In this document: piece by piece, positions 1 through 64,000 of the stretch
Position numbering within the stretch: the first letter of the stretch is position 1
Layout: each line of letters begins with the position of its first letter
NCBI GenBank assembly: GCA_002189035.1
Contig: CM007989.1
Location: 930,001-994,000 of the forward strand
DNA from: Utricularia gibba
Lineage: Eukaryota; Plantae; Magnoliophyta
Length of the DNA stretch: 64,000 bases
Direction: 5' to 3'
Translations under genes and position numbers: made by a program
The notes under the pieces: model-generated
What the model was told of the DNA's origin: nothing
Database searches by the model: none
Seen by the model: only the letters and a program-made list of their open reading frames with translations

Positions 1-1922
1 GCTTCTGGGAGTCCTACTGGAACTCTTTCACCAATCACGTCATCCTAAAAACACGAGATTACTCAAGATGTTACCACTCATAAAACACAGACAATGACAT
101 CTAATATTCTACCTCCGTATTGATCAACTTGATCTGCAATTGTTCATCACCTGAACAGTCGGTAAATGTTTTCTGCTGTATTGTACCGCCATTTTGAATA
201 GCATGAACAAGCTGCATGAAAAAAATACGACAAAATTAAATGCAGCAACCAGAAACACAAGGAAGCATATAAGAGTAAGGGGGTGGTACAAAAAAAACTC
301 ATGGATGTAATACAGGATGCTAAAGTAGTGGAAATAGGCATCATATTCAGGCGATTCACCTTCATGAGTTGCGAATCCTTCCAAGGACCCTTGTTAGATT
401 TTAGACAACCACCTTCATTTGCACATGAGCAGGTTCCACCCAAAAAATCTGGCAACTGACTGTAGGAGTTAGAAACATAATGTCATTCAGTCAAAGTTGG
501 AGAAATGTCACCAGAAACTGAAGTAGCTTATGCGTTCCAAAAAGACCCACCTGGCATCTATACATTCCAGTAGCTTATTCTGAAATTTATTATCTAAAAC
601 CTGAAGAGCAGTAACTGTTAAATCACGTGTGCATTTGCTCTCAGAAAGATAATGCAGCTGGAAAATAAAGTTTACTTTACATGTATTTTCGAGGTTGTCC
701 TGGGATCAAGCAACCCTTTCCCCCAATTCCACAAATGTTTAAATCCATTACCAGCATTTACAATAAACATTTGATGCAATGTCTGAAACGATGAATAGAA
801 ATAACAATGAGCCTTCTGGTTACATTTTGAAGTATAAACTTGTATTCATGAAAAAGGCAGGAATACCTCAGGATAGTTATTGCCATCAATTCTCTGAATG
901 CGCATCACAAGATCGTGGGCAACCTTTCCAAAGCTCATCCAGTTCTTTATAAGGATTACAAAGAGGATTTTAGAGCAGGTTTTAGTCCTGAAACAATGTT
1001 ATTTGTAATCTAAACTCCAACATACCAGTCCCTGTACATCAAGAATCGTCACTGATGAATTGATATGGCGCTTGGCTATTATTGAGCATGCTGGGAACTT
1101 TTCGGAGAAGAGTTTTTCAAAACCTTGGATGTGATATCTCAAGAACCGATCAACGGTGGTAACGCTCATAAGTTTACTGGGATCAACTTGGCCTATTCTT
1201 TCAATATACACAGGCCGGTTTCCTTTATCTACACCATGAAAGCCATGTGGGTAGTATCTCTGCACTCTCTCATATTCATCATAATGGAAATCCTGAGGCA
1301 TATAGCATCATGACATCAGCATTATCTACCATGCCGAAAAATCACGCATAATTATTCATACACCACCAGAAAAGGAAAGTCACAAAATACTCCAGCAAAA
1401 ATGCACATACCTGAAGGATAGTGTCCACTTGATTTTCTTTCCTCCATTTTAACATATCTACCCACATCTGCAACGTCTTATCAGGATCAAGCTTCCTTGC
1501 CTTCAAATACCTGCAGTCGCTTAAATTTCATTATTGAATTCCTAATGTACGGAAGTAATGACTTGAAAGAATACACTGAATTTCAGATGTGCATGAAGAA
1601 GATGAGAAGATAAAAGACATCTTTTTCGAAAAGACCTCAACAAGTCATGGTAATCATCGTGACTGGGAGGAAGCAAGTCCCTTTCAATCAAAGCCTCACG
1701 GAAGAAATGCACCGCATTCTCTTCCTTCTCATCTATGTGTTCTTCGGTCGAAATCGAGGCAAATCGGCAATGAAGAACCCCCTTTATGTGCTTCTCAGAA
1801 GAACGACAAGATCTTGATGCATTTGATGTCCTTCTCCTCAAGGATCTCACACGGCGTTTCCTCTTACTATCCCCCAAAATGATCTCAGGGTCAGAAGTTT
1901 TCTCTTTTTCATCATCACACAT
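1..1922 (-). CDS. SEC14/CRAL-TRIO phosphatidylinositol transfer protein (SFH9-like), 3' end runs off the window
   Basis: Spliced GT-AG exons read MCDDEKEK...[44 protein letters not shown] | [16 protein letters not shown] | [34 protein letters not shown] | [26 protein letters not shown] | [12 protein letters not shown]...KGPW. These are SEC14 hallmark motifs. ATG at 1922. Confidence 0.9.
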
Positions 1923-4519
1923 CACAGTTCTCTCTGATAATTGAAAAAGGGAAGGAAAAGAAAGCATATAAGACGAATCATGAAAAGATCACCCGATTAG
2001 GTAACACCTTTCTCGTAACAGTAACACGCGAAAACTTGCCTTGCATTATTTACCCAAGTTTCACAAATTCGACCCGCAGATTGTACGATCCTGTAAGAAA
2101 TTAGAACAAAGTAACCACGGAGAAAAGCATCAAAATAACCCAGATTGCGCGAATCCAGGAACCCAGAAACAAACAAATCAACATTGCAGGAAAAAAGGCA
2201 CAGGCACAAAACGTACACCAAGATCAAGAAAGGATTCAAAGAAATATCATCCCGCAATCGATGCAGCTTTCCCCGTTCTCACCGACAGTCAAATTTCCAA
2301 AACCCTGAAGTCAGAACCACCGACGAGGAATGAATCAATCCACAACAAGGAAATCAATCTACTCCCAAATAACAAATCTCATCCCATGACCGATCATCAT
2401 TCCTTCCCCGCTACATCCGCGACGACGAGCTCGAGATGCTTCCAAGATTCCTCACTCTTCCTTCCCCGAACACAGATCGTTGAAAAGCAAACATCTCAAT
2501 ATCTCATTCTCCTGCCAGTAAAAGCGTCGGTTTCGTCAAATCCGTCGGCGTTTCCCGGCATCGGGCGTCGACGTGTTTGGTGTTAAATCCGCGGACAAAA
2601 CGAGGAATATTGATGTGTATATATATAGTATGATGTCAGAGAGCCCGCGACGGCGTGGGGACCAATAACGACGGCGCCGGTTCTTCTGCTTCCCGTTGCG
2701 TTGGAGTTGGAGTTGACGGTGTCCCTCCACAGGAAAAATGGTAACGAATATGCCTCGTCACAATACACGAATCTAAATTATTCATAACTTGTCTACCGTT
2801 GGCATACCAAAATAAAAACAAAAAACAAAAAAATTAAATATAAAAATATCTATTTTCTGATTCTTCTAGAAACAGAAAGCATTCAAAAATAGACAGCCGA
2901 AAGGATCCATCCTTTCAGCCAGCCAAAGGAAACTTCCTTCCACCACATTCCAAGCAATTCCTGTTCAGTGTACTGTTTTAAAATTCGTTCAAAATATTAT
3001 TAAATTTATTCATGATTTCGATTTGAATCTTTTTTTAAAAAATAAACTGAATTAAATTAAATTTATTACAAAAATAGTATAAAAAATAAAAATAATTATT
3101 TTAAATTTTATAATTTCAACCTCAAGTAACACTACTTTTCTAGAACTAAATGATGACAAAGTTTTATACATAAAATATCTATTTTTTTTCACACACACAT
3201 ATACATATATATTATAAATGATCAAATTTCTAAATAATATTTTTTTAATTAGTTCCTATATCACAAAACACCATTGTTATACTAAAAAATGCATGATACA
3301 CTCGAATACAACTTTTTCATCTTATTGTACAAACATGATACCCCGGTGGGATTAAGTCGAATTAAGACTTAGGTCAAACTCATTGAAAAGTCATTAATAA
3401 AAAGAAACTCAATTTCGTCTCTGTGCCCCGGGGGTCGGCAAGAACGAGTCAAGTTTAAGTCTTCATTTCTAGATTTTTATTATAATTAATCCAATTCTTC
3501 TAGTATTCAAATATAGTTTATATTTGAATAGAAAAACTTTGATATTTTGGTAGAGTTAATTAATAAATAATCAGTTATCATATATTAGACATAGAATTTT
3601 GTAATTAAAGAATATATAATTATTACATACTTCTATTAACTATACTACTTTTTAAAAAATGACATAAATCTTTTTAAAATAGAAGGGGCAATAGGGTCTA
3701 ATGAAATCTATATATTAGATAATTTTGTGTTTCTTTTGTAAATAATGTATTAAATAAAATTTTCTTAAAATATCTAATTCATAACCTTAAATATTAATTT
3801 TCGTAGTTAATATATGTTATTTATCACAAAAATAACCAGAATTTAATACTTCACCATCAATTATTTTTGCATGTATTATCAGATTTTTAAAGAAAATGTG
3901 TGATTGGAAAAAAAAAACCACAAAACAAAGCAACGAGCTACCTAACCTAACCTGACGCATAATTGAATGATACTTTTGCAGTTACACGAGCCCAAAATTG
4001 ACTAACGACTCACTTACTTCATGACCATATTAATGATTAAAAATAGCTAGGTTATCCCTTTTCCGAATTAAATTATTTTCTAATTGCGTAAAATAACACA
4101 CATATATTAAGAGTTATTTATTCAAGGAAATTAATAAATATTATTTTATTAAAATTATTTCGAAAAATCGAGATAGTTTTAGTAACTGGCGTTTGTGGCT
4201 TGTGAGTGAATAGAAGATGAAGACGTAGCAAAAGTGATGCGCTTTTTCCCCGCGTTGACTTGGCCGTCTAGGACCGCGAAGTCGCAATAATTGGGGGGGT
4301 ATTAAAAGCTGTATCTTTCAGCATTAATTATTTAATTTCAAGGTTTACCGTGCGCGTTAAGAATCCTTTTTTTTTTTCTAATTTTTGTACTTTAATTAAG
4401 GCAATTATTAATCCACCGACTTTTACTTTTTCAACCTAATTTTTTTGTTTTATTTTATTGTCTGCAAGCACAATTTGTAATTTTGAGCCTGGTGGACTAA
4501 CACGTGTACCGTCGGCAGT

Positions 4520-4612
4520 CCCCGAATTGGGCCTGTCGTTCATTCTTCAGCCTCCTCCGGGCCGTAGACCCGTTTACATAAGGTCCGGCCCAGAAAACCG
4601 ATAGTGGGCCTT
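4520..4612. promoter_or_regulatory. Cluster of site II (TGGGCY/GGCCCA) elements upstream of RAD21
   Basis: TTGGGCC, GGCCCA and GTGGGCC lie within about 90 bp; a telo-box (TTAGGGTTT) follows at 5246-5254. Site II plus telo-box is the known module of plant cell-cycle and housekeeping promoters. Confidence 0.5.
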
Positions 4613-5492
4613 TATTTTCGTCTATTTGTGATAAATGGATAATATCAATATTTTTAAAATGAATTTGATAATATTTTAAAATATAATTAAAAGAATGTAT
4701 GTGTAATAATAACCGTAACCCAATTTTGGAGGCGATATAAGTAGATGACTGTTATAACAGGAAGGTATAAATAGAGCATGGAGACCCAATTTGAAATAAA
4801 ATTGCCCCGAGTCTGCTGGCGCTTGCTGTATCGTTGATTTGGCAGCCGTACTGCAAATCCCACCGTCCGTCGTCTTGAATGATTGACTTCCGCTTCGCAA
4901 GTTCCGATACCACTTTTTTTAAAAACAACCAGAACTCGCCGGGTTTCTTTTTCTCGTCCCGGATTTCTCTCCGCAGTGTTCTGCTCACGGCACGCTCACT
5001 CGCCGGATTCTCTCTCCTTGCTCGTGGAGCTGTAGGGTTGTTGTGAACTGGCTTCGGATTGTGCTTGCACTTGTCGTCTTGTTTTGAGATGAGGCCACCT
5101 CGAATCGGATGGGGTTTGCGCGGTTCTACTTCCGGGCTTTTGTTGGTTTGAGCTGAATTGCGCAATTAGGGAGCTTTCTTTAGTCAAGTTTGGTGGTGGA
5201 AAGCTCAGGTTATGCTCTTGGGTTGCTTTTCATTTAAAGCTGGAATTAGGGTTTGGAGTTTGGGGGTTCCACCATGAGAATGTGAACGCTTCTGATTGTT
5301 GTCTAGGTGTTAGGCGTGGTTCATCGAGAGGTGAGAAATTCAGTACCTTTCTTCTGTGGGGAAGGTATTGTGTTGGGTTTGACGATGGGTGCTTGGAAAG
5401 GATGGGCGAAGAGTGATTGAGGCGGCTTTAGGTTTTCTTGCCTTGCAGAATTCTTCAAGTCTTGTTTCTTAGTAAGGAACTGGATCTGCAAA

Positions 5493-8400
5493 ATGTTTTA
5501 CTCCCAATTTATACTAGCAAAAAAGGGTCCCTTGGGGACAATCTGGATAGCAGCGCATTTGGAGAGGAAGCTTCGAAAGAATCAGGTGGCTGATACAGAC
5601 ATTGGGGACTCTGTAGGTAAGTTTCAAAACCTTTTTTAATGAGACTCATCTGGCGTATTCAATCATTTTTTAGTAGTTTTTTGTAGCCTTGAATGGTTAA
5701 GAAATAATGCGTAGGTAGTGTTTATGGAATGCATGATGGTTGTCCTGACAGATTTGCACGGTTCAGCGTGTTAGGTTTTAGGCAACAGCTGAAGAATTTG
5801 TCATTGTATCTCCAAAGCTTTCAGTTTATCATGATTGAGGATTTATTGGTTCCTAAATGAGTAGATTTGGGGTTTTCCAAAGAATTCCCTGGCCTTCCGT
5901 CAAATATTCTGCTTTTTTCTGGATACTTGGGTTCAAATACCCATGGATATGCAGTTTGTTTACTGGCTTCATATAATTCAGAAAACTCGTTTTTCCCATG
6001 AGATTTACCAAAATTTGTAACTTTTTTCCCTTGACTTTGGCTCTGTGAAAAATACTGTTCTTGGTGTAACACATATCTGTTCTTTTTCAGACTCTATTCT
6101 GTCTCCTGATGTCCCCATTGCACTTCGATTATCCAGTCACCTCCTTCTTGGTGTGGTCAGAATTTATTCCAGAAAGGTGAATTACCTCTTTGATGACTGC
6201 AGCGAGGCTTTGCTTAAAATTAAGCAAGCTTTCCGCTCAGCCGCAGTGGATTTACCGCCTGAACAATCAAAGGCACCATATCACTCAATCACCATGCCCG
6301 AAACATTTGATCTTGATGATTTCGAACTGCCAGACAATGACATTCTACAGGGGTTAGTTTGAACACGTTATGGCCAATCAGTAATCCTGTATGATAATTT
6401 TTAGTCAATCAAACTTGAATGCCAGGAACAGATCACTCTGCTTTTCAGGTTAGTTCTATAACTAATAAAATTCTGTTCATCTTATACAGAAACTTTGTGG
6501 ATCATCATATCAGTTCGAGAGAACAAATAACCCTTCAGGATACGATGGAGGGTGTCAGTTACTCCACATCAAAATTTGGACTGGATGGTTGGTTTCTTTC
6601 CTGCATCTCGGATTTTAAGAAGTTACGTATGTTGTTTTTTTGGTTGTATTTGAGAAAAATCTGGGAAAAGTAAGTGAAATCATAATTTGAACCTTTTTTT
6701 GCAATTATCCATGATGCTGAGTGCACTCGATTGCTCTGGGATGAGGTTTTGATAATCATCCTTTATACAAGGAAACTGCGTGTAAACTTAATTTTTGTGT
6801 GTTTTCTGTTGTGGGATGAGGTGGTGTATCCTTCGAAAAAATATTGTGTAATAGGAAGGCTTTTATAAAGCGATCATTTTCTTTTTATTATATTCGTTTT
6901 CTGTACGGTGAATAGATTTTCTCATTATTTGAGTTCTTTTCCGTCTGGCCCATGAAATGCCTAGACATGATCTAACATTTTTGGTACTTCTCTCAGAGAG
7001 ATTTGGTGATGGAGATACTTCTTTGCTTGATCTTGATGAGGTAACGTTTCAAATATTTTAATAAAGAAATATTATGATAATTGGAAAGAAACGGAAGCTT
7101 GATATAGTGGATTACAAAATGGATAGGGATCGACCGTGCCAGATTTTTCCTGTTTCTGGCAAATTCAATTTTCTCTTTTCGTCTTAGTTGTGTTATTTCC
7201 AATTTTCTGGCATCCGTATGGTGGATGTATGTATTAACTGGTGTCTGAAGTGGTTCAAGCTCTGTTCCAAATTGTATGCAGGACTTACTGTTAGAAGACA
7301 GCCGGGTATCAGAATCTGCAAATCATGGGTAATTTGTGTGCTTATATTTTTGAAATAGTCAATCGTTGAATGTGCTATTTTAATTCTAAGTAGCCGGGTT
7401 ATGTATCCTGGCTTTTAATGAACTGTTGCTCCAATCTTCACCTCTTCCATCATTGCAGTGATGTTGGACCCTCAATTGCTTTCATCAAGCAAGATGAGCT
7501 TTCTGAAACGGCATACATGAGTTCAGAAACCATGGTATTTGTATAGAGCATATAAGCTAATTACTAGTCCATCATCATGGCTTACTCGTGAGGCATTGTC
7601 CCAATGTATCTCATATCAAGCACGAGTCATCTGATATGTAGTCTTTGCTTGCAGGTTAATAGACTTGATAATTTATTTGACTATGCTCAGGCCCCTTCTA
7701 CCCCTGGGCTTGTTGAAGAGCCAAACCTTCCCAAGACTTCTGCTTCTGGTTCTGATGAACACCTGGAATCTGAGTACCACTTAATGGAATGTACCGTAGC
7801 CCAAAATGCAAATGAAAGTGCTAATGGGCATAAGCACGAGGCAGATTGGTGTTCTCGTGATCTTCTAAATCCTGATCTTGCACCTGATGTGCTAAATGAT
7901 GAGAACGCCTTCAATGCAAAAGCTCACAGAGAAGGGGTAAAGACTTCCGTGGAGGATACAGCGTTTGAATTTAAGATCATTAATGAACCATCAAGTGAAG
8001 CCGATGCCCCTCCTGAGAATCAGATCATGGAAGAGTTTGAAAAAAAAGCTTCTGATGAAGATAAGAACAATAGTTTATCTGATAGTCACTTTGATGAAAA
8101 AAATAACCTTGGAAAAAGTGGTCATGAAAGTCATGATGTAGAAATTGCAATGAATAAACCCAATGATGGTACAAATGAATTGCCATCACATAATGTGGAA
8201 ACTGAGGGTTACCTTAGGGATATTGTTGAGTGTAATGTACGTGAAATGGAGGATTCAACTGGAACTCCGGTTGTTGGACCTTCCAATACCACCAATGGAC
8301 ATTCTGGTCAAAGAATGCCTGATTGTGATGCATATCTGGATGTTTATGCACAGTTTGATGCTGCTGTATTAAAGAGTTCTGGAAAAGAAGATCCTGCAAA

Positions 8401-11400
8401 ACTAGGTTAGTTGTTTTTTACTGGAAAATTTCACTGGCCTAGTTGGTAGACACTGCATATCTTATTCTGATCCCCTGCTAATGTGTCTCAAATGGCACCC
8501 CACTTTATTTGGTTATGTTTATGCAGCTGTGCATGCTGTGTGTGTCAAATGTTTCTAAGTACTCCAGGTCCTTTTTTTGAACAGCGGAAGTAAGCAGTTT
8601 ATCTGAAACTTCAAAAAGCATTGTTGGGGAAAATCATGCAGAACTCCTTGAACCTGAGAAACTGATGTCTGCATCAGAAGGAAACCTAGTTAATATTAGG
8701 CATGTACCTATAGATGGTAGCCCTGCAGAACTTGTGGGGTTTGTGGAAGCTGATGATGGGAGCAAAGTCATCACAGGCAAGAAGCGTAGTTTTACCGAGA
8801 GTACGCTAACTGAGCAGAGCTTGAATGCTACTGAATCATCCAGGCTAGTGCGATGCAAACAGATGTCTGTCCCTGATGATGATGATTTGTTATCCTCAAT
8901 TTTGGGTATGTGTTCCTTGTCGTATTTGAGATTTACTTTGTTATTGAATCATATTTGACTTGATGCCATTACCTTAGTTGGACGATCTTCGGCTTTGAAA
9001 GTCAAAACAACACCTCGCTTGTTTGAGGTGACATCTGAGAAACGGACTCATGCTGCCCTACGCAGTGGTGCATTCAAAAGAAAAGTACTTATGGATGATA
9101 CGATGGTTTTGCACGGAGAGTATGGTCTTTTCTTCTAAGCTTATTTATTTACAAATACTTAGGCTCCTTTTACTTCAGATTGTTCGTTAATTTTTCACGG
9201 ATCACGTAGTTATTTACTCGTGGGATGACATATAATTATTGTTCTTTATGTTCGTTAATTTTCCAGATTGGGCTTGATATTTTTGTTTTGACTTCTTTAT
9301 GGTTGATAGCATGATACGCCAACAGCTAGTGGACACAGAAGACATACACCGTGTCAGAAAAAAAGCTCCTTGTTCATGTGCTGAGATTTCAATGATTCAG
9401 AGACAATATTTGGAGGATGAAATTTTTCTTGAACCAGTATTTAGTGGTTAGTTTCTTGGTTCATGTATTCCACACCGTTAATCTTTTTGCTTCCTTAGTC
9501 TGTCTATCCAAAGATGATCTTTATCTTTCGGCTTTGTGTATGATCCTTTGGCTACACTCATTCATAGTCTGTCTGCATAACAATGTGGCATCTATTAGCA
9601 TTTATTAGACTGATGATACTAAAGTGGTTATGGTTATTTACTTATTGGTAGCATGGATGATTTTGTTTACTTCCATCTCTTTCCTGCCCAGGCGTGTCAA
9701 ATGATTTGGCAAGTTTGCATCGTCATCCTTTTGATTTGAGTGGAATCAAAGTGTGCAAAAGTGATCAGGATGGAGCATCGATGACAGTTGCTGATGGTCA
9801 AAATAGGCTTTCTCTTGATAATCACATAAAACAAGATGAATCCAGTGAATTTGCAGCCGCTGTATATGCGTCATCTCAGGATGCAGAAAATATCAGGATG
9901 CTTGAGGTAGAAGATAGTGATAGTTGTAGACGACTTGACATTGCGGAACAGAGAAAAGAATGTGATACCATCGATCCTTCGCTGGAAAGGACTGAGCCTG
10001 ATGATGCATGTGAAAACGATACTAGCAATAAAGAGACAATGGAAACTGCAAATATTCTTGTGGCGCCTTTGCTAGATACAACGGCTGGGATTGTAACAAG
10101 TCAAAGAAATGAGGACGATGGAGCAAGTTCTTCTTTTGTAATAGATGCTCTCAATGGGCAAGCTATTAATGATGATGACCTAGAAGGGAAGGGCAGCGAT
10201 ATCAATGTCAATGTCGAGCCCAAGGATATTGGGGAAGATGGTCATCTCCAAGGAGGTGACCAAGATTTTGAACACACACAAACAATTTCCAGGCACGGAG
10301 ACAACTATGATACACAGAGCATGACGCCTGGCGATTTGCTGGGGGACCAAGATCCCTTTTTGTATGCAGGAAATATAGATCATAAGGAAGTTTTCAATGA
10401 TGTTGATGGAAACCAAGAACTATCTGGATCCCATTTGTACGACATGGTTAGCGCAGAAGATCTTATGCAATATCAACACGATCAGGATGTAAGTTGTTGT
10501 GGCCGAACTAAGCTATTTCTGTATCACTATCAAGATTGCTTACTAGATTTTTTGAAGTTGCTTACTAAATTTTTTCATTCTTACGGCTGTTTATCTTTTT
10601 ATGCAGGAAATGGGGGTTTCCGCTCAAATTGACACAGGTTTGTATGCTTGTTTTCTGGCTGATCAATTGTGCATCTCTTTATATCAATTGAATGGTTATA
10701 TGAAGACGTTAGAATTAAATTTTGCTGATGCCTAAGCTACGGAACTGAATACCTTCATCTATAATTTGGCATTGTAACGACTTACTAGACTCGTCTCCCA
10801 TCTGCTTTTCCTTTCAGTTTTCCCACATTATTTTTGAGCATACTGTGCTAATTCTGAGTTTCCAGAGTTCCTGAACTTGGGTGATGATGAGGAAGAGGAG
10901 GATGAGCAAGAAGGAGATGCCAAGGAATCTCTCCCAGAAGATGAAGATGCACGATTTGCTGAAAATACTGGATGGTCTTCACGTACAAGGTACCTTCTCT
11001 TCACTTGTACATCCGTATCCAGCTCTGATGTAGAGAGCATTTTTTTATGACATGCTTATTCTTTGCGTCCAGGGCTGTTTCGAAGTACCTACGAACACTA
11101 TTCATCAAAGAAGCAGAGTGTGGTCGGAATTGTGTTTCTATGGAGAACCTCTTAAGCGGTAAATCACGAAAGGAAGCATCCAGGATGTTCTTCGAAACAC
11201 TGGTAATTCCACTGTACTCTAAGTTTGTTTGGCACGCGCTTACTTGGGGTATCAGCAGGCTACACTTGCCTTGATTAAGTCTTTGATCTAATGCTCAAAT
11301 TTCAGTGTACTGTGTCCTTGATCACACTTGCTCTGCTACAGGTTCTAAAGACAAGGGACCATATTCACGTGGAGCAGCCAAATCCTTGTGGGAACATCAC

Positions 11401-11440
11401 AATCAAACCTCGCACCAGGCTAATGAAATCACACTTCTAA
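5493..11440 (+). CDS. SYN4: Cohesin kleisin RAD21 (sister chromatid cohesion 1 protein 4-like), about 15 exons
   Basis: N-terminus [29 protein letters not shown] | [31 protein letters not shown]. Also [27 protein letters not shown], and C-terminal [26 protein letters not shown], ending TAA at 11438-11440. Confidence 0.95.
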
Positions 11441-11751
11441 ATCACAGTTTCAGAAGCAACTTGACTCATTTGCCTTTTCGACAGAGGTTTGAAGTGAAGT
11501 GCAGAGCCCTTGGCCCCCCACCAATTTGTAACACCATAATTACTACGCACCCCTGCTTGTAAGTGTAATTGTTATTGTTATTGTACCACCCCCACTGTGA
11601 ATAGGCTTTGTGAACCTTCTCCAGTTATTTAGTTTTTTAGCAACTCCTGATATTTGTCAAATACAAGTAGTTAACTCAAACAGCATTACATCCCTCGGCA
11701 GCGGTATTAAAAAAAAAAAAACTCGTCGACAGTGAAATCTGAATGTTAAGA

Positions 11752-13103
11752 TCATATGGTGACTTGTCTATCAAAAATCCAGCTGAAAGAAACAGAGGTT
11801 GCTACTTTTTTAGCCCTTGCCCGTGCCCGCTCATCAAGCTGTCTAATTCTTGGAGCTAGCCCACAGAGGTAATCCTGTGCTTTGGCTCCGTCTCCTGATA
11901 AACCAGTCAGCTTCTCAACTCCCCATCTTGCTACCAGGAACTCCAAAATATCAGCATAGTCCTTGGAAGTGTAAACTCCCAGCTGCTGTGCCACAGCAGC
12001 GTAATGTTCAAACAAATTCTCATCCCTCCCATCATACATGAGATGAGCAGGCATTGTGATTTTCTTCCTCATCATGTCAGCAAGGCATAAAACTGTGCCG
12101 TTGGGATCCATCTCAAACAGCTTCTCAACTATTTTAATGTACGCCGTTTCATGCCTCTTCTCATCTGCCGCAATGGTGCCACATATCTTTGCTAAAGTCA
12201 GATCTCCATGATGCTTAGCAAGCCTGGCTGTGTTTCCATGAGATACGAATGTCGCCCTTTCTTGAAAGGATGTGTAGATGAATCCAAGATACGGGTTGTT
12301 CTCAGTACCAGGGTCCTGTCATTTCATAAAAAGATGTCAGCATAAACAAAACAATGAACAACCAAGATGATGTTTTTCAATCAACTCACCATTCCTGCAC
12401 CTATGAGGTACTGTACAGTTCTCTCGATCTGCTTCATGTCAACCCGGCCAGAAAGATACAGATACTTGTTGAGCAGATCCCCATGGCGATTCTCTTCAGC
12501 AGTCCATGCCCGAGTCCATACGGCCCATGGAGTGAGACTAGCACCAGTTTCATCTTGAACCGCATCAAGGGTATTGATCATAGTCTGATAAGTAGGAAGT
12601 GCTTCTTCAGTGATCATATCTCCAACCAAAACCACTAAATATTCATCTGGGATTTCATTGCATCTTTCCCTCAGTTCCTTGATCTCATCATAGAACCCCT
12701 CTGATTCAGAATGTGGAAGAAAATCTGCCGGCTGCCATATCTTTTCAACGTCCTTGAGGAGGACCAAGAGATTCTCTTCAGCCCAATTGTTTAACGATCT
12801 AAATAACTCCTTCTTCTCTGGTGGCATTGAATGTGTCACCTGGACGCGGGACACCTCTCTTGCAGGAAAAACGGGCTTCTTCCCATTCACACCCTCCCTG
12901 CATTCCCATTTCATTCCACATCAAAACCTACACTTACATCCAAAGAACAGAAACTGCAAGCAAAACAAACAAACGGTGAAAGAAAGTTGCCTGGGAGGAG
13001 AAGTAGCTATCGAACATGAAACCATCGCCGCTCTGTGAGATCCGGTTTTGACGTTAAGAAAAGATGGGATCTGGTGAGGTATGAAGCTCATTCTCAGCGC
13101 CAT
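11752..13103 (-). CDS. SAD: Plastid stearoyl-ACP delta-9 desaturase (SAD6/AAD1-like clade), 3 exons
   Basis: Transit peptide MALRM..., [10 protein letters not shown], and di-iron motifs [23 protein letters not shown]. Chain-length pocket residues ([18 protein letters not shown]) match C18 enzymes. Intron 1 (12899-12990) has a GC donor. Confidence 0.95.
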
Positions 13104-13289
13104 TGCTTCCCCAACGATACCAAGAAACAAGAAATGCAGAAGGCGGGGAATCAGCGACAACTGAAATCAAGACGCCACTGGACTCTGCTGAAGATCAAAG
13201 CACTGCCCACATGACAAGATCGCATCCTTATTTAAAAGCATTGGCCACCCACAGTTTCGTATTGGCGGCACAGCAAGCCGTGTTTCCAT

Positions 13290-13518
13290 TTCTGTGGGTT
13301 GAAGCTCCGATATTTCCCAGGTAGCAATATAATATATTAATAATAAATAAACAATATTTGAGTAATTTTTAAAATTTTTAATTTTTTAAAATACTAAAAA
13401 TAAAATCTTCTGTGAGTTGACCGTTGAAGCTCCGATATTTCCCAGGCAGCAAAAATAAATAATATCTGAGTTATTTTTTAAAATTTTTAATTTTTTTTAA
13501 ATACTAAAAATAGAATCC
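13290..13518. repeat. Imperfect tandem duplication, about 120 bp unit, between the CHX stop and the SAD promoter
   Basis: TTCTGTG...GTTGAAGCTCCGATATTTCCCAGG...TTTTTTAAAATTTTTAATTTTT...AAATACTAAAAATA occurs at about 13290-13407 and again at about 13408-13518. Confidence 0.8.
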
Positions 13519-13604
13519 CTCTATATGTACGAATTCAGTATACATATGCATTCTTTATTACAGTGTCACTATAACGTAGCTTTTAGTCCACGTGGCCAGA
13601 TGAC

Positions 13605-16153
13605 TCAGGCCTCCTCCTCCTCCTCCTCCTCCTCCTCCTCCTCCGCCTCCTGCATCTTCGTCGTCTCCGTACTCCGATACTGTTGAATGACCAGAACGGA
13701 AGCCGTCGTTTTGAACTCCGGCGAGACAAGCAAGCTGCCGAAACTGCCAAGTTCCGAGCACTCATTTCTGATGTTGAGTGCACCCTCTAGTTCGCCCTCC
13801 GGCGTCCTTCCGACCAGGAAAAGATTGCAATGACTGTAGTGGCCTATCGCATCGGCAATCGCCGAGTCAGTATCCACTTTTATCTCCTCATAATGGATGG
13901 AATCGTTCTCCAGCACTTGTTGCTGGAACCCTTGAAGAAATTCTTCATCTAAGATCGCTTTCACCGATTCATCGTCGATGTCTAGCTTTACCTGTTCCCT
14001 AAGGGCGAAAGAGGGGTCACGGATGAAACGAACAACATTGAGTCGAATGCCGGCGTGCTCCGCCATCAGACCCCGTAGCTTAGCGCCTCCTGATCATCGC
14101 GGCCGCCGAAGAATAAACTGGTCACCATGAAATTCACGTTTCTAGAGGATACTTGGGCCATCCCACCTAAGCCTCTGTCAACCAGAATCCCAACTGAACA
14201 TGGAGCATGCTTCAGAACCTGCTTGTTTACATACCTCCGGTCCTCTCTCGTCGTCTCCAAGCATCCATCGAAGCGCAGGTGTTTGTGGAACGGAAGAATG
14301 ATCAAGTTGGTGTGCTTTCTAGCAGCAGTTGAGCAAATGTCTTCATGCATGTTGCTGATGCCCGATATGATGGTAGCTGGGCGGATCGACACCTGGCTAA
14401 GGTGCTGGAAAGCCTCGAAAGCAACTACTATCTGGCTCGAATCTGCACTGTAACCCAAGCCCTTACTCGAAAACGGAAGACCATTCTTTCGAACCTTATG
14501 GACCATCAGGATCGCCGATGGTCGCTCCGAGAGTTCCATCAGATGCATAGCGTAGACGCGCAGGCTGCCGGACTTACCCTTCCCACGAGACGCCTCGATG
14601 AGGTTGATGAGAGATGGATGCTTGGCATGCCATGGTAGCAAGCCATTATCCTCGGCTGAGCGGTGATGCTCCTGTGTTGGATCGTCCTGTGCTTGTACTC
14701 TCCGGCCTTCTTCCTCGTTTCCGATGGCTTGGAGGACCAGATCACCAGTGGAGTTGTGATGAGTGTTGTGAAGAGTGCCATGAGTACCATGATAGCAAAC
14801 GTTTGGTCGTTCAAAACCTGTATGTAAATGCTTGTGGATCAGTAGATTGTTTGGTGTTAGGGGTTGTGAGGGAGTGGTTGCTTGCTTACTCCTCGTTCCC
14901 GGCCGATGTTGAGGACGATGAGCTCGACTAGACCCTTGGTGTTCATCAGGAAACCGAGGGTCATCGCCTGCCGCCGGGGGATCCGGCAGGCGAGCGCCAC
15001 CAGGAAGGTGCCCAAGATCTTGCCGACGCAGGCTGTAAGAATGACCAAAACAAGAAGCCCCCAGGAGCGGGCTCCATGGATGGAGGCCACATTCGTGTGC
15101 AGTCCACTGGACACGAAATACAGAGGGAGGAAAAGGCCGGAAACCAGGTCTTCCACTTTCTCCACCAAGGCGTCCGCGAGACTGCCTTCTTTGGGGACAA
15201 GGACGCCGACCACAAATGCGCCGAACAAGGCGTGGATCCCGATAGTATCCGTCGCGAATGCGGCGGCTAGGACCATCGTCAACGTTGCACAAACGAACAT
15301 CTCATTCACCGGCTCACCCTTGGGACACTGCCGTGCGATCCATCGGAAAATCTTGGGGCATACGAATATGCAAAGCAACAAGAAACCGGACCCACATAGT
15401 AGGACCCATAGTGCTATAACCGGAGACTGCCCTGTCCCGGACAAGGCTACAGCCAGAGCAAGAAGAATCCATGCTACGACGTCGTTTACGGCTGCCGCCG
15501 ACATCGCCGTCCGACCCAACTCCGTGGTTAGGAGCTTAAGCTCCGCCAAGATGCGAGCTAGAACAGGGAAGGCGGTGATGGAAAGGGCAACGCCCATGAA
15601 CACCAACAGCGGAGCCTCGTCCACACCTTTCGAAATGGTGGACTTCAGGACGAAGGAAGTCCCCACTCCTAGCGCGAAGGGCAAGCTGATTCCTCCAATG
15701 GCGATGCTCAAGGCCTTCTTGCTTGTCTGCTTCAGGGCTTTGGGATCGAGCTCCACCCCGACTAGGAAAAGGAAGAACAGGAGGCCAAAGTTGGCTACTG
15801 TGTTCAACACCGTGAGACTTGTCGCAGGGAAGAGAGTATTGAGAAACTTCGAATTCCGGCCCAAGGCGGACGGACCCAGAAGAATCCCCCCCTGCAAAAC
15901 CAGACCGGTCGGACATCTAGATCAAATCAAATACCCCATTGCCATTCAACTAACTTACTATGATCTCCGCTACGACTCGTGGCTGCCGGAGAGGGCGTAG
16001 CACGACGGCAAGCAACCGAGTCAAGGTGACGACGACGCAAATCTGGAGGATAAGCAGTGGGAGTGCGAAATGAAGAGGATCGCTCCCTTGGAAAACACCA
16101 TTCGATGTCGCCGTCATTGGGGGTTGACAGCTGATACTTCCGTCTGAACTCAT
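13605..16153 (-). CDS. CHX: Cation/H+ exchanger, CHX17/18/19-type; two apparent 1-nt frameshifts as given
   Basis: [36 protein letters not shown] | [71 protein letters not shown]. The frame changes at 14616-14617 and 14071-14074. Confidence 0.9.
13609..13643. repeat. (GAG)n coding microsatellite giving a poly-Glu tail on CHX
   Basis: CCTCCTCCT... run on the + strand; translates [10 protein letters not shown] just before the CHX stop. Confidence 0.9.
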
Positions 16154-16253
16154 TCCGGTGGCGGTGGGAACAGCCGTCTGCAACTTGCAAGGTACCACGA
16201 AATAACACTTCCTTCTGGGCTGTCCGTCTTCTTACAGCTCAACTTCGCCAAGT

Positions 16254-16353
16254 GACACGTAATTTATAACTGTCCGCCTGGACACGTAGGTCAAACTCCT
16301 CCTCATCAATTTTAACAATTAAAAAAAATAAATAAATGGGCATCACACGTGGC
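16254..16353 (-). promoter_or_regulatory. CHX core promoter: TATA box plus three ABRE-type elements
   Basis: TATAAA at 16263-16268 (minus); ACGTGTC at 16254-16260 and 16281-16287 (minus); CACGTGGC at 16346-16353. Confidence 0.5.
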
Positions 16354-18431
16354 TTCCCGTGAAACGAGTCACGAGTCTATGAATTCTAAATTTCAAGACT
16401 TAAATTATTTCATTTAGCAATTTAATCTTGAGAAATAGGATAACCCAATTAAGTCTAGTTGCGTATCGGACACGGCAACATCAAATACCCATATAATTAT
16501 AATTAAAGATGTGTCTGAAGCTCTTTTGTTGGAGTAGTATTTTGCTTTTCTCCAAATTGAACTAAAAATAAAAGAAAGGGATGACTTAGTTTGTTTTTAT
16601 TTAAAATAATTAAACATTAATTTAATAATATTATATTTAAGTATGCCAACTATACGCATAATTATATTTGAAATTCGGTTTAATAGATATTTATTATAAA
16701 TATATGTCTGAACTGTTACCATGTAATATAGACATGTTTTAAAAAAATATTTGATTGATTAACATGGTGTTATATACATATTATACAAATTAAATATGTA
16801 TTAAAGAACGCGTTTATCAAACATACGTATTTTTCAATATATAAAGATGTAAAAAAACCTATTAATAATTTATTTATGAGCCATGCATGAGTTCATTTTG
16901 ATGATTTATTTTTAATATATATATATAAATCCAAATTGCGAGAGTTAATTTTATCATTAGCAAAAATTATAGGAATTATTTTTTTCGTCTAAGGACCCAA
17001 TATAGTTTACCCACGAAGTGTCCATGGTATGCCAATAATTTCAATTGGCTAATTCTTTTTTAATTGAATAATAGGCAATTAATCTAGTCGAGCATTAAGT
17101 GCCTTAATGTAGGATGCCCCTATTGGGGCTATGGTAGTTACCATGTCACATGTGCATGGATGCCTAGTCCCATGTCACGTATGCGTCTACAGTGCACTCA
17201 TATATGCCCACGCACATACTATACCTACATATAATATCAACTTAGCATCTACACAGTATATATAGATATGGAAAATGTCACCAATTGTCAAATTATGGAG
17301 TATATTTTTTTTTTTACAATATATAATAATGTTATTATTTTAAGATATATGTAGATATGCCCAAAATCAAAATTACAATATAGGTATTAAAAAGGTAGTT
17401 AAAAATGAGCGATATAAATAAATATTTTTTTCGAAACGCTGGCATTCATAGGCTATGCGCGGGGAACATCTCCCCTTTTTGTAAGGCAAACACACAAATG
17501 ATTATTTTAATTATGAATTATTGGGAGCATTAAAAAAGGTTGACGTGGCATGCTCCTAACGCAACAATGTTGAAACAAAGTATATATCATGCATGACATG
17601 TCATGTATGCAGGCGTCCATGATGATGAGGACGCATATAACCCAAGACACACATATGCAGTGCGACACTCGGACACTTCCCGAAGCATACAAGGGCGGGC
17701 ACCATGGTTTAGGACAAGAGAGTTTCACGTTTTTCATGTTAGCAAGCTTTTAATAAGGCAGAGCCACCCACCTATGTCACATTATTCACTGTAAAAAGGC
17801 CTCGCTCGTGTCCCATTACCTCCCCTTTCTTGGTTTTCTTTTCTTCCTGGTTTGGTTGTGAGGTGACTCCGAGGGCAGGAGACATGTGTCTAGACATTCG
17901 GGATGCCAATACAACATCCGAGTGTTGGTCTTAAAAAAGAGTAAACATAACAAGAGATGAAAGAAAGGGATGTCCAGGTGAGGGCTGGAGATGGTGCCTT
18001 TGGTCCCCAAGTGTAGCATGGAAATGAATGTGTCCAAGTGTTTTAAAAATGATTAGGGTGCGGCGGTAGACTTGATGGGGAAGGCTTTGCAAGGGACAAG
18101 AGGATTCATGTAAAGCCAAGTACATGTCCCACTTAAAAACAATTGAAAGAAGAGTGAGCATGCATTAATTGCATTCGGTCATATAGAGTGCGGGACGAGT
18201 GTAATCCGATCCAGTGTTGTTTCTCTTGCCACAGGGAGATGGAAGTCACATGAACAGTAGGGTGAAAACAACACAAGGAACAACAGATACATCGTAGAGA
18301 ATGATCGATCATGTGATTTGAAGGCCTATTTGGAATTCAGTGGTGTGCCAATGAGAAGAGTAGCATGTTTTTGGATGACAACTGAGTACATGAATAAAAG
18401 GCACAGTATCTTTAAACCTGAGACTTGGAAA

Positions 18432-20197
18432 TCAAACAATACGCTCCAGCTCCCTTGCGTAGCTCAGCGTCTGGTTGATAAGCTGCAGTGATGGGATCTC
18501 TTTGCAGGGTATTGATTCTTTGGCTCTCAGGAAAAACACAACCCTGGCCTTGATCTCCCACCCTGGGCGCTCCTGCAAAGAGAAAAGGAAAATTAGGTGC
18601 CATGCGACTTAGCAATGAGTGCTGAGCCGATGGAGCTGGAGTAACGTTAGTTACCTCCCTGATGTATTCTTCAAGCTCCTTCTCTGAGGAAAACATGAGC
18701 ATCTGCTGAGCATCTTTAACTGAAAGTGAATCATAAGCTTTCTCACTGCATCCAGCTATTTCATCTCTGAGAGACACCCCAATATAATGAATTCATCATG
18801 AGTAAATATGCCATCTGGGGATGAAATTATACGATGTAGCATATGCATTGCAAACTCAAACCACACAGTAAAAATAAAGACAAGCAACTACAACTAAATT
18901 CAGTCTCCAGATGCTATGCCATTGGTTAACGCAACAACAACCTTGAAAATTGTATATACAAAATCTTGAAGTAAGGAGACTTTACCGCACAGTTTTAGCC
19001 AGCAAGTCCATGAAATACGAATAAGTTTCATGAGGTACAGTCTGTCTGGCACTCAGAACACGATTATAGGCTCCTTCCATGAAGGATTGCTCCAGTTCAA
19101 CAGCATGCTTGATACACGGATTCTTAAAAGCATCGGAAGGGAGTAACTCCAACTCAGTATGAAACTCAGCAATTCTATTTTGCACAAGCAGCCTCAGAAG
19201 GTTAAGTCCCAGGATGGGATTCATTTGGGAAGAAGGTTCAATACGGTCGCTGCTCAAAAAAATATAACCAAAAGCAAAGCCTTCAGCATAAACATATACA
19301 TTGACAGGTACATCTATCCACAATGACACAAACATGAATGGCTGTTTTTGAATAAAACAATATCCAAATAGCATCAGCATCACGTAATGGAAATCAAGGA
19401 TAAGATAGAAACAAAAGGAAACACATGCAGAGAAGAATGACATACTTTTCCGGAAAAAACAGGTAGACGCCTGAACAAATGCTAGAATAGATGATTACCG
19501 AACATCAGTGTAGTAAGGTTTCAGTTGGGAGAAGTCTCTTTCAAAGCTCTCTTGGTCCTCAGTCTTGACACTCAAAAAAACAGCATACTCGTAGATGTTC
19601 CCTTGATTTAAAAAAAAATAAAATTCAGCACACACAAGAACACAGAAGCTGAGTGCATATGCCATTATAAAAGTTGGACTCAGGATTACTGGCTAGAGTC
19701 AATTCATGGATGGCATTTGGAGTTTCCTCAAGCAATGGAGGAAGGCTCTTGAACGCAGTTAATGAAACCTGTCATATACATTGTGAGAAGGAGGAACCCG
19801 CATCAAATAACCAGTAACAGCAACAATAAAGAACCACACTTTCACAAAAATATGGAATAAAAACATAATGCCACGATTTCAATCTAGGGTTTGAGTAGCG
19901 CTTTTGTCCTAGTCCCAAAAGCCTAAAATTCTTTACAAAAGAAAATGCCTTTTTTTACACCGCTACTCATCTCTGGAGTTCCTAGTGAAATTTATTCAAA
20001 TCAACACGAAAGCCCAAGATCCAAGGATCTCAATTTCGATTAGGAAACGAAGTAAAACGAGAAAAGACGAATGCACTGAAAAACTAGCAGACCTTGAGCT
20101 GTGATAGAAGCCTTCTGCAAGTATCAAAATCCTTTCTCGAGAATGCGGCCTTGAATCGATCGAAAACTTGTGAAGCCTCCATGAATTTAGCATCCAT
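18432..20197 (-). CDS. RPN12: 26S proteasome lid subunit RPN12 (PSMD8), 6 exons
   Basis: MDAKFMEASQVFDRFKAAF, FERDFSQLKPYYTD, ILGLNLLRLLVQNRIAEFHTELELL, ELEQSFMEGAYNRVL, TVRDEIAGCSEKAY, QTLSYARELERIV*. Confidence 0.95.
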
Positions 20198-20315
20198 CTT
20201 CCCACGAATTCCACGACGCGGCGTTTTCTTTTGCGACAAGCGATGAACAGAACATTTGGGCGGAAGCAATGCCGGTTACTTAATGTAAACGGTGAAGTGA
20301 TTTTAGTTTCAATAG

Positions 20316-20352
20316 GCCAGGCCCAAACTCAAAACGGTATCTTGGGCCCAAT
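20316..20352. promoter_or_regulatory. Site II elements in the divergent RPN12 / CYBDOM promoter
   Basis: AGGCCCA and TTGGGCCCAA about 120-150 bp upstream of the RPN12 ATG. Confidence 0.5.
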
Positions 20353-20523
20353 ACAAAGAAGCAAGGATGCTGAGGAACTTGTTATGTATTTTGAATTTAT
20401 GATTTAAATTATTTATAATAAAATCAATTTTGATATTATATGAATATAATAAATTTGATATTATAAGATTCGTTTTATAAAATATTATAAAAATTAATAA
20501 ATAAATTATATATTATAAAATTT

Positions 20524-22365
20524 ATTTTGGTATCAAAAAGGATATATTTCCATAATTAGTTCGTAAATTAAAACAATATTTATTTTATTTTTTTAATATC
20601 ATCTTATCTTACCTGCTGCAATTAATGATCGTATCTTATCTAATCCAAAGTAACTTTCCCGCCACTTTGAGCCTATTTTCCGTTCAATATCACTTTTCCC
20701 GCCCGCATCGTCCGTACAACACAGAAACGTATATATACCCCCTCTCTTTGGGTCGTAGTCCTCATTCGTCATCTTCCTGGTTTTGCACGCGACTCACAAA
20801 TCCATGGCTTCTCGAGCTCTCGCTTCCGTCATTTGTCTACTGGGATTGGTGACGTTGTCGGCCGTGGAGGCTACGGCGACGTGTTCGTCGCAGAAATTCG
20901 CCGGCAACATGAAGAAGTACTCTTTCTGCAACGATCTCCCGGTTCTCGGTTCCACCATTCACTGGTCCTACCGTCCCAACGAGGCCCTCCTCTCTCTCGC
21001 CTTCTCCGCACGTCAACCGAGGCCGGAGGGCTGGGTTTCGTGGGCTATCAACCCCTCTGGCGGCGGCATGGCCGGCGCGCAGGCCCTGCTTTCTTACGGC
21101 GACGCCGATGGGAAGATGAGCGTCAAGACGTATAATATTACTGGGTACGCTCCTCCCGTGACGGAGTCTGCGGTGTGGTACCGCGTGGAGGAGGCGTCGG
21201 CCGAGTACTCCGATGGGTTCATGAGGATCTTCGCCACCCTGGTTCTCCCCGAGAAAGGATTAACCGCCATCAACCATGTGTGGCAAGTCGGGCCCTCCGT
21301 CACCGATGGGAAACCAAACGCGCATGAATTCAAGCCGGAGAATCTCAAGGCTCGCGGCAAACTTGATCTATTGAAGGGGCAACTCATCCACCAAACCACC
21401 AACTTGGATTCAATAGCCAGAATGAAGAACGTAAGCGATCCATTTCTGCAACAGTTTTATAAGATCAATCACTCCTATGAACATAACGCTTCTTTTACAG
21501 ATTCATGGCGTTCTGAACGTGGTAAGCTGGGGGGTCATGTTCCCCCTCGGAGTCGTCATGGCCAGATACGTGAAGGCGTTCCCCGGAGCCGACCCCGCTT
21601 GGTTTTACCTGCACGTGTCCTGTCAGACCGCCGCGTACATCATCGGCGTAGCCGGTTGGGGCACCGGAATGAAGCTCAGCTCTCGATCAAAGGGAGTCAC
21701 ACATTCACTCCATCGGAATCTTGGAGTCGCCCTCTTCTCCTTAGCCACGCTGCAGGTACTCTCATCCTCCTCCCTCCTGGTTGCTTCATTCAGGATGACA
21801 CTGTGTTTGGCCTGCAGATGTTTGCGATGTTCTTGAGGCCGAAGAAGGACAACAAATACCGCATCTACTGGGACATCTACCACCGCAGCGTCGGGTACTC
21901 GGTCATCGTCATGGGAATACTCAATGTTTTCAAGGGGTTCGAGATCCTGAAACCCGATCGCCACTGGAGAATTGCGTATATCGGAGTGATCAGCTCGCTC
22001 GGCGGCGTGGCGGTTGTGTTGGAGATCATCACCTGGATTCTCTACCTACGAAAAAGCAAGAACAGCACCGGCACCGATCCATCGAATTGTTAAGAGTTGC
22101 AGAGCATGACAGGATGATGCTGGGCACCCTTCCCTGAGAACCGTTATTTATCAATCTTTGTTCGAATTTCAGACATTTCTTGCAGCTTTTTATCATTATC
22201 ATTGGAGTGTGAAAAATAAAAGGAGAAAAACTGCTTCTCCACAAATATTTCTGTTCATGACATGACAAATATTTGACACTCAGTTGGAAAAAGAATACAC
22301 TTTTCAGCATTTACAACAATCTGAATCTGAGTATCATGGAGATAGAGCGAGCTCTGCCCACGCAA
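20524..22365 (+). repeat. Source copy of a 1.8 kb inverted segmental duplication
   Basis: Aligns by eye to the reverse complement of 37549-39369, from ATTTTGGTA(T/A)CAAAAAGGATATATTTCC to GCTCTGCCCA(C/T)GCAA, with scattered substitutions and small indels. Confidence 0.95.
20804..22093 (+). CDS. Cytochrome b561 and DOMON domain protein (CYBDOM), copy 1, 3 exons
   Basis: Signal peptide; DOMON motifs [33 protein letters not shown]; b561 His ligands IHGVLN, FYLHVS, SLHRNLG, IYHRSVG. Introns at 21431-21500 and 21756-21817. Confidence 0.93.
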
Positions 22366-25300
22366 GCGAGCAAGATGCCCTGATTTCAGCCGTCACCGAT
22401 GTATCGATCCCGTTTTCCAGCATCGAGCACAGCTCCATCATGGCTGCTGGCTCGTTGTTACCGGGGCCAATGCATTTCCTCACGACTTCGCAGATCACCT
22501 TAAGGTCTTCGTGCTTGAAGTGTTTCAGCTCTCGGTCCACAATGGCTTCAGGTGACTCCAACAATTCCTTTGCCTGTATGCAACGCACGTTATGTTGATA
22601 AATCGTCGGAAGACGATCGGAATTGCTGTTGTTAGTGGTGTTAGGGATCGTACCCAGTCGACCAGGCAGCCCGTATCTTCGGAGTACGGAGGCCTTCCGC
22701 TGATGATCTCAAGCAACAGAATCCCGAAAGCATAAACATTTCCCTGGGTATCATGGTGGCGCCCTTCTAAGGAGCTTGCAAGTATGCAGACTGCTCCTTC
22801 ATTGCTTATGGCGTCTGAGCTTGTTTTCGATCTGGAGATTATGGTTTTCCAGCAGTCAAATTCTATGAGCTGCGAGCAGGAAAGGAGACTCTGAGACAAA
22901 GAAGAACAGAAGCAAGGAAACCAACTCATTCAATTGGCTGTTACTCCACCTTGGGAGAGAAATCATCAGTCAGATAAATGGAGCTGGAGTTGAGCTCAGA
23001 TATTGAAAATGGTGGATCAAGTCCTGTATGCAGATACTTCAAGCCACGAGCAATCCCCAAAATAATCTTCATCCGTCGCATCCAAGACAACTCGCATGCT
23101 TCCCCGTCTGCATTCAGAAAGCTTAAGTGACAGTTCGGAGAAAAGGCATACAAGAAGAAGAAGAAGAAGAAATGCAGACAGTGCAGATGCTCATAGAGAG
23201 TCCCATTTGAGGCATATTCAAACACCAGCATTCTGGTAAAAGGGCTTCTCTCCCTGCAATAGCCAAGCAGTTTTCCAACATTCTCGTGATCTAATCTCGC
23301 AAGATCTACCACCTGAATCCAGACATCAGTGTTATGATCACCCTCTTCCTAGAATGCAGGTCAAATTGCAGCTGAAAAGAAAGGGAAAGGAAACCTCTTT
23401 CTGGAAATAGAGCTCGAGATAGCCAGACCAGCTCTCTTCTTTCATGCATACAGAAACTGCTGCAATTTCAGGCCCTCCCTTGAACGTGCCTTTGTATACC
23501 ATGCTATCCGGGAACGAACCGATTATGTTACTGAAATCTTCACAGGCAGCCTCAAGGTCTTGCCTACTGTATCTACTCACATTCTTCAGCAATTCAGGAT
23601 CTGCACAACACATCCCTTGTTACATAAGCTTGACAATTTTACAGTTGCAGTAACAGGAGACCCTCACCTATGTAATTCATCATGAAGTCCTCCGTGCTTG
23701 ATGAAGACTTCCTCCAAGGGATAATGATGGAGGGCTTTCTCCTCCACTTCTGAACAGTAAGTAAGACAATAACAATGATGAGCATGGTGATCAGTACTCC
23801 GGTCACGAATTCGAGAGCGAAGTGCCACTTTGGTTTTGGTGAGGTGGGTGCATGCTTTGCTTCCGGCTTGGGCTTTGTGTGATCTCCTTGTCCATGGGAA
23901 GCAATGCCTGTAACAAATTTTCAACTTCCAACAGGATTTCAAGAGTAAAGTGGGAGCTTGCTACTGCTTTAAATTTTTCTATAGTTTCAGATAGCATCAC
24001 CATCAAAAGAATCAACATAGTTACTAACATGATGACAGCATTGAGTTCAGTCACTCACCATCAAAAGAATCAACATAGTTACTAACATGATGACAGCATT
24101 GAGTTCAGTCACTAACCACATTGCTCCTCGGAGCGCTGCTTCACGCCCCTGACTTGAAGACAATTCCCACGAAAGTATGATCTATGTCCAATAAAAGAAC
24201 TCAAAAGTCAGATGAAGAGAATAGCAAACAGGTGGAAGAAAACACAGTCAATGAACTAGTTGATCATTATGATATACCTAGCAATGTAATCCAAGCACTT
24301 TGGCACAGTTCCAACAAAAAAGTTGTAAGAAAAGTCTGCACGTTTTAGTTTTGGAAGTCGACAAAGGCCCCTCAGGCTGCTATCTGAAGAATGCCTAACA
24401 CAATGACACTAATAGGAAATGAGAACGAAGTTGATGGATGCTAAACAATATAATTTAGTACAAGTTATCGTAGAAGCAGCAGCCAGCTGAAACAAAAAAA
24501 AAAAAAAAAAGAATCTTGTATGCAGAAATGAAAAAAAGATGCTCACTTACATCACACTTCCACGCCTGTAAGACGTATAATTAGAATCACTACCAGCAAG
24601 CAAGGTTCCATGAAGTTTGTTCCTATCTACTTGGAGCTCTTGCAGATATTTTAGGTTGCCGAATTCAGGGGGTAGCTTCCCCGTAAGTCCATTGGACTCA
24701 AGATTTCTTCAAAATAACACAAGAAAATACGTCAAAATGAAGTATGATGTCCAAGTAAATCTTACTCCTGTATGCTCATTTTCATGCTAACATTTTCAAG
24801 ATGCTGCTTAAGTTTCCGATCTCAGGTGGAATCATTCCCACCAGCTGGTTTGAACTCAAATCCAACACCTTGAGCTGTTGTAACATACCAATATTGCTGG
24901 GTATGGATCCAATCAAGGAATTTCCATGCAAGACTCTACTCATCACCCAAAGAAACAATCAGCAAAAGCTCTTGGAAAAGGCTACTTCTTTACATGCCAA
25001 TGAGAGGGGAAAGCGTACAGTTCCTGTAAAGCTGAAAGTTGGCTCAACTCTGGTGCAACAAATCCCTTCAAATTCATCCCTGAAATATTGCTGCAAACAG
25101 GGCATCAAGCTTTTGACCGACATCATAATAAAATTATGATACAAACAACGAAGTCTTACAGCTTAATGATGTTATTTCCAGGCGTGGAACATAAAACACC
25201 AAACCAACCACAAGCATTCTCATCCAGAGGGTTCCAATTTGATAGGACATGAGAAGGGTCATCAGAGATGGCTCTCTTGAATGCAGACAAAGCTTCAACT

Positions 25301-25453
25301 GTCAAAATCCATCCAGCACTCAGAAAACGCAAATGCAGTTCAGTTTATCAGTAGCAAGAACTAAAACTTGCCTTCATTTCTAGGAAGTGTAGTGCAATCC
25401 ACAAGGGCAAGTGCTAGGGTGACAACAAAAACCAAGAAAATTCTCCGATTCAT
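22334..25453 (-). CDS. LRR receptor-like kinase, LRR-VI / At1g63430-MDIS type, probable pseudokinase
   Basis: Signal peptide MNRRIFLVFVVTLALALV, LRRNT (LSNWNPLDENACGWFGVLC), short LRRs and one TM. Kinase region LEAACEDFSNIIGS, DLARLDHEN, LVFEYASNGTLYEHLH, C-terminal LAWAELALSP*. It lacks the VAIK Lys, HRD and DFG (reads ELNSSSIY, IEFD). Confidence 0.9.
23997..24112. repeat. Perfect 58-bp tandem duplication at the 5' end of an RLK intron
   Basis: CACCATCAAAAGAATCAACATAGTTACTAACATGATGACAGCATTGAGTTCAGTCACT starts at both 23998 and 24056. Confidence 0.95.
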
Positions 25454-26324
25454 ATGAACAATTTGATACAAACGAGATCAAGGAGAGCGAAAGAGACGGT
25501 GGAGAAAATACACGCAAGCCCAGCGAGCATACAACCAAATCTGAACAAACATTCCCAAACCAGACACCAAGATTCAGTTTTGAACTCGTAACCGCGACTA
25601 AAAAATGGAATGAAACAAGAATCAATAGGCGAAACAACAACAGTTGAAAGGAAAAGCAGCCAGCCGCTGACCCAGAAAAAAGAACCAAGACTTAGACTCT
25701 ACGGGAGGTTTGGTGCCGGAAAAACCGAAAGACAACAAAAATACGGTACCAGCTAATCGCCCAAAATAATGGTACAGAGATTTGCAGTTACTCCATCACC
25801 AACCCAACCGCGGTAGGAATAGATTTCAGGAATGTTTTCATTTGTTGCTCTAGTATTACTAGTAAATGCCTCTTGAATACGCAACTACACGCGGTTACGT
25901 CTTTGAATTCCCAGGTTTCCACCCTTGCATTGCGCTCCTTTTGGACAGGATATCGTTTATTCTTACCACGCTTCCAGTAAATGTCCTAACGCAAAAAGCT
26001 TTATCCTTCCTCCATTTTTCTTTTAACAGACTGGAGTCCGTTGGGCGGGTGACTGCTGAGCTGTACATTATAAACTCATGCTGTATTTTCTTACAAACGA
26101 AAATAAATAAAATAAAAAATTAAGAAACGAGCTTGGGCTTTTAATTTCGGGCTGTTGGTGTTCAAACCCGTTTGATGATTAAAAGCCTATACGTTGGGCC
26201 CATAAATAGCCATTCATATTTGCGTGGTTTCAAAAAAACACTTCCCACCATTAGTAACCGCTCTCCTTTCCTCAGGTTGTTGTTCATCTCGCACGCCGCA
26301 GTTAGTTTCGATCGGATATCGTGA

Positions 26325-28228
26325 ATGGCGGAGAATCGCCATTTTTTTGGCTCGTATGCAGTTCTCGGTTTCGTATTGTGGACTTTTAGTTTTCTCCATG
26401 TCGGGTACTCCCAAGAAAGTAAGTGTTCTTTGAGTTTCAGCGCGTATTTCACTTGATATGATGCCGATCGTGCCAGTTTGTTTATGATTTTGCTTCGAGA
26501 AACTTTTTTGACGGATTTTTGGGATCGCGATGGCTTCTGGTTGAATTCGATCTCGTTCCATGATGTATTATTGAATACAGGTCCAGCGTATCTTAGATTT
26601 GTCTCAAACGCTACTGATTCCCCACTGGAAGACTACTACGATTACGTTATTGTCGGGGGAGGAACTTCCGGATGCCCACTGGCGGCGACTCTGTCAGAAC
26701 ACTTTCGCGTTCTCGTTCTCGAGAGAGGAGGGCTACCGTACGAGAACCTGATCGTGACTAATCAAGACGGGTTTCTGTCTACTCTTGAACAAACCGACGA
26801 ATTCACATCTGCGGCTCAGTCTTTCACGTCTGCAGATGGGGTACCAAATGCGCGGGGCCGGATTCTCGGAGGCAGCAGTGCGATCAACGCAGGTTTCTAC
26901 AGCAGAGCAGATGAGGAATTCTATCTAGCATCTGGGATTACTTGGGATCCCGTAACTGTGAATCAGTCGTACGATTGGGTCGAAAAGGGCATCGTTTTCA
27001 GGCCACGCTTGAAGACATGGCAATCTACTTTACGAGATGGTTTATTGGAAGCTGGAGTTAGGCCGTACAACGGATTCTCAATGGAGCACAAGATAGGTAC
27101 AAAGATTGGTGGTTCCACGTTTGATAGATCTGGTAGAAGGCACAGCGCTGCTGATCTTCTGAGTTATGCCAATCCATCTAACATAAAGGTTCTGGTGCAC
27201 GCTACAGTGGAGAGGGTTCTGCTGGCATCTACTTCTCCTAAGAACAAGTACGCTATCGGTGTGATATATAGTGATGAAATGGGACGTTTTCATCGAGCCA
27301 TGGTTAAGAGAGGGGGCGAGGTGATGCTCTGTGCAGGATCAATAGGTAGTCCTCAGCTCCTACTGTTAAGCGGAATTGGTCTTACATCTTATCTCGCCTC
27401 GTGGGGCATCCCCGTCGCACACCATTCACCATATGTCGGAAGATTTCTGTACGATAATCCTCGGAATGGAATCTCATTCCTCTCGCCATTTCCAATGGAT
27501 AATGCATTGATACAGGTTGTGGGTATCACAGACTCTGGCGCTTTCATTGAAGGGGCATCTAGCTCTGTTCCCTTTGGTGTTCCTCGAACACCATTATCAA
27601 TCAGGCCATTGACTTCACCGATGCATCTCACTGTCGCCACTCTGATGCACAAAATAGCTGGCCCCTTCTCTTCTGGATACTTAAGATTGGCCTCCACTGA
27701 TGCACGAGTCAACCCTGTAGTTCGATTCAACTACTTCAGTGATCGACGTGACCTGGAGCGATGCATCAACGGGACGAAGTGGATCTCCAATGTGATGAAA
27801 ACAAATGCTATGCGGGCCTTCAAATTTGGTCCACATCTTGGAGGCAGATCTTTCTTTAGATTCGTTGGTCCTGCCTTGCCTCATGCTGAGGCAAGTGATG
27901 CTCAAATTGGGGCCTTCTGCAGGAGAACAGTGAGCACAATTTGGCACTACCATGGTGGTTGTCTAGTCCGGAGGGTCGTTGATGGAAACCTGAAGGTGAA
28001 GGGAGTAAATGGCCTAAGAGTTGTCGATGGATCAACCTTTTCAATTTCACCTGGTACGAATCCCCAGGCTACTGTTTTGATGCTCGGAAGGCAAGTTGAA
28101 GTCACAAGTTCCAACTCATGTTTCCTTGTGATTGTTCTGCGCGTTTGAGACAAATGCTTACTGCTCCTTTTTTGTTTTACAGGTTCATTGGTTTGAAAAT
28201 AACCAGGGAGAGATTAGGGTGGGCATGA
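26325..28228 (+). CDS. GMC oxidoreductase, (R)-mandelonitrile-lyase-like / HOTHEAD family, 3 exons
   Basis: Signal peptide exon 26325-26418; YDYVIVGGGTSGCPLAATLS (FAD), NARGRILGGSSAINAGFY, RRHSAADLL, TIWHYHGGC, SPGTNPQAT. The last exon RFIGLKITRERLGWA* follows a GC-AG intron (28091-28182). Confidence 0.93.
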
Positions 28229-28633
28229 GTTGCTTGTAAAATTCATGACTCTTGCACAGGCAGATTGATAGTAAATAAAACCCAAGTAGCTATGTGGATT
28301 AGAATGTAAAAGACACCAGATTTACTTGGAAACTTGGAAGGGAAAAAACATTGTCAAGAATCCTTTTATATAGAGGAAATGAACTCATGTGCTCATCCAT
28401 GCATATTGATTGTATAGATGAGCACTGTTTGTTAGGAGTTCCTCAAGCACATCCCCAAATTTGGGGGAAAAAGGATGGAATATGTGAATAGATTTAAAAA
28501 AAGGCATTTATGAGTAAATAAAAAATAATCTTTTCCAGAGGACCGGATCCGGTCCGGGTCCAAAACACACTGTGTTTCCCGTTAGATCAGTCTCGATCGA
28601 TTTCACAGAAGAATCGATTTCTCTGACTCCACG

Positions 28634-31046
28634 ATGACGCTCCCCGTGTTTCTCCTGCTAAATCTCTTGCTTTCGCTCTCCGTGGCACCCTACGCCTTTC
28701 AGTCTGACGAGCTCGTTATTGAAGACGATGAGTTTGTTGGCCTCGAGGGTTCTCAGTTTGCCGATCCTGTGGTCGTATCTTCACCGGTTTCTCATTCTGG
28801 GACGACGCGCAGGCGTTCTGCTGACGCGGGCTCGGATTCCGACTCCAAAGTGCAGTTCACGTTAGAGCACGCGTTTGGGGAATCGGATTTCTCCCCGCCG
28901 GCACTTTCTCTGCTCGCCTAAAGCAGTCGTCTCAGGGTGGTCAGGTACTGTATCTGGACTCTACATTCCACAATTTACAATGATTTATGTAGGATTGAAT
29001 AAATTTTTCGGTTCCCGTATTCAAGTGCCGTAATACCGCACATGTATGTAGGTAGAAATTTTGGTTAGTCTGTTTGTTTAGTGCCCTAAACATGATTCTT
29101 GATATAGGGAATGAAGAAAAGAAAGCAGTCTTTTAGACACCCTTTGAAGCACGCTCTTTTATTCTTTAATGCTTACAAGAGCTTTGCCGATTGTAGATAC
29201 TTACGAAGCTTCGTTTCACAAGGGATGCTTTCAGTCAGACTGAGCAGGATAACTTCAAGGTAAATCGTGTTTAATTTTCATGCTCTGGAAGTTTCATATA
29301 ATTCCCTTTTCCCTGATTAACTGGTTGCTTTTTCTTTTTAACAGCAACTGCTGGAAAACGATGATTTTTACAGAATAAGAATCCCATCCAATGTTTTACA
29401 CCAACCTGGTAGAGAGTACATCGTGTCATCTGTGAAAGCTGTGAGTTTGAAACAACTTATGCATTTATGATTTTAAGTGAGTGTTTCTTGGTTGAAATCA
29501 ATATTCCAAATGTGACTTTTTCCGCTGATTCTAGTTTGGATTTGAAGGCTGATTTATAGTTTTTTTTTGTTACGTGTTGTTATCATCAAGCTTGATGTCC
29601 AGCTCAGGTCATTCCTTAAAATGTTTTTCCTGATCAGTTTGAACTTTTTGTAGCAAACATTACTCTCTTCTCTTGATGAATATCGGCTCTTAGCTATCTA
29701 AAATGTTTGTGCATGATATCACAATCTTGTGTGTGTACATGTATACTCGATTTTCATTAAAAGTTGGTGATCGGTCTCATGCTCATGCCTATTATCATGT
29801 TCAGAGGTGTCTGGCACAGGATGGATTGGATGAGCTTCTAGTATTACACATGGTAATTTATTCTTGAACTGAGACGTTCTGTTGAGTTATGTCATTTTCT
29901 TGCCGAAGCAACTATGTCCTATGTTGTTCATCTTGCTTAGTGTACCCATAGCAATTCTTGGTGAAAGAGGAAAAAAGACTGTTTTAAAATGAGCATTTTG
30001 CATCTTCCCAATGAAATTACCTAAAATCAAGTGCACTGCTCCATAAGTTTTATCCTGTTGTGTGGTTCAGCTCTGTGAATTGGAACTTATGATTTTGTGT
30101 GGTAAGCAGTATGCTCTCGGAGAAAAAACCGTAAAAATCATTTCTTTGTGCGTGGAATCATGATAATTTGGTTAGATTTTCCCTTGTCGACCCTCTATGT
30201 TGTTGGATTTATTTATTTGTTTGTCTGTCATACAGGAGGGTGTCAATATATTGGGCGTTAGTTATGGTCCGCAAGGATCGTGCCAGTATCCATCATACGT
30301 TAAATCTGTGAGCTTCTTTCTGTGATATTTCAGGACTACCCTTTTAACTTTAATGCTTGTTTCAACCCATTCTAATATCCTCATGGCGCCTTTGTCGTTT
30401 CCAGCCCAGGAAATGGTCCTTTAAGTCGCACACTTTTCTGAAGTATGGTGATTTGGCACCTCGGTAATGTTTACTTCTCCATCCTCTTTCACATTCTAGT
30501 AGTTCCTTTAGCAACCTGGTTCCATGATTGAGCACTGGACATCCCCATGCTTGATCATAAGTGTCACTCCAACAATCTTATTGAAGTATTTGGAACTGAG
30601 ATGTCCTGATTTAAGTATTTCGTTTGTAATAGTCTCATGAGACAATCATTTTCAACCCCCCATGTTAGTCACAAGCATCATGAATCGATGATCCCGGTAT
30701 CACTTCCCTCTGGAGATCACATTTTCTTTTTGTGAGCAGAAGTCCAGTGTTCACTGAACCAGCTGTTGAAGAGAGCGTAGAAGGAGAGGCGGCAAAGCCA
30801 CCGGAGAAGTCATTCTGGGCAAAATATGTAAGTAGAGTATGAACTGAATCACTCCCGTTGGACATTGGTGCTTCACTGATACATTTACACGACCTTTGTT
30901 TGCAGTGGATGTACCTGATTCCGCTTGGCCTCATTGTCATGAATGCCGTGACTCAGGCCATGAATATGCCCGAGGAACAGGCTGCAGGGCAACCACCGGC
31001 GGGAGCAGCCGGCCGTGGTCAGGCCACTGCCGTCCGACGGAGATGA
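28634..31046 (+). CDS. EMC10: ER membrane protein complex subunit 10-like; one apparent 1-nt frameshift in exon 1
   Basis: Signal peptide, AFQSDEL, KVQFTLEHAFG, DFYRIRIPSNV, VSSVKARC, PPEKSFWAKYWMYLIPLGLIVMNAV. Adding one C at 28893-28896 restores SDFSPAGTFSARLK up to the CAG|GT donor. Confidence 0.85.
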
Positions 31047-32061
31047 TAGCCTCCGCTTTCACAACTCGATAGTACTTTTTTTCCTCCCATTAAGAACAAC
31101 ATTTTTAGAGGTGCGGAAGTTGACTATTCAAATTTCTTGGAACCGCAAACCATTTATCGTGGAGTATATTAAATTCGATATAATTACGATATAATTATTT
31201 AGAACTATATTCTATATTTGTGAAAGCGAATGGTACTTTATAAAATTAAAATATCATGATTTTTTTTTTCATTACCTGCCCGTTTTTAGGATTTTGCTTG
31301 CCGTACCATTGCTTTGCTTCGTGTTGCGATCTCTTTCGGTGTCGCGTTAATCATTTCTCTCATATCTCGCTTTTTTTTTTAAATCAGAAGTCGGATTGGT
31401 TGTGTTATTGCTTCGATTCTGTAGCCGGTGGCCATTTCCTGGTTGTGGGTATTTGAATAGAAGGCATGCTCGTTCGATTCTGGTGCTGAATCCTGGAGCT
31501 AGAGGGGGCGAAGACCCTTTTTGCGTTTATATCTTGCGGGTAGCGATTATTTCATTGGCATGATTGTCGACCGGGCTGAAGAGGATTTTTTGTTACCTGG
31601 GTCTCGAGAATTGTGGTTCCATATTCTCATTTGATTCATTGATCTTCTGGGTACTGGTCATTTTTTTTTTAAAAAAAAATTCTTCGTTGGGTTTGCCTAT
31701 CACAGATCGGTGTTTTTGACGTTGTCGCGAAGCCGATATGAAAACGTATGGATAATGTAATATAGGAAGGGATGTATTTATTACCAGCTGGCGACAGTCG
31801 GTAATGTTTTCATGTTTGTTGTTGGGGATCTATTGTTTATGAGTTGGGTATACAGCTTGGAGGCCTGTTTATGGACGCTTAGTGTGAATAGAAGAATGAA
31901 TGTGCTATATCAGTGAGTGTTGACGAATTGGAGTAATATTTATTGGGCTCGCGTTTTTTTCGTTGAAAGGGTTGGTTCCTACGGGTGATTCTGAAGTTTA
32001 ATTCGTCGGTTTGGTGATGCGTTAATCATGTTCACAGAGTGATTATAAACTATTGCTTTCT

Positions 32062-33956
32062 ATGATGGAATCTGTTGGAGATGGGCGGTGTAGCTGGCTT
32101 CCTGGGCTTGAGTGTCTTATGAACATTGTCCGGGGTCTGGGATTAGGATCCTGCTTACCTGTGGAAACTGGGAATACTCGAGGTGCTTCTCCATCGGGTG
32201 GTACCAGAAAGAATGGGAGCTCCATAAGAAAGGTTGGGTCTTTTGGTTTATACGTTGACATGAAAAGGAGAGAACAGTTGCATAAAATACCTGGGAGGAT
32301 GTATTTGAATGGTTCTAGTGACATTGCTTCACTTTTCACTCAGCAAGGTAAAAAAGGAATCAATCAAGATGCGATGATAGTTTGGGAGGTTAGCCCTTTT
32401 CTGTTAGTTTGCTTGGTCTGCTGTAACATCAAACTTGCCGTTTCTCAATTTTCCATCATATGTTTTGCATCTGCTTGATTCCCCCTTTTTTCTTTGGTTG
32501 CTTATGTGTTTCTGAATGCCTATCTTCATGTTGCCCTGAATGCAGTTTCTATCAGTATTGCACAATAAGTTTTTCATTGTTTATGAAGGTTTTAAAGTTC
32601 TTACTCACCCGCATTTTCCTGGTTCATATGCACAGAACTTCTGCGCAAGGGATGATACTGTTTTGTGTGGGGTATTTGATGGTCATGGACCATACGGCCA
32701 CTTGGTTGCAAGGCGTGTTAGGGATTCTCTTCCTCTGAAACTGAACTCGCACTGGGAAGTTCATGAAAAGAGCAATGAGGTGCTTTCAGAGGTTAGCGTG
32801 GTGCAAGCTGAAAGTACATCACTTTCATCTTTTGATGTGGAAGCTATACCTTCCATTGACGTTGAAGATCTTATGAAGCCTCCTGAAAGCTGTCAAACAT
32901 TGAAAGAGTCCTTTCTAAAGGCGTGTAAAGTCATGGATAAAGAACTGAGAATGTACACAAGCATTGATTCCTACTGCAGTGGAACAACAGCGGTGGTTCT
33001 TGTGAAACAGGTAATCTGGCCGTGTACATTATCAATGCTCCCCTTTAAAACCCCCTTTCTGAAAGACAGTTGACAGGGACAATATCTTGTCATTGGAAAC
33101 GTTGGAGACTCCAGAGCCGTCTTGGGTACCAGAGATGAAAATGAATCACTAACTGCTGTCCAGTTGACAGTCGATCTCAAGCCTAGTAATCCAGGTACAG
33201 CCATTCAATTCGAACTAGAAAAAACAATGTGGATTCCAAGCATGTTTGGGTGTAAATGGGCCGGATTACTTATCCCTGTATCTATTAGAGAGCCCTTTTC
33301 AGCAGCCATAATATTCTTGACTGTAGCTCAATCAGAAATGACAAGAAAAGATCCACTGCTGCCCACTTGACTGTTTTTTCTAATCTTTTACCATCTGGCA
33401 GCTGAAAAGGAGAGGATCCGGAAATATAAGGGGCGTGTGTTTGCACTCAGGGATGAACCAGAAGTCGAAAGGGTGTGGCTGCCGAAGATCGACTCTCCCG
33501 GACTTGCAATGGCACGGGCATTTGGCGATTTCTGTCTCAAAGATTATGGTGTCATATCTGTTCCTGATATGTCCTGCAGGCATATCTCCGACAAGGATGA
33601 GTTCGTCGTCTTAGCCACAGATGGGGTACGAGAATGCTACCCCTACCCCCACCCCCACCTCAAACCTGATCTAACACATTTCTTGCTGTTAGGTTTGGGA
33701 CGTCCTCTCGAACCAGCAAGTAGTGGAAATAGTGGGTTCTTGCTCGAAACGGTCGCTGGCAGCCCAGACAGTGGTGGATTCAGCCGTCAGTGCATGGAAA
33801 TCCAAGTACCCCACTTCAAAGATCGACGACTGCGCCGTCGTCTGCCTCTTTTTTCACCCCACAGAGCAAGAACCTGCCGCCGCCACCGATCCGCAATCGG
33901 ATATTTCTTCGTACGGGCACCATGATCCTTCCTCACAGCCTTTGCTGGAGCGCTGA
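32062..33956 (+). CDS. Protein phosphatase 2C, clade E (PP2C33-like), 5 exons
   Basis: SLFTQQGKKGINQDAMIVWE, CGVFDGHGPYGH, CSGTTAV, IGNVGDSRAVLG, QLTVDLKP, PGLAMARAFGDFCLKDYGVIS, LATDGVWDVLSN, SKIDDCAVVCLF. The start ATG is uncertain (32062 or 32119). Confidence 0.92.
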
Positions 33957-34475
33957 GGCGCTGCCGAGGATGTCGTTCTCTACGCGCCTCCGTGTGAGTG
34001 TGCATGTACACCTCTCATGTCCCCCGACAGGTATTAGATGTCGGGGATCATTTTGTCGGACCGGGTCTTGGATGTGGGCGTCCGGTCCATCTCTTATGAA
34101 CGTCAAGCCGCTTGTTCCGGTTTTCCCAAACCGGCAGACTATAATGTTGTAGTATTTATTCTAATTACGAACCAGAAATGCGAATATTTTATTTAATTAT
34201 TAAAGATAAAAATGCCCATTATATATATTTTATTCGGTTTATTTTCATTTGGCGGGAAAATTGGCAGCCCCTGCCCCAATTTACGCTCATGTGATAGAAT
34301 AGAACCCTAGTTCTCGAAGCCTCGGGTCACGGATTATTGGAAGTCCCCTTCGCAACCTGCCGTGTTGTTTCGTTCTCCTGGTAAGCTTCGCCTGCTTTCC
34401 CTCTTTGTAGTCTTATGGCTTTTCGAAAATCTCGGGCTGTGTGATTTACGTGTTGTATTTGCCAGGCCCTTTTAA

Positions 34476-36468
34476 ATGGCTGATGCGTTTGAAGAGGAAG
34501 TTGATGCTGAGGCTGAGCCCACGATTACGATTGGGGACTACCTCGAATCTGTTGAAGAAGAGGAATTGGTGAATATCATTTCGACTTTCTGCTTCACTCT
34601 GTTATTTTAATCTGTTGTTGAAACCCTTCGTTGGTATATGTTTGTTTATTGTTTGCAAAGAAGCCTCTTTCTCCATTCCTTGCCGTGAGTGTGTTCAGTC
34701 CTTACCCCCATTTTCTTTCCTCCCATAAACTACGCTGTGCAGGAGGCAGATTTGATACTTGGAGGTGATGAGGGCAAAGAATGCACTTACGGTAAAGGTT
34801 ACATGAAGCGGCAAGCAATTTTCTCGTGCCTGACGTGCACACCAAAGGGGAATGCTGGAGTTTGCACTGCCTGTTCCTTGGCTTGTCATGAGGGCCATGA
34901 GGTATATCAGATTTTATTTTCTCTAACAAATTGTTGGCTTATTTTTCTGCAGTACCAAACTCAAGGTCTTTTTTTTTTAATGCGTGTTGTTAATAACTTG
35001 TTATCTGCAGCGTTGGACTCATAACATTAGTCTGTTCAACCAAGGAAATCATTGCTTTGAGGCTTCTGTTACAAAATCATGCTAATCATTCAAACTGTAC
35101 CCTACAACAGTATTTACCGACTGATGGTTTGCATACTAGATTGTGGAGCTATGGACCAAAAGAAAATTTCGGTGTGACTGTGGAAATTCAAAATTTGGCG
35201 AGTTTTTCTGCAAGCTTTTGGCAAGCAAGGACATAGAAAATTCCGAGAATGTGTACAATCACAATTTTAGAGGTACTTACTGCACGTGTGATCTCCCCTA
35301 CCCTGATCCCAGTGTTGAAGAACAAGTGGAGATGATTCAGTGTTGTATTTGTGAGGATTGGTTCCATGAGGAGCACATTGGACTTCAATCTTCTGACAAG
35401 GTTAGGAATTTTATGGTTGTTGGTTGCTGTGCTAGTATAATATGTAGTACCCGTAGAAGTTTCTAGCCTCGTTCAAACCAGCCATCAATCTTAAGCGAGT
35501 GTAATGCAATTGTTTGAGATACGTTCAAATGTGTCAAAAATATCCCAATGGTTTTTTCATGGCATATTATTACCTAATTTTTTAAGGCTTGATGTAGCTT
35601 ATGATCATCGACCTTTTCAACTTACTGTACCGGACCATTAGCCCATCTGGTCACTTGTTTTTTTTTATCACCCGAAGCTTGGTGTTTATGGTCAGGGATC
35701 GCACTTTTTAGATGCCTGAACTATTTTCTCATATACGTTATTGTGTTAGATCCCTAGAGATGAAGAAGGTGAACCTTTTTATGAGGACTTCATTTGCCCC
35801 GGATGTGCTGTTGTCTGCTCTTTCTTGACATGGTATCCTCAAATCATCGCATCAAATGAGTCTAAGGTGACGATGAACAGCTCTGATTTGGTGCCTTCAA
35901 CTCCCACTGAGAAGGGAAAGGCCTGCCTCGATCCGGGTTCGAGCACTACTGCTAGTGTTGAACCAGCTGAAGCTGTTGGATCCAGCAATAAATGTATAAT
36001 TGAAGAGGCAGTAAGGAATGCATCGGCAGCACCAGAAGGCAAGGCACTGTTTCTTGGTAAAAACTGGAGAGAAAGCCTTTGTAGATGTGACAAATGTTGT
36101 GAGTTGTATGCAATGAAGGGAGTGAGCTTCTTGGTTGAAAAAGAGGATTCAATCGCTGAATATGAGATAATGGCAAAGCAGAAGAGGGACGAGAATCTGC
36201 AACGAGAGGAAGGGAACTTTCTGAACAATCTCGGGCATGTCGAGAAGATGGAAATACTGAATGGCATTGCTGACATGAAGAACGAAATCGTTTCCTTCTT
36301 GGTACCATAAAATCTCATCTGCTTCAACTTAATGGGAAGGCTTTGGTTGCTTCATTGTTTTCGTCTTTTCCTCCTCAGGAAGCTTCTGACCCCTCAAAGG
36401 CTATAACACCTGCAGATATCCAGCAGATGTTTGAGAATCTCTCAAAGAAGAGAAAGCGGCCAGTGTAA
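34476..36468 (+). CDS. UBR7: UBR-box / PHD finger protein, E3 ligase UBR7-like, 5 exons
   Basis: EADLILGGDEGKECTY, RQAIFSCLTC, CTACSLACHEGHE | IVELWTKRKFRCDCGN, NHNFRGTYCTC, MIQCCICEDWFHEEH, WRESLCRCDKC, FENLSKKRKRPV*. Confidence 0.92.
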
Positions 36469-37104
36469 CCGTGATTATGGGTTTGTTTAACAAACCAAAC
36501 ACCAAGGTTAGGCTACTTAATTCCTCCTTTTATCTTCAGGTTTTCGAGTATGTCCATAAGGGATGGGTTTGTATACGAGTCCAAGCCCTTGAATCCCTTC
36601 ACCTCGTTTGCTAACTAATGATGCCACGCACTTCCCTTTAGAAGATTAAATATTCTCCTAGTAGCAGTTATGTGGAATCTGGGATCCGCTGGTTCATCTT
36701 CAGTAAGAAACAGTAAAACATGAACACTCCTTTACTTTTAATGACAAGGAAATGGTTGAATGAAATGCAATGTAGCCTTTGCGCAATACGTGCAGTTCAC
36801 CTCCAAATGCATTGATTCGAAAATCCATTCATCTGAATCTGTATGTTTTCGGCTCCAAAATGGTGATGACTCCACCATTACCTGCCTGATCTCAAGAGCT
36901 GCCTCCCAGTCTTGGCTCTGGTGCACGGCTGACTGTCAGCCTTGCCGATGGAAGGAGATGCAAGGTCGCAGGCAACACCCCACAAGTGCATTAAGCAGTA
37001 GTCCAAGCGAGTGTTGGCTTGCCATCGGTGCCCGGTGGGGGCTGCAATATCATCAGGGGTGGGTGCACAGGGAGATTCTGTAGCCATTCGGGCCGATGTT
37101 CAGT

Positions 37105-37490
37105 GAATCCGCCGCAATTCCACCCGGCGCCGGGAGGCTTTCTTCTGACACAACCGGAAAGACACTGAACTTTGAACCAGTAAAAACCAAGCTTCTACCT
37201 TTTTCTTTTCTTCTGAGTTTTGCCTCCGAGAAGATAAACAATAAATAGATGAATATTGTTTATTTTATTCCGTGAGAGTGAAGACTCGAAATTCAGAAAG
37301 AATGGCAGGAATGTAATGAGATAGTTCTGCAGTTTTTACTAGTTGCGTGTGGAACTCCTGATCTTCTCCGATGTGTCGAATATGCATACGGCTGGCCCGT
37401 TTACAGACGGCCATGAACTCCAGTAGCGCCGTGATCAACTACCGCAGTTTGTGAGACAGCAGCCTGGTTACAGGTTCGCCGGAGAGGAAC
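37105..37490. repeat. Direct repeat B (SPIKE1 last exon plus 3' flank), partner of about 40325-40710
   Basis: Shared blocks GCTTTCTTCTGACACAACCGGA, CTGAGTTTTGCCTCCGAGAAGATAA, TTCAGAAAGAATGGCAGGA and TTTACAGACGGCCATGAACTCCAGTAGCGCC occur in the same orientation in both copies. Confidence 0.9.
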
Positions 37491-37548
37491 AACGCGCAGA
37501 CACTGAAGCCGCGCGACCAAGGATTGATATGAAGAATCGAAAACTCTA
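37285..37548 (-). pseudogene. SPK1: SPIKE1 (DOCK ROP-GEF) C-terminal pseudogene fragment
   Basis: Reads SVCALFLSGEPVTRLLSHKLR*LITALLEFMAVCKRASRMHIRHIGEDQEFHTQLVKTAELSHYIPAILSEF, matching the recalled SPK1 C-terminus. In-frame TAG at 37439-37441. Confidence 0.85.
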
Positions 37549-39369
37549 GTTGCATGGGCAGAGCTTGCTCTATCTCCATGATACTCAGATTCAGACTGTT
37601 GTAAATGCTGAAAAGTGTATTCTATTTCCAACTGAGTGTCAAATATCTGTCGTGTCATGAACATAAATATTTGTGGAGAAGCAGTTTTTCTCCTTTTTCT
37701 TTTCACACTCCAATGATAAAAGCTATAAGAAATGTCTGAAATTCGAACAAAGATTGATAAATAACGGTTCTCAGGGAAAGGTGCCCAGCATCATCCTGCC
37801 ATGCTCTGCAACTCTAACAATTCGATGGATCGGTGCCGGTGGTGTTCTTGCTTTTTCGTAGGTAGAGAATCCAGGTGATGATCTCCAACACAACCGCCAC
37901 GCCGCCGAGCGAGCTGATCACTCCGATGTACGCAATTCTCCAGTGGCGATCGGGCTTCAGGATCTCGAACCCCTTGAACACATTGAGTATTCCCATGACG
38001 ATGACCGAGTACCCGACGCTGCGGTGGTAGATGTCCCAGTAGATGCGGTATTTGTTGTCCTTCTTCGGCCTCAAGAACATCGCAAACATCTGCAGGCCAA
38101 ACACAGTGTCATCCTGAATGAAGCAACCAGGAGGGAGGAGGATGAGAGTACCTGCAGCGTGGCTAAGGAGAAGAGTGCGATTCCAAGATTCCGATGGAGT
38201 GAATGGGCGACTCCCTTTGACCGAGAGCCCAGCTTCATTCCGGTGCCCCATCCCGCTACGCTGATGATGTACGCGGCGGTCTGACAGGACACGTGCAGGT
38301 AAAACCAAGCGGGGTCGGCTCCGGGGAACGCCTTCACGTATCTGGCCATGACGACTCCGAGGGGGAACATGACCCCCAGCTTACCACGTTCAGAACGCCA
38401 TGAATCTGTAAAAGAAGCGTTATGTTCATAGGAGTGATTGATCTTATAAAACAATTGCAGAAATGGATCGCTTACGTTCTTCATTCTGCTTATTGAATCC
38501 AAGTTGGTGGTTTGGTGGATGAGTTGTCCCTTCAACAGGTCAAGTTTGCCGCGAGCCTTGAGATTCTCCAGCTTGAACTCATGCGCGTTGGGTTTCCCAT
38601 CGGTGACGGAGGGCCCGACTTGCCACACATGGTTGATGGCGGTTAATCCTTTCTCGGGGAGAACCAGGGTGGCGAAGATCCTCATGAACCCATCGGAGTA
38701 CTCGGCCGACGCCTCATCCACGCGGTACCACACCGCAGACTCCGTCACGGGAGGAGCATACCCAGTAATATTATACGTCTTGACGCTCATCTTCCCATCG
38801 GCGTCGCCGTAAGAAAGCAGGGCCTGCGCGCCGGCCATGCCGCCACCAGAGGGGTTGATGGCCCACGAAACCCAGCCCTCCGGCCTCGGTTGACGTGCGG
38901 AGAAGGCGACGGGGAGGAGGGCCTCGTTGGGACGGTAGGACCAGTGAATGGTGGAACCGAGAACCGGGAGATCGTTGCAGAAAGAGTACTTCTTCATGTT
39001 GCCGGCGAATTTCTGCGACGAACACGTCGCCGTCGCCTCCACGGCCGACAACGTCACCAATCCCAGTAGACAAATGACGGAAGCAAGAACTCGAGAAGCC
39101 ATGGATTTGTGAGTCGCGTGCAAAACCAGGAAGATGACGAATGAGGACTGCGACCCAAAGAGGGGGTATATATACGTTTCTGTGTTGTACGGACGATGCG
39201 GGCGGGAAAAGTGATATTGAACGGAAAATAGGCTCAAAATGGCGGGAAAGTTACTTTGGATTAGATAAGTAAGATCATTAATTTTAGCCGGTAAGATGAT
39301 ATTAAAAAAATAAAATAAATAATGTTTTAATTTACTAGTTATGGAAATATATCCTTTTTGTTACCAAAA
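37549..39369 (-). repeat. Inverted duplicate of 20524-22365 (CYBDOM gene, its proximal promoter and the last codons plus 3' UTR of the LRR-RLK)
   Basis: Near-identical reverse complement; includes GCATGGGCAGAGCTTGCTCTATCTCCATGA (AWAELALSP* of the RLK) at about 37552-37581. Confidence 0.95.
37814..39102 (-). CDS. CYBDOM copy 2; one apparent 1-nt frameshift
   Basis: Same exon structure and all heme ligands as copy 1, with nine amino-acid differences seen. It has G5 at 38373-38377 where copy 1 has G6 (21529-21534). Confidence 0.8.
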
Positions 39370-39480
39370 TTGATTATAGAGATAAGAAATAAGATAATTT
39401 AAAAATATGCATTTAATTTAATATTCAGCGCGGAAGGAAATAGAAGGGGCATGGGCGAAGCTGCTCACACCGGCGGTACG

Positions 39481-40250
39481 TCAGGGGACGTCTCCGGGGG
39501 TGGAATCAAGGTGCTTCCCCCATTCATGAAATCGGATTTGAAGTTCGAAAGCAGCGATCAGAAAGTATATCCCTTGAGTCTCACTCAGAATCTGCATCAC
39601 CTTCTTCAACGTCTCCATCCGGAGCTCATCTGCCATATTGAGAATCTCCACTAGCCCTTCCTTCTTCTCCCCGAGAACCCCTCGAGTGTCCCATCCGCCA
39701 CCGCAACCTCCGCTTCCGCCTCCCCATTCCTAATCGCCTCCGACACCAAATTCGTCAACGCCACCATCTTCCCATCCGCCAGTTTCTGCTGCTGCTTCGC
39801 TAATTTCTCGCTGATTCGCCTCTCCGCCTTCATCGTCTCCATGTGCAGAGTGTTCACCTCCTCCACCTGCTCCGGCATCAGATCCGCCAGATCCCCTACT
39901 TTCAATCCCCGAATCACCTCCGCCAATCGCGCCTCGAATTGCTGCCCTGATTTCGAGTACAGCAACTGGCAAGCCATACTCGGCCTCCAACCGCCGATCC
40001 AGGCAAACGCGTTCTCCAGATCACTCAGCCACGAAGGGCTGAACATCGCGGTGATGTTCTGTCGCGCGAATCGCGATTTCACATCGTAGTAATGCTCGTA
40101 GTGGCCAATTACGCGGTCGAGGACTCGGCGGCGGGCGGCAGCGTCGAGGCTAGGGTTCTTGGAGGCGGCAACGAGTTCCTCGAGGTGGCGCTTCTGCTCC
40201 GAGATCCAGCGTTCGAAGAAATCATGGAAGGATCCTCGAAGCCCGTCCAT
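39481..40250 (-). CDS. DOG1-domain protein (DOG1-like 3 clade), intronless; one apparent 1-nt frameshift
   Basis: FHDFFERWISEQ, RVIGHYEHYY, FSPSW...FAWIGGWRPSMA, LLYSKSG, DLADL. Adding one G at 39678-39681 continues GLVEILNMADELRMETLKKVMQILS...FHEWGK to TGA, giving 257 codons. Confidence 0.85.
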
Positions 40251-40521
40251 GGGCGGCGATGAGCAGTAGTAGACTTACGCCATTTATCGCAGATTTATGG
40301 CTGGGATTGCTGCTTCCTTCCAAGACCGCCCGCAATCCGGGTTCCGGGCGCCGGCACGCTTTCTTCTGACACAACCGGATACACACTGAATTCGAACCAG
40401 TAAAAACCCTCAACCAGAAGCTTCTAGCTTTTTCTTTTCTACTGAGTTTTGCCTCCGAGAAGATAACCAATAAATAAATAAATAAATATTGTTTATTTAT
40501 TTATTCCATGAGCGCGAAGGA

Positions 40522-42493
40522 TCGAAGTTCAGAAAGAATGGCAGGAGTGTAATGAGACATTTGTGCAGTTTTTACTAGCTGCGTGTGGAACTCCTGATCT
40601 TCTTCTCCGATGAGTGCCCGTTTACAGACGGCCATGAACTCCAGTAGCGCCGCGATCAACTGTTACAGTTCCCGAGACCGCAGCCTGGTTGCGGTTCGCC
40701 GGAGAGGAATGCAACCGCCACTTGAACTGCAACGGAACCTTGAAGTATCTTCTGAAGTCTCTGGAGTGGGGGAGCTGATCGCTTTCTGAGCTACGGTGTT
40801 CCTCGATATCATTTCTCAGTGCAGCCGTCCGGGTTTCGATCATTCCGATCGCATTCTCCACCTGGAAAACTCTAGTGATTCATATTTGGGAAAGTGCCCT
40901 CCACTTCCACTGATCCTCTAACCCACCCAGAGTTTTTCAAGTTTTAGTGAAAGGAGAATCGAATAGGAACCTGTCGAAAACTCGGGCACGAATGCTCCCT
41001 GTAGAAAGCAATAATATCCTTTCTCCTGCTTCCCAGGTCCTCCTCCTCCATCTCTGGATCAACTGCAGTGATCTGCAGGTAACAAACTTCCGGCTGCAGT
41101 TCATCGGCATTCACCTGCAAGTTTCTGATTAAATGAATACAGATAAGTGCAATCAGGACCCTGTTATGCAGGCATGAAATGATAACACTCTATGTAACAT
41201 CCTGAAATGGATTCCCTGGAAAGGCATTATCGTAAAGGACAATGAAAGTTAACTATCACCTCAAAATGAATAAGCCATTCCTCCAAGAGCTTGAAAAATA
41301 ATCTGGAACTAGCAGTACTTTGCTGCCATGCTTTGATAAGTGATGCATCATCCAATTCGAGCATGGCTTGCAAAACAGCAATGAGCACCTCATGCTTCTC
41401 ACTTGAGCTTAAATTGTAGAAAACAGGACTTTCATCTAGAATCTGTGAGAATGTAAAACCTGGTAAATGCAGGAGAAAGATGCAGGTCCAAAAGCACTTG
41501 TAACTCATCATAGTAAAAATAATAGTCTGTCTGATCTCGAACCAACAACTTGATAAAATAGGATGGAAGCATGAGTGCAGTTAGAAAAGATGTCCAGTAT
41601 CTAATTAATCATACAAACCTGGCCAATATAAGGGAAAGTATAGTTGTGCTGTACAAAGTTTGTCTTCTGGCTTCTGGTAGCCTACATCAAATTCATGTTT
41701 GCACAATAAGACCACAGCATTCTTGCTGCCTAATGGATAAACCAAGAAAAAAGAATTTCCATACGTAATGCTTTAGATTTCCAGAATTGTGTGTATCAAA
41801 GAAATCTGATTCTGGAAAATGGCTTCCAGATGTACTTTGATGCTGCTCATTGACTGATCCTTGGGCCTTAACCCTCCCATTGTTAGAAAGTTCCATTTCT
41901 GAAAAAAATATACATGCAGATATCCACATGGAATGATTTAGATTCCCAGAACTAAAATTTAACAATTAGAAACTAAAGATTTGCAATACATGTATAAACT
42001 CTCAGCGTCTGGTCACACTATGCAATACATGTATAGAATTTTGTGACAATACTCGCATGTAAATGACAAGTTTCTATGCATGAAGAAAAGTATGATGCAA
42101 TGGAGGTTAAATTCTATAATCACCTGTACACTACTTGCCAACAAGGGAATCAGTATTCGGCCCCTCAAATAGCTGCTTGTTAAAGCAAACAGGGCCAATG
42201 CTTTCATCACGTCCGTACTCGTTTTTATCTTTATTCCTATCGGCTCCATAGGACTGTACAAGCTCATTCAAATGGGGTCATTGCTCCAAGGTTCCGTCCG
42301 GCTTAGTCGTTCACATAAGAGGAATACTCATTGTACAGAGTACACTATCTAAAGGGAGAAAAATCCCCTGACATTTTTTGCTAAAAACACCATGAAGTAA
42401 ACTTACAACTGGGTTCAATCGATTGCAACTAGAATACGACTGGCGAGGAATCCTCGGGAACCGAAGCCCACTATTCGATGAAGTTTCCATCAC
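40522..42493 (-). pseudogene. SPK1: Unprocessed, massively deleted SPIKE1 (DOCK-family ROP-GEF) pseudogene
   Basis: Colinear relics: MMETSSNSGLRFPRIPRQS | DGTLEQ*PHLNELVQSY...FEGPNTD (TGA 42278-42280) | ILDESPVFYNL...LDDASLIKAWQQS...RLFFKLLEE | VNADELQPEVCYLQITAVD...RARVFDRFLFDSPFTK (2-nt loss) | VENAIGMIETRTAALRN...LLEFMAVCKRA...SHYTPAILSEL (TAA 40663-40665). Introns are retained. Confidence 0.92.
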
Positions 42494-42680
42494 TCAACTG
42501 AACGCCAACCACCCTAAATAAAACCAGCTGAAAAATCAAAGAACACATTCCCAACACGGATCATAACCCCACCCAACTATTCGATGAAGTTTCCATCACT
42601 CAACTGAATGCCAACCACACTAAATAAAACCTGAAAATTAAAGAACAGATTCCCAACGAGAATCATAACCCCACCTAACT
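42470..42680. repeat. About 106-bp tandem duplication covering the SPK1 pseudogene start codon
   Basis: ACTATTCGATGAAGTTTCCATCACTCAACTGAA...CATAACCCCACC starts at 42470 and again at 42576. Confidence 0.9.
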
Positions 42681-43325
42681 ACCACAGCATAATCAATAAC
42701 CCGAAAAGCACACAGAAACAAACCCAACCATAAAAAATAAAGATCTGCAGTCGTCACCGAGGTAATCCACAAAACCCACTGCCCAACAACTCCAACTAAA
42801 GAGATGCTGCCCCTTCACGAGGCGTCTACTCCCAAAATGTGCGGCCTTGAATGGAGCAGGTAGTCGCCAAAGAGCTCCTCATGGAAATGGATTTAAGCCA
42901 TAAAAGAACACCAATCAACTAGAAGCTCGCTCACCCCACTGCAACTGCAACCTTTTGCACGCTTTTTGAGTGGAAAGAGACGACCGTTGGCGTGTCATAA
43001 CTCTACCCAGCTTTTTAAATTTACTAAAATGTTGTAATTAATTAGCAATTACCGTTGATGCCTTTTTTTAATTCCCCAAACCAAACTTAAATAAACAAGT
43101 AAATGATACAATACTGACAAAACCCGATTCAACCCTCCCGCGTAAATTCAAGATAGGCACATGGTACGGGGTACTATTGACATTCGGGTAAAATGTTTTA
43201 CAAGAAGAAAACAACACACGGTCCCCAAGAATCGAATCCACTGGAAAGCAAAGTTTTGGGAAGAAGGTAATTGAAGAGAATGAGGAGGAGGAGGACCAGT
43301 AGAATGGCGACAAGTGTGTCGGTGT

Positions 43326-44622
43326 CTAAACCTTGGCAAGATGTTGGGTAATAAACTCCTCCATTTCCTTGATGAGGTGACCCGACTCCGGCAGCTGGGG
43401 GAACACGTAGAAGGCGTGGACCATCTTCGGGTACTCCAGCAGGCGCACCTCCTTGCCGGAGTCCCTGAGCCACTCGTAGTACCTTCTCTGCCAGTCCTTG
43501 AGCGTGTCGAACCCTCCGATCACCACGGCGGTCGGCGGGAAGTTGGGCAGCCGCGCGATGTCGGCGGCTCTGGGTCCGCTCACGTTGATCGACTCGTGGT
43601 CGCGGTCGGAATCCGGGATCAACGCCCGCCACATCCAGTCGGTTTTGTCGATTGTGACCAGGACGTCCACCTTCGCGAGCTCCAATTCAGATCGGGTTCT
43701 CTCTTCCCCGCCGAAGAAGGGCTGTATCGCAATCAGCCCCCGGACCTGTGCATGAAATAATATTTGTTTTTTTAAAAGGTCACATATATTAATAATTATA
43801 TTAAAAATATTTTATGTTAATTGAAATCACGTGACAGACAGGGCGTGTGAGACATCAGTATCATGTCCATTTAGTGAGTAATACGAAGGCGACATATCCC
43901 TGCAATGATTATAATATACTCTAAAAATCATGGATTGTGCTTTTTGGAAAATAAAATAATTTAAAAATATATTCTAAATTTGATGTCTACTGTAATTCCA
44001 GATTTAGAAACTAATGAAGATGAAAAGAGGGATTATGTGGGATTGCCTGTAAGCGGGAGAAGTCAGAGGACTCGCAGAAACGTATCGCCACGTGGTGCGC
44101 GAGGTTGGCGCCGGCGCTGTCTCCGGCGAGAAAGCAGTTCGACAAATCTGCCTTTTCCGGCAGAATGTCACTCCGCTGATCGAGATACCTCAGGACGTCC
44201 ATTCCGTCTTCGAACTGCGCCGGATATTTGTGCTCCGGCGCAAGGCGGTAGTTAACGGACACCACAATCGCGGGGATCTTGCGAGCGAAGCGACGGCAGA
44301 CGTTGTCGTAGTGCCTAAAATCGGCGGACAGGTACACGAATCCCCCGCCGTGGAAGAACACCAGCACGGGAAGGCGTTCGCGATCCGCCGCGGTAGGGAC
44401 GAAGATTCTGAACCACAGTTTCCGCGCAGCATCGACGGTGAAATCGGCGGTCCTGACGCCCTTCCGAGGCCTGGCCGACGGCCCCGAGAGCATACAGCAA
44501 TCGAACAAGTGGTATAATCCGCGATTCACAGTGCCGTCGCGGCGGCAAGCGGCGTCCGCGAGACTTCTGGAGAGAAAGTAAGAGACGCGAGTAACGACGG
44601 GGAGACGCGGCTTCTCTGCCAT
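43326..44622 (-). CDS. Carboxylesterase (CXE18-like alpha/beta hydrolase), 2 exons
   Basis: FHGGGF, SVNYRLAPEH, AGDSAGAN, IQPFFGGEERT, GGFD, MVHAF (full triad). Exon 1 44622-44047 (576 nt) and exon 2 43745-43326 (420 nt) join in phase 0 through a GC-AG intron. Confidence 0.92.
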
Positions 44623-45665
44623 CGGAGGAGCACCGCTGACAGAGAAAAGAAAAGGCAGTGAGACGGAATCGTCGCAGCGGGACAGACCATATCAAGGGCG
44701 CATTCATTATGTGGGTCCCAGTACCCCGTAATTGGGTAAGCGCCCAACCCCCAAAGCCTGCCGATCGCACTCAAGGCGCGGGCTAATTCAATTAAATTCA
44801 CCGCGTTTTTAATTTTTTCTTTTTGTTTTTCCCTCGGCAATCGGATTAGTGAGTTAGTCACATGATATTACATGGAACTGGAGGTCAAAGTAAGAATGCA
44901 AGGACTAGCGGCCCTGGTCTTATTTAAGACCATGTGGTCCACCAACCAACCGGCAGTTCTATTTATGTGTGTGTGCAGGAGGCTCTAGTCATTAGGCCAT
45001 TATTACAGAGGACACGGGAAGTGGCCAGCACCAGCGCCCAACCACTGCCCCCTCAACGAACTTTCACTTTCTCCCATCCACACAATACAATACGGGAAAC
45101 ATGGGCAGGCATTGCGACCCATAACTAACACCCCCTTGGTTCATTAAATTAAATCTTAATTTATTGTTTGTTGTAGGGTATTAATTGAGTTAAAAATGAG
45201 AAATTTGGGATCATTTAATTTTTTACAAGTTAGGAATACCTAACTTCTATTTTATTAAAATTATTTATGGAAAGTATTATTTGAAAAACAATACCACGCA
45301 ATTGGAATACTTGCTTTTTAGAGTTTGGAGGTTTAGGACTAAGGTTTTAATTATCCTAGTGTACTAAATTCTTGAGAAGAAACTTAAAGAAAGCCATATC
45401 ATGCCACACAACACACATATTAGGAATAAAAGGAAGTCCATAGGTTCTTACATGAGACCACACAACATCATCATGAAAGTGAAATGTGACATGCGCGCAT
45501 GACCGCGGCATGGGCATTTCAAACTAGGGATGGGAAGGATGCATCATCCCCTTATTCAGCACACTGCTCATCAAGGGCGGAATGGCAACATCGCCCTTGG
45601 CATTTATTTTGGGAATTTCATACCAGGTTGTCTTATGTTACATGCTGACTCGGGCGGGGGCGAGA

Positions 45666-47819
45666 TCAGCGGCGGATTCTGCGGCTTCGGGTCTCCACGT
45701 CGTCCTCCCGTGAAGCTTGACGAGCGTGTACACAGCGGCCCCGACGACGGCTCCCAGTGTGGGTGCGATGAAGTATATCCAGAGGGACTTGTAGTTGCCG
45801 GCTGCGATGGCCGGTCCCAGAGTGCGTACAGGGTTCATGGATGCACCAGTGGAAGTGCTGCACGAATTATACAGGGTTTTGTTAGGATAATACAGATTGC
45901 TGGATTGTGTATTGTGGTGTTGTGAATGGTGAGTGTGTTTACCCGGCAACAAGGATGTTGAGCAGAACAGTGGCCCCAACAGCGATTCCGGCGAGTTCTC
46001 CGACCTGAACAACGGCAAACCCCAGGCGGGTGAATGAATAGGCGATTAGTCCAACAGCGGGGGGTGGGTGATGAGCTTACCGCTCGAGTATCGGTGGCGA
46101 CGGCGGTGACGACGAAGAGGAGATTGAAAGTGATGAGGAACTCAAGCGCGAAAGCTTGGCCAGTGCTGACGCTTGGGACCGTCACGCCGCCGCCCATGAA
46201 TGGGTGGAAGCAGCCCTTGAGTGCGAAGGAGGCGCAGATGGAGGCGGAAACTTGGGCGGCGATGTACGCCGGAACATGGACCCACGGGAAGTGGCGGAGT
46301 ACGGCGAATGCAATGGTAAGAGACGGGTTGAGATGCGCCCCAGAAATGTGGCCAGTTGAAAGTATGACAATCATCACCGCGAGCCCGGCGCATGCTGCAT
46401 TCCCGATCAGAGTCTCCGCGCCGTTGTACTTCTGGTTCACGATAGGTCCCGCGGTGGCGCCGAAGATCAAAATGAACGTGCCCACGAACTCCGCTCCAAG
46501 CTGCAATTCAAACAACGCAATAAAAATCAATTCTTTCGCCCCCAAATCCACATTTGCTCTCATTAGATTTTTAAAAACCCTAAATTTAATACAAAAAAAT
46601 ATATTTAATTTATTCATCAAATTAATAACGACGACCAAGTCAATCCCCATCCCGTGTAGACAAGACAAGGGTCACGCCTTTTCCTGTCCGTTTTCACATT
46701 GAAGGAAAATTCCTAGACACCACTGAACATCTGAGCTGTCTCCATCCACAATGCCGTTATATTACAGAATCACCCCTCCACTCTTTCCATTTCGACCATA
46801 ATGCCCCTCTAATTTCCGACAAAAAAAATAACATAAAGTAAACCTTCACATCCTACTCTAAGGCATTGTATTGTAGCGTTTGTACAAAGGAACCGAAAGT
46901 TACACTAACATTTTAATACTCCCCTAGGGGAACATTATGACGCCATGCATGTGCCCCTCCCACATAACCAATAATACCCAAAATTTAAAAATAATATTAT
47001 GAATTATATCGAAATTATCATCAAATTCTTTTTTATTTCACTTTCATCAAAGAGTTGTTACTAGTAATGAAAATGAGATAAATGAAGTCACATATTAAAC
47101 ACATCAACTATGAAATTTTATATTAAAAAAAGGTATTAATAAACATGGGATTAATAGGAGCCGTAAACAAAGGGACTCATCAAATCATGTCGTGCTGTGA
47201 GGGGGGTGTTCCAAAATGGGCCCCGCAAGAGCATCTCACCCACCCCACTTGCACCATCCGCGGTTCACTGTGCTTCCATTGACTTTTTTTTTAAATAATT
47301 TATAAATGAACACTAATTTAGTTGTGCATGTAGTAGCATTTTTTGGAAAATATTTAAAATTAAAATATGTTTAATATGCAAATTTAAACATAAATGGTAT
47401 TTAAGTAAAATTAATTTAATGTAAAGCTTTTTACAGAGCAATCATACTAAATAAAATCAATTATAAACAATGCATTAGGTAAATGAATCTAAAGCACTTT
47501 TGCTTTTCTTCAGGAGAATCGCATTAAAATGACGTATTTTACCAGAATTAATAACATTATTAGTGTGAAAAAAAAGCATCGAAAATTCCGACTGAAGAGG
47601 AGGAGGAGGACGCACCTTGCGGGTGAGAGAAATGTCGGGCACCGCGAAGTCGGTGAGGCAGGTATGCGGCGTCCCCCACGACGGCGCGTCCACAGGCAGG
47701 CACTGGCACCGCGGCATCGACTTCCGTTCGTACGACATCGAATCGACGCTCGCCCGCCCCATCATCAGCGGGGCCGGCGTCCCGGGGGTCGTCGGTGTCG
47801 CCGCCTCGAAATCCCCCAT
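45666..47819 (-). CDS. NIP5;1: NIP II aquaporin / boric acid channel NIP5;1-like, 4 exons; apparent 1-nt frameshift near the C-terminus
   Basis: [22 protein letters not shown] | [26 protein letters not shown] (NPS), [13 protein letters not shown] (NPV). Adding one G at 45707-45709 gives the family-like end [15 protein letters not shown]. Confidence 0.93.
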
Positions 47820-47911
47820 CTTCCGATAACAAAACAAACCCAAAATAAAACCTTTTTTTTTTCTTTTTTGTTTTTTTGAGAGAGAGATCCTGGATTCGGG
47901 TGAGACGTAAA

Positions 47912-47917
47912 TTACAT
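47912..47917 (-). promoter_or_regulatory. AUG-stop minimal uORF (AUGUAA) in the NIP5;1 5' leader
   Basis: The minus strand reads GG-ATGTAA-TTTAC, 92 nt upstream of the main ATG. A second AUG-stop (ATGTGA) lies at 48061-48066. Confidence 0.7.
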
Positions 47918-49171
47918 CCTGGTCGGATTTTTTTTGCGATTCGGCTACGGAATACGAAAATCTAATATATCCAGTCTAGAGAAACGGGGGCTTCGCCGGA
48001 ATCAAATAATGCTGGCGGGATTGGAAGAAAAGCGCATTCTCCGGCGAACAGGGAACGGAATCACATGAAGGCAAAGGAGAGGAGACGGGTGACTGGGGAA
48101 TGGAGGAGGAGGAGAAGTCCAAGAGAAGCTCCATTATTTAACTGGAACTGGGAGTGGGAGTGCTCACGCTGAGCGAGCGGTAAGGCGTGAGCCAGAGATG
48201 CGGGAGAGAGAAAGTCAATGATCGCAAAAGGTCGAAGGGAGGGGGGTGCCCAATAATCAACCACTTCCCACTTTTTCACACTCTCCCCTTTCTTCACACA
48301 TTAATTATTCATTAAAAAATTAATAAATAATATCGAAATTCCAAATTAAATCATACCCTCCTTGAACATAATTCATCAAAGACGATGATGTCCCATTCGA
48401 ATAATTAGTGTGTTTTTGGTTTGGACACGAAAGCCACCCACTCGAATCATCATGTTTCTGATTAATCGCATCATTAAAATGTTTATTTTTTAATAGCATT
48501 GAATTAATAATGTAATTTTAGCAATTTATGGAGGTTTTTTATTTATTGAGTGGTGTCAACAGCATGTGACTCTACCACTGGACCTAGTCCTAGTTTGAAA
48601 CATAAGTGATGTTCATCACCAAAGTATAAAATCTCATAATCAAATGTCACATCCACGGGTAGGGAGACTCCTAGCGAAAAATATGTTTGAATTTGGAATA
48701 ATTTATACTTCTAAAAAAAACGTTTTAAAAACAAATTTGTTATCAATTATTTTCGAGAAAATATACCAAATATAATTATAGTTTCATTTTTGTGGTAAGG
48801 ATTATTTGGTAATAAATATAGTTAAAAAATGAGATTGTTAAATTTTGAATTAAATAAAGCTAATTATGTATAGTGTTCCATGATCATTTTATTTATGGTA
48901 AATAATGTTTTCCAACCTCCATAATCTTATTATAAAGCATAAAAGTTTTGTATTTTGTGATGGAGTTTATTTATTATAAAGAATGTTATGCTAACTAAAA
49001 CAAAAATGTGACATCTCCATTTAAAACTAATTGTCACTTTCTTATATACAATTTATTATCAAATATAATTTTATTAAAAAATAAATACTTTAGTGTACAA
49101 TATTTAGGGCTAATACCACATGCCTCCTTAATAAAAAATAATTTATTGCATGTGTATGTGGACTATCTTTG

Positions 49172-49211
49172 TATTATTATTATTATTATTATTATTATTG
49201 TTATTATTATT
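49172..49211. repeat. (TAT)n microsatellite
   Basis: Nine perfect TAT units, one interruption, then three more. Confidence 0.95.
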
Positions 49212-49881
49212 GGTATTGTGACAATTAATAATGTTGAGATGGACGACTCTATCACCCACTACACTCATCTTAAAAAATGTTGGTAGCTAAGTTCAAGGTG
49301 TTAAATTAATTTTTCAGAATATGGGATTTTAATTTCTTATTAAAATAAAATTATTGAAATTTATCCAAAATTTAAATTTTTTTGTTTCTAAAGTTTAATT
49401 AAATTTTTGTGTTTGGATCAAATCTGAAATCCTGCAACCATTAATTTGGGCATCATCATTCGGATCTTGAGGATGGTGCATTCATCGACCCGACCCGACC
49501 CGACTACTTGATGGTTTCTTTGAGTGGGTGGATTGAGCTTGCGTCTTCGTCGAATATTCAATTTTTATGAACAGTGATTCTTGGTTCCAATTGACTTTGA
49601 TGCGTTGCCGATCTCCTTGCTCCAGGAGTTTGGGTTCAACAGTGCAAGTAGTGTGTTGCTATTGACCGGAATTAGGGATGACGTGCTTGATTTTTTAGAG
49701 GAAAAGGAGGAAGGAACGCGGAAGACATTTCCAAGTTCATAGATTCCTTGATGGTTCAACAATCGGGGTGGAGTATTTATTGAGTGGATGTGTGATTAGG
49801 GTTTTTGATTGACGCCCCTTTCTTCTTCTGCTACTGCTGCTCATGTGCATCATCAGCTCAGGGATTGGGTGGGGGGAGTAA

Positions 49882-52800
49882 ATGGATTCCGAGGAGACGT
49901 TTATACGGGTGCAGGAGCGGTTCTCTGATATGTTGACTCCCAGAATAAGGGCTAACCTAGAGTATTTGTTCCTCTTCTTGGCGATCACCCTTTTCTCTAT
50001 TCTCGTTGTTATGCACGCTAATTATGTTCAGCAGGTCAGAATTTGTTTTTTTACGGTATCATCGTTGTGTTATGTCGTGTTTCTCACTGATTGTTTCTGA
50101 TGGGAGTTTCCTTCTTGAAGCCTGGCTGTTCAAGTGAATTTTCTAGTGTGCAAATGGCTGACACACAGTTGATTCAAATTAAGGTTCAGTATCTTCTTTT
50201 CTGTGGAGAACACGTAAATATGTATGCTTTTTGATGAATAACATTTTTTTTCTTTCTGCCATTCAGATAACCAGCGTGGGCTTGTGGATGAATAATGAGC
50301 ATCTGAATGATGATATTAAAGCAGACGCTCACAAAGAAAAGGAGAGGCACCCTGCTTCGGATGCAGATGACCCAACCCTATTCTCTGCACTCTCTCAGTT
50401 TAGCTGGATAAGCAGTGAAGTGGGAAACCAAATTAAAGAAGATGCTTTGGGATCCCCGCAGGAAATTTCTCCTGGCAATGAAAGGCTTAAGCTAGCTCCC
50501 AATGATTTGGCTGGAAAAGTTAGTAAAGATGTTAGGCGCAGGAGGCTCTATATGTATCCCGGGGAAGTTCTTAGGACAGCTATGCTTCATGTTTTGGAAA
50601 AGTGGCGTGGACGCATGTCTTTCGTTTTGGGATTGGTGATGCAAGGTTTTGGAGCTATAGGGGTCTGTAAATATGTTTTGTATTTCTTACTCTGTTTTAG
50701 TGAATTAGTTACTGACGGTTTACCATGTTTCATGTATTACTGTGTAGGATGTTTCTGGGGTAAATTTGAACATTGATGTTATCAAGTGGATAAAAGTGCT
50801 GCATTTGGATAAGCTGAATTCATTTGCAGGTAGCTAATTATTACTCCATCTTGCCACTGCACTATTTCTTTTGTTGAGTGTACTCAGATCTGGCTGCGCT
50901 CATCTTTCTCAGTGCAGTGGCTTGAAAAGAGAACCAAATTATTTGAGCCTGTGTATCTGTATACCACAGAGAAGGTGTGTTATGTCTTTTCATGAAATGT
51001 TTTGAATATTTTACCGTGCCTTTTCTGCTATGCTGAAATAATATTTGTCGTTTAATGCTGCGTGCATTTCATTTTAAGGGGTACCTTCTGTTATCTGAAG
51101 AATCTAGATCAAGACATGGAATCAGAACCGTTAATATCAACCTTTCCGCAAGGGACAGTTGCTTCGGAAACAGGTACTTGCAACACCATTATATTTCTTT
51201 GGCTAGATCATGAGGTTTCCTTTCTCATAATTGATATTATCCGGTATGTTCTGGATAGAAGAACCATGGCCTTCAACATCTAGGCCTCCTTAAACTGTTT
51301 CATTACCTCATTCTATGTTTCCAACTGTTTACTCATACCACTTAGTGGGTTCAGTATTTTACTGAATTCTCAACAAATTATCTCTCTGCTCAGGTGGCAA
51401 CAGCTCTTAATAAACAGGATTGTAGGATATGACACTATTTTGATGAATAGCTTCTTGAACTCTCCTGGACAAGGTACTTGGGGTGCTTTCTCTCACTCAA
51501 TCTTCGCACTCTGGGCCTCATTTTCAGATTAAATTGTTCAATCAAACATAAAGCATTTTTTTAACCCAACAGCTTCACCAATGAGTAGCTTACATTAATC
51601 ATTGTTACAGGTTATCTTTATAATTACCAAACAAGGGAACTGTATAATCTTACTTATGCCCGAGAACAGCCTGAAAGTTCTATGAAAATTGGAGGTAATC
51701 ACTTTTTATTTCCAAATTTTATTTCCTAGAATTTTTTGTTTAAATATTTTCATGCATTGCCTGTCTTCCTAGTCCTCCCACACAAGCAGCAACTGCTGCT
51801 GTCTTCCCCATGTGATAATTAAGCTACCGCAATCTTCTTTGGCACGCTCCATTGTTTCAAACCTCAGAAATATCAATGTTGCAGTAACAAATGATCCTTC
51901 ATGAACATAGCTAATGGTGGTTTTCACGTCCATTTGTTGTAGACTACTTGGTGACCAAGTCTGGAGTGCTGATGATGTCACTTTTTGTTTTCTTCACAAC
52001 CACAATGTCTGTATCATTTACACTGAGAGAGACCCAGACTCGCATGCTGAAATTTACAGGTTTGGTTAACCGAAAAAGTAAATGGAATCTCTAAAGTTTA
52101 ACATCTTTTGCCACTAGAAACCTGGACTATTAACTGCTTCAAAAGAAACACAGCTGCATATGTCTATCATTTTTGGAACTTTGATTTTTTTGTTTTGTTG
52201 TTTTTTTTGTATTTCACCAATCATTTAGTTTCATATATTTGATCTCTCTTAAAAATTGGTCTCTCCCTCTTTGCAGTTCAATTGCAGCATCATGCTCGAC
52301 ATAGACTTCCAACTTTTCAATTAATCTTTGTCCACGTGCTAGAATCGCTTGTTTTTGTTCCTGTGAGTAAAAAACATTACATCAGCTTTTCTCACTATTT
52401 TTCCTGATCCTGTTATGAGATAGCTCGTCTGTGTATGCAGATAATGATTGGAATTCTGTTTTTCCTATTCGAGTTTTATGACGACCAGCTATTGGCTTTC
52501 ATGGTTTTGATTCTGGTGTGGATCTGTGAATTGTTCACTCTTGTCAGGTTTTTCTTCTCCCAAATGCAACTCTACCCCCCTACCCCTCTTGAATCGTAAG
52601 ATGAAATAGCATATGCGAGAGGACTAATGATGTCAAAACAGTAGATGTAGTCGAAGAAATGGAAAAAGGGCGTCCTTGACAGTAAACATGCGATTGTTAG
52701 AGAAACTTTTGTTGATGTGTCACTTGGGGTGTGTTATAACATCTGAAGATGTAGTGGGGCAGAACAGTTTCTTTATTGTTTTGACACTGAATTTTTGTCT

Positions 52801-53611
52801 CTTGTACAGCGTCCGAACTCCCTTATCCATGAAGTTCTTTCCTCGCTTCTTCTTGCTCTACTTCATGGTGTTTCATATATATTTCTTCTCCTATGCATAT
52901 GGTAATGTGCCTCCTTTTTTTAACCTTAAAGAGTCCAGTTACTCTGTCTTATTTGTCCTCTGATTAGCTATACGTTATGCTTGCTTGCAGGGTTCTCGTA
53001 TTTGGCACTTTCAACGTGTGCCGCCTTCATGCAGCACCTCATCCTCTACTTTTGGAACAGATTCGAGGTATATCTGCACGCATGATTCTTTACATCGTTG
53101 GGGTCATGATCATGCACCTATAAGACGGACGGTGACCTCTTGATGATTAAGAAAAGCAGAGCCTGTGAATATTTTTTGATGGCAGGTTCCAGCTCTTCAG
53201 AGATTCATGCAGAATCGAAGATCACATCTGAACCAGCATCCTGACTTTCACATAACGTCATCTACGATTCTTGCATCCACTTTGCGGATCACAAGACTAA
53301 GGACAAGGAACCATTCAGTGGGTGCAAATCCTGATTTGGCATCAGAAACAGTAGCTCCCGTAGAGCGTCGAAGATCACCATTTCCCACAGAAGAAGAAGA
53401 AGAAGAAGAGGAGCATCATTCTGCAGGTGGAAACGCTGCTGTCGATGACATCGGAAGAGAATCAGTGCTCCGGCAACAAGAAGGGGGGCCTCTGAGTTCA
53501 CTTCTGCTGTGGATTCTTGGGGGAGCACCTTCACAAGGATTGAACTCTTTCCTGGCCATGTTTCGTGACTTGAGAGATCAAATATATGCACACAATGTAA
53601 TGCAGCAATGA
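49882..53611 (+). CDS. Membralin (TMEM259)-like protein, about 13 exons
   Basis: MDSEETFIRVQERFS...LEYLFLFLAITLFSILVVMHANYVQQ | PGCSSE, GYDTILMN, TLRETQTRMLKFT, LIFVHVLESLVFVP | IMIGILFFLFEFYDDQLLAF, FPRFFLLYF, WNRFE | VPALQRF. Confidence 0.9.
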
Positions 53612-53819
53612 CCACTTGGAGACTTGCTTGCTGCTATATGCTTCATCCTCGTTGTATATTTCGAGTTTTTGGAAAGCAAGTTACTGCAAGAACTGTGAAC
53701 AAGAAGAAGGAACAAAGACAGAAATACTCCGATGTTCAAACTACTCAAAAAGCTGAGGAAACAAGTAATGGGAAAAACAAAAGCAGACAGGATTAGCAAG
53801 CAGCTGGAGCACTGAATCT

Positions 53820-54805
53820 CTAGTCGTAGTACGCTCGATAGTTGTTCATCTGATACTGCGGGATGTAGTCTTGCGCATCCTCGCCGTTATCCTCCGTCGA
53901 AAATGGAACCATCGCCGTGCATTGGGCGTACGGTGGCGGCTGAACCGGCTGTATCATCGGAACATACTGTGGTTGAACCGGAGGTGAAATCACCGGGGGT
54001 AATGCCTTCCTAGTTGCCTGGGATTATGACCGATCGTATCGCCGGCGACACCGCAGTTGGATGACTCGTAGATGAACTGTTGAATTGAAGCGCATTGTAT
54101 GTTCCCGGTGTTAGAGCCTTCCCTGAAGTTCTCATTGGTCAGTAGCATCATCAGTGAGTTTTGCTGCATCTCTTGATGATGATGTTGATGATGATCGGAG
54201 TACGGATACTGAGGATACCCCTCGTACGGCTTCACGGCGGGCGTCAGGGGATTGATAACTTCAAACCCTTGCATCGCCGCCGCAGGATTGTAGAAGGGGA
54301 CGAAGCTCATATCCATCAGAGCCGTCTGTTCTTGACTCCTCAAAAATTCGATCCTGGATTTGACATAATCCAGTCTCTCCATCAACTCCGCCGCGAATGC
54401 GCGCAGTTTGGACTCCGGCACGGCGTTGATGAAATCGATCTTGGTCGGATACTTGGCTTCCAAATTCTTCTTCCTCAGTTTGGCAAGATCATCCTCCACC
54501 TTCTTCTTCCTGTCCTTGAAGAAATCAGTGAGGCCGAATGTCTTGTTGCCGGATTCCCTCGTTTTGGACTTGTAGATTTCCACAATACGGCGCACTTCTT
54601 CCGGGTTCTCCGGCCAAATCTCCGGTTCCACGACGGCGGCGCCGGTTTCCTGCTTCGGACAGTAGATGATCATGCATGCACTTACATCGCACAGCGTAGT
54701 AAACTCCACCATCTTCTTGATCAGACCTGCTTTCCTCTTCTTGAAAGTTGCAGTCCTTGATCTCTCTTTGCTGATCAATTCCATACTCAACTTTGCCCTC
54801 CCCAT
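53820..54805 (-). CDS. Type I MADS-box transcription factor (M-beta, AGL82/AGL103-like), intronless
   Basis: MGRAKLSMELISKERSRTATFKKRKAGLIKKMVEFTTLCDVSACMIIY. The ORF as given stops at 53990; one added C at 53995-53999 extends a P/Q/Y-rich tail to TAG at 53820-53822. Confidence 0.85.
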
Positions 54806-55888
54806 GTCCCCCCTTCAGACAAAGAGATTAACCAGAGATGAATTCAAGAAGGTGTCATCATCATTCTCCTCCTTGTAATAAAACGACCAGAATATTACCT
54901 TCTTTTGACAGAATCTCAACCCTTTTTAAACTTCTCATTATTACCAAGAATAGCACGCTCCAATTTAATTTATTATTATTTATTTGTTATGGGATATTAA
55001 ATTTGTCAAAATTAAATCATTAAATAATAGTGGATTTTAATGGGAATAAGTAAATGAATATACTCAGACTGTGGAAGTTAGTTACTCAATTAATGATGCT
55101 TACAAACATTTAATGACATCATTAAATTAAGCGGACAGGGGACTGTCTGTATGCAAGAACGGATCTAACGGAATTCTTGAAGGCGGAAGATCAAATCTTT
55201 GACCGGCGACGAGGAGTCGATGCCGTGGCTTGGTTTTCGCTGATTTTCCGACTGCGGCGAGCGCTTTTTTCTCGTCGGGGGAAGTAGTGGATATTGGGGT
55301 GGCATCTGAGGGGAATGGATTCCGGGAGCGCGTTGGTTTTGTGCGGTGGAAAAGCTGTGGATGGGTAAAATGGCGTCGGTATAAAAATGAAAAATTGGAT
55401 GAGAGATGAGAATTGGACGAACTCTTTTTGGATTCTGAGCAAGTATGCTGCCAAGCTCATGTCTGAAGTGGGCAGTGGTTGGAGCATGCAGCCAGGTTTG
55501 TGTTGTCCATCTTGATCCTGTTGTCACTTCCTCTTACGTAGAAAGGACAAAAAATGCCTCAAAGCTGCAGCTCAGCTGCTGATGATCATGGGCTTACAGC
55601 TCTGCTCCACTTGAGCCGTCTGTAACAACAATCCTCAAGTGCTGCAGCAGCACCAACAGCAAGGAAGCAAGGTTCTGTGTTTAGTTTACTTGTAAAAGAA
55701 ATGGGCTTGGAAGTAGTGAAACTGTCAAGTGCTAACGTAGCAGACACAGAGGAATGAATATATAACCGCAACTAGATATCATAGAAGTAGACTGATAATC
55801 AGTCAGCACTACACGGGATGAGGTTGATCAATAAGCTATCATTATTTCTAAGTAGTTGGTCAGTTACTTGGGTGCATCATCATTCTCT

Positions 55889-57384
55889 CTATACCTGGTT
55901 TCCAGCTTTCTCCTCTAACTCTATTTCCTTACTCTTCTCTTCTTCAGCGTTTTGCTGTTCCATTTTTTTGGCTTCTTCAGCTCTTTTCTTAGATTCTTCA
56001 AGAGCTTCTACCAATCTCATCAAACGGGAGTCTGCATCTTCGTCAATGTGCTTCGGCATCAGATTCTCTGCAACATCAGCTGGAGTTATCTCTGTTTTCT
56101 GGAGAAGAAGTTGGATTCTGGGAAACAGTTCATGGGAAGAAGAAAGCCCAATTCCGAGATAGTTGTTAGCAAGAACTCTAAATGCTTCATATCCACAGTA
56201 TGGTAACTCGATGTGTTTATCCATTCTGCCTGCCCTGATCAAAGCAGGGTCCAGTTTTTCGATATCATTCGTCGTGAAAACGATGATCCTTTCCCCCCAC
56301 AAGCAGACCAAAGCCCATCGATGAAGTTAAGCAGGCCTGATAAAGTAACTTTGCTCTTGTCATCGTCTCCTCCGGGATTGATCTCCGTTTCCTTAATGGG
56401 GTCCTCTTTCTCCTTATTCTTCTTCTTCCTATCCCCTGTTAGATCAAGTGAGCAATCAATATCCTCGATTACGAGGATCGATTTGTTGGAAGTATCGATC
56501 AGCAGTTTCCTCAATGCTGTGTTGTTTTTAACAGAAGTTAGCTCAAGATCATAGACATCATACTCCAGAAGATTCGCCATGGCGGCGATTATGCTCGATT
56601 TTCCGGTACCCGGCGGGCCATAAAGAAGGTAACCGCGTTTCCAAGCTTTACCAACTCTAGCATAGAAAGATTCTGATTTGCTGAAATTGATCAAATCGTT
56701 GATCAGCGCTTGCTTCTTTTCAGGATCCATTGCCAGAGTTTCGAACGTCGAAGGATGCTTGAAGAGAACATGACCCCAAGAACCCTGTTCTCCAGAGTAG
56801 CTACGCCATTCATCGGCGCGGGTGTTAGTGTACAACTTGCGGCGGCGCTCTCGTACGGCGATTTCTTTCCCTTCTTTGAGGACATGCTTCAAATACTCGG
56901 TGGTAATGATTTGCATGTGCTTTTTGTGAAACCGGAGATCGAAATAATTCTCCTCCGATGCGTGCCACGGCATTCCTTGACCCCCAAACACCGTCCTCCT
57001 CCTCAAAGCCCACCATACCTTAATCCCTTGGAAATAATCTGCAACTTGCTCGGAATCCGCCATGGCCAAAACAACGGCTTCAGAATCCTCCACGCTCGCC
57101 TGAAGACGCTTCACCTGCGCAATCGCAGCGCTGTTGAGGTGCCTCTGGATGTCGACGAACGCGCTGCTCCGCTTAAAGCTGTCTCCGGTGTGCTCGGGGA
57201 AGGTAATTTCGATGTACGGGTTGAAGAACTTGATCAATAGTTCCACGTAGTTCCGGAGGACGGCTACAAACCGCTGGGGGAAATAGTTCTGGAACATGGT
57301 GTACGCCACCGTGGCAGCGCCGATCGTGGATGTCCATCGCGGCAACATTTCGGCCGCGGCGCCGGCGAATCCCCTCAAGTTCAT
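55889..57384 (-). CDS. AAA-ATPase, ASD/BCS1-like, intronless; one apparent 1-nt frameshift
   Basis: HPSTFETLAM, RVGKAWKRGYLLYGPPGTGKSS (Walker A), YDLELT, ILVIEDID (Walker B), VTLSGLLNFIDGLWSACG(G)ERIIVFTTN, LDPALIRAGRMDKHI, ITPADVAE. The frame changes at the G run 56293-56298; the repaired ORF is 499 codons. Confidence 0.92.
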
Positions 57385-57428
57385 GTCACCTCGATCACAC
57401 TACAAAAAATGAGACGCTCCGAGCATCC

Positions 57429-57461
57429 TTTTATATACCGACCCCTGTAAATCCTCACGTG
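57429..57461 (-). promoter_or_regulatory. TATA box and G-box upstream of the AAA-ATPase
   Basis: TATATAAA on the minus strand at about 57429-57436, and CACGTG at 57456-57461. Confidence 0.5.
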
Positions 57462-58200
57462 GACTTATCTTTAATCAGTAAACTTTTTTTCTTTTAATAA
57501 AATAACTAATTATGCCTAATTGTTTAAATGATACTTACTATACAATTTTCAATAAATTAACCCCATAAAGTATAATTTTCCTCCAAATATTAATATTTTT
57601 ATTTTAAAAAACAACAAATATTACATCATTTTGGTAGCGTGGGGGCAACAGCAACGTGCATATCAATGCCCAAGCACAGACATTAGGGCAAAAGATACAG
57701 TTTCTATTAAAAGATTATTATTCTAATATCACATGCCACTTTTAACGTGCCACAAAGTTGTGACATCCACGCGAATGTGCTTCACCATCCAAACACGACC
57801 AAACACATCATTTACGAAAATCATCCCAAATTAGAAAAATATCGATATCCCACATTAGTTATAAATAAAATAAAAAAATGTGTTTAAATAAAAAGAATAC
57901 TTAATATTGTATAAAATCTTATTTTCATACAAATAGGATCATGAAATTGTAAGGATTTAATGACGAAAACATACAATATCAAGGATGCTGAGTTGAGGTT
58001 ATTGATTAAGATTATGTGGATTAAAAGCTAATGAATGATATATGGAGGAGAAACTCCTCATCAGATAGATAGATAGATAGCTGCTGCTGCTTATCCACGA
58101 CAAACGGAGAGATGGGGGGGATCACTAGCTTGTTCCTGGTCACATGAACCTTCTTCATTCTGAGCAAAACTGTGCAAGAGGCATGGCGATCGCTAGCATT

Positions 58201-60452
<2,252 letters not shown>

Positions 60453-61350
60453 GGATAGGCGTATTTGCAGGGAAATGGATGAATCTTGGAGATCGTTGAT
60501 TGAGGACTGGGGTTTATAGGAAGGGGGAGGCCAGTCAAGAGGAAAAAAAGGAATTTACGCTGGAAAGAGATAGAGAAGCTTCACTTGTATTATTTTACAA
60601 ATTAAAATATCAAAAAACAAGAAAAATTGACTTTTTTTAATTTTCAATTTTTACCGAAACCGTGTCAAACATTATTTATTTATTTTTTATTTTATTTTAC
60701 CAATTCTTGCCGAGACGCAGAGCGTCTTCGTCCATCCAGGGTTTGGCCCCGGACCTGAAGATGTACCGGAGATCATTTTTCCGGTGTGCCGCCGGTTCTA
60801 CTGGATTTCAATCCCGTGCGGGTTCACTTCCGATCTGCAACTTGGCATTTAAAACAAACAGGGATACAGTACAGGGGTCACGTGAGACGAAGAAAAGCGC
60901 CAAACTTCCCGCTTTGCCGACCGGGAATCCACATCTTGTTTCTACGGCCCAAATTCTTGCTCCTTGGAATCGTGTGGCTAATCGGATTTTGCGAGGTAGG
61001 GGCTTCGATTAATGTTGTGATTTTTCTATTCATGAATTATTCTTGGCCCCATTTGAGCCTGGCGTCATGTTAGGGAGGAATTCATGATTTGTGACCCGAC
61101 CCGACCCATATGAATCAAGCACGGATCTGGTAGGCTAGAAGAGCCTACCATTTGGAGGATCCACAATATTGTGTGTAGTTTGTGTATGGTTGTTTTTCTT
61201 TTAACTCTTCGCTTCAAGTTCTCTGTGTTTGTATCCAATTCTTTCCATTTCCACATTGCCAAGTTCATGTTCTTAACAATCATGTTTATTTTTGAGCATC
61301 TCACGTGTGGAGAAGACAGCCTCCCAGAATTCACCATGGCCCCTTTTCCG

Positions 61351-62780
61351 TCATGCTTCAATCATCTGCAATTCTTGGGTACCGGGTAGCGGGTGTGTGG
61401 AGTTCGCAGGTTCTTCCTCTGTTTTCCCGTTGCCACTGATCTGCGTCGAATAGGGGAGCAGTCCCTTTTCACGGCAAGTGTCAATGGCCCCTCTGAACAT
61501 GTCCTCGAAGCTGTACTTGAAGGAGAACCCCAAGTCCTTGAGCTTCTTGGAGGAGAAACTCACCACAGGTATGTCCTTGTCGATGCCTTCAAACCTGTTG
61601 AGATCTAGTGTCATTTCATCATGTTCATCTGTACGAGGAAGGCAAGGCTTGATCTTACTCGGTCGGGATGAGATACTCCGGCCACGTCGACCTGATCATG
61701 TCGGCGAGACCATAAATAGTTGCATCATGGGAGGAGCATATGTATCTCCCTCGGCTTTAGGGCTCTCGTATATGAATATTTGAGCCTCACAGAGATCATC
61801 TACATGAACATACTGCCCCTGCTTTATGATTGAGTAGTGAGCTTCGTTCCCTGTCAAGCATTTCATCGAACACCATTGGCATCACCATCGCCTCGGCAGT
61901 GGAATTCAATTTTTGACTTTCACTCACCAGTAATAGGTGCAAGCGCGGTGATCAGGCTCGGAGGCATGGTGGAACTGATGAACGGCCCGACCACCACCGG
62001 AGGTATGATGCTGATGAAGTTTATCCCGCTCTTCTCTGCCTCTTCCATGGCGGCTCTCTCCGCCAGAATCTTCGACACGAAGTACATCTGCGTACACCGA
62101 TTACAATTACCACAACTGCCACGATCATGCGAATCGCCGGCGCTAAGTAAGTAACTAACCCATCCCGTCATTTTTGTAGCGAGAATGAAATCGTAGTCGC
62201 TCCAGTTGCTCTCGTCGTACACCGGCTTCTGCTGCTTCTCGACGTTTAAGGTTCCGGCGGAGTTCGTGAACAGCAGCTTCTTCACTGTTTCCGCCTTCGC
62301 GCATGATCTTATGATGTTGAGCATCCCTTCTACAGTGGGCTTGATCACTTCATTCTATCATCATAAAACCAGCATAATGCATCGTGGCCACCCCTTTTTA
62401 TAACACAAAATCGTAGTGTGAGTACCTCCGGATCGTCCGACTCGAAGTCCATCGGAGTGGCGAGGTGAAACACGGCGTCGCAGCCTCGGAAGGCTTCGTC
62501 GAAGCTGCCGGCAACGTTCAAATCGGCCTTCAAGAGCTTCAGCCTGGCGTCCGCGTGAGGCAGTTCTGTGAGGCACTTCACCTTCTCCCTGTTCTCTGCA
62601 GACCGGAGGCTCAAAGTGAGCATCATGAAGCTACAGATGGCAATCATGAATCCCCTTACCCGGATCACGAACCGTGGCACGAACAATGTATCCCCGTTCC
62701 AGAAGCCTCATTACGAGCCACGAGCCGATGAACCCAGAAGCTCCGGTGACGCACACGGTGGCCGGTGAGGTTTCCGCCAT
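61351..62780 (-). CDS. DFR: Dihydroflavonol 4-reductase, 6 exons; apparent 1-nt frameshift in exon 5
   Basis: [39 protein letters not shown] | [15 protein letters not shown] | [27 protein letters not shown] | [19 protein letters not shown]. Exon 2 is 170 nt and exon 3 is 195 nt (canonical); exon 5 is 192 nt against the canonical 193. Confidence 0.95.
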
Positions 62781-62851
62781 ATCAACAAATGCTGTGGAGG
62801 TTGGTTGCTCACTGGACACTCCTCTCTCTGAACAACACACCGCACTACACA

Positions 62852-63040
62852 GCTTCATATATGAAGCAAAAATGGAAGGCAACCATCCTCTCAACCCCCA
62901 AAACGGTGGTTGCACGAGGCACGTGACCACTCTCCATGCTCATTTCTTCTCCGTTTTTTTTTTTGTATTAAAATTTCCAAGTAATACAAGAAAAAAAAAA
63001 AAAAACCCAACGCCTGCATTCACCAACTAACTAAAACCAC
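62852..63040 (-). promoter_or_regulatory. DFR promoter: TATA-like palindrome, MYB-recognition element and bHLH G-box
   Basis: GCTTCATATATGAAGC at 62852-62867, AACCACC (ANCNNCC-type) on the minus strand at about 62906-62912, CACGTG at 62920-62925, and CACCAACTAACTAA at about 63021-63034. Confidence 0.55.
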
Positions 63041-64000
63041 TTCCCTGGCCGGTACCATGTGTTGGGCTGCCGAGTAGAACTGAAGAACTACTTTTTTTCT
63101 TCCCCCATGTTTTTCATTTATTTTGAAATTAAAAAGGTTTTCCAAATATTTTGTGATTTTATCAATGAAATTTATAATTAAAAATATTACAAAATACGAA
63201 AAGCAAAACCCGATCAGATGACATCATCAAGACATCATGAAAACAAACAATATAAAATAAATAAGATTGATAGGTTTCGGTACACCAGTCCCCGGTCACC
63301 CCCCTCAAAGAAAATGTCTTCATATGATATTTTTTTGACCCACCTCCCCTTGTCCAAATGTCTAATCCATGAACACACGCATACCAAGTAATGTCTTAAT
63401 TTTTAATAAAATTACATCAAAATTTCAGATTCTGGATTTTTTCTTTCTAAAATTAAGAGGATGTTATAATCTACTTCTCACTTTTCATTTTCCTTGTTCT
63501 TATAATGAGAAGTAATAAATATTTCATTTTCTTTCTCATTATTATAAGTAAATTGCACGTATAATATATTCTATTTGAAAATGAGAATATAAAATGCGAA
63601 TGATATTTTTATTCTAATAACAAAATGTATTTTTCGAGCACTCAAACCGGCTTATGTAGGCATTTGAAAAAATACATTATTTTTTAAAATTGTATTTCTA
63701 AATATCCACATGAATCGTTATTAATGTTGTAAATGTATAATATTTTTTAAACATTTTTTCAACATCTACAACAGCTTACGTGGATATCTATAAAATATTC
63801 TCCGAAAATTGTCGAAATTTTCTTTTTCGGATCAAATTCAAAGGAGTAAGATTTTCAAGCTCGGCGACTCCTTTGCTTTTCAACAAGTCCTTCCTTCCTT
63901 ACTTGAGGAAGAACATTATGGTTGACTGATTAAAAAAGGCAGACTATTTCCATTTAATAATTAAATAATATTATATTTTGGTGAATATCGAATTGGAGAC

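Follow-up and report, generated by a model that had tools for sequence, protein, structure and literature searches.

The question raised by this locus is whether some 2 kb of its minus strand are the remains of SPIKE1 (SPK1), and by what route the gene was brought to this state. Plants have one ROP exchange factor of the DOCK family, SPIKE1, and it regulates the shape of their cells. A first-pass annotation of the window, by which we mean the whole 64 kb stretch of Utricularia gibba DNA analysed here, had described a miniature in which the N-terminus, one central exon and the DHR2 C-terminus of SPK1 lie in order within 2 kb, with nonsense codons, frameshifts and the splice sites of the gene.

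To establish the identity of the sequence, we compared a full-length plant SPK1 of 1847 amino acids (P0021) with the 64 kb window using TBLASTN. The matches are colinear and on the minus strand, running from 42490 to 40525 (Table 1), with E-values of 3e-4 for a weak match to exon 3 and of 1e-16 to 1e-47 for the remainder; the colinearity that had been expected of such a search is therefore present in both order and strand. SPK1 peptides were already recognisable when the minus strand from 40300 to 42700 was translated in three frames. When the 61-residue stop-free exon at 41260-41442 (minus strand) was used as a phmmer query against 1.84 billion representative proteins, 38 matches were returned, and all 38 are SPK1 exon fragments or SPK1 proteins, P0021 among them. 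Comparison with Pfam placed lobe B of the DHR-2 domain above the curated cut-off at 40947-41189 (E = 2.8e-8), while the matches to lobe C were weak (E = 0.012 and 0.028) and lobe A was absent from the relic by both Pfam and TBLASTN with P0021. All of these searches were run exon by exon and by reference. The homology to SPK1 is far beyond chance, and its significance and colinearity mark the sequence as derived from SPK1.

Table 1. TBLASTN matches of P0021 and features of the SPK1 relics, with positions counted from the first letter of the window.
Feature	Positions	Strand	Remarks
TBLASTN, P0021 aa 1-79	42490-42149	-	intron 1 read through
TBLASTN, P0021 aa 82-127	41902-41765	-	E 3e-4
TBLASTN, P0021 aa 951-979	41715-41629	-	
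TBLASTN, P0021 aa 982-1043	41445-41260	-	
TBLASTN, P0021 aa 1607-1780	41138-40692	-	
TBLASTN, P0021 aa 1781-1847	40692-40525	-	
Tandem duplication, two copies	42459-42681	-	42459-42579 versus 42565-42681, period ~106 nt, 86% identity
Exon 1 relic, aa 1-28	42407-42490	-	ends at ancestral donor GTAAGT, 42406-42401
Intron 1, 105 nt, GT..AG	42302-42406	-	ancestral position; Nyssa exon 1/2 boundary at same codons
Exon 2 relic, aa 29-82	42139-42301	-	start and end codons match Nyssa
Intron 2, 240 nt	41899-42138	-	donor mutated to GCAAGT (42138); acceptor AG retained
Exon 3 relic, aa 82-125	41771-41898	-	35% identity to P0021, E 3e-4; order, frame and acceptor correct
Junction of large deletion A, 15 nt	41756-41770	-	
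3' end of intron preceding aa-946 exon, 26 nt	41730-41755	-	pyrimidine tract and TAG; aligns to L007 and L006
Central exon a, aa 946-981	41619-41729	-	1-nt deletion and 1-nt insertion
Central intron, 176 nt, GT..AG	41443-41618	-	ancestral position
Central exon b, aa 982-1043	41260-41442	-	open; 71% identity to P0021
Stub, 120 nt	41140-41259	-	begins with ancestral GT donor, ends at deletion B junction
3' part of large DHR-2 exon, aa ~1607-1762	40721-41139	-	deletions of 3, 2, 19, 28, 1 and 1 nt
Last-exon relic, aa ~1770-1847	40504-40720	-	1-, 18- and 15-nt deletions; TAA stop at 40665-40663
3' UTR and downstream sequence	40344-40503	-	common to second relic
Second relic of SPK1 3' end	37123-37504	-	last exon from ~nt 10, plus ~180 nt of 3' UTR

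The relic was compared with functional SPIKE1, which we take to be Arabidopsis At4g16340 and its orthologues, a DOCK-C type ROP exchange factor (Qiu et al. 2002; Basu et al. 2008). The two are homologous over residues 1-125, 946-1043 and 1607-1847, and the relic shares the ancestral exon boundaries as well as pieces of two DHR-2 lobes, B and C. Unlike the functional gene, the relic has no open reading frame and lacks the DHR-1 (DOCK-C2) domain, the TPR-like region and lobe A, so that neither the complete DHR-2 domain of three lobes nor the DHR-1 domain in an unbroken frame that characterize a functional SPK1/DOCK member is found. Its reading frame meets a stop at codon 36 and is shifted several times, and DHR-1 is missing along with most of DHR-2, so that the relic can neither encode a protein nor act as an exchange factor; to judge from these lesions it is probably functionless.

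The intact SPK1 loci available for comparison were those of Nyssa sinensis (L002, a gene of 56.7 kb) and Prunus persica (L012), together with a set of compact genomic contigs on which SPK1 exons are intact (L001 and L003-L011). These contigs are the closest genomic sequences to the relic; their identity to it is 78-83% over the central exons and 68-70% over the C-terminal ones, the relic introns not being alignable. They resemble each other in the way that species of one order do, and represent other plants, probably of the Lamiales, and not the same genus; the source of L003 and L004 is a herbal mixture, 59% of it Leonurus japonicus (PMC8416078). In L003, L007 and L008 the intact SPK1 is followed, tail to tail and within ~0.7 kb downstream, by a gene with a DUF1771 domain. 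This adjacency is kept between contigs that are only ~80% identical and is absent from the window.

At the N-terminal end a relic is present as had been claimed, but it comprises three exons with two introns. The GTAAGT at 42406 is indeed the donor of exon 1 and lies at the same codon as in Nyssa, and the relic of exon 3 ends at the Nyssa exon 3 boundary. In exon 2 a conserved tryptophan has become a TGA stop (42280-42278); this and the TAA in the last exon are the nonsense codons that the first-pass annotation had placed at 42278 and 40663, and both are real. The tandem duplication upstream spans the SPK1 5' leader and the first ~10 codons, giving two ATGGAAACTTCATCGAATAG starts, and its proximal copy holds the ATG at 42490. 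Tandem Repeats Finder, run at a score of 40, did not report this duplication, nor any other repeat of consequence for the relic.

The middle of the gene is reduced to two exons (residues 946-981 and 982-1043), not to the single central exon first described, while the order of the pieces and both termini are as had been stated. Since 26 nt of the intron upstream of the aa-946 exon follow soon after exon 3, deletion A removed codons ~126-945, corresponding by the TBLASTN matches and exon maps to roughly 18 exons in the Nyssa gene. The spacer left between exon 3 and central exon a is 41 nt, a residual 'intron' that is too short for plant splicing. Downstream of central exon b the homology resumes at 41139, inside the large exon of the parent (residues 1438-1765), which indicates that deletion B removed codons ~1044-1606; the donor of the interrupted intron stays but its acceptor is gone. 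The proposal that several large internal deletions took most of the gene thus stands, with two large and about ten small deletions now counted.

In the C-terminal part, a deletion has taken the last intron together with ~20 nt at the start of the exon that follows it, leaving a junction at 40721|40720. The sequence AGT(G), of 3-4 nt, is found at both breakpoints of this deletion in all three of the intact proxies compared (Nyssa, L003 and L007), which suggests that the deletion was microhomology-mediated. Deletion sizes and microhomology are based on orthologue proxies in place of the true parental sequence, and from these proxies microhomology at the small deletions is unreliable, and we give it for the last-intron junction alone. 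The ancestral stop codon has become CGA at 40524-40522, which lengthens the frame by seven codons. The intact plant SPK1 proteins examined all share the C-terminal end ...QLVNGFQSLTAELSHYIPAILSEL, and five of these residues are missing in the relic. Directly after the extended frame lies an AT-rich near-perfect palindrome at 40469-40505 (AATAAATAAATAAA / TTTATTTATTTATT), a degenerate version of which occurs at the same place in the second relic described below.

Two CAG|GTG motifs in this region, near 41115 and at 40862, had been read as splice signals. DNA alignment places both within the single large exon of intact SPK1 genes, where they are coding and align to Arg-Gln-Val and Ser-Pro-Val-Glu codons. 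The statement that the miniature keeps its splice sites consequently holds for the exon 1 donor, but not for the exon 2 donor, which is GC instead of GT, nor for these two motifs or the residual 41-nt 'intron'.

The retained exons carry a marked record of decay. The C-terminal exons of the relic show ten deletions (those of Table 1 and the intron-spanning one) and no insertions, and over all retained exons there are 11 deletions and one insertion; the frameshifts claimed at first reading are confirmed by this count and by the DNA alignments. Relic-specific substitutions number 29, 22 and 75 at codon positions 1, 2 and 3, compared with 8, 2 and 89 between intact genes (Fisher p = 1.9e-7). Such a pattern is consistent with a period of function and a later neutral one, and a simple two-phase estimate from the codon-position counts puts the change accumulated after the loss of constraint at ~0.075 substitutions per site, a value which is an upper bound if the working SPK1 of the lineage is itself fast-evolving. 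Disabling mutations and relaxed constraint are thus both present, as in a pseudogene.

In our view, with a probability of about 0.85, the locus is a non-processed (DNA-level) SPIKE1 pseudogene, a redundant full-length copy that was eroded by deletions. Introns 1 and 2 and the central intron have kept their positions, at codons matching Nyssa and contigs L001, L006 and L007, which argues for a copy made at the DNA level and not for a retrocopy, and both gene ends are retained with leader and 3' UTR. A retrocopy was considered since intron 3 and the last intron are absent, a feature that the relic shares with processed pseudogenes. It was rejected, as three ancestral introns are kept, the loss of the last intron also took adjoining exon sequence and was hence a genomic deletion, and no poly(A) tract follows the 3' end of the relic; the combination of absent introns, poly(A) tail and target-site duplication that marks a processed pseudogene is not what the relic shows. 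We picture a full-length, intron-bearing SPK1 copy that would have turned redundant and lost constraint, after which deletion A, deletion B and a third deletion, of the last intron and ~20 nt of exon, would have eaten the copy piecewise, with about ten deletions of 1-28 nt in the exons that remained.

The source of this copy is less certain. U. gibba has passed through three whole-genome duplications, with two-thirds of its syntenic genes back at single copy (PMC4972453), and its genome is marked by numerous microdeletions and a net loss of introns (Ibarra-Laclette et al. 2013, PMC4972453). In the light of this published fractionation a fractionating homeologue is the most natural reading, and we would put at roughly even odds that the copy stems from one of the genome doublings of the bladderwort lineage and is now being lost by fractionation. 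Its chief competitor as a source, and a serious one, is a DNA duplication on a smaller scale, segmental or transposed. No trace of the genes that flank intact SPK1 was detected by tblastx in the 64 kb window, whether those of Nyssa (LKR/SDH), of Prunus (FtsH-like, BMT5-like and USB1-like) or of L003/L007 (the DUF1771 gene), the comparators here being the SPK1 loci of other plants; synteny with these loci lends no support to an in-place homeologue. Like the fractionation pseudogenes of maize and U. gibba, the relic bears introns, has undergone multiple deletions with a strong bias towards deletion, shows microhomology at one of its junctions and lies between intact genes in a genome described as heavily fractionated. 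It differs from them in that two of its deletions are large, spanning hundreds of codons together with introns, and not short, and in that its homeology is presumed. A short-deletion mechanism of post-polyploid fractionation in maize was reportedly described by Woodhouse et al. in 2010. We found no literature that treats SPIKE1/SPK1 together with Utricularia.

A second, smaller relic in the window bears on the history of the first. This copy of the SPK1 3' end at 37123-37504 is 81% identical to 40344-40709 and lies as a direct, not an inverted, repeat of it. Both show the 15-nt deletion and both have lost the stop codon; the second relic differs from the first in having its own nonsense codon and in retaining two stretches missing there, the beginning of the last exon and the 18-nt segment. 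The differences between them fall evenly on the three codon positions (8, 7 and 5 sites), and from this flat pattern we infer that the two relics have evolved neutrally ever since their split. The interval that separates them contains two genes, one with a DOG1 domain and one of the DUF568/CYBDOM type. The segment with the CYBDOM gene (37550-39378) is an inverted duplicate, 1.85 kb long and 95.7% identical, of 20516-22365, 17 kb away. This level of identity makes CYBDOM a younger insertion than the relic split, so that the segment appears to have been inserted between the relics, or copied from there, after they diverged. Before that insertion only ~1 kb, containing the DOG1-like gene, would have separated the relics; the second relic now lies directly downstream of the CYBDOM gene. 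On the other side of the first relic, the carboxylesterase (Abhydrolase_3) gene at 43326-44622 looks intact, with one intron of ~270 nt, which indicates that the relic adjoins at least one working gene. A gene with a strong Pfam match to aquaporins (MIP) lies at 45835-46668.

Taken from the divergence levels, the order of events may have been as follows. Constraint would have been lost first (~0.075 substitutions per site), and the SPK1 3' end would next have been duplicated to 37123-37504 (~0.05 per branch). Further deletions in the first relic would have followed this duplication, and the CYBDOM copy would have been inserted between the relics last (~0.02 per branch).

The reading that competes best with a redundant copy is that the relic is the only SPK1 locus, and that the sole DOCK-type ROP activator of plants has disappeared from the lineage altogether. 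This activator feeds the SCAR/WAVE-ARP2/3 cell-shape pathway. If this reading were true, it would mean the unexpected loss of a highly conserved and normally single-copy regulator of cell shape, which could relate to the rootless, submerged and simplified body plan of the bladderwort, and a rootless aquatic plant might tolerate the loss of SPK1. An intact SPK1 of the same genus was not found in the protein collections with the 61-residue central exon, full-length SPK1 or the large exon of L007 as query, a weak point in its favour as the same collections do not cover the proteins of this genome (none of ten window ORFs was present there by exact sequence). Against it, eudicot SPK1 proteins are 85-92% identical and the gene is preserved in every one of the 120 matches listed, which implies strong constraint, and the core genes of U. 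gibba return to single copy and do not vanish (PMC4972453). An ancestral single locus would also be expected to have flanking genes in common with intact SPK1 loci, and with the three comparators it has none. We consider the loss of SPK1 from the lineage unlikely.

A further possibility is that the pieces never decayed in place, and that they form a patchwork taken from a working SPK1 by a transposon (Pack-MULE, Helitron or CACTA) or as filler during break repair. The region is evidently prone to rearrangement, given the inverted CYBDOM copy and the duplicated SPK1 3' end, and synteny with intact SPK1 loci is lacking. As in the captures made by Pack-MULEs and Helitrons, the relic brings exonic and intronic pieces of a cellular gene together in a short mosaic. 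In contrast to these captures, however, all of its pieces come from one donor gene, are colinear and in one orientation, and include the true 5' and 3' ends with leader and 3' UTR, and the small deletions and substitutions speak of long local decay. No bounding terminal inverted repeats, Helitron ends or other transposon hallmarks were found between 36000 and 47000, and in place of multiple copies the window contains one other copy, the 3' relic. An origin by capture or as repair filler is thus very unlikely.

It had also been suggested that the stump might be retained for its RNA, as a spliced lncRNA or siRNA source acting on a working SPK1. In favour of this, the stump retains its leader region and 3' UTR as well as three introns of the GT/GC..AG type. 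What is known of the sequence does not favour it: the flat substitutions between the relics and the frequent deletions indicate neutrality, no exact match to an intact SPK1 orthologue exceeds 20 nt, the region holds no inverted-repeat structure (the relics being direct repeats) and no Rfam family, one residual 'intron' is 41 nt long, and the deletion B donor is without an acceptor. We regard the proposal as highly improbable. Finally, the collapse of a working gene by mis-joined reads merits almost no credence, as the retained exons are 17-30% diverged at the DNA level from intact orthologues and their stops, frameshifts and flat substitution pattern are impossible from mis-assembly.

Read as a redundant copy that decayed where it stood, the locus reveals no new mechanism and belongs, as an ordinary case, to a known class. 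It was described at the outset as a snapshot of genome downsizing, and it does give a good picture of deletional decay. The duplicated piece of the relic serves as an internal outgroup, which lets the steps of erosion be ordered. The locus is thereby a clear and well-resolved case of a process known for small plant genomes, in which a spare copy is removed by numerous deletions that differ greatly in size.
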